A DNA stretch of 64,000 nt from Sphaerodactylus townsendi. Its lineage: Eukaryota. Made by a program: the position numbers and the translations under genes. The notes under the pieces are model-generated. The model was not told the DNA's origin. It saw only the letters and a list, made by a program, of their open reading frames with translations, and searched no databases. Each line of letters starts with the position of its first letter. The first letter of the stretch is position 1. Below are positions 1 to 64,000 of the stretch, in pieces. The stretch is taken from assembly GCF_021028975.2 (NCBI RefSeq), contig NC_059428.1, forward strand, positions 109,678,001-109,742,000, given 5' to 3'.

Positions 1-450
1 AGGAGCAAATCCAATATAATACAAAACATAGGCTCCATCAATAAAACATCTTAAAATACATAAAAACAGCGGCTAACAATTAACAAATTAAACAAGAGGC
101 GCCCAAGGCTCAATTAAAACCCACCCCAAAAAGGGGGACGGCAGGCCCCTCAATATGCGGGGCTCTGTTGTACCAGTGCCAGAGCAAAGAGCAGTGGGGG
201 GCACCATAACAGCAGCTGGGCACTCCAAAGGCCCGGTGGAACAACACAGTCTTACAGACCCTGCGGAACTCACCAAGGGCCCGCAGGGCCCGGACAGTTG
301 GAGGAAGGGTGTTCCACCGGGCCGGGGCTAGCGCTGTAAAGGTCCTGGCCCATGTGGAGGCCAGCCGCATCATTGAGGGGCCAGGGACCACCAGCAGATT
401 GGCCTCTGCTAAATGCAGAGGCCGAGTAGGGACATATGGGGTAATGGCCA
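1..450 (-). mobile_element. L2-clade LINE 3' fragment (ORF2 C-terminus plus 3' UTR)
   Basis: ORF 110..466 NLLVVP...RTFTALAPARWNTLP...FRRVCKTVLF..AF is the typical L2 ORF2 end; related 3' UTR at about 33730-34030. Confidence 0.75.
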
Positions 451-2591
451 ATGCTGCACAAGTCACAGAAAAATTTGCAGAAAGTTTTCAATCTCCCCAA
501 TTTGTCCAAACTCGCTTCCTTGAAATGATTTCTGGCTGCCATTTTGTGTTCCATTTTTTTCTTTTGAAATCTCTGTGGAATCAATGCTTCAGGGCCTCGT
601 GCTGTGATCCCCCATAGCTTATGGAATCAAAGTTTAAAGATTTTACCTCCCAAAATAAAACAAAACCAGAAATGATGAAAGTAGACAGGTGTCTACTTTC
701 TAAAACCCATGAAGGAATGGAATTAGTTCAGCAATAAGATAGAAAATGACACCAAGAAGAAAGTCTGGGGATGGCAGAGAGGCACAGAAAACATTTTAAA
801 GAGTTTGCACAACCCTAACTGTGAAAACATTTGGAAAATGTTTAGCCAAAAGAATCACTAGAAAAGAGGATGCATTTAAAATGTTTTGAGGCTGCAAATA
901 AAATGTTGTGTGGTAAAAATCATGTGGAATTCCATGAAGGAAATGTTTTATTTCCTGCCTCAAAATATTTATTTTGGTTGTGCGGAAAGGGCTACCATCA
1001 TGCTTAGAACTGCATCCACCCCTGACCCACTTCATAAACGTTTTCTATCACCTTTGAGGGCCACTTCCTGCATCCCATCAGTCCTGACCTTCCAGGATGA
1101 GTTACCAAAAATCAGGATGTAAATGGGCAAAATCAGCATATGATATCTTAAATATCGACTTGAGGGGTGAGAAAATTGTTGTCAGTTCAGCTTTTGTGGC
1201 TGCATGAAATAAGATATGTCTATATTCGGAGACCTGTTTATCTTGGTTCTCACAGTGTCATTTCCAGCATTTGTTTTGAAGAAGTTGAAAATGAAAGGAG
1301 AAGTTCGGATGGAATAAAGTTGACCAGCTTTCTTAGGTTGTGCAACTCAGTAACTAGCAGTTTGAAGTTAGTTGATGTCAAGGAAGTTTTGGTTTTGATA
1401 TCAGGTGGGGTTATGCAAGTCTGAACATTTCCAGAAGCAATTCATGTCACACTTGCACAAGAACCTTCTTCCTCTTTTCAGGTGATGGTCCAGCCCAGCT
1501 AGGGGTGGGTGGGTGAAAAATGGAGGGGGGACGACGACAAAGAAGAGGCAGACAAGTGATGTGAAAGGACTTCAATCTAACCATAAAGAACATGTCAAGA
1601 TATCTATAATGACCCACAATGTAGAATGAAAGTGCTTGCTACCCCTCAAGGACTACTCTCCATTGTGTTCGCATTGTCATTAAAGAGTTATCTGCAGCAG
1701 CAATGGAATCTCCACATGGTTGGTGGTGGGGATTCTTTGAGATATACCCTCACACCTACCTACAAAAATCTGCAGCTGAGGAAAGGTCTGAGCAGAGCGT
1801 CCACATACAAGCAAAAAACCCTAAGTTGCGGTCCACAAGAGATATCCAAATATAAAGAGAGGAGAGTTTGAAAGCATTATCCCTCCCCAATTAATAAGCC
1901 AAGAGCAAGTATTCCTGAGGAGAATGTTTCTGGCTACTTCAGGGAGGTTCCACATGGGGGCATCTTTTGTAAGCTGCCTAGAAATGCTAGTATGAAGTGG
2001 GGTATGAATATAATAAAAAAAAAATCATGACCATTACATTACGCCAGTATCTTCTGCAGCAAGGACATAAAGTGTGGGGAACATTTATTCAATTTGAACC
2101 GCCATCTACCTGATGATTTTAATGGAACCCAGTGTTGTTTGAAGATGCGGTGTGTCATCGATACTTTAGGTCTGTTGCATGAAACACTTTGTCTGGGTTA
2201 GCTGCATAAAGGCTATAGCAGCCTTCATTAGTTCTACACACAGAGACCCAAAATATATAATATGTATGACATGAATTGGGTCTAGGAGTGCTGTGGGAGA
2301 CCTTCTACTGGCAGAGTTAATTGCCTGCTGCCAGTCCAAGAGGTAGCAGGAAGGGGGGAGGGGGAAGTCTGGAATCACCTGTGCCACTTCATCACTTCCA
2401 GGGAAAACCCAAAAGTGGGATAGGGAAGCACTAGGAATCACTAGAAATTCTATGGTTTTACCTGGCAATCCCAGTTGGGTCACTGATACCCAATCTGACT
2501 GGCAGTCACACACATGATTGGGGGTACTTTCCTTTAAGGTATTCAGTTGCTCCATTTAGCTTAGGAGCAATGTGGAAGGAGGGGCTTCAGG

Positions 2592-2814
2592 TAGTGTTGC
2601 CAACCTCCAGGTGGCACATGGAGCTCTTCACTATTACAATTGATCTCCAGATGACCATGATCAGCTCCCCAAGAGATAATGGCTGCTTTGGAGGAAGGAC
2701 TCTCTGGCATTGTCACCTGCTGCGGTCCCTCCCCTGCGCTCCCCAAACCCCATCCCCTCCAGGTTCTACTACCAAAATATCCAGGTATTTCTCAATCCAG
2801 AGTTGGCAACCCTG
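2592..2814. mobile_element. hAT (Tip100-like) non-autonomous element
   Basis: TIRs tagtgttgccaac / gttggcaaccctg; 8-bp TSD gcttcagg/gcttcaga. Confidence 0.7.
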
Positions 2815-3402
2815 GCTTCAGACTTCCCTCCCACACCATTTTTGCTAGCAGAAATAGCCATTGGGGGGGCTGTCTGCCCCACCTTCAGACTCCATGTGTC
2901 TTGGACTTTGCCTTTGCTTCTAAAGCAACATTAGATTATGGATAGTATTAAAAGGGAATCCAAGTTTCCTTTTGCAACCATTAACAGCAAGCTCCATGAT
3001 ATTGGGGCTTCCAGTCCTAGAAAAGAAACTGGTTGATAGAGGTTGCTAACCAGCAAAAGCGGAAAGGGTGCCTAGGACTCAGCCACATTGAACAAAGAGA
3101 AAATGGCTTACTGTCATGACTCAGAGGTCCTTACCTAGCCTCAAGGCCTATTATGGGTCTGTTGCTGGCCAACTATCCCTGAGACCTAATAGCCTAGCAG
3201 AGCCTAGCCCAGGCCTAACTCATGTTATAATAAAGTTCTGTTCTGTTTTTGTGCTGGGTACTGTGGAGTTATTACAACCATCTTAAACCTCTGGCAGTGA
3301 CCAAAACTTGTTAGAGATTCTCTCCTTTGTGTTTGTTTGACCATCTCTAAAAGGGACTGCCCCACATCTTGCAGCAATCAAGAGTGCCATTCATGGCACG
3401 CC

Positions 3403-3510
3403 TGAAATTAGTCAGAGAAAGTCAGAAATGTTGAAAAAGGGGAAACTTCTGGGCAAAGGAAGGAGGTGGGGACACTGTGAGAAATAACACCATGTGCACA
3501 CTGTATAAAA
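3403..3510 (+). promoter_or_regulatory. ACOD1 proximal promoter: TATA box with NF-kB-like, C/EBP-like and AP-1/IRF-like motifs
   Basis: TATAAAA 3504-3510; GGGAAACTTC 3440-3449; TGTGAGAAAT 3476-3485; GAAATTAGTCA near 3404-3414; E-box CATGTG 3491-3496. Confidence 0.6.
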
Positions 3511-3603
3511 AGGAGTCTTTTGTACTCTCTTACGATTCATCAGGATTTCTCTTTCACACAATTCCTGAGAAGGAGAAAAATTGCTGTTGGTGTTGGGGGC
3601 ACC

Positions 3604-3615
3604 ATGTGGGCAAAG
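3604..3615 (+). CDS. ACOD1: ACOD1 (IRG1, cis-aconitate decarboxylase) coding exon 1 (MWAK)
   Basis: gcaccATG TGG GCA AAG|gtacga: good upstream Kozak context, 12 coding nt, phase-0 donor that joins exon 2 in frame; about 95 nt below a TATAAAA. Confidence 0.8.
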
Positions 3616-4851
3616 GTACGACACTGAGTTATTTCTCTGAATAGAGGGAAAGAGATGGTGTGGCTTTTCTTTCAACAAGTCTGTGGGGGACGACTTGGAG
3701 GGTACCAATTGCTTCCAACATGAAGTACCTGAAGGTTAGCCAAAGGTCTGCTCAACAGTGTGAAATTCCAATTTATGGATGGTCCAGCCAAGGAGGCCAG
3801 TGAAGACAATCTTTTTTTCTAAAAGAGAGATGAAGGCAGTTAATCACAAGGCTGTTTATGTCCCCTGGGACACACCTGTCTTGTGCCACCTGAGCTAAAT
3901 TTACCTGTTGGGCCAGCAGCCCATCAAGGGTGTGACAAACTCTTGTTTTGGTTGCCCAAAGGCATGATACATGGCTGAGTTCATCTGGCTGGGTCAGAAG
4001 CTGTTCTGTTGCCTCTGGTTAAATAGGTGTGGCAGGTTTTTGAGGTGCTGGTGTGGTTGTATATGTATGTCCTGGGCAATGATGGCTCTTCCCTGTACAC
4101 TGTGGTTCCCTGCAAAAAAAATCTCCTTGTCTCCACTCTGACATGAGTGGCTGGAGAAGCAAGGCAAAAGGTAATCAGACTGAAAGTAGTTATTAAACTA
4201 CAGGTGTGAACATGAGGTTGACGGTCAGAATGTAGCAGGAAAATGAGCTGGAAGTGAGATGGGGTATTCTGTTCCTCAAGTAAAATTTTCTAGGTGCCCT
4301 GTACTCGGCCAGAACAGAGTGGGAGACTCAAGCGAAGGTGCAACAGTTCAAAAAAAGAGGTCTGACTAAAATAAAGTACTTGTTTGACTGGAACAGCTTG
4401 AAGCTTGAGATCTTGATTCTTTTTTGACTTCTTCCTAGAAAGTCCACTTTGTCAGTGCTTCCTCTTGGTTCCTTCAGTGTCCTCTATCTGGACCTCGCTT
4501 TCTGTACACCTTAACTTGATGCTCTATACCTTATACATCTCATACTATACACCTTAGACGTAACAGATATTACAGCCTTCCAGCTCCACTGGCACCTTAG
4601 ACTATAACTAACTGAACAGGAGCACTACTGGGTATTAAAAAGGGGACTGTAAGGCTGTTGCCTCTAGGGGGCTACTTAAAGGGACAGGGTCTAACTAAAG
4701 TTCCCCCCTTTAGTACACTAAAAAAAAAAAGGCACTAAACCCGTAACTAAAGGGACATAATAAGAAATAGTAAGAGCTTCTCTGGGGGCATGACATGGGG
4801 CATTTTGGATGACTGACAGATTGTGGTTTTTATTTTTTAATATTTTCACAG

Positions 4852-5013
4852 AATATTACTGGAAATTTTGCTAATGTGATTCATGGGCTGAAGGCCAGCC
4901 ACTTGACTGATGTGGTCATTCAGAGGAGCAAACGAATGATTCTTGATACCTTGGGAGTTGGGCTGCTGGGTACCAAGACAGACGTCTTCCAAAAAATGGT
5001 CCAGTACAGTAAG
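4852..5013 (+). CDS. ACOD1: ACOD1 coding exon 2
   Basis: ttttcacag|NITGNFANVIHGLKASHLTDVVIQRSKRMILDTLGVGLLGTKTDVFQKMVQYSK|gtacag; 162 nt; MmgE/PrpD-family N-terminus. Confidence 0.95.
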
Positions 5014-5928
5014 GTACAGTGACAGAAATGTGCACATCATGTATTAGGAATAACTAGCTTGAAAAAGCAAGTGTGGATCTTTGGTAATGGGTGAGAATCT
5101 CCCAAACATCACATTTAACTGGGCTGCAGATTCTGGTGTCATAGTCTGTTGCAACAAACACGAAAAGGAGTCTTGTGGCTTTTTCAAGACTAACAGTGTT
5201 ACTGATGCTGAAGTTTTCCCAGACTAGAGCCCACCTCATCTGATGTGTGGGGATGGGCTATGGCTCAGTGACAGAAAAACTGCTCAGCATACAGAAAGTC
5301 CCAAGTTCAACCCCCGGCATTTCCAGTTGAAAATATCAGGTAGCCCTAAGATAGACAGGTTAATTTAGGGAGGGGGGCATTGGTTGGTTGTACCTGCTGC
5401 ATGACATGCAGAGTGTCCCAGGATCATTCTCCAGCATCTCCAGCCAAAAGGATGAGGTTGGCTCATACTCTGAGTAGACAGCACTGATGTTAATGGGCCA
5501 ATGGTTTGATTCAGTCTAGGGCAGCCTCATGTGTTTTCATGAATTCGATGCTGCATGGAAGACATAATTGGGTCATATTCTTTGCTAAGAAGTCCAGCTT
5601 TGGAAGCCTGTATAAAACTACGTATGTCAACAAACATACCTGTAAATAATGCTAATTATTTTGCACAATTTATTTTACAATTTACTCTGTTCTCAAAGAA
5701 GGAGCTACTTACTGAGCACATTTCCCTCCCACCTCCCACCTTCCACTAGGCTCATAGTGGTGGTTGTCCCTGCCTCCATTTTACCCTCACAACAACAGCC
5801 CTGTGAGGGTAAGTCAATCTGAGAGAGAATGATAAGTTCAAGGCTTCCGCATCCCCCGCCCCAAGTTAGCTTCATGGCTGAGATCTGGAACCAGGTCTGT
5901 GAACCACACCAGCTATGCAAGACAATTG

Positions 5929-6170
5929 AAAGCCAAGGCATTGTAATGGTTAAAGTGCTGGGCTAGGATCTAAAAGACCTGTTTTTGAATCCCCACTCTG
6001 CCATGGAAGCTTGTTGGGTGACCTTAGGCTAGCCACACACTGTCTGCCTACCCTCACTGGGTTGTTGTTATAAAGACAAAATGGCAGAGGGGAGAACAAT
6101 ACAAGGTGCTTTGGATCTCCATTTGGGAAAGGAATTGTGATATAAAATAAGTAAATAAATCTATAAATAA
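5929..6170 (+). mobile_element. Older tRNA-derived SINE
   Basis: Pol III A/B-box head and (TAAA)n tail; related copies near 16355-16578, 19810-20010, 57100-57290, 59440-59640 and 60255-60627. Confidence 0.65.
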
Positions 6171-6584
6171 ATAGTCTGCCCTCTGGCAGCTGGAAATCTT
6201 ACTAAGCTCCCCCATGTCTTTAGCTGTCTCACCCAGCTTTCCATTGCTGGTAGAGACGATGCACGCGTTTGTTTTCTGTTCTTGCCAAACTGCCTGAGCA
6301 GACATGAACAGCTACAGACTGCCCATTGGTCAATACTGACTGAGCTAGCTGTTGAATCTGCCATACTATTTCATAATATTCTTGCCTTTAAGTGTGATCC
6401 TAGTACAAATAATATTAGATTCTTAGCCTTTGATTCCACGCAGCTCGCCACTGTAAAACTCAGGATTGTTTCAATAATGTGAGTCTCAGCTTCCCAAGTT
6501 CAAATACTCTGAAAATGCATGAAGTCATAATGTTGTTTTGTTTGATGCTTAAGTGCAAAATTAAGCTCTACCACCCTATTCCAG

Positions 6585-6674
6585 ACCTACAGTTCCGATA
6601 CATCCAGCACTGTTTGGGCTCACCCAGATATCCGGCTCCCTCCCCTGTATGCAACTTTTGTGAATGGAGTGGCG
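6585..6674 (+). CDS. ACOD1: ACOD1 coding exon 3
   Basis: ttccag|TYSSDTSSTVWAHPDIRLPPLYATFVNGVA|gtaaga; 90 nt. Confidence 0.95.
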
Positions 6675-7004
6675 GTAAGAACATTCTCTGAATGCTAAAT
6701 TACTTTGAGGGCAGGGGATCTCCTTTGAAGCTTGTAAAGAATTCAATAAACATAGAAAGTGAAAGCAAGAAAATCAAAAACTGGGATCCACTTAGCAACT
6801 TTAGGTAGATTCAAGGGTTAAGATGGCCAGTAAGGTTTTTCAAACCTTTTCCCATTGAATAGCATGACATCACATTGGAAACTGCTTAGAAAGCTCTCTC
6901 ATTGATGCAAAATTGGTTATCATCAAGAATGAAGAGGCATTGTTGAACAAAAAACACACAATTTCACTGGACAAAGTATGTAGCACACTCCTCTTTGTGA
7001 TACA

Positions 7005-7097
7005 ACTCTGAAGCTGCCAGCCACAGATGCAGGCAAAACGTTAGGAACAAGATTTACCAGACCACGGCCACACAGCCTGGAAAGCCACAACAACCAA
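7005..7097 (+). mobile_element. Penelope-like element terminal-repeat fragment with a degenerate hammerhead motif
   Basis: ctgaagctgcc...ggcaaaacgttagg...accagaccacggccacacag; same downstream segment at 53129-53210. Confidence 0.55.
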
Positions 7098-7714
7098 CAG
7101 CTTCACATGTATATTGAATTAGTGCAATTCTTTGTATCGCAACCAAAAATGATACAGGCATACATATGTACATTAGTTATTTTTTTAATTTAAAAAAATG
7201 TTCTTTTAAAAAACTTTTTTGTACATTCGTTAGTTGATGTTAGAACAAGGTTTTAATATTTTCTGTTGTGTCTCTGTGTGAGCTGAGCGAAGGAAAGCAG
7301 ATTAGTATCCTAAATACATAAACAAACATAGACTATCTTTCTGTGGTGGTGGAAAGTGCCATAATCCAGTCCTAACTTACGGAAATCCTATAGGGTTTTC
7401 AAGGCAAGAGACCTACAGAGGTGGTTTGCCATTGCCTGTCTCTCCTTAGCAACCCAGGACTTCCTCGGCGGTCTCCCATTCAAGTATTGACTATGATCAA
7501 CCTCACATACATTCTTAGATCTGATGAGGTTGAGGAAGCCTAGGACCGGGGACAGGTCATCTAGCTCAGGGCTGACAATCTCTTTACTACAGAGAAGAAA
7601 TATGCAACATTCACTTTTTAGCATTTCAGGCACCGGCACATCATTGAATATTGTACATTAAACATCAAATTCAACTGGATTTTACTGCATGAGCAAGCAA
7701 TGATTGCTATAGGG

Positions 7715-8354
7715 CAGGGGTCCCCAAACTTTTTAAACAGGGGGCCAGTTCACTGTCCCTCAGATTGTTGGAGGGCCAGACTAAAAAAAACTATGAACAA
7801 ATTCCTATGCACAAATGATTGTAAAATGTTTGATTTCACCTTTCAGCCTTTCTGTCATGGTCTATGTTTAGAACAGTGACCAAAGTATGTCAAGTACAGG
7901 GTGGGCTCCAAATATTGTTGGTGAGGCTGTGGAATACCTTCCCCTGTAAAAAAAAAAAGCAGAACTTTCCCAATGAAGCATTCCATCTAACCCAGGATCA
8001 GGTATCTTCCTGGGTTCTTTCCTCCCTAGCAGCCAGCGAGCGATTCGCCAGCCTGGCTGATGCCAATGGGAGTGAGGTGGAACAGAAACCCTGAAAGCAA
8101 CACATGAAGTAGCCGAGAGGGAAGGGCGGAGGAGGCGTTGCCACATGTAAGGTTTCCAACTCTGGGTCAGAAAATGTATGAAGATTTGGGGGTGTCATCA
8201 TGTAACTGCAATCAACAGCCGTTGGGGCCAGTTCCTCCTCTCCCTAGAGCCCCCACTGCACATGAATGGAGCCATTGCCGCCATGCCTGGCGGGCCGGAT
8301 AAATGCCTTCAGGGGGCCACATTTGGCCCCCGGGCCGTAGTTTGGGGACCCCTG
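7715..8354. mobile_element. hAT-Charlie non-autonomous element (OposCharlie1/OC1-like termini)
   Basis: TIR CAGGGGTCCCCAAACT / AGTTTGGGGACCCCTG; TSD ctataggg/atataggg. Confidence 0.8.
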
Positions 8355-8597
8355 ATATAGGGCAATGATAGTGCACTACCAGGGGATTTGTTGAGGGGAA
8401 TGGTGTAGATGCAGCACAATAGAGCTGCAGCAGAATGGAACTGGCAAAAGTCCACCCCTTTAGCATTAGCAGAAGTACCCTTTCACTCATGCAACAGAGA
8501 ACAGTTGGATCCAAGCCACACTCACCCACATATACACATTTTCAATATTTGATTTATAACCAGGGTATTTTTATTTGTTTGTTGCTGACCGAAAAAG

Positions 8598-8803
8598 GTT
8601 CACTCCATGGATTTCGATGACACATGGCATCCAACCACCCACCCATCTGGGGCCGTGTTGCCTGTTCTCCTAGCACTCTCTGAAGCTTTGCCTGAAAACA
8701 AGAAGGTTTCTGGCCTTGATCTCCTTTTGGCTTTTAATGTTGGCATTGAAGTACAAGGCAGATTGATGCACTTTTCCAATGAGGCCAGCAACGTCCCTAA
8801 GAG
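8598..8803 (+). CDS. ACOD1: ACOD1 coding exon 4 (catalytic His103 region)
   Basis: aaaag|VHSMDFDDTWHPTTHPSGAVLP...NEASNVPK(R)|gtatgt; 206 nt; overlaps ORF 8607..9020. Confidence 0.95.
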
Positions 8804-8995
8804 GTATGTTTTTTTGGATGGCCCTATTATGCAAAGAATGCTACTGTCTTCAGAGCAAGGAGGGTCTGAATGTTGGGTTCCGATCTGGCAGACTTGGGTG
8901 TGTGTGTGTGTCAATCATTCCAAAGGGACCTGGTTCACACATAAAGGAGAAGGAGCTGATAGAATGCATGTGTCATGTTTGACTAGGGATGGAGG

Positions 8996-9187
8996 CAGTG
9001 GTGGGATCCAAAAATTTTAATAACAGGTTCCAATGGTGGTGGGATTCAAACAGTAGCGCCGCCGCACAAATGCACCTTCAGTCCCTATTGGGCAGGGAGG
9101 TTGCTTTCGTAACCCCTTCTCGGCACTCAGAAAAAATTAGTAACCACTTCTAGAGAAGTGGTGAGAACTGGTTGGATCCCACCTCTG
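8996..9187. mobile_element. hAT MITE with CAGTGGTGGGAT termini
   Basis: TIR CAGTGGTGGGATCCAA / TTGGATCCCACCTCTG; perfect TSD GATGGAGG; partial second copy from 51606. Confidence 0.85.
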
Positions 9188-9653
9188 GATGGAGGCTTAT
9201 GGATATTTTAGTTCCTGTGTGTTAAATTTTTCCAGTAAAGAAAAAATCAGGTAAGATTTTGCTGGTGCTGTTTTCCTCTTTTCACAGAGCATTTTATGCA
9301 ACTGATAATTAAAAACTGGATCCAAGTCTGCAGTGGTGTAGCTCATCCATCTCCAACAGGGTGCCCACCAATTTGTTTTCTAACAACAATTTGCTTCTTG
9401 TCCAAGTCAAAGGTCAACCCTGGCTTCTTCTTCCCCCTCCTTTTTTGCCTGTGGGAAGCATCAATTTCCAAGCAAGTGCCTCCATCCTACAAGGATGCCT
9501 CAAATGGAACACCCAAATGTTGTCCAGGACTTCCCAGTATTATGTGAATTGCCCCCACCCAAATAAAAACTATTAAGTAGTTGGTCACAAGAGTCCACAC
9601 AACAGCCATTTTGCTGTGGGGCCCCCTCTTGTATCCCAGACTACAATCTCCAG

Positions 9654-10660
9654 TAGGGTTGCCAGGTGTCCCCTACTCCCCAGCCACTGGCAAGGGACTG
9701 GGAGGAGGGATAGAGTTGCTAGCACCAGACTGGGAAACTCTTGGAGATTGAATCCCCACTGAGAAATTAAGCTGGATACATCACGGTTCCAAAAGAAACA
9801 GCACCTTTTTCATCACGACTTCTCCCTCCCCACTGCAGCGTGTGTCTAATGAGACCTTGATGTTTATCGCGTTTAAAAGCAATGTAAACACACCCCACGA
9901 ACACATGATCTGCTCAGGTCTGTTTTTCCTTGTCCCGATTGGCTATTGTGTTGCATTGGGGCAGGAATGTTTTTAAACTTTTTTTTTCTGGGCAGCTACA
10001 TTGCTATGTAGGTGAGTAGGCAGAATTTCCTGCCTTCTGATTGGCTATTATGCTGGAGCAGGAACACTATTCCGCCGCTGATTGAAAATTCCTGTTAATC
10101 TTATTCTTGTTTTTACGTTTGAACATAGCCACGCATAAACAGTTTATCAAAATAATTGTTTCGTAGTTTCATATTTACGTTCCTTTGTAGCCATGCGCAC
10201 TGCACCAAAAAAAAGCTGCGCGCGCTCTGGCACAACCCACTGTGCTTTGATTGGCTGGAAGGTTCGAAGGGTGGGAACAATAAGCCGCATCTGTCCGGTT
10301 TCTCCCCACCGCATGATTGGAAAAAAAGGTGCACTTCAATGCAGGTTCCCCAAAAAACGCAAAATAAGGTGGGGAGCACGTGCCAGAAGAGAGATGAATC
10401 TATGTTCGGCACTTAAGTGGTGGAGAGTTCTTGCTTAAACGGTGTTTTTTCATGTGAATTTCATGTGATAAATTGACCGTGGGGAATCGGCCTGAGATTT
10501 GAGGGTGGAACCTGGGGAGGACGGGGACTTCAGTGGGGTACAGTGCTGTAGAGTCCACCCTCCAAAAGCATCCATTCTCTCCAGAGGAACTGATCTCTGT
10601 AGTTTGGAGATAAGAAGTGATTCTGAGGGACTCTCAAGTCCCACCTGCAGGCAGGCATCC
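9654..10660. mobile_element. Tip100-like hAT element interrupted by a roughly 740-bp PIF/Harbinger-like insertion (about 9750-10492)
   Basis: tagggttgccagg terminus; the hAT internal sequence resumes at about 10493; the insert has degenerate aatcccca../..tggggaatc ends. Confidence 0.5.
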
Positions 10661-11546
10661 CATATCTGGGCTCTGCCACCTCATTCTTCCCCAAATATGA
10701 GCCAAGCCTCAAACTCACTTCCTCATGTGAAAAACAAAAATCACTTAAGGATAAGCATCTTGCCAAAAAGATTTGTGTGTGTGTGTGTGTGGGGGGGGGG
10801 GGGAATACAAATGAAGCACTTTAAAATCCTACTGAAGATGTTTAAGTATGCTTTTAATTCTTAATGGGAGTTTTTAGAAATGGGTAGAAGACCATCTTTT
10901 GGGAAGTACACAGAAATGCTTTGTTGGAAAGGAAGAGGGATGTTGGGTCATCCATTTCTTTTAATATCTTCTCTGTGCTCATCTTCCATCTCTTATTTTA
11001 ATTTGTAATTGAATTTTTTTAATTGTTGCAATAAGTAGAAAGCATGACACAGCTAGAACATTTAACTTGGGCAAGTAGATTGCTTTTGATTTGAAAGTCA
11101 GATTGCTGAAGAATAAACACCCAAGCAACCCTTAATTGTGTCCTAATCCTGAGGGTAATTCAGTTTGCAGAACAGGAAAACTTTAAATTAGAGCCATCAA
11201 CTGATTAAATTGCTTTAGTATAATAAACTGACATATGATTTCAAATAATTCTATGCATTTAGGTAGGCTAAGAGCTGTTTTGACAGGTCGTTAAACTTTA
11301 TTGATTTTGTTTTGGCTGTTTCACTGCTTCTGTATATTTCAGACTTCCTTAAATAGCTTTCACTGTGGTTGTATTTTTAATTGAGGTATAAGTCTTACTG
11401 GGCTTGTTGGGTCAGCTATAGTGTGAGAATTAGTTCAGTGGATGTTTTGGATAAGCATACTCTGTGTTAGGTGATGATAAATGAAATTATTAAAAAGACA
11501 GCCAGTGTGTTACAGTGGGTGTGTAGTTCCTCTATGTCCTCTATGT

Positions 11547-11680
11547 CGTGGTGGCGAACCTTTGGCACTCCAGATGTTATGGACTACAATTCCCATCAGC
11601 CCCTGCCAGCACGGCCAATTGGCCATGCTGATGGGAATTGTAGTCCATAACATCTGGAGTGCCAAAGGTTTGCCACCACT
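11547..11680. mobile_element. Palindromic hAT MITE, sister subfamily
   Basis: gtggtggcgaacc...ggtttgccaccac foldback; produces the mirror ORFs 11481+ and 11510-. Confidence 0.8.
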
Positions 11681-12266
11681 AGTGTGTTTACTTTGTGTGA
11701 ACTTACATGGGCATGGCACAGATTGAAATCAGAATTTTTTTAAAAGGAAAATTTTAGACTGCACAGCAATATGTAGCTTTAATTCATGCTTTAGCATATG
11801 CTTGCCAATTCCCGGTAGGAAAATTACTAGAAAATTTAGTGGAATAGCTTGGGAACAGCAGAGTCTGGGGATGGGAGAGAACTCAGACATAGAGTCTGTT
11901 CTCCCATGGAACCATTTTCTCCAGAATAAGTTGGTTTTTATACCCCACTTTTCTCTACTATAAAGAGTCTCAAAATGACTTACAATCCCTCCAACAGGCA
12001 TCTTCTGAGAGCCAGCCCTTTTGCAGAAGGTCTTGTGAATGCAACAAACCTTTATTTGAACAGATTTTTTAAAAACCCCAGGGAAAAACTCTGAAACATA
12101 GAGGACAGCAGGCCTTAGCCCACATGCTTCATAGCACACCAGCTCCATCAAGAACCCGCAAGAAATAAATTCTTAAGTGCGATAAAGTATATAAAGTGAA
12201 ACTACATATTTTGTCTCTTTACAAAATTTTAAAGGCCCTGGTTCACCTAACCACTCAACTTACACT

Positions 12267-12514
12267 GGGCGTTTCCCCACTCACCCCAATCCCCCCATGC
12301 TGTGCGCTTGGGCGTCCCTACGACCCCGTGATCTGCGCAGGGTCATCAAAAGGCGCCCTTTACAAGAGCGCCTGGGATGCCGCGCGCTGAGGGGGCGTGA
12401 CAGCGTCAGCGTCGGGGCGGCTGCGCTGTCGCCACCCCTGTCGTGGGGAGTGCCCCAGGACCCCGTGCTACTTGAGGAGAGTAGCACGGGGCTTAAGGTA
12501 AGTGGGGAAAGGCT
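12267..12514. mobile_element. GC-rich PIF/Harbinger-like MITE
   Basis: Inverted termini gcgtttccccactcacc / ggtaagtggggaaaggc; CpG-rich interior suggests a young insertion. Confidence 0.6.
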
Positions 12515-12544
12515 TTATGTCAGTCTCTGCCACTCAGTCTAAAC

Positions 12545-12692
12545 CAGGGATAGGGAACCTGCGGCTCTCCAGATGTTCAGGAACTACAATTCCCATCAGC
12601 CCCTACCAGCATGGCCAATTGGCCATGCTGGTAGGGGCTGATGGGAATTGTAGTTCCTGAACATCTGGAGAGCCGCAGGTTCCCTACCCCTG
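12545..12692. mobile_element. Palindromic hAT MITE, about 148 bp
   Basis: Near-perfect foldback centred on catggccaattggccatg; imperfect TSD gtctaaac/g-ctaaac. Confidence 0.85.
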
Positions 12693-12933
12693 GCTAAACT
12701 TACCTCGCAGCTATCTATAAGGTAAAAATTGGGGAGAGAAAAAAAATCATGGGCAATGGCTGAACCTTCCTCAGAGAGAAACTGGGATGAAATAAAGTAA
12801 TTAAAAATGCTAATAAAAATGCTGAGAAGTGGGCAACTCCTGCTTGATTTTAATAGCTAGTGACCTCAACCCTTGAGGCTTGATCTTCCGAAACTGCTGC
12901 TAACTACTTGTTCCTCTTCTGTCCTTCCCTCAG

Positions 12934-13912
12934 ATTTCACCCACCGTCCATTGTTGGCACTCTGGGAAGCTCTGCAGCTGCTGCCAAACTCCTGGACCTT
13001 AACCAATTCCAGTGCAAGGAGGCCCTGGCTATCGCTGCCTCTTATGCTGGGGCGCCATTAGCCAATGCAGCTACCCAGACAAAGCCTCTCCACATGGGCA
13101 ACGCAGGCAGACACGGCTTGGAAGCGGCCTTCTTAGCCTCCTCAGGCCTTCAAGCAAACAAGTTGATCCTGGACTTAGAGTCAGGCTTTGGTGCTTTTTA
13201 TACAGACTACTTACCTCAGACTCTGCCAAGTTTGCAATCCTATGCGTGGCTTTTGGGTCAACAAGATGTAGCTATCAAGAGCTTTCCAGCCCACCTGGCA
13301 ACCCACTGGATGGCAGAGGCAGCCTTGGCAGTAAGGAAACACCTGGCCAAGAGCACAGAATCCCTTCCAAGTGGCCTCATCAAGGCGATTGTGCTTGAAG
13401 TCCCAGACATTCAATATGTGAACAGGCCATTCCCTGCCTCAGAACACGAGGCCAGGCATTCCCTCCAATTTGCAGGCTGCACTGCCCTTTGGGACGGCTA
13501 CGTATCTATGGAGTCATTCGAACAGCAGAACATCTCCAGGCCTGAGTTAAGCGAACTGCTCAGAAAGACACACCTGGAGCATTCCCCCAACAACCAGCCC
13601 AGCTTCAAGGACCTCTACTGCCAAGTGACGATTGCCCTTCAAGATGGAGCCAAGGTGACAGAGCGCTGTGACACATTCTATGGGCACTGGAGAAAGCCGC
13701 TAAGGCAGGGGGATCTGGTGAAGAAATTCCAGTCTAACGCCACTACTGTTCTCTCACTGGAAGCTGCTGAAAGCATGGTAGAAGTAGTCAGTAACTTAGA
13801 AAAGCTCGATGACTGCAGGTTGTTGACTTCCCTACTGCAGGGGGCCGAGTCAACAAGCAAACTATTAAAACACAGTAATGGACAGATTTGCAACAGACTT
13901 GCTGTGCTGTAA
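12934..13912 (+). CDS. ACOD1: ACOD1 coding exon 5 (terminal)
   Basis: ccttccctcag|(R)FHPPSIVGTLGS...ANAATQTKPLH...KSFPAHL...QYVNRPFP...DTFYGHWRKPL...TAA; spliced CDS 1449 nt = 482 aa. Confidence 0.97.
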
Positions 13913-14339
13913 TGATCCAAGATCCAGGCGTTTTACTAGTGACTCCCCTCAAAAGTCTTCAGCAGTGGACAAACGGTTGTATTCTGTAACGTGACTAACC
14001 CTCTTACAGAGCTTTGACACTCTGCGACCTCTCACTCAGAAATCCTAACATACTCCGACTTTTAGGCACACTGGGTCTTTTCATGCAGAAGCCCTAATGC
14101 ATTCAGCCATGCTCCCACCGAGCTTGCTTTAACTCTGACTACAGCTTTGACACTCTCGCTCTGAAACCCTATCACCTGCCAGCCCCCAACACAGCCCTCC
14201 CACATGCACACTCTAGACTCATCCTCCTCTCACGGCCCACTTTCTCCAAGTCAGCTCTGTTTAATGTCTCTCTCTCTCACACGCACACACACAAAATCAT
14301 TACAATATTGTTCTCATCTTTTAGCAAAGAAATGCTAAT

Positions 14340-14345
14340 AATAAA
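14340..14345 (+). other. Probable ACOD1 polyadenylation signal
   Basis: AATAAA about 430 nt after the stop codon. Confidence 0.55.
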
Positions 14346-14853
14346 CTTTTCAAGGCTGCTATTATTAATTTGAGACTCTTTTGCAAGTATCTAGAAGTGC
14401 GGGCCAGAGAACACTGAAGAGGCTTCAGTTCCATTTAAAAGAATACAGGCAGTGTCGGAGTGGTGATCAGTCCTTGACATTAATTTAACAATGCATGCTG
14501 TATCAATTACGGGTTTAAATGGCACGATGGCTGCATAGAATGGGACAGGGAAAAGGGTGTCATGGTGGGCAGGGCCAGGAAAGATCAGACTTTCGTATCC
14601 ATGTGGTCGCTACTCCAGCTTTGCTGGAGTCTCTCCTAGATGATTTAGGGCAAAGCAGGTTTCAGAAGGAACAAAGCAAAATCAGGAAACCTGAGAAATG
14701 CACAAAAGCACAATGATGGTGTGCAAAAGCAGCTTGAGGGTATGGCGTGTGGGTGTCTCAGTAGCAGCCAACAGGTTAAATAATGAGAGTTAAACCCTCC
14801 AACTTCCCAAAGAGACACAAAGCTGCATCATTTCTCAAGCCAACTTCTGTTCA

Positions 14854-15130
14854 GAGAGCCAACGTGGTGTAGTGGTTAAGAGCAGGTGCACTCTAATCTG
14901 GAGAGCTGGGTTTGATTCCCCGCTTTGCCACGAGCTGTGGAGGCTTATTTGGTGAACCAGATTAGCTTGTGCACTCCAACACATGCCAGCTGGGTGACCT
15001 TGGGCTAGTCACAGTTCTTCGGAGCTCTATCAGCCCCACCTACTTCACAGGGTGTTTGTTGTGGGTGGGGGTGAGTCTCCTTACAGGAGAGAAGAGGGGG
15101 ATATAAATCCAAATTCTTCTTCTTCTTCTT
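14854..15130 (+). mobile_element. tRNA-derived squamate SINE (Squam3-like), young copy
   Basis: A-box tggtgtagtggtt, B-box ggtttgattccc, (TTC)n tail; closely related inverted copy at 25580-25885. Confidence 0.8.
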
Positions 15131-17522
15131 GGAAGAGAGCACAATTTACACTTCCACAGCAGGGCAATCCCAAACAGTTCTCCAATGGACATAGAAGGGT
15201 ATAACTGCTTAGGACTGCAATGACAACTCAGTCCAAGCAAAAGTACAATTAGTTTCTAGCTGCATGTACCTCAAAAGCAAAATTATTTCTTAAAGCAAAT
15301 ATGTTTAGCCACTTCAGGAGGAAAAGCATCTCACTCGTAAGACTTTCCCCCTCAAAAAATGGTGGGGTGATGGTCTATGCTGGTTTTATTGATTATATAG
15401 TGATGTTCACTGCCCCGAGCCCTCTGGGGGAGGGCAGAAGTTTTCACAGTAAATAAAGGCTTTCTAATGAATGTGAGCATAGGCCTTCCCATGTCAATCT
15501 TTGGTAAAATCTCCACATTCATGATGGATCTAAGTAGGATCTTCTGTGATTACAGTAGGATAAGGTTCATGGGAGCAAATGGGCAGTTGAGGTAATGGAG
15601 GCATGGAGATAATAACATCTCATTAAGCTGCTAGCACTTTCTTCTCCAGGTCTGCCGGCAAAAGGACCGTCACTGCTTTCCCCAAGGAAACACAAGGCTC
15701 ACAATTACACATTAACAACTGGAACCACCCAAAGAATGCAGAACATCCTTTACCTTGAAGGCCCAGGGGGTGGAGGAGGCACAACACTTTCATGTTCCAG
15801 GACGGCCAGATCTTGACCTTCCTTTTCTGCAAGTCTTTTAACTGACAACTTTCCATAAAGCCTTTTGATGGTGTCAGATAATTTATATGAAAACATGCTC
15901 GGTTTGTGCTGGTTTTGTGCCTTTGTTTTTCCAATAGGTCAAACCCTTTAAAATAAAAGTCTAGAAAGCCAAGAAATAAAACATAAATAGAACTGCTAAT
16001 TTGCATAGTTCTTCAGACCACATGATGCAGCTTTTTTGCAGTTGGACTGCAGTATTTTTAGTCCACGGAGCACACACAAGCCTACTTATCAGAGCTCCAA
16101 TGGAGACGAGAGTGGACCCTTAACCCTAAGTTATATCCCTTTTCCAGGCTCACATACCCAAGTGGGATGACTGAGGCTTTTGTCTGGGTACTTTTAAAAA
16201 GAAAATATGGCCTTTTAATTGGATCTTTTAATCTGAATTCTGCACTATAATAGGAAGAAGTGCTGTTCAAGCACTGCCCATACAAAGCCCTGCTACTTTG
16301 AGAAACAGCTTTTTATATTGGAACTCAAGAACAACTGACTCTTAAACATGTTTATTTTTATTTACTTCATTTATGACCTCCATGTTTCCACAGTGTGGAT
16401 CCAAACTGGCTTACATAATTTCCCTCTTCTGCCCTTGTGGTCTCACAACAACTAGGTTAGGTTGAGAGTGCATGATTGGCTCAAGATCACCAAACAAATT
16501 TCCATGGCAGAGGAGGGATTACAAACCTGAATCTCCCAGATCATAGTCTGACACCCGACCCCTACACCACACTGGCTCTAACTTCAAGAGGAACATTTAA
16601 ATGTAATGGAAATTAATTCCGACCAAGCTTGAACTCGGAGCCACAGGTATGATGTGTAATTCTAAGAGACTGCCAAGAATTCAGGCCTCTGTGACTCTCA
16701 GTTTTTAAACACACAAGTTTCTAGTCCTTATGAATGCAAATATATGCTTGAAAAAGTCTTTGTGTGCTCAGAAGCCGAAGTATGGTGGCTGAATAAGATT
16801 TATTGTATTATAAGTGCTACTTACTTACTCCTTCCGTGGTGAGCAAAACCAGAATGAACGGTGCAAAAGAGAGTTCAAAATGCAGGACAAGTATGCATAT
16901 CTGCATAATTTGTAGTGGTGAACACATTAAGATTGCCTGGGAACAGAGATCTGATATTTTAAATATGGAGCACAAACAATAATGCCCAAGAAGGCAGCCA
17001 CCTACTACTTACAGGCATAATGAAGGGTTCCCAAAGGAGATCAGCAACTGGCAATTCCAAGGCCAAACACAGAGTTATTTGGACCTGCAGTTACCAACCG
17101 AAAGGCAAGATAGTACGTGCTCAGAGAAAAGCATCAGCAGCACCCTCCCCTCCAGTAAAACCAGCTGCTAACTTTGTGCTTATTTAACACAAACATTACG
17201 AACAGTTTAGCCCACACTGTGCTTACTTCAAGACAAAGGGGAAGAAGAGAAAACAAAGCCATAACTAGCTAATTTTGCGCCCAAAGCAGGAATATAAAAT
17301 TGCACCCCCATCTTTTCATAGTAGTTATTCTGGTAAAAAGGTACAGACGTAAATAACAAGAGTAATAATAAAAACACATCTTCTGAACAGTCAACAACTG
17401 AAGTTTAAGATTCCTTTTCAACTCAGTTAAATGCTTTTATTCATTTCACCAATCACCCAGCTGTGTGTGTGGCATATTTACTGGCAGACATCAAGAGTGT
17501 GGGTGAGCACAACCTTCCAACC

Positions 17523-17715
17523 TCATGCAAGCCTCATGACTTCACCAACCATTGCTCCAATTCCATCAAAGATTTCATGCAAAGGAGCTTTGCACATGAA
17601 AGCACAAGTAGAAACTATTTTGTGGATGGAGTCAACATGGGCTTCGTTCACACCTTTGCAAACATGCTTGCACCCCAGTTCCTCAATAGCAGAAGCCGTC
17701 TCAAAGTCAGGAAAT
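17523..17715 (-). CDS. GATD3-like coding exon 4 (terminal)
   Basis: tctcttgtag|(R)FPDFETASAIEELGCKHVCKGVNEAHVDSIHKIVSTCAFMCKAPLHEIFDGIGAMVGEVMRLA*; spliced CDS 678 nt = 225 aa; AATAAA on the minus strand at 17436-17441. Confidence 0.93.
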
Positions 17716-18689
17716 CTACAAGAGAGAAAGAGAACATTGGACTGAGCTCAGAAACACACTGGTAGCTTGGGGAAAGTTGTCATCACAGGGTGTGCAACGG
17801 TGGGCACCAACTAATAGGCGATTGAATTTTGCACCAGCTGCAATTTCTGGATTGCTTTCAAGGGCTGCTCCACATGACAGTAGTCTATCCTTGAGGTTGC
17901 AATAGTGTGAAGCAGTAGGGTCATCAGTTAGGTCCAACAAGAGAGTCAAATTCTATATAAGATGAAATATGCACTTTTAGAAAAAAAAAGTTGGGTTAAT
18001 TACTAACAAGAGGGTAGAATCTACCACCCCCACCTCTCAACAGATTCATCCAGAGACCGTTAACTCCAGCAAAAGTATAACACTTTCAGGGCATCTGTCT
18101 TTCCACAAAATACTACCTGTATTATGTCTGGATTCAGCTTCCACGTGTTTCCACCACCACCACCTTTGGAAGGAGACAGCTGCTTCTGAAGGCTTTCAAA
18201 AAGAAATCTAGAGCTCGGTTTCATCAGTTTATTGATGACATGCAGCTCCAAAGCTACAGATGTCCTAATTAAGAAGTACCATGGGAGACTATATAAAGCT
18301 TTGTGGCATGTCACAGGGCAAATTTCAAGATGCTAATTCAGCCCCAGACCCCTCCCCCTGGCCACACACATTTATTCTCTAAGATGCTGGAAAGTGCTGT
18401 CAAGTCACAGTCGAATGATGGTGATCCAGAAGGTGAGAAACAAACACAGATGATTTGCCATTGCCTGCCTCTCTATCACAACCCTAGACTTGCTTGGTGG
18501 TTTCCCATCCCAGTACTAACTCAGCTCTGCTTAGCTTCCAAGATCTGACTGGACTGGGCTAGTCCTGGCCATTCCAAGTCAAGACGCTCCTTCCACACAT
18601 GAACAAAAAAGATTTTAATGCACACAAGTGCTTTCCCGTGACCAACTTCAGTTGCATCAACAAATATTCAGTGGTCTACTGGCCAACGT

Positions 18690-18990
18690 ATCTTATTAAC
18701 CTAACCTCAACAGTTATGCAGGCTCGTCTAAACATTCTTCCCTTGGCAGACACAAGGGGAAGATTTTTTCACGTTCCCTTGAAAGAACGATTATGCAATT
18801 GCTCCCTCAAGCAAGTTGAGACCACTGAACACATTCTATTTTGTACTACACAAACACAAAAAGCAGAGAAGAGTATTTATTGAGCTTCATATCAACAGAT
18901 ACTCATCTATCTCCAACTTGGACAAGATTCGGCTGCTTTTAAACGACTGTAATATCAGACGAACTGAAGACGTGGCTATATTTTATCAAA
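18690..18990 (+). mobile_element. LINE C-terminal zinc-knuckle fragment (RTE-X/L1-Tx1-like)
   Basis: ARLNILPL..GRF..VPLKERLCNC..VETTEHILFC in ORF 18599..18883. Confidence 0.6.
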
Positions 18991-19222
18991 TGTATATAAT
19001 ACCCTTGATCTTTTACCTATGCCAACAAAGGTTAATGAATGAATAGTGGTCTGCTAAGTTGAAGACAGTCAAGAGATCAAACAGTAACAGAGAAATGTAC
19101 CCCTTATCAACAAATAAGCCAAGATAATTCACCAGAGCAAAGTAAGCCACCTCTGACTTTAAGCAAGTCTGAAAAGGGCAGATTAATTGTCAAAAAAGTC
19201 TAATTAAAATAGTTTCTTATAC

Positions 19223-19427
19223 CTTCCATCTACATTTTTATTGTAGCCTACAGTGACTTCACATCCAGGGAAAATTTTAGCTGCCAACACAGGGGAGATA
19301 CAGCACAAGCCAATGGGTTTCTTTGCGTTGTGGAATCCTTCAAGGGTTGACTTCACAAGTTCATTGACAGTGCAGTCCTTTCCATCCACAGCCCAGGAAC
19401 ACAGGTTCTTTGCTACTCCAAACCCCC
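19223..19427 (-). CDS. GATD3-like coding exon 3 (nucleophile-elbow Cys, KPIGLCCISP)
   Basis: ttttcag|(G)GFGVAKNLCSWAVDGKDC...KPIGLCCISPVLAAKIFPGCEVTVGYNKNVDG(R)|gtataa; 205 nt. Confidence 0.95.
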
Positions 19428-20936
19428 CTGAAAAGAAAAACAAGGAAGGGTTATGAATTTGCTTTTTGATGCAATCAGTCCCAGTGAGAAGAATATTTCC
19501 TTCAGATGTAATGAATTCCTCCCCTTGCCCCGCCTCATATAACGTATGGCACAGTTTTCTTAATAGATTACGCCCTAAAGATTCAGGGCCTTCAGCTTAG
19601 CAATTATGCACATTCCCACCCAAAGTAAAAAAAGGGGGAAGAAAATTCATCCAATTCAGACATGCTTTTGTGGTTGTAGCATCTCTGATTTCTGGAAAAG
19701 GCAAATACAAAATTAGTCACAAAGTTATTAAATTCTAAAAGACCGTTGAAAAAAGTGTGCCTACAAAGAACAGCCTTCCACGGATGCTCAAAATTTATCT
19801 TAATTTACTTGATTCATTTATAACCTTTCAATGGAGAGTCAAAACAGTTTATATCATTCTCTTCTCCTTCAACGTATCCTTACAACAACCCTGTAAGGTA
19901 GACTAAAATGACACCATGTGACTGCCACAAGATTAACCAGTGAGCTGCCTTGGCACCAGTGGGGATTTGAACCTGGACCTCCAGATACCAGTTCAACACT
20001 CTTAATCACTATAATGGCTCAAAAGACCACCAGCAGACATACGATGTTAGTGCTGTTACAGAATTTCAAAGTTATCACCAAGAAGCTTTAAAAAAAAAGA
20101 AATTCCCAACGAGAAAAGAAATTCCCAATGAACACTGCAATTCGTTTGTTGGAAACTGAGTCAGCAATACAAATAGGTCATCAGATAGCATGTGTCCATC
20201 TGTTACCTATAAGTAACTTTATGGAAAATCCTCATGGCTTGCTTCAGGGATATATCACGGGATAGGATACTTTTACTTCCTGTAAAAACAACCTGTACTC
20301 AGACAGGACAACTGAGCATTACTTTTATCAGATAATCCAGTTTGAAAACACTGCAAAAATGTTCAGGCCAACACTCTGTTTGTCACTTGTCCCCAGTGTC
20401 AAAATTAATTAAACTTTTAAGTTATTGGCCAAATGAAAAGTCCATTGAGGTTATGGAAATGTATACACCCAATTTCCCTGCAAGGTACACTTTGCTGAGC
20501 ATTTTTATACTAATTCTGAGGGAATTCACTTCCCTGTTCCTCATCACTCACCCTTTTCTGGAGGCAGCAGTGGAGGATTCAGAGTACCTAAGGGAAAATT
20601 ATGTTTCTAAGTCCACAGCTGAAGTGGTCCAAGCTTAGGTAGCTTCCTAGTCCACAATACTATTAAGCAGAGGGACCGACCTGTTCTACAGTTTCTCCAA
20701 TGACCTCAAGGTAAATACTGTGATTTTTTAAAACACTTCCTGGGAAGCGGGACAGTGTCAGAATCTGTGCCACGAGAAAGCCAAAGGGAAGACACTTAAG
20801 AAAGCAATAAGTGTAGATACACAAGGCCCTTTTATATAAACAATAACCAAACTATATCCCAATGAAAATAATAGTGCTGTCTGTTTTAATTGTTCAAGTG
20901 GGTAGGGCACTTTTTTCTTTGGTAAACAAAAGAGCC

Positions 20937-21150
20937 AAGAGCCAATGTAGTGTAGTAATTAAGAGTGGCGGACTCTTATTGGGAGAAACAGGTTTGATTC
21001 CCCTCCCTTCCACATGAAGCCTGCAGGGTGACTCTGGGCCAATCACAGTTTCCTTAGAACTCTCTTAGTCCATGCAGAGGCAGGCAATGGCAAACCACCT
21101 CTGAATGTCTCTTACCTTAAAAAACTTACAAGGTGTCCATAAATCAGCTA
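20937..21150 (+). mobile_element. tRNA-head SINE with Sauria/RTE-type 3' part
   Basis: A/B boxes followed by gaggcaggcaatggcaaaccacctctga; similar copy at 54708-54910. Confidence 0.65.
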
Positions 21151-21506
21151 TGGTAATGGTGAACACACAGACATATACAAAATGGCAGGAGGTTGTCTTT
21201 GAATTTTAAAGGCTGAAATATCTCTGAAACGACCAGTCCCCACCTCCCCACTAGACCCCACTGACCTCTTTCTCAAACTAGGCCTGAGACCCTACAGCTG
21301 AAGGAGCTGTCAAGGTCTTCATACAGTAATGTAACCAAGTTCATTTGGATTTGGTTCTGGTAAATCTCTGAGTAACACACACCATAAAACAAAAGAAGGC
21401 TTTATTAAAGAATTTTAAAAGGTGAGTGCAGGAAGAGAGTGGGAGAAATCACTTCAGAAAGAGGATTATTGTTTCGATCGCTGCTGAAAGGAAGCAAAAG
21501 GCTCAC

Positions 21507-21678
21507 CTGGGAAAACAACAGCATCAAATTCACCCACTTTCAATTCTGCCAAATCCTGGATATTGCCTCTTGCAAGCCGGGCACTTTCCACAAGGACGTT
21601 TCTCTTTTCGTCGCTTGGACTGCCTTTTAAATGGTCTACTACATGCATCTGCTCAATATTGGGTGCAAAGATCTTCAC
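21507..21678 (-). CDS. GATD3-like coding exon 2
   Basis: ttttcag|[57 protein letters not shown](G)|gtgagc; 172 nt. Confidence 0.95.
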
Positions 21679-22928
21679 CTGAAAAGAAAAGGGGTAACTG
21701 TTGCATTGGATACATTACAATGTACTGTCAAGTACAACAGATCAAGAAACTTCAGCATTTCATGCCAACTAGTTTTAAGAAAACACAATTAATCTTTGAT
21801 TGGGCACATATGCCAGTGTGATATATTAGTTAAAGTATTAGACTAGGATCTTAGAGAACTGGATTCAAATCCCCACTCTGCCTTGAGAAGCTGGTTGGAC
21901 AACTTTGGGTCAATCACACTCTCTCAGCCTGATTCCAACTGTACCTCAGAGATCAACATGATTTTTGGGTGGGCCACTGCGAGTAGTAGAGTGGTAGACT
22001 AGATGGACTCTGGTCTGATCCAGCAGACTCTTTCTTATGTTCTTATGTACTGTTGTCATGATAGCCAAACTCTCTTCATCAGATAACAAGGGCCTTCAAC
22101 TCTCAAAAATCTTGTGGATCTTTAAAGGTGCTACTAGATTTGAATCTAGTTGTTTTACCTCAGACCAACATGGTTACCCTCTGAAACTGCCTCACAATAT
22201 TGTTGTTAAGATAAAATGGAGATGTGAAGATCGATGTATGCCATTTTGGGTCCCCAATTGGGAGAAAGGAGAATTATAAATGAAGTAAATAAATTAACAA
22301 TTTTCAAAAATGCGTTGATAATACCTTCAGTATGCAATTTAAAGGTAAACACAGTCCCCTATGAAAGTACTGAGTCACTACTGACCTATGGGGTGACATC
22401 ACATCACAACATTTACCAGGCAGACTGTGTTTACAGGGTACACAATTTAATTCTCACTAAATAACAGCTTAAACTTACTTTTGCTGAATCTTTGACTTTG
22501 TTTTAAAATACCACCACTAAAAGCAATGGCTGCAGCTTCTAATTCTTTATACGGCTTTTACCAGAAAAGGCCTGTATTTTGGAACATGCATACGTGGCCT
22601 TTCAATCCTGGGGCAATCTTTTCAGAAGCCATGGGCCTACGGAGCATATTAACATATTAAACAAACCAGTGTAGATCAGAAAACAGAGCACCAAAGTAAT
22701 ATTTCCCTGCTGGGTTGCAAAAACCATCTTCCCCAGCAGCCTGGAGACAGTCTCTGAATTTAGAGACTCCCAAATCCTTCCTACAAATTTCTAGACAAAC
22801 TTTTCTTAGGGATAAAAATGCACCTTGGCTCTTTGAAAATGATTAATTTAGCATTTCAGCGATGAAGCATCTACAAACACCTGCTGCAAAGGAAGTGCTG
22901 AGAGATTACTTCCCTGGCCAGGAGCAGT

Positions 22929-22929
<1 letters not shown>

Positions 22930-22976
<47 letters not shown>
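22930..22976. repeat. (GA)n microsatellite in GATD3-like intron 1
   Basis: About 23 uninterrupted GA units. Confidence 0.95.
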
Positions 22977-22978
<2 letters not shown>

Positions 22979-23097
22979 TGTCTGCTACCCATAGAGTTTG
23001 CATTGCAATGGGGCAGGGAGGGAGAAAGGGCTTTGCTTGCAAAGGGGACCCCACGAGCTTATCTTCTTGGGGATCGGCGGTTAGTTTGCAGCCTCAC

Positions 23098-23205
23098 CTC
23101 TGCTCCAGCCCGACTGAGATGAACCAGCACGGCCGAGGCTTCGTGCACCTCGCTGCCATCGAAGACCCCGCAGCCGGCCAGCACAAGGGCCACCCTCTTC
23201 CCCAT
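23098..23205 (-). CDS. GATD3/ES1/ElbB-like protein (DJ-1/PfpI superfamily), coding exon 1
   Basis: gcggccATGG Kozak; [36 protein letters not shown]|gtgagg; 108 nt; not in the ORF track. Confidence 0.93.
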
Positions 23206-23249
23206 GGCCGCCTCCGGGCTCCCCTTCTCTAGCTACTGCGCAGCTGCGG

Positions 23250-24210
23250 TGCTAAAGAAAAGAAAAGAAAAAAAGGAGGGTGGGAGTTAATGTGGTCTCC
23301 TGGGCATGCTCCACCCGAGGCAGGATGTGGCCTCTTACTCGGGAGCAAGATCTGAGGCTGTTTCCTGCCAGGTGTGCGCGCATTTGCACACTTCCCCTTG
23401 TGGACACCTGTGCCCAGATTGAAAGTTGCGCTTCTGTCTAGGCATAATTCCAAATTAGGAGGGTCTATTGGGGAAAGGAGTTATTCCCGGATAAACGCGT
23501 AGATTTAGACGGTGGTTTGTGTTCTGCATCGGACCCGACGGGATCCCAGTACACGCGACAGGATCTGTGAGGGCCCACCGTTCTTACTGGTTTTTATAAC
23601 AAGCCGAACAACCACAGAGCCTACACAGCATCCCTCTTCACAGAGGAAGCCCGCAGGTCCACTTGTAACAGCAGCGGTCTTTTGTTAGTACCAACTAATA
23701 CGACTCAAAAAAGTGAGCCAGTTTGCATAACTGGGACAGGACATTCAACCACCAAGATGCTTCCAGCCAAGAACGCGGTGCAAAGCTCCTATGCAGAATG
23801 GGACCACCAGAGCCTGGGGGTAAGGAACATTTCCACCAAGAATTCCGGGGTGGGGGGGGGGGAGGAGGTGTCGTCAGTCCATTGCGCCTAACTGCAACAG
23901 GGGCACCTTGACGTCCTTTTCAGAGGGACTGCGCCGTAATATGCAAACCTACGGAGGAGTCTCATTTCATTAAACAGGGCTGACTCCCCAATGAACAGGA
24001 CTGCAGCCTCAACCGGCCCCTCGCCCTCTGCAAGTGAGCCCAGAGCGCCCCAAGCCCGTCTCTCCCTTCAGCGGCTTCATAGTGTTCAGTGAGCATGTGC
24101 AAAAGGCGGAGCCTCTTGTCATGTGATGGGTTGAAGTCAGCTGACTGCAGGGCGTGATGACAGAATAAATCTCCCAAGAAGAGTAATGCTGGAGGAGTTG
24201 CGGTGAGGAT
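23250..24210. promoter_or_regulatory. CpG-rich bidirectional promoter shared by the GATD3-like gene and CLN5
   Basis: Divergent ATGs at 23205 (-) and 24209 (+), about 1 kb apart; locally raised CpG; M-box TCATGTGA 24119-24126; palindrome GTCAGCTGAC 24136-24145. Confidence 0.7.
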
Positions 24211-24318
24211 GGCGGAGGGTCATGGCGGACGATCCTTGCTGCTCTTGTGGTTGAGCCCGCTGTTCCTGGGATTGGCGGTGGGATGCTCGGGGCCCCTGCG
24301 ATGGCCCGTCCCGTACAG
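24209..24318 (+). CDS. CLN5: CLN5 (lysosomal BMP synthase) exon 1 with signal peptide
   Basis: aggATGG; MAEGHGGRSLLLLWLSPLFLGLAVGCSGPLRWPVPY(R)|gtgagt; the WPVPY motif is typical of CLN5. Confidence 0.9.
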
Positions 24319-24596
24319 GTGAGTCGGTCTGCTGCATCCGACAGGTAGAGAGGCAGCTCTTAGCAAGGGTCCTGCTGTGACCAGAGCCTCTTGCGGGCTA
24401 GTGCAGGAGCAGAGATGCCAGCCGACATTTGAACACTTTACCCCTCTGCCCGCATCAGACAGGGTGGAGGGAATAAGAATCAACAGGGATTGGGGAAGAC
24501 GTGGAGTTATTACCTGAACTGACAATAGTGGGGAAGGGCTGGTTTGACCCACAGTCTGGGTAGGTTGGGTATGTTTTTCAAGTGGCTGAATTAGAG

Positions 24597-24741
24597 CAGG
24601 GATGTCCAACTCTTAGTTCAGGGGTGTCCAACTCTGGCCCTTCAGATGTCCATGGACTACGATTCCCATCAGGTCCTGCCAGCATGGGCTGATGAGAATT
24701 GTAGTCCATGAACATCTGGAGGGCCAGAGTTGGGCACCCTG
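24597..24741. mobile_element. Palindromic hAT MITE with a duplicated left terminus, CLN5 intron 1
   Basis: cagggatgtccaactc-ttagtt-caggggtgtccaactc...gagttgggcaccctg; TSD aattagag/aattagat. Confidence 0.8.
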
Positions 24742-25371
24742 AATTAGATAAATACAGTTGGCATGTGTCACTCATTTAAAACAGATTAAGTGTTAGAATC
24801 CTGCTGCACCCCTTGCTTTGTACGTGCAGAAGCAAAGGAAATGTTTTGTTTAATTGACCTAACTAGTGCATTAAAAAAAAAATACTCTGCTTCTACAAGG
24901 CTCAGGACATGTGAAGAGGTACATTAGTGTCTGGGACCCATCCAAGGACACCTAGAATGCTTCAAAGCAGAGGGGGATTTGAACCCAGCTCTCTGAGTTG
25001 GCCACTGATCCCTTCAGCAAGCTAGTCCTCCACTTCCACTTCCTGATTTCTGCGTGTAAACAAAAATGCTCCTACTTTGAGTGGCCTGCCATGAATGTTG
25101 GTAGTCCTGGGCATCTTTGAAGTCAGGTGGCAGATAAATGTTTAGCACAAGATGCATGGAGGAACCCTGGAGTGTCTCGCTCCGTGGGTGTGTGGGGTGT
25201 GTGTTGGGGGGGGGGGGGGCAGCAAAATGCTGAGTGTTCAGGTTATGGATGGGTACTCAAAACAGCCAAATCAGAACTCATCACTGTACAGCCCAGAGGT
25301 AGGTACCAGCTTTAGCTTTTTGTGCACTGATCAAGTGTTATTTTTAATGTATTTATTTTAATTTAATGCAG

Positions 25372-25537
25372 GCGGTTTGATTCACGTCCTCCGGTGGATC
25401 CTTTTTGCCAGGCTCGTTATGCTTTCTGCCCAACTGGTACTTCCATTCCAGTAATGAACGACAAAGATGTCTTTGAGGTGTATCGGTTGCAAGCGCCTGT
25501 CTGGGAGTTCAAATATGGAGACCTCTTGGGTCAACTG
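25372..25537 (+). CDS. CLN5: CLN5 exon 2
   Basis: aatgcag|(R)[22 protein letters not shown]...[18 protein letters not shown]|gtaagc; 166 nt. Confidence 0.95.
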
Positions 25538-25579
25538 GTAAGCTGCTGTCTTTTCCGTCACCCCATCCTTTCACTTTTA

Positions 25580-25885
25580 GAAGAAGAGAGAAGAAGAGTT
25601 TGGATTTATATCCCCCCTTTCTCTCCTGTAGGAGACTCAAAGGGGCTGACAATCTCCTTGCCCTTCCCCCCTCACAACAAACACCCTGTGAGGTGGGTGG
25701 GGCTGAGAGAGCTCAGAAGAGCTGTGACTAGCCCAAGGTCACCCAGCTGGTGTGTGTGGGAGTGTACAGGCTAATCTGAATTCCCCAGATAAGCCTCCAC
25801 AGCTCAGGTGGCAGAGCTGGGGATCAAACCCGGTTCTTCCAGATTAGAGTATATCTTCTCTTAACCACTACGCTACTGCTGCTCC
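25580..25885 (-). mobile_element. tRNA-derived squamate SINE (Squam3-like) in CLN5 intron 2
   Basis: Reverse complement of the 14854-15130 family; explains the tail of ORF 25394..25774. Confidence 0.8.
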
Positions 25886-26044
25886 TTTTACCCTAATTAG
25901 GAACAAAATAAAAAAATTCAACAAATCAGCCTAAAGGATATGCACTCTAAGGCATCTGATGAAATGATCTCTGACTCACAAACACTTATGCTGGAACAAA
26001 TTGTTAGGCTGTTGAATGCCACAGGAATTCTGGTTCATCTAGCT

Positions 26045-26192
26045 CAGGGGTAGGGAACCTGCGGCTCTCCAGATGTTCAGGAACTACAATTCCCATCAGC
26101 CTCTGTCAGCATGGCCAATTGGCCATGCTGGTAGGGGCTGATGGGAATTGTAGTTCCTGAACATCTGGAGAGCCGCAGGTTCCCTACCCCTG
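26045..26192. mobile_element. Palindromic hAT MITE, about 148 bp
   Basis: CAGGGGTAGGGAACC...GGTTCCCTACCCCTG; perfect TSD ATCTAGCT. Confidence 0.9.
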
Positions 26193-28340
26193 ATCTAGCT
26201 GTATTCCTTCCATCTCCTGACCTCTTCAAGAATCTTCCATGCATGTTGGGATTTTTAAAAAAACAACAGCTTTCACATTTTTAATATTCAGGAGGAATTA
26301 AAGTTGGGTCCTGGGTCATGCTAATCACAAACAAGGTATAATAATAGCGTGAATTTGTTTCTCTTTTTTAGGTATTAATTTTGTGAAGGTTGTTTTTGCT
26401 TAGGGTTTGTCTACAGGTTAATTACATGGTACAGCCTTCCTAGAACTCTACCACTTTAGACATAGGAATTTACTTAACATGTTTACATTGTACCTTTTCC
26501 CTTATCCATGGCATCTTGCAATAGAACTCCATATTTATCAAATTACAACACAATTAGTACTTCGGCACTGTCAGTCTGGAGAGTCTGTTTTTCAGCTGCA
26601 GTCCTGCGCATAGTTCTCTGGTAGCAAAGCCCTTCGAATTCACCAGGATTTAACTCAGAACAAACCTGCCCAGAATCAGAAAAATGAGATGTAGAAAGTC
26701 TGTGTATTCCTGAACCTTAGCAGGGTTTTGTGGTTCTTGGCAACACATTGCTTTGTGCATAGAAGGTACTTCATTTTGATCATGGGAACTCCAGTTAGAA
26801 GATGATCTTGGAAGGGCCCTGCTGGAAATCTTGGAGAGATATTTCTGGGTTTTCCAGTCCAACTGTCAGATGGCTTCAAATGAAGAGGTTGCATTTTGCA
26901 AATCCTGGCTTGTTCTTTCAGCTGGCGTGCATAAAAACTGTATTTTAATTCCTGAATAGACCAGTGTTTTGCAGAGTCTGAGTATCTAAGCCAGTTAATT
27001 TTACTGTATTGACTGTCCAATACAGATGGGGGTGGACTGGAATGACTCCCAGAGGTGGCATGGGGCCACACTGGCTGATTTGTCCTTCTTGGGGCAGTTA
27101 CCCTGGCAGAGAGGCAGATATGGCCACTGCAGCCCTCCAAGGTGCCCACTCACAGCACTGAGCCCTGCTGGCACAGTGGGGGTGTTTTGGAGGCATTGCT
27201 GTGGGTGGAGGCAACGTTAGTCAGCTCCAGTTACACTGTGGCCCAGGACTCTGACTTCTGCTATCCTTTTGGTCTATGTACCCAAATGGAGGCCTTCCTG
27301 GTGGCGGGGAGTCCTTTATTTATTTATTTTTTGCCTCCCTACACTGCTGTCTAGAGGCAGTGAGGCGGCACGGCAGCCGCAGCACCATCCCCACCCACCT
27401 GGTGCTCTGGATTGGGCTGTTGGATGTGCTTAATTCAGCATAGGATTGGGTTGTAGGTTGCTGTAGCTTTGATCAGTAGCTTTATTCAGTATGAGCATTT
27501 AACTATAAATATAAAAAGAAATAAGGCCTTATGGATGTGAACCCCACATTTTTCTCAGTGGATGGAGCAGATGCATTTGCAAGGGAAAGTTCGCATCCAT
27601 GTTCTTGCTCTCTGTCACGGTGAGCTGTAATGGGGGCAAAATGAACCCACTGCAGGTGGCCAAAAGCAAGATGGGGGAGGGGAAATGCCTTTGCCCAGAT
27701 CTAGAGGTGTCCATCCCAGGCTGAGATTCCATTAGTATGATTGATGACTTCAGAAATTATGGCACCCTGTCAGCCGTGCATGTTGAGTGTTTTCAAGAAA
27801 CAATTAGAGCCCAGTAACACCTTAGGAACCAACAAGATTTTTGGTGTATGAGTTTTTGAGAGTCAAAGCTCTCTTTGTCAGCAACAAGCCGAACTGGAGA
27901 TTCCTGAATCCTTTACCCCAGTTAGAAGGTGGGAGGGGGCTGCAAAGAAGGGACACAGAACGCAAGGGTGCAATGCACATTGCAGTCAACTTGTTTTGAA
28001 ATACTTAGAGGCGGAGAAATAGCATCTATAGTAACAAAAGAATTATGTGCCCCTATTGAATCCTGGGGTGTCCACTGTTCTGAATTTATGAATGAATTCA
28101 AGGTCAGGAATCTCTGAGAAGCAAGCCCCTGGAGAAGTTCCCACTCAGTATTATAAGGGTGAAGGAGATTGAAGCAGGAAGCCCCAACTTCTCCCTCCAG
28201 TCCACAACTTTCACAATTGTGTCTCTGAGCAGGAGGTTCCAATTCCACATGGTGCACAGAAACCATGAAGAAACAGCCATGTCCTGTTTGGAAAGTTCTT
28301 CCCTGGGAATCAGTGGGTCAGCTATTGTTTTTCTTTTCAG

Positions 28341-28566
28341 AGAATCATGCATGATGCTGTTGGCTTCAAGAACTCTTTAACAGGGAAGAATTATACGATG
28401 GAGTGGTATGAACTGTCCCAGTTGGGGAACTGTACATTTCCGCACCTCCGCCCTGACATGCTCGCACCTTTTTGGTGTAATCAAGGCGCTGCCTGCTTTT
28501 ACGAAGGGATCAACGACGCCCACTGGAAAGAGAATGGAACCTTGGTTCTGGTCACCACCATTTCCG
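28341..28566 (+). CDS. CLN5: CLN5 exon 3
   Basis: cttttcag|[38 protein letters not shown]...[15 protein letters not shown]...TIS(G)|gtaaaa; 226 nt. Confidence 0.95.
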
Positions 28567-31229
28567 GTAAAAAAATCCAAACTTAGTTCTGTGGATTGTT
28601 TATGCATTTAGGATTCAGGAGCTAATATTGCATGATTGCTCTTCTAGGGTGAACGAACACACAAAAACTCACGTGTTGCAACCACATGTAGTTCAGTGAT
28701 AACCACTCAGTGGTTCAGGATCCAGCCCCTCTGGCTCTTCTGAGCACTGGTCCCAAATGTGGCACCTGCCCTTTGTCTCAGGAAAGTACACAAGGCCCTT
28801 GCCTAGTGGGAACTGTAGTTGGCAGGAGCTTCCCACCTTCAAGTTTCGACCACCAGAGGAACAGGGGAAGCCCCAAGCCTCCCTGAACTTCAGGCCTCAT
28901 GCTAGGGGAGGAAGAAAATGTGTCTCTCTGTGAGCTGTGGAGAGTCCTAGAGGTGTAGGGCACTATCAGGTTTGCCTCCAGAAGCCTGTTCAGTACCCCC
29001 CAGCCTTCCTAAACATCAGCAATTTCCTCTAGAAGTAAAGTTCTTTACTTTTGCATTCTTTTTCACTGTCATACAAGCCATGTAGCAGCCTAAACAACCC
29101 AGGGTTGCTATGAAGAGGCTGACAAAATATCTCTTGTCTGGAAAACCCTATGGCAGGGTTTTCCTACCGATTTGTTCTGAATGCCAGATATGACATAAAT
29201 GTGATGGTTGGGCCAGGTCCTGCCAGGGGGAGAGGGTGCCTCAGCTGGCGAGTTTACAAACTTGCCCAGATCAACACTGGAGGAGCAGGGATGGCTGCCT
29301 CAGCTGGACTCACCAGCTCAGATTGACATGGGAGCTGACTCACCAGACCAGATTGGGAGTGGGGTAGGATGGCAGGGTGGGTGTCTGAACTGGTGAACCC
29401 ACAGCAGGCTCACCAGGCCAGACCAGACCAGGAGCAAGGGGGAGTTGCCTCAGCTGGCTTGCCTGATAAACCCTCTCAAGGGACTTCATCTGGCCCCCAG
29501 GATGCAGGTTTGACACCCCTGCCCTACAGGGTCACCATAAGCCAGCCGCAACTTGCGGCCCAAAAAACTTCCAAGAAACAAGACAAACCATTCCTGTCTC
29601 TTATGATTTTGGCACAGAAATCAGGGTGGCTCTTCCATGATTCTTTGCAATAAAATTGACATGAAAAAGATTCTGCATTTCGAAACAGCATTATGTGCAG
29701 GGGAACTGCCTCTACTTCTAGACGGTTTGCAGGCGTTCTAAAGGTAACATAACTAAACTACTGGTGGAGGGAAGTGAATCAATGGCTGTGTGGCACTTAG
29801 AGGGCAGGAGACACCCAGTTGATAAATCAGAGTGAGCTGTCAAGGGGATCACACCCACTGATCACATGATTGCGGCTGCAGAATGAGATGCATCAAAGGC
29901 CTCTGCCCTTGTCAAAGGTGCTGACTCTCCCTTCAGTCTCTGTAGTGCTCTTGAAAGTCTAAACAGAGGCTGAAGTGGAATCCAGAGTTGTTGTTCCAGA
30001 GTTAGCCTTATTCTGCATATCCTGTTTTACATATAGCAGCTCTTAAGAGAAGGGTCAAAATGATGCCCAGGAAATGTGAAAGGTTCCCGAAGAGTGGAGT
30101 AGAAATTGCCAAATTTGGGTGGGGATCATATATGCTGGGGAGTGGCTAGCGGGGGAAATATAAATGGCCGGCTGCTGCCGTCATCATTTGGTGACAGCTT
30201 GAATTTCTAGCTGTGTTTTGGTATTGAAGATGAAAAGTTAATGTCTTGCATAGAATTACATAGTTAATCCTGTAATGACGGGTTTTAAAAACCACACCAA
30301 GAGCTGAACTGGAGTTAAAATCTTTAATAGACATAAAGATGACAGATCTTATGATTTGTGGCTTTGTGTAGCTGGGTCAGATTGATTTGTCTGGGGAGTT
30401 CCGTGTTAAGATATAATGCAGCTGAAGTTAAGCTCCTAAGTCCCACTGATATCAGCCCTGAAAGATTCAACCACATACCCACACGTTCCTGGTTGAATTG
30501 GATAGCTGGATTGTGCCCAATGCTTTGTCATCCATCTTCCAAATGAAAAGCAATCCTGTGCCTGCTCTGATGAAAGCATCAAGCTGTTAGGACACATTCT
30601 TGGGTTTGTCTCTGTTAGGAGGGAATAGAGGGAAGATTCCTGTGGTCACCAGCTTCCTAGAGAGGCAGAGATGGCATCAAGGAATTGCGGAAGGAGAGAC
30701 ATTAAAGACTTGGGGCCAATTCACACACTTAGCTTAATCTTAATCAGCATAGCTCTGTCCACAGGATGGGAGAAGGGGAAAGTGTATGTACATATCACAC
30801 CATGATATGCAATATGGACTGCACACACATGCTTCTGCGTGAGGAGCAACAAAGAGGGGCATACATAAGGCCTGTGGATCATGTTTTGGGGTGGTGGGTG
30901 GAAGTGGGTAGAAGGTAGTGATCAGGAAAGAACAAGGAATATGCATATTGACGTGAAGGCTGCAAAGGGAATTATGAGGTATAAATGCCAAGTGCAGGCT
31001 GTTTGGGGCATTTCAGTAGCAGGTAAATGTTATGTTATAGGCAGGGCTTTAATGCCCGGCACAGCTCCTCCCTCCTCCCTGTGACAGGAAAAAATGGAAT
31101 ACCTCATGCAGAAAAAGAAAAATATGGACACTCGTGCACTGCTAGACCTGTACTGCTATTGGGGAAAGGAGCGTCTCTTCTCCCTCTCATGTGATAGTAT
31201 TCAGCTGTTTCTCTCTGCCTCCCTTCCAG

Positions 31230-31775
31230 GAGCTATGTTCAACCAGATGGCAAAATGGGTGGACTCCGATAACAGAACTGGAATTTACTACGAGACCTGG
31301 ATGGTCCAAGAGAGTCCAGAGGAGCGGGCCAGCGTGGTTTGAGGCCTATGAGTGCTCCAAATTTGTCCTGAGGATGTATCAAAAACTGGCGGACTTGGGA
31401 GCAGTTTTCAAAAAGATACAGACCAATTACACCACTCTTACCCTCTTCAGTAAAGAGCCCATTTGCCTTGGGAATGAAACCTCCATCTTTGGACCCCAAG
31501 GCAACAAAACACTGGCTATGGCTATCAGGGACTTCTATTCTCCCTTCAAACCTTATCATTCAGTCACGGACGTCTTCAGAAACTTCTGGAAAATATTCAA
31601 CGAAGTGATTCTGCAGCGTCACTTCTACTTCTTCTACAACTTGGAATACTGGTTTTTACCTGTAAAATACCCTTTTGTCAAAATAGCCTACGAAGAAATC
31701 CCATTACCCAGTACAAAAGCCAGTAGATTGCATCCACCTTCACAAAGGACATCGGCAAATGCAACTGTGTTGTGA
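31230..31775 (+). CDS. CLN5: CLN5 exon 4 (terminal), with a frameshift at about 31334-31337
   Basis: cttccag|(G)[35 protein letters not shown] then TGA at 31340-31342; homology continues in another frame as [13 protein letters not shown]...YEEIPLP (ORF 31191..31775). Confidence 0.9.
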
Positions 31776-33729
31776 AATCCGTCAAGTACTGGTAAATTTC
31801 TGTATTTCTATCAGGAGAAAGGCCTGTGAAGAAGATTCAGCTTAAAAGCCAACCTGCCTTGTCTTGCACTGTGTAAGAACTGGGGATTCTTTTATATACC
31901 AATCTGACTCGTATATACAGCATGGTAAGACAGCAGACCATATTAGCTGCTGGCTGGGTGCATTCCACCAAAACTGTACTCAGTGGTGTACTCCATAGGT
32001 GTACTCTTCCAAAATGGTGCCTTGTGCCCGTTTAATTAAGACCCCCAAGCAGTCCTGGAGGAGGAAGACTGTTCACATGGGAAAGATCTTCCAGTTTCAT
32101 TCTTGCTCTTATATTCTGAAGAATTGCCAGGACGGCATCTTAAGGTACTCAGTCAGAATTGGCCTACAGAAATACTTTATGATAATATAACAGGTGCAAA
32201 CTGTTTACAGTGGACAACTGGGCATAGGAAGAAACTTCCAGTTTTGCTTCTGGATCAGGAGCTTTGGTGCAGTAATTTCCGTGGCTGCAAGGATTTCCTT
32301 GCCTTGTGTTCCTTTGACAGCCCCAGATAGTCTTCATGGGAGATGGGATAATGATGCTCTCCATGTGGAAGTCCTTTTGCACCTACAAAAACATAAGTCT
32401 GGGTCCAACCAAGGTGGACAAAAACAGGTCCTCATAATTGTTCTGTAAGTTAGAGCGAAGTTGGCCTTATCTGTGAAGTTAAGAAGGGTCAGCCCTGATT
32501 AGTTTTTGGATTGCAGACCACCAAGCAAGTCCAGGGTTCTTACCCAGAGGCAGGCAATGGCAGACCGTCTCTGAATGTCTCCTGCCTTGAAAACTCCACC
32601 AGTTCGGATTTAACAGTACTTTCCACTGCCAACTTACAGCCACACTGATGACTTGGTGCACTTGCTTAGAAAAAAAGCTGATTTATAAATGTGCCTGTAG
32701 GGCTTTACTTATACAATGTAACTTCCCACTCAACCAAGCTCACAAGCTCATGTCTGCATACTCTGCTACAGGAGAGAAAACTATGAATCAAGTCCTAGGA
32801 AACTTCTGGGTGGTTTTGCTGTTGAATTAAAAGCATTCATTCTTCAGGTTCTCATTCCACTGTGTGAAAGAATGAATGCTGTGAAACATTCTCTGAGACC
32901 TGTCCTCATTTCCTCCCAAAATCTGGAATTAGAATATTAAAGAATTGAAAAACTGGAACAATCTGGAAGGTTTAAACTCCTGAAACTTTCACTAGGGGGG
33001 TGGGCACAATATCCAGGCAGTCTGAAACCTAATCCCCTTATATTACAGACAGCAAGTCTTTGATAAGTCTTCAAGAAATGTGCCCAGAATAATTCTTCGC
33101 AGTATTCCTTCCCCTTCAGCACAACATACATTGAACTACCAGGTATTAGGAGATACTAGGTTGGAAGAAATGATTTGCAGGAAGGAGCAATTAAGGAATC
33201 TGCTTTTTTAGCAATTGAAGCAATGATTCATTGTTCTCCCTAACTTCACTTTCCCAAGACATCTCTTGAGATAAGGAAGAAGGTAATTAAATCAGCAAGG
33301 TATGATCTTAGCATCACTTTTCTCAGGATAGCTGATGGTGTGATGTTCTGCAGAGATAGGTGGCTTCTTCTAAGAGTCCAGGCTGGGCTGCTTGTGATAA
33401 TTACAGCACATGTAAAAGGAACAAGGCAGTAAGGGACACTCAAAGCTCAACTACATTTTTTTCCAGCAGTGCAACCCTAAGTAGAGTTACATGATTTTGA
33501 GCCCCTTGACTTCAATGTACATAGAAGGGTATAACACTGTTTAGGATTGCACTGTGTGTCTGGCAGATATCCAGTTTCTCCAAAACATACATGGGTGACT
33601 ACACACAGATAGCAAGTAGATGTACTTCTGTTAATACTGCTATTCAATGTCACATCACCCGGTCCCCACAGGATATCACTGGGCTGCAGTCTATGACATC
33701 ATTAAGTTCTACCTAATGAAGCTTGGGGT

Positions 33730-34030
33730 TTATTTTATTTATTTATTTATTTATTAAACTTTTATACCGCCCCATCCTCTAGGGGCTCTGGGCGGTGTAC
33801 AGCATAAAACATGGTAAAACAAGTCACTAAAATCTTTAAAACAGCGGTAACAAACATTAATAGTAATCCATAAAATAGCTTAAAACTCATAAAACAGCAA
33901 AAAACCATAATACATAATAAAAGGCGTCCGACCCCAATTTAAAACCTACCCCCATGGGGGGGGGGGATGGCAGGACCCCTCAATAGGAGGGGACCCTGAT
34001 GTAACTGCCCTAGGGGCAGGGCAGTAAGGG
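33730..34030 (-). mobile_element. L2 LINE 3' UTR fragment
   Basis: (TTTA)n tail plus ttataccgccc...gggcgg stem; similar to positions 30-160. Confidence 0.6.
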
Positions 34031-36575
34031 GGCATATGATAGGAACCTGGTAACTCTAGTGCCCCCTGACATAGTCATGCACTTATGTATGCCCCAATAG
34101 TTTTAGTTACGGGCCTGACCCTGGTCTGTTCCACAATCAAGAACCTTCTGCCCCTTTTAAGATGTAGGAGTGACTTTTCTGAAGCTGTGGTACTGTAGCC
34201 ATCAGCCTTTCCAGAGCCATCTCTATCCTCCCCGTGGCAGTATGGGGACCAAAGAGCTGCCATGTGAGCTGGAAAGAATCTGCTATTGACATGATAGAGG
34301 AGAGGAGCCAGTTATGATTGTCAAAGGGTGTCCAGCCAGCTTAGACTAAGAGAGGGCAGGGAAGCTTCTGGGTGAGCAGCAACAGGTGCACTGACAAGCC
34401 AGCACAATCAGGTTCATTTGGGTTTAGAACACACACAAAATAGTTCAAGGAGCTTTCTCCTCACCATGCATACCCATGAACCCATCCTCATCCTCCTCAC
34501 CCCATGCTCTCTGGACTGTATTTGCAGTGCAAAGCAAACTTTCCACACACGCACAAAACAGCTTTTTCAGAGCAGATGTCCATCATCCCATACTCTTGGG
34601 TGGAGTGCTGAAAGGCCAAAGGGGGCAGAAAATTAGAGGAATTAGACAGTTTACAAGGAAGAGGGGCTTCATACTGTGGTGCAAGCATTGTGCTGAGCAA
34701 TGTTCCCTATAAGCTGCGCAAATGCGCAGCCATGCAGACGGGAGTTCTCGCAGGCAGCCCTGTGCCATTCAGTAGAAGGGAACTTCCACGCAGTTCCCTA
34801 CCATGGTTAGAGGGGGTACTAGTGCTCAGCATTTTAGCCCAGACTGTTGGAGGGGCAGCCAAGCTTTTGACAAGATTCTCAAGCTCACCTGTGCAAAAAA
34901 AAAATCACATGTGTAAGCTCACCGTACCATTCGCCTGCTCCCCTCAGCATACATGCAAAAGAGTTGAATGACACAGTAACCTCTGCTCTACAACACATGC
35001 ACGCTAGCAGCAAACAGAGAAGTTCTTTAGGAGCCCCCATCCAGTTGGCAGGCTCTCTGAAGTTGCTCCATGAAGTTCCAATGATTGCTCCACACAGCTG
35101 CAGAACCTAATTGTGAGAATGCACAGAGAGAGTACAACAGGGGTTGTTATTGGAGACTACAAAAGAAGAAGTGCTTTCCATGTGGCCTCTAGAGCTAGGC
35201 CAACTGACAGAACAAACTCAGAAGGAACAGGGACCTGCAGAGTTTCCAGGAACTATCAAGGCGGTTTCGATGCTCAGGCATTTGGCCAGCCTGGTTAAAT
35301 ACATTACTGCCATTTCATCTGGCCTCCAGTGAGCATAAAGGTGGGGAGGGAGGAAGGAAAGGACAGCCATTTTACATTATTGATAATTATTTGTTTTATG
35401 TACATTTTATATTCAACTGTCCCTATGTCCTATCGAGGCAGTGATGAATACCCAGCACTCCAGATGTTATGGACTACAATTCCCATCAGCCCTGCCAGCA
35501 TGGCCAGTTGGCCATGCTGGCAGGCAATGAAGTGAATCCTGTAACATCTGGAGTATAAGGCCCTGCAAACCTAGGGGGGGAGGGTGGTCTAGAAATTTAA
35601 TAAATAACAACAACAACCACTGTGGCTCAGCAGTTCCACTGTAATAAAAAACAGCATTCCAAAACCTTGTGGAATGCTGACTGACAAGCGGTCTATTTGT
35701 GCATGCTGGGTCTATGGAATTTCATTGGCAGTACAGAATGGTAGCCTCCACCTCTTAAACTGCATCTAACTCAAACGAACAGTTGGATCCACTTAGCCCA
35801 ACTTCTTTCTAACACTGACCAACCAAATGTCCCTGAGAAGCTCACACATGGAGTGCACGCCAGTGTTCTCTGGTTGCCCTGCATTGATTGTCCAATTTCC
35901 TTATGAGACCTGGAGCTCTAGTACCGTCAGAACGGGGAACACAGACCTTTCTCTACACCATCCACAATGTCATGGCCTTCCAACAACAACTGCTTGTGAT
36001 AAATGAAAACACCCTGTAAGATGCTCCAAACCCTTGGCAAGTTCCTTGCCATCTCCAACTGGATATCTTTTGTACTCACAACCAGAACAGTACTCAGTAT
36101 TTCAAGTGCTGCCACCCCACAGGTTTCCATGAAGGAAATATGGTAACGACTGCTGTGTTTTCAACACTTCTACTAATTGTCACTAACATGGAATTTGCCT
36201 TTTTTTAGTGTTGCCGCACATGACACCAATGGGGTTATCCACCATTACCCCCAATTTTTTTTCTCAGCCCGTCAATTCCATTTCCACCAGCATAGTTGCC
36301 ATCTTTCTGCTGCAGAATGCACCGCTTACTTTCATTTTGCTTGTGTTGCTGCAATCTGAGCAATTTGATCTCGTCTGCAAACTGTGTTCACTTCTCCCAC
36401 CTGATCATTTATGAAGAAACAGCACTATTCCCAGTACAACTTTCTGTGGAAACTTCAGAGTTTATTTCTGGGAAAGCTGTATGGAGGAATCTGATTTCCT
36501 CATTGAAGCCCATGAGAGAGGAAGATATATGAATGCAGAGCTTTGGTGTGCCTTTAACAGGAGTTATCACTAAAT

Positions 36576-36715
36576 CAGGGGTGTCCAACTCTGGCGCCCA
36601 AGATGCTCATGGACTACGATTCCCATCAGCCCCTGCCAGCATGGCCAAATGCTGGCAGGGGCTGATGGGAATCATAGTCCATGAACATCTGGGGCACCGG
36701 AGTTGGACACCCCTG
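36576..36715. mobile_element. Palindromic hAT MITE
   Basis: CAGGGGTGTCCAACTC / GAGTTGGACACCCCTG; TSD cactaaat/cactagat. Confidence 0.85.
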
Positions 36716-37289
36716 CACTAGATCATTTGACTCTGCTTAAGATGTGAGATAACAGTGCTAGGTTACTGTGTACACAGGATCTGCTTTGGGAACCTGGCAT
36801 CTCATCCAAGTTAACTCTCATAACGTCAGGAGGGAAAGAGAACATTGTGAACCCGCATTATTGTGGACTGGAGTTTTCATATTCAATCTGAACTACTTAG
36901 GAGCTGGGTATTTAGGAGCTGAATTAAACTCTGTACTGAGGTCTGTTCCCTTGGCCTCCTGGCAATAGAAATTTTTTGGCCATCAAGTCACAGCTGACTT
37001 ATGGTGACAGCCATATGGTTTTCCAGGCAAGAAATGTTCGGAGGTGGTTTGCCATTGCCTGGCTGTGTGCAGAGACCGTGGGCCTCCTTGGTGGACTCCC
37101 ATCTCAGCTGACACTGCTTGGCTTCCAAGCCCTGACCATATCAGGCTAGCCTGGGCCATCCAGGTCAGGGCATAAACTTCATTAGCCACCTTGAAATAAC
37201 TTCCATGCCCTACCTTCTATCCCCCTAGCCCTGCTCCCCATCTCACATTCTTTGAATGCCTGAAGCAAAATAGCACATTTGTCCAAATT

Positions 37290-39323
37290 CAATTGATTTA
37301 CACACCTTTATTCAGATGCAGAGTTCACATACAGCCTTCCCTTTAATTTTGTTGGGAGCAAAATTCACAATACAAATTTAAAGAAAGTTGAAAAAATAAC
37401 ATTTTCCACAAAGTTGTGACCAATTCTGAACCATTCTAGCTAATTAAACGCTAAAGTTAAACTGTAAAATGCCTTTAGCTAAGAATGATTGAAGTACTGC
37501 AGCCCTTGAAAACAGTTAACAAGAATCCTGTTACACAACATTTACTACACAAGGTATGTGTTGGATCCAAACATCCTGGCTTCTAGGTATCAAGCCATTC
37601 GACACAAACCTGGATCCAAAGTCCTCTGCATCAGCAGAAGGCAATGCTGGGCATGCACATCATCAAGGACATGTGGGCATGAGAGAAAGAACTGACTGGA
37701 GCCAACCCCTACTACACCATGCTTGTTTTCTGTTTCAAAAAGATTTCAAGTTCTAGAGCAGGGGTAGGGAACCTGCGGCTCTCCAGATGTTCAGGAACTA
37801 CAATTTATCAGCCCAATTGGCCATGCTGACAGAGGCTGATGGGAATTGTAGTTCCTGAACATCTGGAGAGCCGCAGGTTCCCTACCCCTGTTCTAGAGCT
37901 TGCATGTGACGGACGTTAAGTGTACATAATACACAATGTGAGTGTCGGGGGGCGGGGGGAAGGGGACCAACAGAACCAAAACAGGCTGCATAGACCTGCT
38001 CTCACATATATATAGTGGATATAAAAGCCAACCATTCTCCTTTGCACAGTATTTAAGACGGAAGGATCAGTACCAGAGAGATTTAAATCTAATTCCTCAC
38101 AGGCAGTTTTGCAAATAAGCAAGCAAACCAGCTAACCTTCAAAAGGATGTCAGTCAATTATTGGTCGAGGGAGGGGGCATTTTAATAAATTTTAGTTTAG
38201 AAGCATTTTCAACTTGGCCCAAAAAACACTTATTTACAGACAGCATTGAGCCACTTTTCTGGTAAATTCTCACATCACAGCACTGACTGAAACAAGGAAC
38301 AATATGTGTGGGGCAAAGGATTTAGTTCCTTCCCATGAAAGCATTATATTGTTCCATTCAAATTTACATTTACAAAAGTGCACAAAGGGGGGAAAAAAAA
38401 CTTTTGGAAGCAATATTTGTTACAGTGATTTAATAAGCAGCACACAATTAATTACTTTGTCTACATATAGATTTCAGTCCAGTTTTATAGCTGTATTGCT
38501 CTGTCTCATTTTATCAAGATATTTAACAGCATATTATTTATTGTATGCTATATAGTAATATTAAGCATGTTTTGTAGTCTCGACCTCTCACTGCACGCTG
38601 ATGTTAACCAATGAAAAGTCATTCCGAAAAAACAACATTTTTCTCCCTGCAAATTGTGTTTCAGTCCATCACAGTAATGAAAGTTAAAGAAGCACAATAA
38701 AATACTGTAAATGCAGTGGGTCCCCGCAGTGCTGAATATGTGGCTACTTCCCCAAATGTCGGGAGGTTCCACAAAATGTTAGGCCGTTTCAAGCCACTCC
38801 TCCTCTTATGATGGAAGCAGCCATTTTCCCAAGTGCAGGCCCTGCAGAATCCAAGGTGATGTCTCCCGGCTCTTCTCAGCCATCTCCTATTCCAGTGGAA
38901 GAGATTAAGGCCAAGGTTGGCTCTTTGCAACAGGTGAAAGATACACAGGGGAAGCAGCAAGTGGGGGGCAGGAAACACAATGGTGGGCACCGTGTTGCAG
39001 AGTGATGCTTTAATGTGTCTCAGCAAAACCTGGAATACAGATCCTGAACACCAGTCAGCTTTTCTATATAAATCAGAGGCCTGACAATGGAAAAGCAGAG
39101 CATCGCTAGAAAAAGTTTTATACAGATAAGTGCTCTGCTTGTCCTCAGACTGTTTGTTCCCTTCAACTTAGATTTTAGAAGCTGGAATTAAATAGTACAT
39201 TTAATGTTTTTAGAACACATTACAATAAAACTCTATGGTATTAAATAAGCTTATGTAATTTAGATGCAATAGGGTATATTCAAACCGTAAGGTGCTGTGT
39301 TTCACATGAAGTCTTCAGAGAGC
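37290..39323 (-). other. FBXL3: FBXL3 3' UTR (about 2 kb)
   Basis: AT-rich, largely repeat-free stretch after the stop; AATAAA on the minus strand at 37307-37312. Confidence 0.6.
37759..37890. mobile_element. Palindromic hAT MITE in the FBXL3 3' UTR
   Basis: Same termini as 26045; perfect TSD TTCTAGAG. Confidence 0.9.
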
Positions 39324-39967
39324 CTACCATGTGGGCATCATATCTGGAAACCAGACTCTACCGAGATGTTTTGACACTTCCCAATGAATCTGCTCCAAGC
39401 TGTACTTCTGGTCAGGAATCAAGACTTCTTCCATGATAGACAGTTGAGAAAGGCGGCCACCACACATCTTCACAAACTCCACAAAGGCACTGCAGGAGAC
39501 TTCACACTCCCCAAGGCCAATAGCCGACAAATTCTTACAGCGCTCCGCAATGCAAATCAGCTCTTCGTCCAGTGGCCGCAATCCGTTGGCGCACACAACC
39601 AGCTCAACCAAGCGCGGACACGTCATTCCAACTCTGCCAAGTACGTCTTTGCTTACTGACCTCCCAAAATAAAGGTGAGTGACGGGCATCTCGTAACGAA
39701 AGAACGGACCAAATTCTTCTTCGTATAAGAAAAAATACATGACTAAATTGACTTTGGGAGAATGTCTGAGGAAAGCATCCCAGCTGCTCTTCTCGATCGC
39801 GTGGAAGTGTGTCTGTCCAGGGTTGTCGCTGACCACATCTATGCGCAAGTGTTCTAATCGGACGTGTTTTTCTGATGACAAGGCAAGGAGGAGGTCGTCA
39901 CTCAGCAGATGGTAGTTTAACGCCAGCTCACGTAAACCATGGCACTGGTCAGCGACACAGAGGATCC
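39324..39967 (-). CDS. FBXL3: FBXL3 terminal coding exon
   Basis: ttcccag|(G)[46 protein letters not shown]...[14 protein letters not shown]; diagnostic CRY-binding C-terminal Trp tail. Confidence 0.97.
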
Positions 39968-42102
39968 CTGGGAAAAGGAACTCAGCATAAGAAATCCGCC
40001 TTCACCATCCAGCCTTTCGCACAGCTGAAGACCTGCCTTAACCTTCACTATGTGTGAATGAAGAGCTCAAGTGTTTTGTTTGGTTTTTGGACGAGAAGTG
40101 GTTCTATACAGACTAACGACATGTAGCATATTATTCAGAACAAACCGTTAATTAACACATAGGTTCTCTTGTGGAAGTGACTCAAGGAATGACATCTAAA
40201 CAGAATTTAAATCACTCTGCCAGGATGACACATATGGCTAACTGGGACAAGGAAGCATGTTTTTTCTTCCACTTTCAAAAGTACAGTCACTGCAAAGGGA
40301 TGCCACTGGCAAGAAATATGCAGCAGTTGAACACCTCTTTTCCATCTTCACAGAAAACATTTGGTTACCCAGTCAGATTCAGGGGACTTGATAGGACTGC
40401 ACCCCAATATAATATTCTGTTTGTGTGTGCATGTCTATTTTTTCAGATTAGAAGGTTTGAATGTGGTAGGAAGAGAACACCGTCTTGTCTCATAATGAAT
40501 TATATTCCCTATAAATCCAAGGTTCCCAAAGTGTGTGGTACCAACCCCTGGGGGGCAGTGGAATTATTTAAGGAGGCACCAAGGGGCAAGAGTGTTGCAG
40601 AGAGGCACTGGAGGCAGGCCCCTTTAGCTCACTGAAAAAAATACTTGCCAATGGCTTTTGCCTCCTAACCCAGGGTTCTATCATTGACCTCTTGGTGCAG
40701 TTAATCTTTGCATATCAGAACTATGCAGAGTTAACAGAACTCAGTATTAACCACAGAAAGAGGAAGAAAATCCAGAAGAATGGTACTGAGGAATATTACT
40801 TGCTAACAATTGCTATTAACATTTGTCCTACACTGTTCACTGGAAAGTTCCACTGTGTCCTGAATATTAGTCAAATTGTGTTTTGCAGAACAAATATTTA
40901 GGAAAAAATGCTTATTAGGACAAAGCATGTGGAAGGGTTATGGGGGAACTGGAAGCAAGTAACATAAAAGGCTTCCGCCAATCAAAGCTGTTAAGCAAGG
41001 GATGAACAGTGCAGGTGGTGACACACATACCAGTCCAACAAGTCTTCACAAAGGCAAACAAACAAGTGCTTGTGCGCCCTCAGAAAGACTGGACAAGCTT
41101 CCACCCGAGGCTCAGGAAGACTGGCCACCTGTTTCCGTAATGGTGTCCCTGCACCCACAAGCAGACGACATTTGCTGGCAACTGTTCTTTGGTGTCCTGT
41201 GTCTGAAAAACTGAGCTGAACTCTGCCTCTGAATGCCTGGACTTCTGTTCCACTTTCACAGTCTAATGAACCACGAGGCAAACAAAGTCTCTTACAACAT
41301 GCTTAACTCTCTTCCACTGAAATAATGTGGAACGAACAAAACAAAACTTGTTATGAATTTCCCCAGGGCCAGAAATAACACACACACACACACACACACC
41401 CATCTAGGATTTACAGCAGAAAACATAGGCAGTTAGTTAAAATTAGTCTAGGTCATTCAGTACAAGGAACCACTGAAGCCAGAATAGCTGTTTTGTTATG
41501 TTATGGGACAATAGTCAACTGGTTATCTGTGACTGGTCAGATACCTTATGTTCCAAACTGGATCCAGTAAACTCCTCATGAATACATTACAGATCTTCCC
41601 CTCTTTGTCCTCATCCCAGAACCTGTGTCCACTCACAAAAAAGTTGATTCCAGGGGTTGTGGAGTAACAAGCCAGAGATGTCAGTGAGCTACAGCAAGAA
41701 GAGGCAATTTCGTTTCCTTTCTTCTCTTCACTGCTGCCCATCAACACATGAGGCTATTACTCCACGGAGATCCCGCCAAGATGGGTGGCAACTAGTCCAT
41801 AAACTGGTGGGAAGGGAGATCCACAGCCACCAGAGCCCTCCACTGAAGGGTCACTGCATCTAGTCCATATTCTGCAAGTACACTAGTTTGCTTTAGTCAT
41901 TGCTCCAGTAAAATCCATTACTAAAGACACAACCTTGTATTGCTGAATGCTTTACGTAGTCAAAATAACCAGTGTTATTCAGTGCACTAAATAAGTGAAA
42001 AAGTGAAAATAATTCTCATATATTTAGAAGAGCAGAAAGTATGCTGTTTGACCAACTGGGATTTTTCAAGATAACCATGTGAGAATGTAAGAGCAAGCTC
42101 AC

Positions 42103-42274
42103 CTGCTGGAGAAACATGAGGACAGCTGTTCATCTTTAACAGTTTCAGGGTGTCACTGTTGTTAGCCACTAGTACCTTGAGAGATGGATCATCTACTGGT
42201 GTATCATCTATCTTAAGCGAAGAAAGTGACTTGGAGTTTACGAACACCACAGTCAGTGCAGAAATAAAGTGTGA
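42103..42274 (-). CDS. FBXL3: FBXL3 coding exon 3
   Basis: ctgcag|[57 protein letters not shown](G)|gtgagc; 172 nt. Confidence 0.96.
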
Positions 42275-43541
42275 CTGCAGAAAGGAGAAAAGAATGGAGT
42301 TAGGACATGAAACATAATACTCACAGCACAAAATATGTTTTATCCACAGTAGAAAACCTGGCAAGTTACTGAAAATTTCTGAGCAAGTAACTTCTTTTCC
42401 AGATGCTTCTGGATAGACTATGTGCCTGAGACTGACTAGCTGAATATTGGAATACTTATCACAAACTTTCAGTTTAGCACTCCCAAGTTACAACACCCTC
42501 CAAATTCAAATGACGCATCTAGCTGGAAAGAAGACGGCCTACAACTTCATACAAAGTAAAAAAAAAAACCTGAGAAGGGATGCCAGTTTAGGTTGTGTGT
42601 CTACCTTTTGCCTGAAGGGCTACTCCAAATATCAGAGAAGGGAGTTTTTGCAAAGAAAAACTTGAAATAATCCCTAGTTAGGAAGTTATCAGGAAACTCA
42701 TGACGTGGAATTATTACAGTAGAATGCTATATAGCAACAGAGTTACGCAGTACTGGCAGTACAGTTGAACACAGTCAGTCAAAAGGAATGCTGTTCTTAT
42801 GCACTCCATCCCATCTTTGGCAGCAAGGTTTGGAACAGTGTAGCTGAAGAAACAGCCAAGCAAGCACCATACTGGCCTTACTGAGTAATGGCACATCTGA
42901 GGTCACAAAGAGGGTGAGATGTGTGGAGTTACTCCCTTCAATCTACAGGAAAACCAACAGGAATAAAGACCTAGCAAAATACACATCATTTCGGGCGGCA
43001 TTTTAGGAAACTGGCAGAGGAGGAGAGTTCTGGACTATCTTTCAGCAACAGAAGTCCAAGTAAGAAATCCTCGACCAGATGTCCCAGAGAAGTTGAAAAG
43101 CTTTTCAGCTGGAAAACCAGTAAAAGGAGTAGAAAAAAACAACCACGCACATAGCGGTCAACCAATAGGATACTCTTAGCAAACGTCTGGCAGCTGAAAT
43201 TTCCATTTTCTACAGCTTTTAAGAATATTTGTTGGCACCATCCTGGTGGCTATTGCAGTCTCTCTTATAAATCCTGAAGCAATTTCTTGGTTTCTAAGTG
43301 GGCAGTACTTCAGGGTAGCCTTTACCCAATCAAAACTATTTCCCAACACATGTTTGTAATACTGTGGTGAGCAGTATTCAAAATACTGTTAAGGCAACAG
43401 TGTAGCCTTGACATTCAAAATACTGTCAGGGCAACGTTCCTTCTAGACCACCCTGTCTGGTAGTATGTCAGGTTTTACGCTTTTTAAAGCTTCTCCAACA
43501 TGAGCCCTTCGGGGGAGGGCGGTTTATAAACCCAAATAATA

Positions 43542-43544
43542 AAA

Positions 43545-43599
<55 letters not shown>
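43542..43599. repeat. (AAAT)n microsatellite (retroelement tail)
   Basis: About 14 AAAT units following a gagcccttcgggggagggcgg L2-type 3' end. Confidence 0.9.
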
Positions 43600-44679
43600 A
43601 AGCCCAAGAGTAAAAGAAGATTGGAGAAACTAATTATAAAAGCATGGAAAGAACAAACATACAGGAGAACAGAAAAGACCTGAGCAGCCGAGAAGCAGGA
43701 GCTACTCTGTAAATAAGTCATGAGGCACAGTGTCCTAGCTCTGCTCTGATGTCCCAGGAAGGGAGGGCAGCCACAATGCTCCTCTGTGCTCCCACAGCCA
43801 GGGAAGCAGTTCTACAAGCAGTGATACTCGACACAGATGCATCTGCAGTCTCTGCTCCCAGAAGAGCACCCACACATCCAGCAGTCATTGGGCTACTGTG
43901 TTCCCCCACCTCATCCCCCACCCCCCCCAGAACCCAGCCAGCTTTGTGCCAAGATCAGACTAAGAGGCAGAAAAGCAGAAGGAAGGGACACATGTTTGCT
44001 ACCTGGCTGCTCCTTCACCTTTTTATCAGAATGGAGAACTGAAAGCCAAAACAAGTTGAAGCCAAAAAAGAAACCTTTCAAGATTTAAAAAGTTCAGACA
44101 AAGCTATATGGAATTCCTTGCAACACACCCGTTCACTATCAGTGGGCAAACCACAGGATGGAAGGGAAAGGGAAAGGTTACTGCAGCTCCCTGTACAGTG
44201 TCTGACAAGCGACCTCCATGAATGTAGAAGGCTTGACAAGGAATACAAGGGGTAAAGAACATAGCCTACAATGACTGGACAGTCAGTCAGCTCACAAAAT
44301 GATGTTCTGGACCAGTCAGATAACAGAAAGTTCAGGGAGAGGCTTGCACATCTCCATGAAGCCATCCCACAATTTAGCTCCATAAATTGTAATTATTTTT
44401 TCCCAGGGGGGAATTTATTTCAGCAATGCTTTGAAGCACCTTTACTATCCCACTGGTAATTCAACAGTCTTTGCACTGAGTTGGTATGTACTGCAAATGA
44501 ACCATTTTTGCAATACTATCTACTCCCCATCCCTGCAAAGAGGTAAATTTAATCCCACAATTTAATCCCAGTCAGCCCAAATAATAAGATAGAATCACTT
44601 GTTTAACCACAGGGAACCTGGTCTTCCTCTTAGAGAAGTGTGAAATAAAGAACTTCCATTTTCAGTAAGCAATTAATAC

Positions 44680-44802
44680 CTTTGGTAAATCCATGAAGCT
44701 TGGTCGAGCAGTGGAAATTAATCCAAGAGTTTTTAAGGAGCAGTTCACAAGCTGTGATAAAATATCACAAGCTGCTTCAGCTGATTCCTTGCTGCTGTCC
44801 AC
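44680..44802 (-). CDS. FBXL3: FBXL3 coding exon 2
   Basis: ttttgaag|[41 protein letters not shown]|gtatta; 123 nt; not in the ORF track. Confidence 0.95.
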
Positions 44803-47800
44803 CTTCAAAAGGAAATGAAACAGTGAATTCACTTAGTGCATTCGAATTCTGATTCTTGATGAACTGGGAACACTTGAAAAGAATCAAATATTACAATTTT
44901 TATTCCATTCTTCTAAAAAGGTGAAGTACCTTCAATTTAGATCACACTGATTTGGGCTTTTTTTTTAATTTAATGAATACCACTCCAAATCTCTTTAATT
45001 AATTGTCATTTTAAGACACTATAAAGTACAACAGAACAAACAGAACTGTTACATAAATGTCTGTATTAACAAGAATTTTCAAAACTGGATATTAGCCTGG
45101 CTGATACAGAATTTGCAAGGATATGTATTGAAGGGCTTCATGACAGTGATATACTTGTTAAAATATTAGCTGTTAGCATCTCATCATGGTGGGTAGAGCA
45201 CAGGGTTTGGGGTAGACCAAAACAGAATGTTAAGCATGTATGTAAAAACTCAGCACCTGCAGGATCAATTAATGTGGGCAGCTGTTTTCTCATGTTTCAC
45301 AACAGGATAATGAGGACTGCCCACCAGTTAAAAACATGTTATAGTTGAACAATCAACGGCCTTCAATTATATTTAATCATTCTATTTGAAAAAAATGAGG
45401 GTATTACCAACAGTCAAACATTCAGACGTTTTGGGTGGGGGATATTTAAGTGTAAGATAAACAGTTACCTTTTAAGATAAACAGTAACCTTTTAACCTCT
45501 TTAACATAGCAACATAGAATCAAAATAATATTGAAAATGTGTCCCTACAGACCAAGAGATTAATCTGCTAAAGTGTTAGCTGCTTATCACACTAACTAAA
45601 CTTGTTAAGATTTGAACTACAATAAGTTTCTCCTGGAAAAGTTAACAAAAGTGGTCTCAAACTGCAGAACAATTTTCAACTGAAAACACCTCTAAAGAAC
45701 CCAAGAAAGAATCTGACAGAAATCTATGACAAGATCAAAAGAGAATTCAACAAAATCAAAAAGGGGAAAGAAATACAACGGAGTATCAATTAGATATCCT
45801 TGAAACTGAGGAAATACAGAAGAAATTGAGATTTTTAAGATAGAAGCATTTTGCTTAAATAAATAAGCCAGCAACATACCTGGCACATTATTTAAGGAAG
45901 GAAACTAAAACCGAAAGCCACCTCATCCCCAAATGGTAGCTACTTCATGTAACTGGCAAAGAGTGGCCATATATTCAGCAGTAATGTATTATTTACTGCA
46001 CACAGGTATTTCAATTTAAACGTGATCCAACACCCTCCCACCCCGGCCTTATACATACACATTTTAACCTAAGAATAGTCCTGTTGGATCATACCAGCAC
46101 TCTGTTTCCCAACCAGATCTTTCAGAAAGGGTCACAGGCAAGTGCAGAGGCGAAAACTGTACTCTATTGCTGCAATCCAACAACCGGTATTTAGAAATAT
46201 ATTGGACACAGAAGATCCATTCTCTAGTAATTCTTTCTTTATTAAAAGTATTTATATCTTGCCTTTTGATAGCCGTATTCAAAGTGGCTTCTAATATCTT
46301 TTTAAGGCCACTTATGCTAGCAGTGATTATATCAAGTCACAGTGAGTAACAAGTTAACAACACTTTGTAGGAAGAGGTCTGTTCTGCTCATCAATTCATT
46401 GGCTGATCCCAACTTTTAGTATCTTGGGAGTGGAAGTAAAAGTTTTTCGATGCGTGTTTCCATACCATACACAATTTTATGAACTTCTATCATGCCTTTT
46501 CTCTGAACTGAAACTGTTAAAGGAAGACTTTTTGCCTTAGATGGCTTCCTTGATTTTGTTCATTAACTGTGATGCAGTTATCTTAGTTCTGATGTTACCT
46601 TTCCCAACCTGTAGTATATATTCTAAAATTATAGTAGTGAAGTTTTAAGTTTTTATTTGACCCTGTCCAACTTCCTTTTTGACTAATCCACCTACTTTTT
46701 CAGAACCTTTCCCCCCCTAAAATCTAATGTTGAGCTTTTGGAAAATAAAACGGTAGATGCTGTTCGTCTCTAGTTCACCACTACCTCTCACACAAATAAA
46801 CCCTGAAGAAAAACAATCATGATCAAGCCCCAGGCAGCCTCTCCTCTAGCTGGTTCCATGATTAACTGTTCTAAGTCATAATCATTTTGGATATTTAGAA
46901 ATTATTTCTCTGATGCAATTCAAACATGCATTGGTTCTCACCCAATCAGAGTGAGAACCCACTATTACAACGTTCTCTCTTGGGTCACCTCCCTTATGTT
47001 ATCTCCATTTCAAGATCAAAGTTCTGCTCAGAGGTGATATTAAATTACCTTTGGGGCCTGTTATTTCTACCCATAGTAATATGTGGAGGAGTTTATCCCT
47101 CTTAAGTTCTCTAGTTCCTTTCTGAATCCGACCACAGCTGTTGAGGCACCCTATTAAGTCTCCTCAGGCACACACATTCAAGAGGAATGTGGAACAGCTA
47201 GAGAAGCAACATCTCAACAGAATGCATTTCCAAGGAAAACACGGCTACTGTGGTACATACAACACACTGCAGTCATAAGAGTCTGGCAACATGGACAAGA
47301 AGAAAACTACTATGGTAACTGGTAATTCAGTTTCATGCCCTGATGCTAAGTCGGCATATTTAGAAGTAAATTCCACTGATATCCCCCTTCTTGGCCCACA
47401 CCAAGTGAACTTTCTCTCAGCAGAGCTACCATAAAGTTGGCTAGGAAGCTGCCAGTCTTCTTGGTGCCACTATTTAAAAGGCAGCCGGGTAACCAGATTC
47501 CATTTCCTCTCTGTGATACACTTTGGAATTTTGCAAACAAAAAAATGTGTCAGAGAATCTTTTGATTTATGTCTTCTGTGGCATATCTCCACTTGACCTG
47601 CTTATTTTATGACATTTTGCATTCTAAGACAAATCTCCAATAACCAGAGTCAAATTATTACTTTTCCCTGGGAGTGAAAAAACACTGAGTCCAGACATAT
47701 ATTTTAAAAGGAAGATCAATAGAAGCATACATTTGTTTTGTGCTATGGAATCAGAAACTGGCTTCAAAATTTAAACACAAATACTTGTGGTCTTTACACA

Positions 47801-48029
47801 CATGAGCTCACTCAGTATACATATAAGTTGGACCACCTGGTCTGAAAGTGGACTACCACATAAGTTTGACCACCTGTCCAGAGGCGTACCGGGGTGGGGG
47901 TGGGGAGAAAGGCTCCTGGAGACAACTCCTTCTCTGGGTGCCCCCCTGCATGCTCAGGAGTGGGGCTTGGGGCCACGCCCAAGCCCCCCCCCCCCCGGGT
48001 TCCCTGCAGCCTGGCTTCTCTTTCCATGA

Positions 48030-48228
48030 CCTGGGGAGAGAAATAGCATGGCCTCCAGCAACATGTTTTTAAAAGCTGGGAGGCCGGGGGCAGGGTTTAG
48101 GGGACAGGGCCACACCCTAAGCCCCCGCCCATTCCAGGGGGCTTAGGGGGTGGGGCCACACCCCCAAGCCCCTGCTCTCCCTGCTTTTAAAAGCATGTCG
48201 CTGGAGGCCATGCTGCTTCTCTCCCCAG
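48030..48228. repeat. Inverted repeat around G/C-tract units, inside a probable DNA transposon (about 47790-48470)
   Basis: ctggggagagaaatagcatggcctccagcaacatg pairs with catgtcgctggaggccatgctgcttctctccccagg. Confidence 0.6.
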
Positions 48229-48637
48229 GGGGAGGGAGGTGGCCGGAGCATCAGGAGGGGGCATGGTTTTCAGGCTCCCTCCACGCCCACATGGGTGGAG
48301 CTGAGGGAGCCCAAAGATGATGAGGCAGCAGGACTTCCTGCTGCCTCGTTCTCTTCCCAGAAGGCATCTGGTAACATTGGAGACCGATTTTGCACCCCCC
48401 ACATGACCAGATTAGTTGTGCCCTGGGACATGGGTTACCACATGTCCCTGGGCAGATATGCACCTGCATCTGGCTTTCTTTACCTGTTTCACTGTACTCA
48501 TTTAGCTTGGTACTCAGGACTGTACTCATATGCTAATGCTATAAAGAACATAGAATTAGTAAGTCCAAACAGAAACTGAAAGTTCTGAATTCAGAATTCT
48601 CCCTACTCCCTTTAATAAACTTGTTCAAAGAATTGAG

Positions 48638-48900
48638 AACATAAGAACATAAGAAAGAGCCTGCTGGATCAGACCAGAGTCCATCTAGTCCAGCACTCTG
48701 CTACTCGTAGTGGCCCACCAGGTGCCTTTGGGAGCTCACGTGCAGGATGTGAAAGCAATGGCCTTTTGCTGCTGCTCCCGCTCCCGAGCACCTGGTATGC
48801 TAAGGCATTTGCAATCTCAGATCAAAGAGGATCAAGATTGGTAGCCATAGATCGACTTCTCCTCCATAAATCTGTCCAAGCCCTTTTTAAAGCTATCCAA
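48638..48900 (-). mobile_element. CR1 LINE 3' end
   Basis: (AGAACATA)n terminal repeat followed by ctggatcagacc...gtccatctagtccagc; opposite-orientation fragment at about 21960-22050. Confidence 0.75.
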
Positions 48901-49418
48901 GTGAGTTTGCAGTGAAGCACAAATTATAGACATGAAGTCTTGGCAACTAAGATTTTGTTTTCTTTTATTTAAAATAAGCACCTCATGGGAGTGTTTCATT
49001 GGGCAGAAGGATTTCCATCAGTGAAGGGCAATATTCTTACTGTCTGCTCCTGCTACAGTACAAAATGCCTGCAAAAATTCTTTGCTGGAAGGGGACTGGA
49101 GATCACCAGGATCAGCATTTCATGGGTCATTTTTGGTTTTGGTAGAAGCCAAGAAATTTATGTCATGCTGTTAGACCCAAGCCCATCATCACTGCAAAAA
49201 GTATTACCATACTGCAAAATATGTTGTTTCAATTTCTCCTGTTTTCTTAGACACATCAATAGGCTGGTTGGGACAGATAAATAATTCAGTTTCTCCCCAA
49301 CAAGCCACTGAATAGTATCAGAGTGATTATTTTATTGGGGGGGGGGGAATGTGTGCATAGGGAGATGGAGGAAGGGCAGCAATCTACAAAATAAATAACT
49401 TTTTTAAAGCATAGTTAC

Positions 49419-49784
49419 CTTGAAACTAACATACTGTAAATGATTTGAATGCCTTTTGATAATTTGCTTAATAAGCTCTGGATGAGTAGCCTTCAAATAA
49501 GATGTAGCTGGCTGATTCAGTTCAAACTCAAAACATCTCCACAGTTCAGGCATATGGAACACCTGGTTCCACCCACGGCAGACCTGTGATGCATGAGCAC
49601 GATCCAGAAGAGGCAAATACTGGAACACCTGCAGAACAATGTCTGGAATGAGATTTCCCCAGTCAGGGCTCTGAAGCACTCTGGCACATCCTTGATCCGT
49701 TGTCTTCAGCTTTTTACCATCTGCTGTATTCTCCTCATCTGATAAATGATCACTGGCTTTGCTGTTTTTTCTTCCTCGTTTCAT
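49419..49784 (-). CDS. FBXL3: FBXL3 coding exon 1 (F-box)
   Basis: tatag|a ATG KRGRK...[36 protein letters not shown]...[11 protein letters not shown]|gtaact; spliced CDS 1305 nt = 434 aa. Confidence 0.96.
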
Positions 49785-52480
49785 TCTATAAAAATAAGCA
49801 AATATTTACATAAAACAGGTTAAATATTATTTTTCAAAAGGGGTGCAGAATAAATGTGGAATTATTTTATAACTCTCTGTATTCTGAAACGTGATAAACA
49901 AAGGAACACTTTTAAGTGGAAAACTTAGTACATATTGTGCTATATCTTTAAAATATTTGCTATGGATTGGATCCTACAAACTATTTCACTTGATCTCACC
50001 AGATCCACCTCCTCTCTGATACCCCCTGTCCTGCCTGACTTTAGTCCACATGGATCCAGTCAAAAAGGGCTACTTTCCCTACCAATAACTTTGCTGGGAC
50101 AGATCCATTTCATCCTATTTAGACATCTAATGAGATTCAGATTCTGAATTGTTGAGACCATTGGGTTTTTGTTATTCTGGATTATAAACACATTATTTAT
50201 AAATTATGCATTTATAATAATACACAGTGCACAAGATCCTATGCATATTTTCCATTATAGAAGCTACATTAGCAATGTAATGATAGGAACAAGGGCAGGT
50301 AACTGCATTAAGACATGAACAACGGACGATTTGTTTATGACAAGAATGTTCATACTGATGCTGAGAACTTTCTAGTTTAGGTAGTTTTCAAACTAACCAG
50401 CTTGTTGTGATGACTGAATTCGGGCACCTTAACAAACTGATTCTTGTTATCAACTTTCTTTCAAACCAGGATTAAGCTGTGGCTGCAAGATCACCATATA
50501 AAAATATGAAGTGTTATCTGGTATTTACATGCTTTGCTCAATAATTAGGCCCTTCAGGGATTCATTAGACATAGTTTCATTTGACTCCTGCAATTCCCAG
50601 AATCCATATTTTTGTTGTAACTTAAATAACTGGTAACAACGTAGTCATATATACCACTCAGCCTCCACTTGAAAAACAAGGTCTTCTGGGTTTGTTTGAA
50701 ACACAAAGATATACTGGGCCAGTCAATGGCCTGTGTATTTTCAGGAGGTGGGAGGAGATTTTCATTATTGTTTACACCAGGGATGTCCAACTCTGGTGCT
50801 TCAGATGTTCATGGACTACAATTCCCATCAGCCCATTGGCATGGCCAATCTGACTTTTTAATTACCTTTTAGTAAGAAGTCTGAGATAGGGTAGAAAAAT
50901 AATACTAGGTGTTTCCAACATATTTGAAGCATCCTGGACTCTGTAAAATCTCCACAGCACCAAGACATGTAAGAATTTGGTGGCACCAAGTTCTACAGGT
51001 TTCCCACACTATTGTCATCCCTCTGTCTAACAAGCGGCTTTGAGCAGCCTACAGGAGCCTCATCCAACAGGGAAAAGAACACGATCAGGAAAAGTACTGC
51101 ATGCTTTCTAACACTGCCATCTGCCAACTAACACTGCCAACAAGCAAATTGCCACAAAAACTTCTACAAATAACTTTTACGGTTTTTGTGTAACACACGG
51201 CAAGCCTTCTACTGAAAGTCACGGCAGAGCTATAGTTTCCAAACTTCAAGTCTGTGGAAGCTCCAGAAATGTTCATTCTTAATTTACTATTTATTATTTT
51301 GTATAGATCATTCACATTTCACAGCTGTTTACAAATCTCTCCATGTCTTTTGATTCTGCAGTTGACTGGACAGGTGTACATCAAAAATAGGAGAAAATGC
51401 GTGACCTACTAATGTAGAAAACATTCCTTCACAGATATTGGATGTATGTGAACTGCAAGCAGAGTGAAGCCAGAAAAACCAAGATTATTTAGTGAAGAAT
51501 GTATAATGTATTGTATTATTCAATTTGTATACCGCCCTCCCCTGAAGGGCTCAGGGCGATGAACAACAGTATAGTACCAAACATCAGTAATCATAACATC
51601 AAGCACAGTGGTGGGATCCAAAAATTTTAGTAACAGGTTCCCATGGTGGTGGGATTCAAACAGTGGCGTAGCGCCAATGGGACTGGGTGGGGCATGACGG
51701 GGGTGGGGCATAATAATTTCTCTGTTACTGTAAAAAACTCTTACTGTAAAAAGGTGAATTTTTAATAGAAAGAAGAAAGTCATGGAACTGGGTAGGCAGG
51801 AGAGAAAGATTCAGGCTGGCATTCAACTTAAGTTGATCACACTTTTGCAAATAAAAAATAAACTGGGCTTATTTTGCTGATGTCCCAACTTCTGCTAGTC
51901 TGTTCTTTGTGTCCGAACAGCCCTATGTGAAAAGGTATTATTGTCAATAATGTCTCAGAGGCACTGAAATATTCACAGCAATATGGGCAGAGCAACTGGC
52001 CTAACGCAATCACTTTGGAGAATGCCTAAATTGACGACAGAGGAAAGGTAGCTTGTGGCTTTTTATTTGGATGGTAAGATCCCAACATTTGAGGCAGAAA
52101 ACATATGTGAAAAATAAGAATGATCCTTGCACTTGAGACTGGTAGGAGAAGAAAAGGGAGATCTAAGAGCTGTACACGGTGGTATATCTGAATCTGCAGG
52201 ATAAGAAGCATAATTTTCAGACGTGAGCTTTAGTGAATGGGGGGGACTACAAGAAGAAGAACATAAGATGGGCGTGGCTGGTAGACAACATGGGGGAGTG
52301 AAATATTTTGACTGGGAAAAAGGAGCTCCTTTCGCCACACCTCCAAGGGCAATGGTCCCGTCCCCCCTCCCCCCGCGCCCGATAGTCGCTTCCCTGAGAA
52401 AGAAAATCAGCCTAAGGGGCGAAGAAATGAAGAGACTTCCCGCTTTCCTTATCTCCCCACCCACCTACCTGCCCACTTAC

Positions 52481-52830
52481 CTGCCGGCGTCGTCTGCTTC
52501 CCGCGCCTCACTTAACCCGGGCCGGGACTGCCTCGCCTGCTCATCTGCGGCCGCCTCATCAGTGGCCCTGTCCGGCTCAGACGGACCGCCCGCTCTCGTT
52601 TACCACCGTCGCCGCCGTTGGGAATAAAATCAACAATCGGTCGTGCAAGCAACCGAGAGCAAAATAAAAAGGCCGCCGCCTTCTTGTTTACTTCGGGCCC
52701 AGAACAGCGGAAACGCCGCTAGTAGAAGGAGAAGCCAAAATGGCGCCCGCCCCGCCTCAGACGCCGCATTGGGTGCCTGGGCCGATATAGGCGTCGCCCC
52801 GCTCCACCCCGCCACACAAACACACCCTCG
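52481..52830 (-). promoter_or_regulatory. FBXL3: FBXL3 CpG-island promoter and non-coding first exon
   Basis: Dense CpG at about 52370-52840; consensus donor CAG|gtaagt with the exon ending at 52481; YY1-type CCAAAATGGCG 52736-52746; GC boxes. Confidence 0.75.
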
Positions 52831-53499
52831 ACCCCCGCCAAGAAGAACTGTAACCCTGAGGGAGATTCTTCATCTGTGGGGTGTGCATGTAGCTTAGGGT
52901 GATTTTCGACTTTTTTTTTTCTTTCAACGAGAGGAAGCTGTTCCGTAGAATACCGTTGCAGAAACAAGGGCCAAAGTCAAGTCTTAGGCGGTGGATACGA
53001 TTTATTTGAGGCTGCTTGCTTGGTTTATTAATTTGACAAGCGATTCTGTGAATATCTTGTTGGATCAAACCAGTAATCCATCTAGTCCAGCATCCTGTTA
53101 TAGACAGGGGCCAACAAACAATGTATAGAAAATCCACCAGACCACGGCCACACAGGCCGGAAAACCCACCAGAACCAGTTGAATCTGGCCGTGAAAGCCT
53201 TCGACAATACAATGTATAGAGAGGCCTTCTCCTCATGTTCCTTCCTAGGCTAGCACAGGAAGCCTACTTTGCAGAATTGCTGTGAGGATAAAATGGAAGG
53301 CAAAAGAACAACCTATGCATCTTGAGTCTTTGCTGAGGAAAATGGCAGAGTATAACTGAAGTAAATAAAATAAATACTATGCCCACTTTGTTGTGCTGCA
53401 GGCTGAGAATGGCCTACTATGGCACCTTAGCATAGTCTCCCCAGGATGCCGTGCAGGAGGCAGAGAACTGAGGCCTATTTATCTTCTTTAATGCAATAC

Positions 53500-53715
53500 C
53501 AAACTAAGGGTACTGTACTTTGGTCACATTATAAGACAACAAGAGACACTAGAAAAGACAATTTAACGCTAGGAAAAGTTGAAAAGAGGAAAGATACAAC
53601 ATGAGATGAATTAGTCAAGGAAGCCGTGACCTTCAGTTTGCAAGACTTGAGCAAGGCTGTTAATAAGACATTTTGGAGGCCATTAATTCATAGGACTGCC
53701 ATAAATCAGAAATAA
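53500..53715 (+). mobile_element. RTE-clade LINE 3' fragment
   Basis: Degraded YFGHI.R....LEKT..LGKVE...LQDL..AV...WR.LIHR motif. Confidence 0.6.
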
Positions 53716-56700
53716 CCAGATGATTCTGACATTTAGGGAGGGAAGAAGAACAGTGATGAATTCCACACCTGATAACCATGTTACAATCTCCACCATTCAA
53801 GGCCACCATTCAAAAGCTTTCAGTGTTGTCACCAACTCAGTCTTAATTAGCAAAAAATGTTGCCACAGATAATAGAGCTCCTCTCTACAAAGATCAATTA
53901 CACAAAGATCAATTGCAGAAACCAGTGCTGGGGTTGGATGGTGAGTCTTCTGTCTCTCTGCACCTCCCCACCTATAGCACTGATCTTTAGCACATGGGTT
54001 GGGAACCTTGGAACCCCCATCTGCCGATCTGTAAGACCCTGCTGAACCACTGTTTTTGCCTGCCTTCTGGAAGGACCTGCTATTAGCATGCAGGTGTGGA
54101 GAGCAAATAGCCCACTATCTGCCTCTCTTTGCAGACATGCTGAGAGGAGCAGTAAGCGGTGAGGTGAGGTCTCCCCGCTGTGGAGAGATTCCTCGATGGC
54201 CTGGGGCAAGACTGGTCATTTAACTGACAGGAAATTTCCCAGTGGGGCATTGCATGGCCCTGGTGGGGTACTCCTGGCCAAGCCTCAGGGATCACCTGAG
54301 TCAGACCTTTCATTGATAATCTCTGTCAGTCTCCTCCTGCACTGCTGACATTCTATGGGATGAGGTAAATGACCAGTGTTGATGCCATTGAGGTGGGTAA
54401 GCCCTGTGGCACTAAGGCACAACAAGGGCTGCTCAGCTACTCTTGGTCTAGGGCCAGATTTCCTTTCTGTCCATGGCTCTGACTTGGCTTGCTCCTCTCT
54501 ATATCTCCTAATCACCTGGTGATATCATGTGATTTCATGTCACATGCTTGCAACTTGATAGGTCTCAGATCTGGAAAGGTTGAAGACTATTGACCCATGG
54601 GATATTGCCAAGTCTGACTTGTCTTCCATATGATGTGACATCAACATGAAACCTCTGTGACAGATAATATGTAAATGGGGATTTACAGTGGAATAACATC
54701 AGTGTGAAAGCTACCATGGTGTAGTAGCTAAGAGTAGGGGGCTGTAATCTGGAGAACTGGGTTCCATTCCCCACTCCTCCACATGAAGTTTGCTGGGTAA
54801 TCTTGGACCACTCACAGTTCTCTCAGAACTCTCTCAGCCCATACAGAGGCAGGCAATGGCAAACTGCCTCCAAACATCTCTTGCCTTGAAAGCTCTACAG
54901 GGTCCCCATGCTATTACTTGCCAGCACACGCACACACAATATCAATGTTTTAGTTTTAACGTTTTCCCTTGAAGGGATTCTGAGGTGGGTGGAGGGCAGA
55001 GTCATAATTCTGAGCTTGGAATTTTCTGGAGATTTGGGGGATGTGGAGTCTGGGGAAGGTGGAACGTAAGGAGGGGAAAAAGCTTCAGTGGGATATAACA
55101 CCACAGAATCCACACTCCAAGCCACCAACCATTTTCTTTGCAATTTAGAGATCAGCTGTAATTTTGGGAGATCTCCCAGGTGTGGCCTGGAAACGCTAGT
55201 GGAAAGGCAACATAGAAATGCTTTAAATAAATAAAAAGTTGCAAAACTCCTCTGACATCTTCGTTTATCTAACAATGCAAGATGACTTCATTAAAAGGTG
55301 GGAATTGGCTGAGGCAAATGGCTATCAAACAGTTGGAGAGGGTGTGGAAAACAATTGATTGGGCAGGTAAGCAAGAGGAAAACACTCTTAACAAGTGGGG
55401 AGGAAGCAGGTCCCAGTGCAGGAGGACAGGATATCATATATTCTAATAGCTAAATTGGCTGAATCTGAGATTACTTAAATCTGGTGCCTGGCACTGTGAA
55501 TGGACAAGACAGATCTTTCTACAAACATGAAAGATACCCCAGGATTCCAAAAATGTTAAATGCTGCTTGGACTGACAGATCATAAGATCTTCTAACTAAG
55601 GTTGCCAGCTGTGTTGCCTGGACATCAGTTATAATTGCAGGTCTCCAGCCACAACCTGGAGTTTGGCAACACTACTCTCAGCCTCTATGACCTTGCAGGT
55701 GTTTCATTGGGGAAACCAGATGAGAATCAGGCAGCAGCGCAGGTTGTCAGCTCTCAGAATTATTAACAGAGACTCCTTCCCTGAACAGGTAACAGCAATA
55801 GCTAATAAGCTTGCTTGCTATGAGAACTTCCTTCAGCCTGTATAGCTTAAAATCAGTCAAGCGGATCAACATGTGGTTAACTCATAAGGCAGTTTGAAAT
55901 ACTGACCTAGATCCAGGAAGAGAGTTGTCACAAAGGCCACCTGGAAGCTACACGGAGGAGGAATGGTGCTTTGAGATCCTTAGTGGAATGGCAGGATAAA
56001 AACAGATGGAAGATAGAGAGGACTTCAAAGCAGTTGGTTTCATGCTCATCAAGGGCAGGCTTCCACATGCCGCCGCCTCATGCTAAGAACAAACAAGTCG
56101 ACTCCCTCGACCCACACCTGTCTGTGCTATGCCTGTGGGGCAAAGGGAGAGTACCACTTCCCAGTAGGAGCTATTCTGCAGAACGGTTTGGGAACAAGAC
56201 TGTACGCAAAGCTATTTCTAGCAGAGTTCTTTTCACAGGCAATTTATGGCACTTAGAATCCCACACAAGGGAGCTTGATGGCATATAAGGCAAGAGGAGT
56301 GAAAGCAAGGAGTACAGTCCGTACCAATGATTCCACCCAAAAGACTCTACTAATTTCTGCACCCCAGTCCAGCAAGACTCAAGTCCCTTCTTTTGGAAGG
56401 AAGAGTAGCAGAAACTGCTTTAAAGTAATTGAATTCAGGAGATGCATTTATGTTACTGTCAGAACCTGTATCAGACTGTTACCCACAATAAAATAAAAGC
56501 ACAATTTTATTTTATATTATTTTCTGTTCATTTAGTCATAAACATTTAGACAATTTTTTAAAGGTCTCCATCATGTGCATGAGAGTTAAGAGCATCCAGG
56601 CCTGACTCAGGAAGCTACACCCTCTGCTTCAATGTTCCTATTCAGAACATAAAGGGACTCATGAACAATCACAAAGGGTGCAGGTCTTGTGACTGTCTTT

Positions 56701-58524
56701 ACTAGCCGCAACCAGGAAGAACACCTTTAGCCGTGGCTACCACCTTTTCTCTCCTGAAGGGATTAAGTCGATAAGGTCCAAGGCAGGAGCCTTGTGCCAC
56801 TGATGAGATCACCTACAGCAGGGAAGACCCCTGCTCCACTCCTGGATTTGCCTTCCGCTAATGAGAAAAGAGGACCTTTTATTATTTATCCTCCTCCTAT
56901 ATGTTTGAATTTTTCCCCTATAAATTGTGTTGCATGTGCCTTGTTTGGCGCGTTCGTCTTAGTACAGTGTTCCTGCTTCAAGATTCTTGTGCCTGTCCTT
57001 ATTTCCATTGGGAATCCCTCTCTTCTTGCCAGGCCGGGTTTCGCTGCCACCTGATTGGTACTGCTTCAGCAGCATTAATTGTTACTCTGGCAGCAGGTAA
57101 CAAGACTAGGATCTGGAAGACTCAGGTTTGGATACCCACTCTGCTGGGTGATCTTGAGCCATCACGCACTCTTAACATTACCTACCTCTCAGAGTTGTTG
57201 TGAGAGTACAGTGGAAGAGAGGAGAATGATGTAAGCTGCTTTGGACTCCCACTGGGGAGAAAGGTGGTATAGAACTAAAGAGAAGTTTAAAAATGGCTCC
57301 TGATTCTTCTTTGTCTGTCAGAAAATCTGGCATAAATTGGCATGAGGAGGTCTTCTGAACACCATGACCTGAAAAATTCTTTTCCATCCTTTAAGTATCT
57401 CTTTAGACTGTGGGTAGAAATTCATGAAGGTTCACATTTTGGAATAACTGGAATGACCACAACAAAAGGCTGAAGTTCTCAGTGATGATATGACAAATGT
57501 TATATTAAAATGAGAGAAACTCAACAGGCTTTGCAATATTAAGAGACCCAGCAGTATAACCGTTTTGCCATCAAGTCACAGGCAACTTATGGTGGCCCCC
57601 ACGGGGTTTCCAAGGCAAGAGACATTTAGAGGTGGTTTGCCATTGCCTGCCTCTGCATAGCGTCTGAGAGTTGACAAGATCAGGCGAGCTTGGGCCATCC
57701 AGGTCAATGGGGATGTTAGTCTACTTTAAAAAACTGTACACAATGTAGAACTAGTCACAATGTTAGAACTAGTCGCAGTCTGATACAGGAAATGTTTAGT
57801 CCTTTAGTGACCTATTGTTGCCTAAATGTCCAGCTGTAAATTAATGGATGAGTACAGAATGCAGTCTATTCCCTACACCCAGGTCAAACATCATGGAGTC
57901 TACTGGCATGTGTGGGTTACTAGAGAAGTGTGAAAAGCACACACCTTTTTCACTTGCATGCTTCCATTGACCAACTAAGAGTCAGGCTCATTTCCCAGCC
58001 ACTTCTAATTACCTCTTCAGGAAGTTCTGTAATACTGTAAGGAGGACAGTCAAAAGAGTCCAGAGAACTTCATGGTATTTACATCATTTCCAAAAAAAGA
58101 GGGGATTGTGTGTCAGCATTTTTATCTAGAATTCCCTTCCCAGTTACGAGCTAGCTGTTTGCAGGTCTATTCAGTTGTATTATGTTCAGTTCATAACAAT
58201 GGGAGAAGTATGTGAATACAAGGAAGGGGAATTCCATGTATTATAACTTTCTATATTGTTGAAAGATTAAACAGATGGAGGCCCTAAACCATGATTGCAG
58301 ATGGAAAGATAAGCCCAACCAATTCGACATTGCTACAATGAGACAGCCCAGAATTTCTTGTGTGAAATAATGAACATGTTTCACTCCCTAAACGATTGCC
58401 ACATGTTTTCCAGTTCTGTGAATCCAGCCCATTAAAAAATCAATTTCTGCCTTGGGTTTAACATATGCAGAGATGTTTGATCTGCTCCCCAATAATGGTC
58501 CCACGCCTTTGTTAGACTTTCACT

Positions 58525-58813
58525 GTATAAAAATGTACAGCGGCTTTATTGACATGTACATTCCATCATGTTTACAGCTGCAAGAGATATGAGGCACACT
58601 CAGTATTGCACTTCATTAAAATTTCAGGCTCAAACATAAACCCAGAAGTGTAAATGCAACAGCCGTTTTGCAATTTAGTAATTCTTATACAGGACAAACA
58701 TTGATATCTTTATATACAGCGTGATATTGGTTACATTTATGCCTTCCTAACACTTTCTTCTTAATAACAGTCTAAGAAATAAACCAGAATATTCCTCTTT
58801 TCCATCCCTACCC

Positions 58814-58848
<35 letters not shown>

Positions 58849-59211
58849 AGTCAGTATACAATAATTAACTTTTTTTCTTCATCTGATATCCAGCATCATT
58901 TGGAGTCCATGGAAACAGGGAGCCTTTGAATGCTTCTTTGACAGCAATTTATTTATTTGTCAGCACCCAATGCTTTTGTAGCTGATGAGCGTAATGGCCA
59001 CATGCAAACACCTCACAAGGTTTGATGTCAGGTCAAAATATCAACTCCCCAAAGCAAAGGATGATGTAGGTGATGTTTGGCACCCTTCTTGCGCTGCAAA
59101 TTGTTCCTTTCCCTGGGTTATGAAATGGTCCCATCTCCTCATTCTAGATGTGATTTATATTCAACTTGGAGGACAGTTACTGGCAGGTAGCCATTGTTTC
59201 CTTCTGGCGAA
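58525..59211 (-). other. MYCBP2: MYCBP2 3' UTR
   Basis: Repeat-free AU-rich stretch after the stop; AATAAA on the minus strand at 58545-58550. Confidence 0.7.
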
Positions 59212-59327
59212 TTAAAACGTATGGGCGTTTCTGCAGACTCCACAGCCTAGTGCAAACTCCTCACCAGTGGGTGGATGGACAACATGAAGGGGACATTCAG
59301 TTCCTTCGAGTTGCTTGCCTTTGGGAC
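59212..59327 (-). CDS. MYCBP2: MYCBP2 (PHR-family RCR E3 ligase) terminal exon
   Basis: tcctcag|(G)PKGKQLEGTECPLHVVHPPTGEEFALGCGVCRNAHTF*. Confidence 0.97.
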
Positions 59328-60454
59328 CTGAGGAAAAAAAGAGTTTTAATTGTAAATGACATCTGTGGGGGGAAAAAACTTTTATAAGCAGCTGGAAATG
59401 AAAAGTGTTCAACAGGAAATTATGGAATTTGAATAAGAGCAGAATTTGGATTTACATCCTGGCTTTTTCACCTGTAAGGAGACTCAAGGCGGCAAACTCC
59501 TTTCCCTTCCTCTCCCACACCAAACTCCTTTTCCTTCTTCTCCCCCAAACAGGCACCTTGTGAGGTAGCTGGGGCTACGAGAGTCCTGAACAAACTATGA
59601 CTAGCCAAGGTCACCCAGCAGGAAGCTTTTGCAGTCCAGTGCTCTGGATGCAAAAGATCTTCAGTTACACAACCAAGTCATGCTGGGAGAAAACAGCAAA
59701 TTGTGAATCTCTCCTTGGAATTACACAGGAAGCCACTATTATTAACTGGGTGTAATTGTGTGCTGTTCTGGGAATCAGCCTCGGAAATCCTCCCCCACTC
59801 TATTTGCATACAGCATGAAAATTAAACCCTACTATGGGAAATCAAAAAGCAAAGTTCCTTGTTTAAAAGAAGATTCCAAACCAGGATCAAAAAGGAATAG
59901 AATATCTGTTTCCACGGATCTGTTCTCAGACCAAATGGTACAGAACTCAGATAAGCATCTTTGGAGAATCTTCCTCAAAACTAGGTACAGCCATCCTTAA
60001 CATGAGCTAGTCATGGCTCTCCCTCTATTCCGCTAATAGTTTCTTGCTCAAGTCGCACAGAAGATGGCAAAGAATATTTCTATTTTAAAGAAAGATGTTA
60101 GTAATCTCTTTTCTTGACACAGTAAGATGGCAAAAGGAATTTTTCCTGTCCTTTTAAAACTCTTCTGGAAGAGCAATATAGTAACAGAAGGTGACAAAAC
60201 TATTTGGCATGATGGCTATTTTCCAAAGAGTTTATGTATCTTAATTGTATATTATTTTATTTATTTATCCCCTGCCTTCCTCTTCAGTGGGGACCCACAG
60301 ATGTTCTCCTCTCCTCTATTTAATCCTCACAACAATCATAGAAGGTCAATCATGCTGTGTTTGTGTATGTGAGAGAGAGAGACTGGTCCAAGGTAACCCA
60401 GCAAGCTTCTATGGCAGAAATGGGGATCGAACCTGGGTTTCTCAGATCTTAGAC

Positions 60455-60589
60455 CAGGAGTCTGCAACCTGCAGCTCTCCAGATGTTCATGGACTACAAT
60501 TCCCATCAGCCCCTACCACCATGGCCAATTGGGGCTGATGGAAAATGTAATCCATGAACATCTGGAGAGCCGCAGGTTGCAGACCCCTG
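60455..60589. mobile_element. Palindromic hAT MITE nested in a SINE, last intron of MYCBP2
   Basis: TSD tcttagac/ccttagac; the flanks rejoin into a SINE head. Confidence 0.8.
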
Positions 60590-60653
60590 CCTTAGACGAA
60601 CACTCTCACCATTACACCCTGCTGGCTCTCTTAACAATACATCAAAATGTTAC

Positions 60654-60819
60654 CTGCAGGACAGTGTGGAAGTTCTTCTTTAGTAATGCTTGTCATTCTT
60701 TGGAAATCGTCATGGCAAGCGTTGCAAAAGTGTGTCGTCCCAAAGCAGAAAAATACAGCCACTGAACAGCAATAACGGCATTTGTACTCTAGAAAATCTG
60801 TACCGTGTTTAGGACACAT
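60654..60819 (-). CDS. MYCBP2: MYCBP2 penultimate exon (downstream catalytic Cys, AVFFCFG)
   Basis: gacag|[55 protein letters not shown](G)|gtaaca; 166 nt. Confidence 0.97.
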
Positions 60820-60944
60820 CTGTCGAGACAGACCAGGAAAGAAAAGGAAAAACCCGCTTGTTTATCTCAATGAAGTGGTTTGCTGCTCTCCGTGTATTTG
60901 AAATGCTTTTCATCATTCAAGCCCCTGTAAAAATGTCTGCCTAC

Positions 60945-61052
60945 CTGAGCCCTGGAAACATCAGAGCACGCCCCACAAATGAGCTCTCTGGGATCGTAGT
61001 CATCTCCCTGCCCCGCCTCAGCATCACAACGGGCTTCTCCGCCAAAATAAGC
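60945..61052 (-). CDS. MYCBP2: MYCBP2 exon (upstream catalytic Cys of the RING-Cys-relay, EARCDAE)
   Basis: cattag|AYFGGEARCDAEAGQGDDYDPRELICGACSDVSRAQ|gtaggc; 108 nt; this Cys is 52 residues before the FFCF Cys, matching human C4520/C4572 spacing. Confidence 0.95.
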
Positions 61053-62059
61053 CTAATGAGGAGACACAAGAATGACTCAGACATGAAACACAAAGCTCAG
61101 TGAAGTCAGCTTGTAGCATTTCTGACGTAATTTTTATCTGAAAAGTGAAATTGGTGAGGCACACGATTATCTTGTACAGTCTGTGTGTCTGTCCGTGTCC
61201 TGCTAGAGAGGTCTAAACATTTTCCAGACTTACTGGGGCGTGGCAATAACAAACAATGGCATTTGAACTGCTTCCATCTTTCAACGTCCCATTTCAGACA
61301 GGGACAGAACAGTAGGCAAGAATCAGAAAGCTAACTGCTGGATTGGCTGTGTTTTCTTTCATCACCCTGCCCAGCAAAATTATGTAATTGTATGTTTTTC
61401 AATATATACCAGCCCTTAAGATGTCACAAAGGGTCACTGGCTGAGCACCTGAAAGCCAGCAAAGCTTGTTTTGGTAACTTGAGAGATATCCAAAAAAAAG
61501 ACAACCCTCTAAGACTCAGGAAATAACAAAGGTACAGGAGCATACTGAAGGGATTTCAAAAATAAAAACAAACATTATTTATAACAAATACAGACATTAT
61601 GATGAGTAGCTAGCAAACACTTGTTCGAAAACAAGTTCTTCAGAAAGCTTGCCAAACACTGACTTTAACCTTTGGTTATGTTCTATGCCTTTTCCTTCCT
61701 TTTAAAGGCTCAGCATCTATATTTATTATTTATTTATATTTATTCCCCACCCATTGCTTATATGATTTTCTGCTCAACCGTGTTTTGATGCAATACTACA
61801 GGAATTTCCACAGACTCAAAGTCTTTTGGACAAGGCATAAACACATGAACATGCACTACATTAGCAGTTTTCACTTCTAGTTCATTTTTATACCGCTGTT
61901 CTTTCCTCTTTCTTGTAACAAACAAACCAAGATTTGTTTCTTATGTCTGAATTAAGCTGAAGTTTGATTCATAAAGCAGTGGCTTCTGAACAGCCTGCTC
62001 TCTCGTTAACCCCTCAAACTCTCGTTAACCCCAAATCAGGCTAAGCACCAGAGCCATAC

Positions 62060-62269
62060 CTTTTTGCACTTGTAACAGACATAATAAGCATATCTGTTCA
62101 TGGCATATCCAGCTGGGTCATTGTAAAATCGAACACCCGGGGTTGTGATGGCCTCGCTCTTGTGCAGCCCCTCGTATTCCAATCTCATCAAAGCTTTCCT
62201 CTTTACATCTTCATAAAGCTCCTTGATTGGATCAAGCAAGTCCTTTAATACTGTATGATTAATTTTGTT
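62060..62269 (-). CDS. MYCBP2: MYCBP2 exon following the RING domain; the gene continues beyond the window
   Basis: ttacag|NKINHTVLKDLLDPIKELYEDVKRKALMRLEYEGLHKSEAITTPGVRFYNDPAGYAMNRYAYYVCYKCKK|gtatgg; 210 nt. Confidence 0.96.
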
Positions 62270-62699
62270 CTGTAATAAAATAAAGAAAAATCAGTAACCA
62301 ACTTGCAGTATTTAGCCCCTGAGTGTTTTGACCCATTTTGTAACAGTGACTACCATGACAAAAATGAGATTATTTGCTTTACAGTAGAGAGCCTCAACAC
62401 TAGTACAGGTCTCTTGTAATACAAGTTCAGAGTATACCAAATTGAAAAAGGGTAAAGTATTGTTTTAATCCTTCATCAGAACAATATTTAGAAACTCTTA
62501 TATTAGTTTCAACAGAACTTCTTATGGCTACAAGCCCCTGATATTCTTGCTTTCATTAAACTGTCTATGTATTTGAAACTATATTGTTGGTGGTGAGTAG
62601 TAGAGACTAGCAATTTCCATGGTTTGAAAAGTATTTTGTTGAAAAAACCCTTTTCAATACCTCCTGTACATGTCTCCCCACTACTGTATTATGTAAAAT

Positions 62700-63270
62700 G
62701 GTTAACTGCTCTCCCTTTAGCTTTTCCAAAGCACGCATTACTAACCTGCTCTCGAGACCTGCTGTCTGTGCCTTAGCCTGCTGAGGCAAAGTGGATTTGT
62801 TGGATTCAGTTTCAGGTGGCTCTCTTTCATCCACTCAGGTGGCATGGTTCCCAAACAACTGTCCAGAACTTCTAGAGCGGCATCCAGAGGGCCGTTCATC
62901 AACAGATACAACTTCCGGATTAATCCAGCGAGAGGTTGCATGTAGATATTAATCAATATTGGTCCTCTGTGGGACACCACAAACTAACGTGTGGCGTATG
63001 GAAGATTTCTCGCCATTAGCAACCCTCTCTGTCCCTGGCCCAAGAGGAAGGAATGCAGCCATTGCTAGGCAGTCCCCCTGTACTCCTCCGCTGGCAAAGT
63101 GGTTGGTCAAAATGTCATAACTGACCAAGTCAAATGCTGCTGACAAATCTAAAATATCAGCAGTGCTGACCAGCCTTGGTCCAAGTGTCTCTGGAGGTCA
63201 TCTGTGACAGCAACTGGAGCTGTCTCCATCCAATGGTCTGCTCAGAAGCTGAACTGGAATGGATCCAGGG
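62700..63270 (-). mobile_element. Degraded L2 LINE reverse-transcriptase fragment
   Basis: Frameshifted RT motifs SAAFD, CGVPQ, GPILINIYMQPL, WMKESHLKLNP in ORFs 62949..63146 and 62741..62980. Confidence 0.8.
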
Positions 63271-63629
63271 CTGCTCTGTTGTTTTATGTGCTTTTATGTT
63301 CCTGGATTTTTAATGGTGGTTAATTTCAGTGATCTTTACCTTGTCTTACTTCGTGAGTGACCTGGAGCAACTCTCTGAAGAGGTGGCACGTACACATTTT
63401 AAATAAATCAGGACATTTCTTGACACTTTCCAGAAATGTGTTTGCTTGCCAAGTGAATGAACCAAGCCTTCACTTAATTATGTTAAAAATTATTTGAGAC
63501 TTTTAAATGGCTACATGGATGTAAAACAAGTTATATATTTAAATTGTGCACATTTTTGTGCCAGATGCTGTACTTCTGAGCAGCAGCAGCAAATTTTAAT
63601 GGTAAGCTTAAGTCAATTTCTGCCTATCT

Positions 63630-63900
63630 AAGCATAAGCATAAGCATTTTACTGTCATTGTGCACGCACAACGAAATTTACAGCAGCACTCCTCGATGCA
63701 CACAATTTCAGACTCATACATCATCCTCACTTTCTCCTTCCTCCACCCATCCCTACACAGCCCCAAACACATCAACATGAAGCTGCGGAGTTTAGCATAG
63801 CCACAGCTCTAGAGTAAAAGCTGTCTCTAAGCCTCTTTGTCCTAGTTTTGATAGACCTGTATAGTCTGCCAGATGGTAACAGTTCAAAAAGAGAGTGTTC
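63630..63900 (-). mobile_element. Rex1/Babar-type LINE 3' end
   Basis: Minus strand reads HSLFELLPSGRLYRSIKTRTKRLRDSFYSRAVAMLN; short (AGCATA)n tail. Confidence 0.7.
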
Positions 63901-63914
63901 TTCTATCTATCCAT

Positions 63915-64000
63915 CTGACTGGATAGCCCAGGGTAGTCTGATCTCATCAGATCTCAGAAGCTAAGCAAGGTTGACTCTGGCATTTATTTGAATGGAAAAC
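63915..64000 (+). mobile_element. 5S rRNA-derived SINE head (not a functional 5S gene)
   Basis: ctgatctcatcagatctcagaagctaagcaagg resembles 5S CCGATCTCGTCTGATCTCGGAAGCTAAGCAGGG with CpG decay; related minus-strand copies near 7345-7550, 18384-18580, 36980-37170 and 57560-57710. Confidence 0.65.

Follow-up and report, generated by a model that had tools for sequence, protein, structure and literature searches.

The window that we analyzed, a stretch of 64,000 nucleotides from the gecko Sphaerodactylus townsendi (contig NC_059428.1, positions 109,678,001 to 109,742,000; feature coordinates below are those of the window), contains a GATD3-like gene on the minus strand between ACOD1 (IRG1) and CLN5, with FBXL3 beyond CLN5; KCTD12-ACOD1-CLN5-FBXL3 is what we take to be the order of a conserved block. 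ACOD1 is the tail-to-tail neighbor: its last coding exon (12938..13912, plus strand; MmgE/PrpD match) ends with the stop codon at 13912, and the stop codons of the two genes are 3,610 nt apart. CLN5 is the head-to-head neighbor; its first coding exon (24209..24318, plus strand) starts with the ATG at 24209, and the Pfam CLN5 match is located in a later exon. The divergent start codons are 1,004 nt apart in a CpG-rich region (23000..24400) that, on sequence grounds, is likely to be a two-way promoter shared by the two genes; a simple motif scan with no chance control found no kB, ISRE, or GAS sites between them. FBXL3 is encoded by the minus strand; its first coding exon, with the F-box, is located at 49419..49784, and the exon at 44680..44802 ends in phase 0 and would splice in frame to exon 2 of the GATD3-like gene.

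The GATD3-like gene has four coding exons with GT-AG ends, 678 nt in all, that is, 225 amino acids and a stop codon. The first coding exon (23098..23251, minus strand, as are the features that follow) would begin with 46 nt of likely 5' UTR running from a strong splice acceptor; its coding span (23205-23098, 108 nt) starts with the ATG at 23205 and specifies strand 1 and the helix with the catalytic Glu22 (codon 23142-23140). Exon 2 (21507..21678, 172 nt) starts in phase 0 and ends in phase 1, exon 3 (19223..19427, 205 nt) specifies the nucleophile elbow with Cys135 and Cys136 (codon 19302-19300), and exon 4 (17523..17715, 193 nt) includes the stop codon; a predicted AATAAA polyadenylation signal (17436..17441) follows 81 nt past the stop. 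A first-pass annotation of this DNA had described an intact four-exon, 225-residue open reading frame, and this is borne out by the exon joins and by the identity of the spliced product to XP_048350248.1; the five motifs that it named (MGKRVALVL, GSEVHE, LCCISP, RFPDFETA, and VSTCAFMC) are all present where it had placed them.

An in-frame TAG (23233..23235) is located ten codons 5' of the ATG and doubles as a weak alternative acceptor. Upstream of it is the strong acceptor (23252..23290), with a branch-point-like site at 23290, a pyrimidine tract of 17/17, and AG at 23253-23252; the presence of this acceptor leads us to predict an upstream exon that is likely non-coding, for which 23338 and 23587 are weak candidate donors. 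The earlier description of the TAG and the acceptor is confirmed in the sequence, and the gene is leaderless in the gecko as proposed: the TAG is found, with no alternative letter, in contigs from four of four sequencing runs (one study and at most three samples, one possibly the assembly's own). The stronger claim, that a presequence is impossible to encode, is correct for the unspliced frame and for the three best acceptors, all of which enter the TAG-containing frame, but not for the weak acceptors past the TAG, which have at most 8/17 pyrimidines vs 13-17 in real acceptors and are predicted to permit in-frame extensions of 17-27 residues; for example, the path from an ATG at 23383 through the donor at 23338 to the acceptor at 23232 would add 24 residues with a net charge of +2.

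The protein matches the NCBIfam ElbB profile NF008747 over its full length (261.5 bits, cut-off 180), far above chance; the score for Pfam DJ-1/PfpI (PF01965) is 26.1, just below the cut-off of 26.6. The predicted model (pLDDT 97) has a class I glutamine-amidotransferase-like fold, with a TM-score of 0.93 to 1oy1, 1vhq, and 5lir, and a search of the ESM Atlas returned the known family only. Glu22 and Cys136 are invariant (97/97 aligned proteins), and the gecko protein retains all of the invariant active-site residues. The altered loop residues, which the first-pass annotation read as a hint of altered substrate specificity, are in part clade-wide (Asp165 and Cys199, each in 88% of 130 orthologues) and in part gecko-only (Phe166 and Ser197). 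As judged from its sequence, the gene is intact and leaderless, belongs to the ElbB/ES1/GATD3 family, and is separate from canonical GATD3; our literature search found no paper on it and no enzyme assay for its clade.

The gecko genome contains three loci of this family. Canonical GATD3 is located at C4, 71.65 Mb, that is, 38 Mb away; it has seven exons and a 40-residue presequence, its protein is 61% identical to the ACOD1-linked protein, and none of its six introns matches the positions of the three in the ACOD1-linked gene. In a tree of 60 proteins, which is without the GAT genes that adjoin pIRG1 of lamprey, amphioxus, and oyster, the ACOD1-linked clade is supported at 100/99 and the clade of the third locus, on C13, at 99/92; the two are joined at 98/96, and canonical GATD3 groups with fish ES1 at 98/94. 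Grouping the ACOD1-linked clade with the canonical proteins is rejected by the AU test (35 proteins; p-AU 0.007). Thus, the tree, the introns, and the canonical gene elsewhere in the genome uphold the proposal of a separate paralogue that is neither the sole GATD3 of the genome nor a member of the GATD3A group; RefSeq names it ‘GATD3, mitochondrial’, the mislabeling that the first-pass annotation expected of pipelines.

The C13 gene is a second leaderless paralogue, ~65 kb from IRG1L and clustered with YrdC-like and YaaH-like genes, so the ACOD1-linked gene is not the sole extra copy in the genome. The C13 and ACOD1-linked genes share all three intron positions and phases (residues 37, 94, and 162), with exon lengths of 108/172/202/193 and 108/172/205/193, respectively. 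Only two IRG1-family loci were found in the gecko genome, each near one leaderless gene; therefore, both itaconate-synthase genes keep such a neighbor, the adjacency being shown directly in the gecko genome only. In the accessible sections of a preprint (10.1101/2022.06.17.496652), GAT and YrdC genes adjoin pIRG1 of the oyster/amphioxus/lamprey type as well as IRG1L, and the same genes are said to be non-syntenic with IRG1. What is new here, relative to those sections, is the leaderless neighbor at ACOD1 as well as at IRG1L, the published synteny being that of IRG1L and invertebrate IRG1 only. The pairing of a leaderless gene with an itaconate-synthase gene is likely to be ancient and appears to have been lost in placental mammals.

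The ACOD1 (114 kb) and IRG1L (130 kb) regions are linked by only two gene pairs, so a whole-genome duplication is not proven. We found no credible YrdC-like or YaaH-like gene or remnant in the 114 kb around ACOD1, with one repeat-level match outside the coding part. A comparison of all open reading frames in the two regions was dominated by repeats. A bacterial operon origin was considered and rejected, as the tree places the clade within animal GATD3. Searching genome contigs with the ACOD1 exon gave no relative (39 pattern matches, none confirmed), and tblastn with pieces of the gecko IRG1, YrdC-like, and YaaH-like proteins gave no match in 80 metagenome loci around ElbB-like genes, a search of low sensitivity in which 50 of the 80 loci were at least 5 kb long.

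Orthologues of the ACOD1-linked gene occur in sturgeon, zebrafish (zgc:162944), and other ray-finned fishes, amphibians, platypus, and marsupials, so ‘kept in sauropsids’, as first suggested, is too narrow; its suggested loss from the human lineage agrees with our protein and annotation searches, which found no placental orthologue. The Ensembl ids of zebrafish kctd12.1, acod1, and zgc:162944 (69843, 69844, and 69846) are an indirect sign of adjacency. Like IRG1, the ACOD1-linked clade was not seen in sharks; the sister clade has a range like that of IRG1L, including sharks and platypus with no therian seen, and both clades span bony vertebrates. The chicken (NP_001269129.1) and zebrafish (NP_001119927.1) proteins begin at the same Met as the gecko protein, and N-terminal extensions are at most four residues in 106 of 130 orthologues, 101 of 110 sister-clade proteins, and 5 of 75 canonical proteins. 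Eighteen percomorph-type fish orthologues and that of the tailed frog (Ascaphus) have a basic, acid-poor extension of 26-34 residues that is presequence-like as judged by charge and acid counts; ‘leaderless’ is, therefore, lineage-dependent. Two lacertid models have upstream frames of 84-90 residues, and every extended orthologue retains the internal Met.

In one data set from whole Shigella-infected zebrafish larvae, acod1 is induced (+3.79) and zgc:162944 is not (+0.23, padj 1.0), whereas the C13-clade gene si:ch211-153b23.5 is induced together with irg1l (log2FC +3.08 and +5.81, respectively); because whole larvae were used, induction restricted to macrophages could be hidden. A core-macrophage list that contains irg1 lacks zgc:162944, which is found in a lymphoid list. 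The supplement of PMC12886890 has no row for zgc:162944, and the infected-macrophage list of PMC6499218 includes neither acod1 nor zgc:162944. In PMC11140123, si:ch211-153b23.5 is a hub in the irg1l co-expression module.

We favor, with some reservation, the reading that the gene encodes a constitutive, cytosolic, glutathione-independent glyoxalase, the orthologue of zgc:162944, that survives from an old IRG1 cluster. We hold the proposed descent with high confidence: an ancestral, intron-remodeled GATD3 copy would have adjoined paleo-IRG1, and a vertebrate genome duplication would have produced both the region of ACOD1 and that of IRG1L. Around ACOD1, the YrdC-like and YaaH-like genes would have been lost and the GATD3-like gene retained; the latter may have come under the CLN5 CpG-island promoter, would no longer be co-induced with ACOD1, and would have been lost in placental mammals. 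A mainly cytosolic location, which follows from the lack of a mitochondrial leader, is quite probable. That glyoxal is the main substrate is only slightly favored, by analogy: mouse ES1 converts glyoxal to glycolate (PMC10209487), and there is dispute over which substrate DJ-1-family enzymes use physiologically (PMC13333263). If the chemistry follows that of mouse ES1 and E. coli ElbB, Cys136 would add to glyoxal, Glu22 would transfer a proton, and hydrolysis of the thioester would give glycolate.

The identity and location of the product can be read in other ways. The RefSeq and GenBank names and the 61% identity would fit an orthologue of canonical GATD3 whose leader exon had been overlooked, a reading to which we give practically no credence: canonical GATD3, with its presequence, is at another locus and has no intron position in common, the two form separate clades in the tree, and the AU test rejects their grouping. 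An upstream exon or start adding a presequence, as percomorph orthologues appear to use, would make the enzyme mitochondrial or dual-located; the unseen exon implied by the strong acceptor, the 24-residue path, and the conserved extensions and lacertid frames are consistent with this, but the best acceptors run into the TAG, those past it are poor in pyrimidines, the internal Met is kept in all extended orthologues, and most orthologues are without an extension, so we consider it unlikely for the gecko. It is very improbable that the locus serves chiefly as the 3' part of a read-through from FBXL3 that encodes an F-box::GATD3-like hybrid. The junction is in frame in the gecko (352 aa) and is annotated by RefSeq in three marsupials and two grouse, but annotated models also splice numerous other 5' segments to the exon-2 acceptor and exon 1 is strongly conserved; a hybrid that omits exon 1 would be missing both strand 1 and Glu22, so neither proper folding nor activity is expected of it.

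A different alternative concerns function, that is, that the protein cooperates with ACOD1 in one and the same response; it might, for instance, hydrolyze an electrophile derived from itaconate or remove dicarbonyls when macrophages are activated. The presence of such a neighbor at both IRG1-family genes, the rise of si:ch211-153b23.5 with irg1l and its position as a module hub, the linkage that reportedly extends to invertebrates, and Trp105, which both leaderless clades have vs Phe in the canonical and bacterial proteins, all point in this direction. We nevertheless regard it as doubtful: zgc:162944 is neither induced alongside acod1 nor in the core-macrophage list, the gene points away from ACOD1 and has its CpG island in common with CLN5, and placentals have ACOD1 without a GATD3-like gene. 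Linkage alone requires no function, because the whole KCTD12-ACOD1-CLN5-FBXL3 block is conserved. A broader version is similarly speculative: IRG1 may have begun in an animal metabolic cluster with a leaderless GATD3-like hydrolase, YrdC-like enzymes, and YaaH-like carboxylate transporters. That this cluster persists, whole and infection-induced, at IRG1L is an equally tentative suggestion, as is the idea that the GATD3-like protein, the one companion left to ACOD1, acts in the cytosol on an electrophile related to itaconate in all bony vertebrates except placentals.

According to a 2026 review (PMC13333263), the mitochondrial presequence is what uniquely distinguishes the ES1/GATD3 branch. 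Most jawed vertebrates have one or two further, leaderless members with the database name ‘GATD3, mitochondrial’, a name that will misdirect work on gene expression and cross-species comparisons in fish, birds, and reptiles. The fixed sites beside both itaconate-synthase genes provide a lead on missing itaconate enzymes, strongest at the IRG1L cluster, and extend the sole published synteny analysis, in whose accessible sections no such gene was found beside IRG1. Should the protein prove to be no more than a housekeeping glyoxalase, what is gained is a corrected family history and another placental-mammal loss.

The closest known relatives are the orthologues zebrafish zgc:162944 (75% identity) and chicken GATD3A-like 1 (NP_001269129.1; 86%), which belong to the same 100/99 clade and show no difference of substance; our literature search found no functional study of them. 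Zebrafish si:ch211-153b23.5 and the gecko C13 gene, in the sister clade, are similar in identity (67%), the same three introns, the lack of a leader, and an IRG1-family neighbor, but they keep the canonical Trp-Pro-Tyr loop and have YrdC-like and YaaH-like neighbors; si:ch211-153b23.5 is infection-induced in zebrafish, whereas zgc:162944 is not. Mammalian GATD3 (GATD3A/C21orf33/mES1) belongs to the same subfamily (61-63% identity) and keeps the catalytic Glu and the Cys-Cys pair, but it carries a mitochondrial presequence, is divided into seven exons at other positions, and has its own clade and locus; its matrix location and glyoxalase activity are demonstrated, whereas the gecko gene is known from sequence. 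Fish cone ES1, also of this subfamily, is a long-branch offshoot of the canonical clade that has a presequence and is without the Cys-Cys pair. E. coli ElbB (YhbL, SCRP-27A; 1oy1 and 1vhq) is similar in fold (TM 0.93, rmsd about 1 Å), leaderless start, and sequence (42% identity), but it lacks the nine-residue insert that precedes residue 166 of the gecko protein. Because the clade falls inside animal GATD3 in the tree, the leaderless start of the gecko gene is, as judged from these comparisons, secondary, with no sign of bacterial transfer.

The S. townsendi genome gives 12 matches to this protein family at three loci. The canonical, presequence-bearing GATD3 is located on contig C4 at 71.65 Mb; it is split into seven exons and encodes 40 additional residues at the N terminus, its product is 61% identical to the window protein, and none of its six intron positions matches the three in the window gene. 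The third locus, on contig C13 at 32.28 Mb, encodes a leaderless sister (P0119) that is 67% identical to the window protein and has the same three introns. Only GT-AG introns are found in the two leaderless paralogues; the last intron of canonical GATD3 (C4, 71,656,446-71,657,949; locus L007) has AT-AC ends, that is, it is of the minor-spliceosome type. In a tree of 60 proteins chosen from 413 near-full-length sequences (out of 574), with the root set by distant, long-branched eukaryotic and bacterial proteins, the orthologues of the window gene (window clade) are supported at 100/99, those of the sister gene (C13 clade) at 99/92, the two clades together at 98/96, and fish ES1 with canonical GATD3 at 98/94. 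A constraint that joins the window clade to canonical GATD3, evaluated with 35 of the tree's proteins, is rejected (p-AU 0.007). Identity of the window gene with canonical GATD3 is therefore excluded by the separate clades, the AU test, the separate locus on C4 and the lack of common introns; the proposal in the first-pass annotation that the window gene is a separate paralogue is borne out by the same evidence. The divergent, leaderless P0559 (XP_067841592.1; 225 aa) lies on a long branch loosely inside the C13 clade and may be a third copy.

Among near-full-length proteins, the extension past the common Met is at most four residues in 106 of 130 window-clade and 101 of 110 C13-clade members, and in 5 of 75 canonical ones. 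Twenty-three window-clade proteins have at least 15 extra residues (18 from percomorph-type fishes, one from a tailed frog, three lacertid models and one without a start Met); the percomorph-type extension is conserved, 26-30 residues long, basic and acid-poor. Because all but one of the 23 keep the internal Met, the leader was likely gained in the extended lineages; the sequences suggest that mitochondrial or dual targeting arose more than once, in percomorphs and in the tailed frog. The presequence-like extension precedes the conserved Met in P0081, P0118 and 16 related fish proteins, and in P0055. In the gecko, the in-frame TAG (23235-23233) has no variant in the contigs of four of four runs from one study. 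Splicing at the strong acceptor (23251), or at either of the two next-best ones, leads into this TAG; the acceptors past it are weak, and one weak path would add 24 residues. The main product is likely cytosolic, judging from these signals.

The window protein scores 261.5 bits with the NCBIfam ElbB model (cut-off 180) and 26.1 with Pfam DJ-1/PfpI, slightly below the cut-off of 26.6; the five motifs named previously are located as described. Its predicted structure (pLDDT 97; input alignment of 97 sequences) has a TM-score of 0.93 to E. coli ElbB. Glu22 and Cys136 are invariant in 97/97 aligned sequences, and Glu22 aligns with Glu62, a named catalytic residue of GATD3A (PMC8935817). Glu62 of a primate GATD3 (P0541, 268 aa) fits the numbering in that paper; the Cys pair of P0541 is residues 176-177 (matching codons in the window, 19305-19300). 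Cys176 is the first of the pair, whereas it is the second (177; 136 in the window protein) that never varies across sequences from bacteria through vertebrates. The C176A mutant of GATD3 retains some activity (PMC8935817), and this alignment indicates that the mutation may leave the nucleophile in place.

Mouse ES1, like ElbB, converts glyoxal to glycolate and does not convert methylglyoxal (PMC10209487). Because the catalytic residues are the same, this reaction is likely in the gecko protein too, and it would probably occur outside mitochondria. A hemithioacetal would form on Cys136, Glu22 would shift the proton, and the thioester would be hydrolysed; these steps follow established DJ-1 chemistry. 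The true substrates across the superfamily are described as unsettled (PMC13333263). Among the motif changes singled out previously, Asp165, Cys199 and the loss of Trp163 are clade-wide and others are gecko-only; Trp105 is common to both leaderless clades, and residues 155-165 lie in a loop that is nine residues shorter in ElbB. These features hint at a different substrate.

The gene order in the window is ACOD1 (+), window gene (-), CLN5 (+) and FBXL3 (-). ACOD1 and the window gene are tail-to-tail, with stop codons 3,610 nt apart; CLN5 and the window gene are head-to-head, with start codons 1,004 nt apart and a CpG-rich interval. Intron 1 of the window gene contains a CT microsatellite (22931-22980), and an 80-nt stretch of ACOD1 (6684-6764) contains GAS-, kB- and ISRE-like motifs, a possible inducible enhancer. 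A hybrid annotated in other species joins FBXL3 F-box exons to exon 2 of the window gene (here 49784-49419, 44802-44680 to 21678); in the gecko it would be in frame, encode 352 aa and span CLN5, and it is without strand 1 and Glu22. Other upstream pieces are also annotated onto this acceptor, and the read-through is most likely incidental. RefSeq models of the hybrid exist for three marsupials (opossum, tammar and dunnart) and two grouse (ptarmigan and prairie chicken); the intact marsupial protein is labelled 'FBXL3 isoform X3' there.

Members of the window clade come from geckos, other lizards, turtles, birds, platypus, echidna, marsupials, frogs and salamanders, as well as reedfish, sturgeon, bowfin, gar and teleosts. 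In UniRef its fish members are called zgc:162944, from which we infer that zebrafish NP_001119927.1 is zgc:162944, and its chicken member GATD3A-like 1. No placental name occurs in the 120 best-ranked of the 703 hits, many of them lacking a readable species; marsupials and platypus are in the top 20, and the same database returns placental canonical GATD3. These protein database hits suggest loss in placentals. The C13 clade, which is zebrafish si:ch211-153b23.5, includes sharks and monotremes, with no therian among its best 120 hits. Many genome annotations include the window gene, under a name that misleads; our literature search, with most subscription journals outside its reach, found no paper on it, and the accessible portion of PMC4772128 mentions only one, presequence-bearing ES1 paralogue. 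We conclude that the window gene is real and has been overlooked, a leaderless variant within an enzyme family that is already known.

The genome search recovered two IRG1-family loci and no more: ACOD1 in the window and one on C13, with ~65 kb separating the latter from the sister gene. This interval contains two YrdC-like and two GPR1/FUN34/YaaH-like genes (Pfam scores at or under cut-off), and a centrin-like gene and OGT lie on the other flank; a search of 114 kb surrounding ACOD1 gave none of these. The compact cluster (C13, 32,260,000-32,350,000; loci L004, L005, L008, L009 and L014-L018) has the order OGT, centrin-like, leaderless GATD3-like, YaaH-like, YrdC-like, second YrdC-like, second YaaH-like, IRG1L.

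In Shigella-infected zebrafish larvae (supplementary table rows of PMC6980646), the values are +5.81 for irg1l, +3.79 for acod1, +6.04, +4.05 and +3.08 for si:ch211-153b23.3,.4 and.5, +0.23 (padj 1.0) for zgc:162944, and -0.36 for gatd3a; the counterparts of the C13 cluster are co-induced 3- to 6-log2. One module has irg1l, si:ch211-153b23.3 and si:ch211-153b23.5 as hubs (PMC11140123), and the three appear together in one table (PMC8877790). In sorted zebrafish cells, irg1 appears among the core-macrophage genes and zgc:162944 among the lymphoid ones only, as tabulated in the accessible part of PMC6499218. From the infection and sorted-cell data, therefore, the sister gene acts as a member of the cluster and zgc:162944 does not.

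According to the accessible text of a preprint (10.1101/2022.06.17.496652), IRG1 and IRG1L are products of a gnathostome duplication, therians lost IRG1L, cartilaginous fish are without IRG1, and VOC, YrdC, 2Fe-oxygenase and GAT genes adjoin paleo-IRG1 and IRG1L 'but not' IRG1. In the gecko window, a GAT gene directly adjoins IRG1 (ACOD1); the FBXL3 read-through models and the near-consecutive zebrafish Ensembl ids of the ACOD1-side genes and zgc:162944 point indirectly to the same adjacency elsewhere. The link of the window gene to the IRG1 locus is partly published, and the C13 IRG1L cluster has the look of a metabolic gene cluster in vertebrates.
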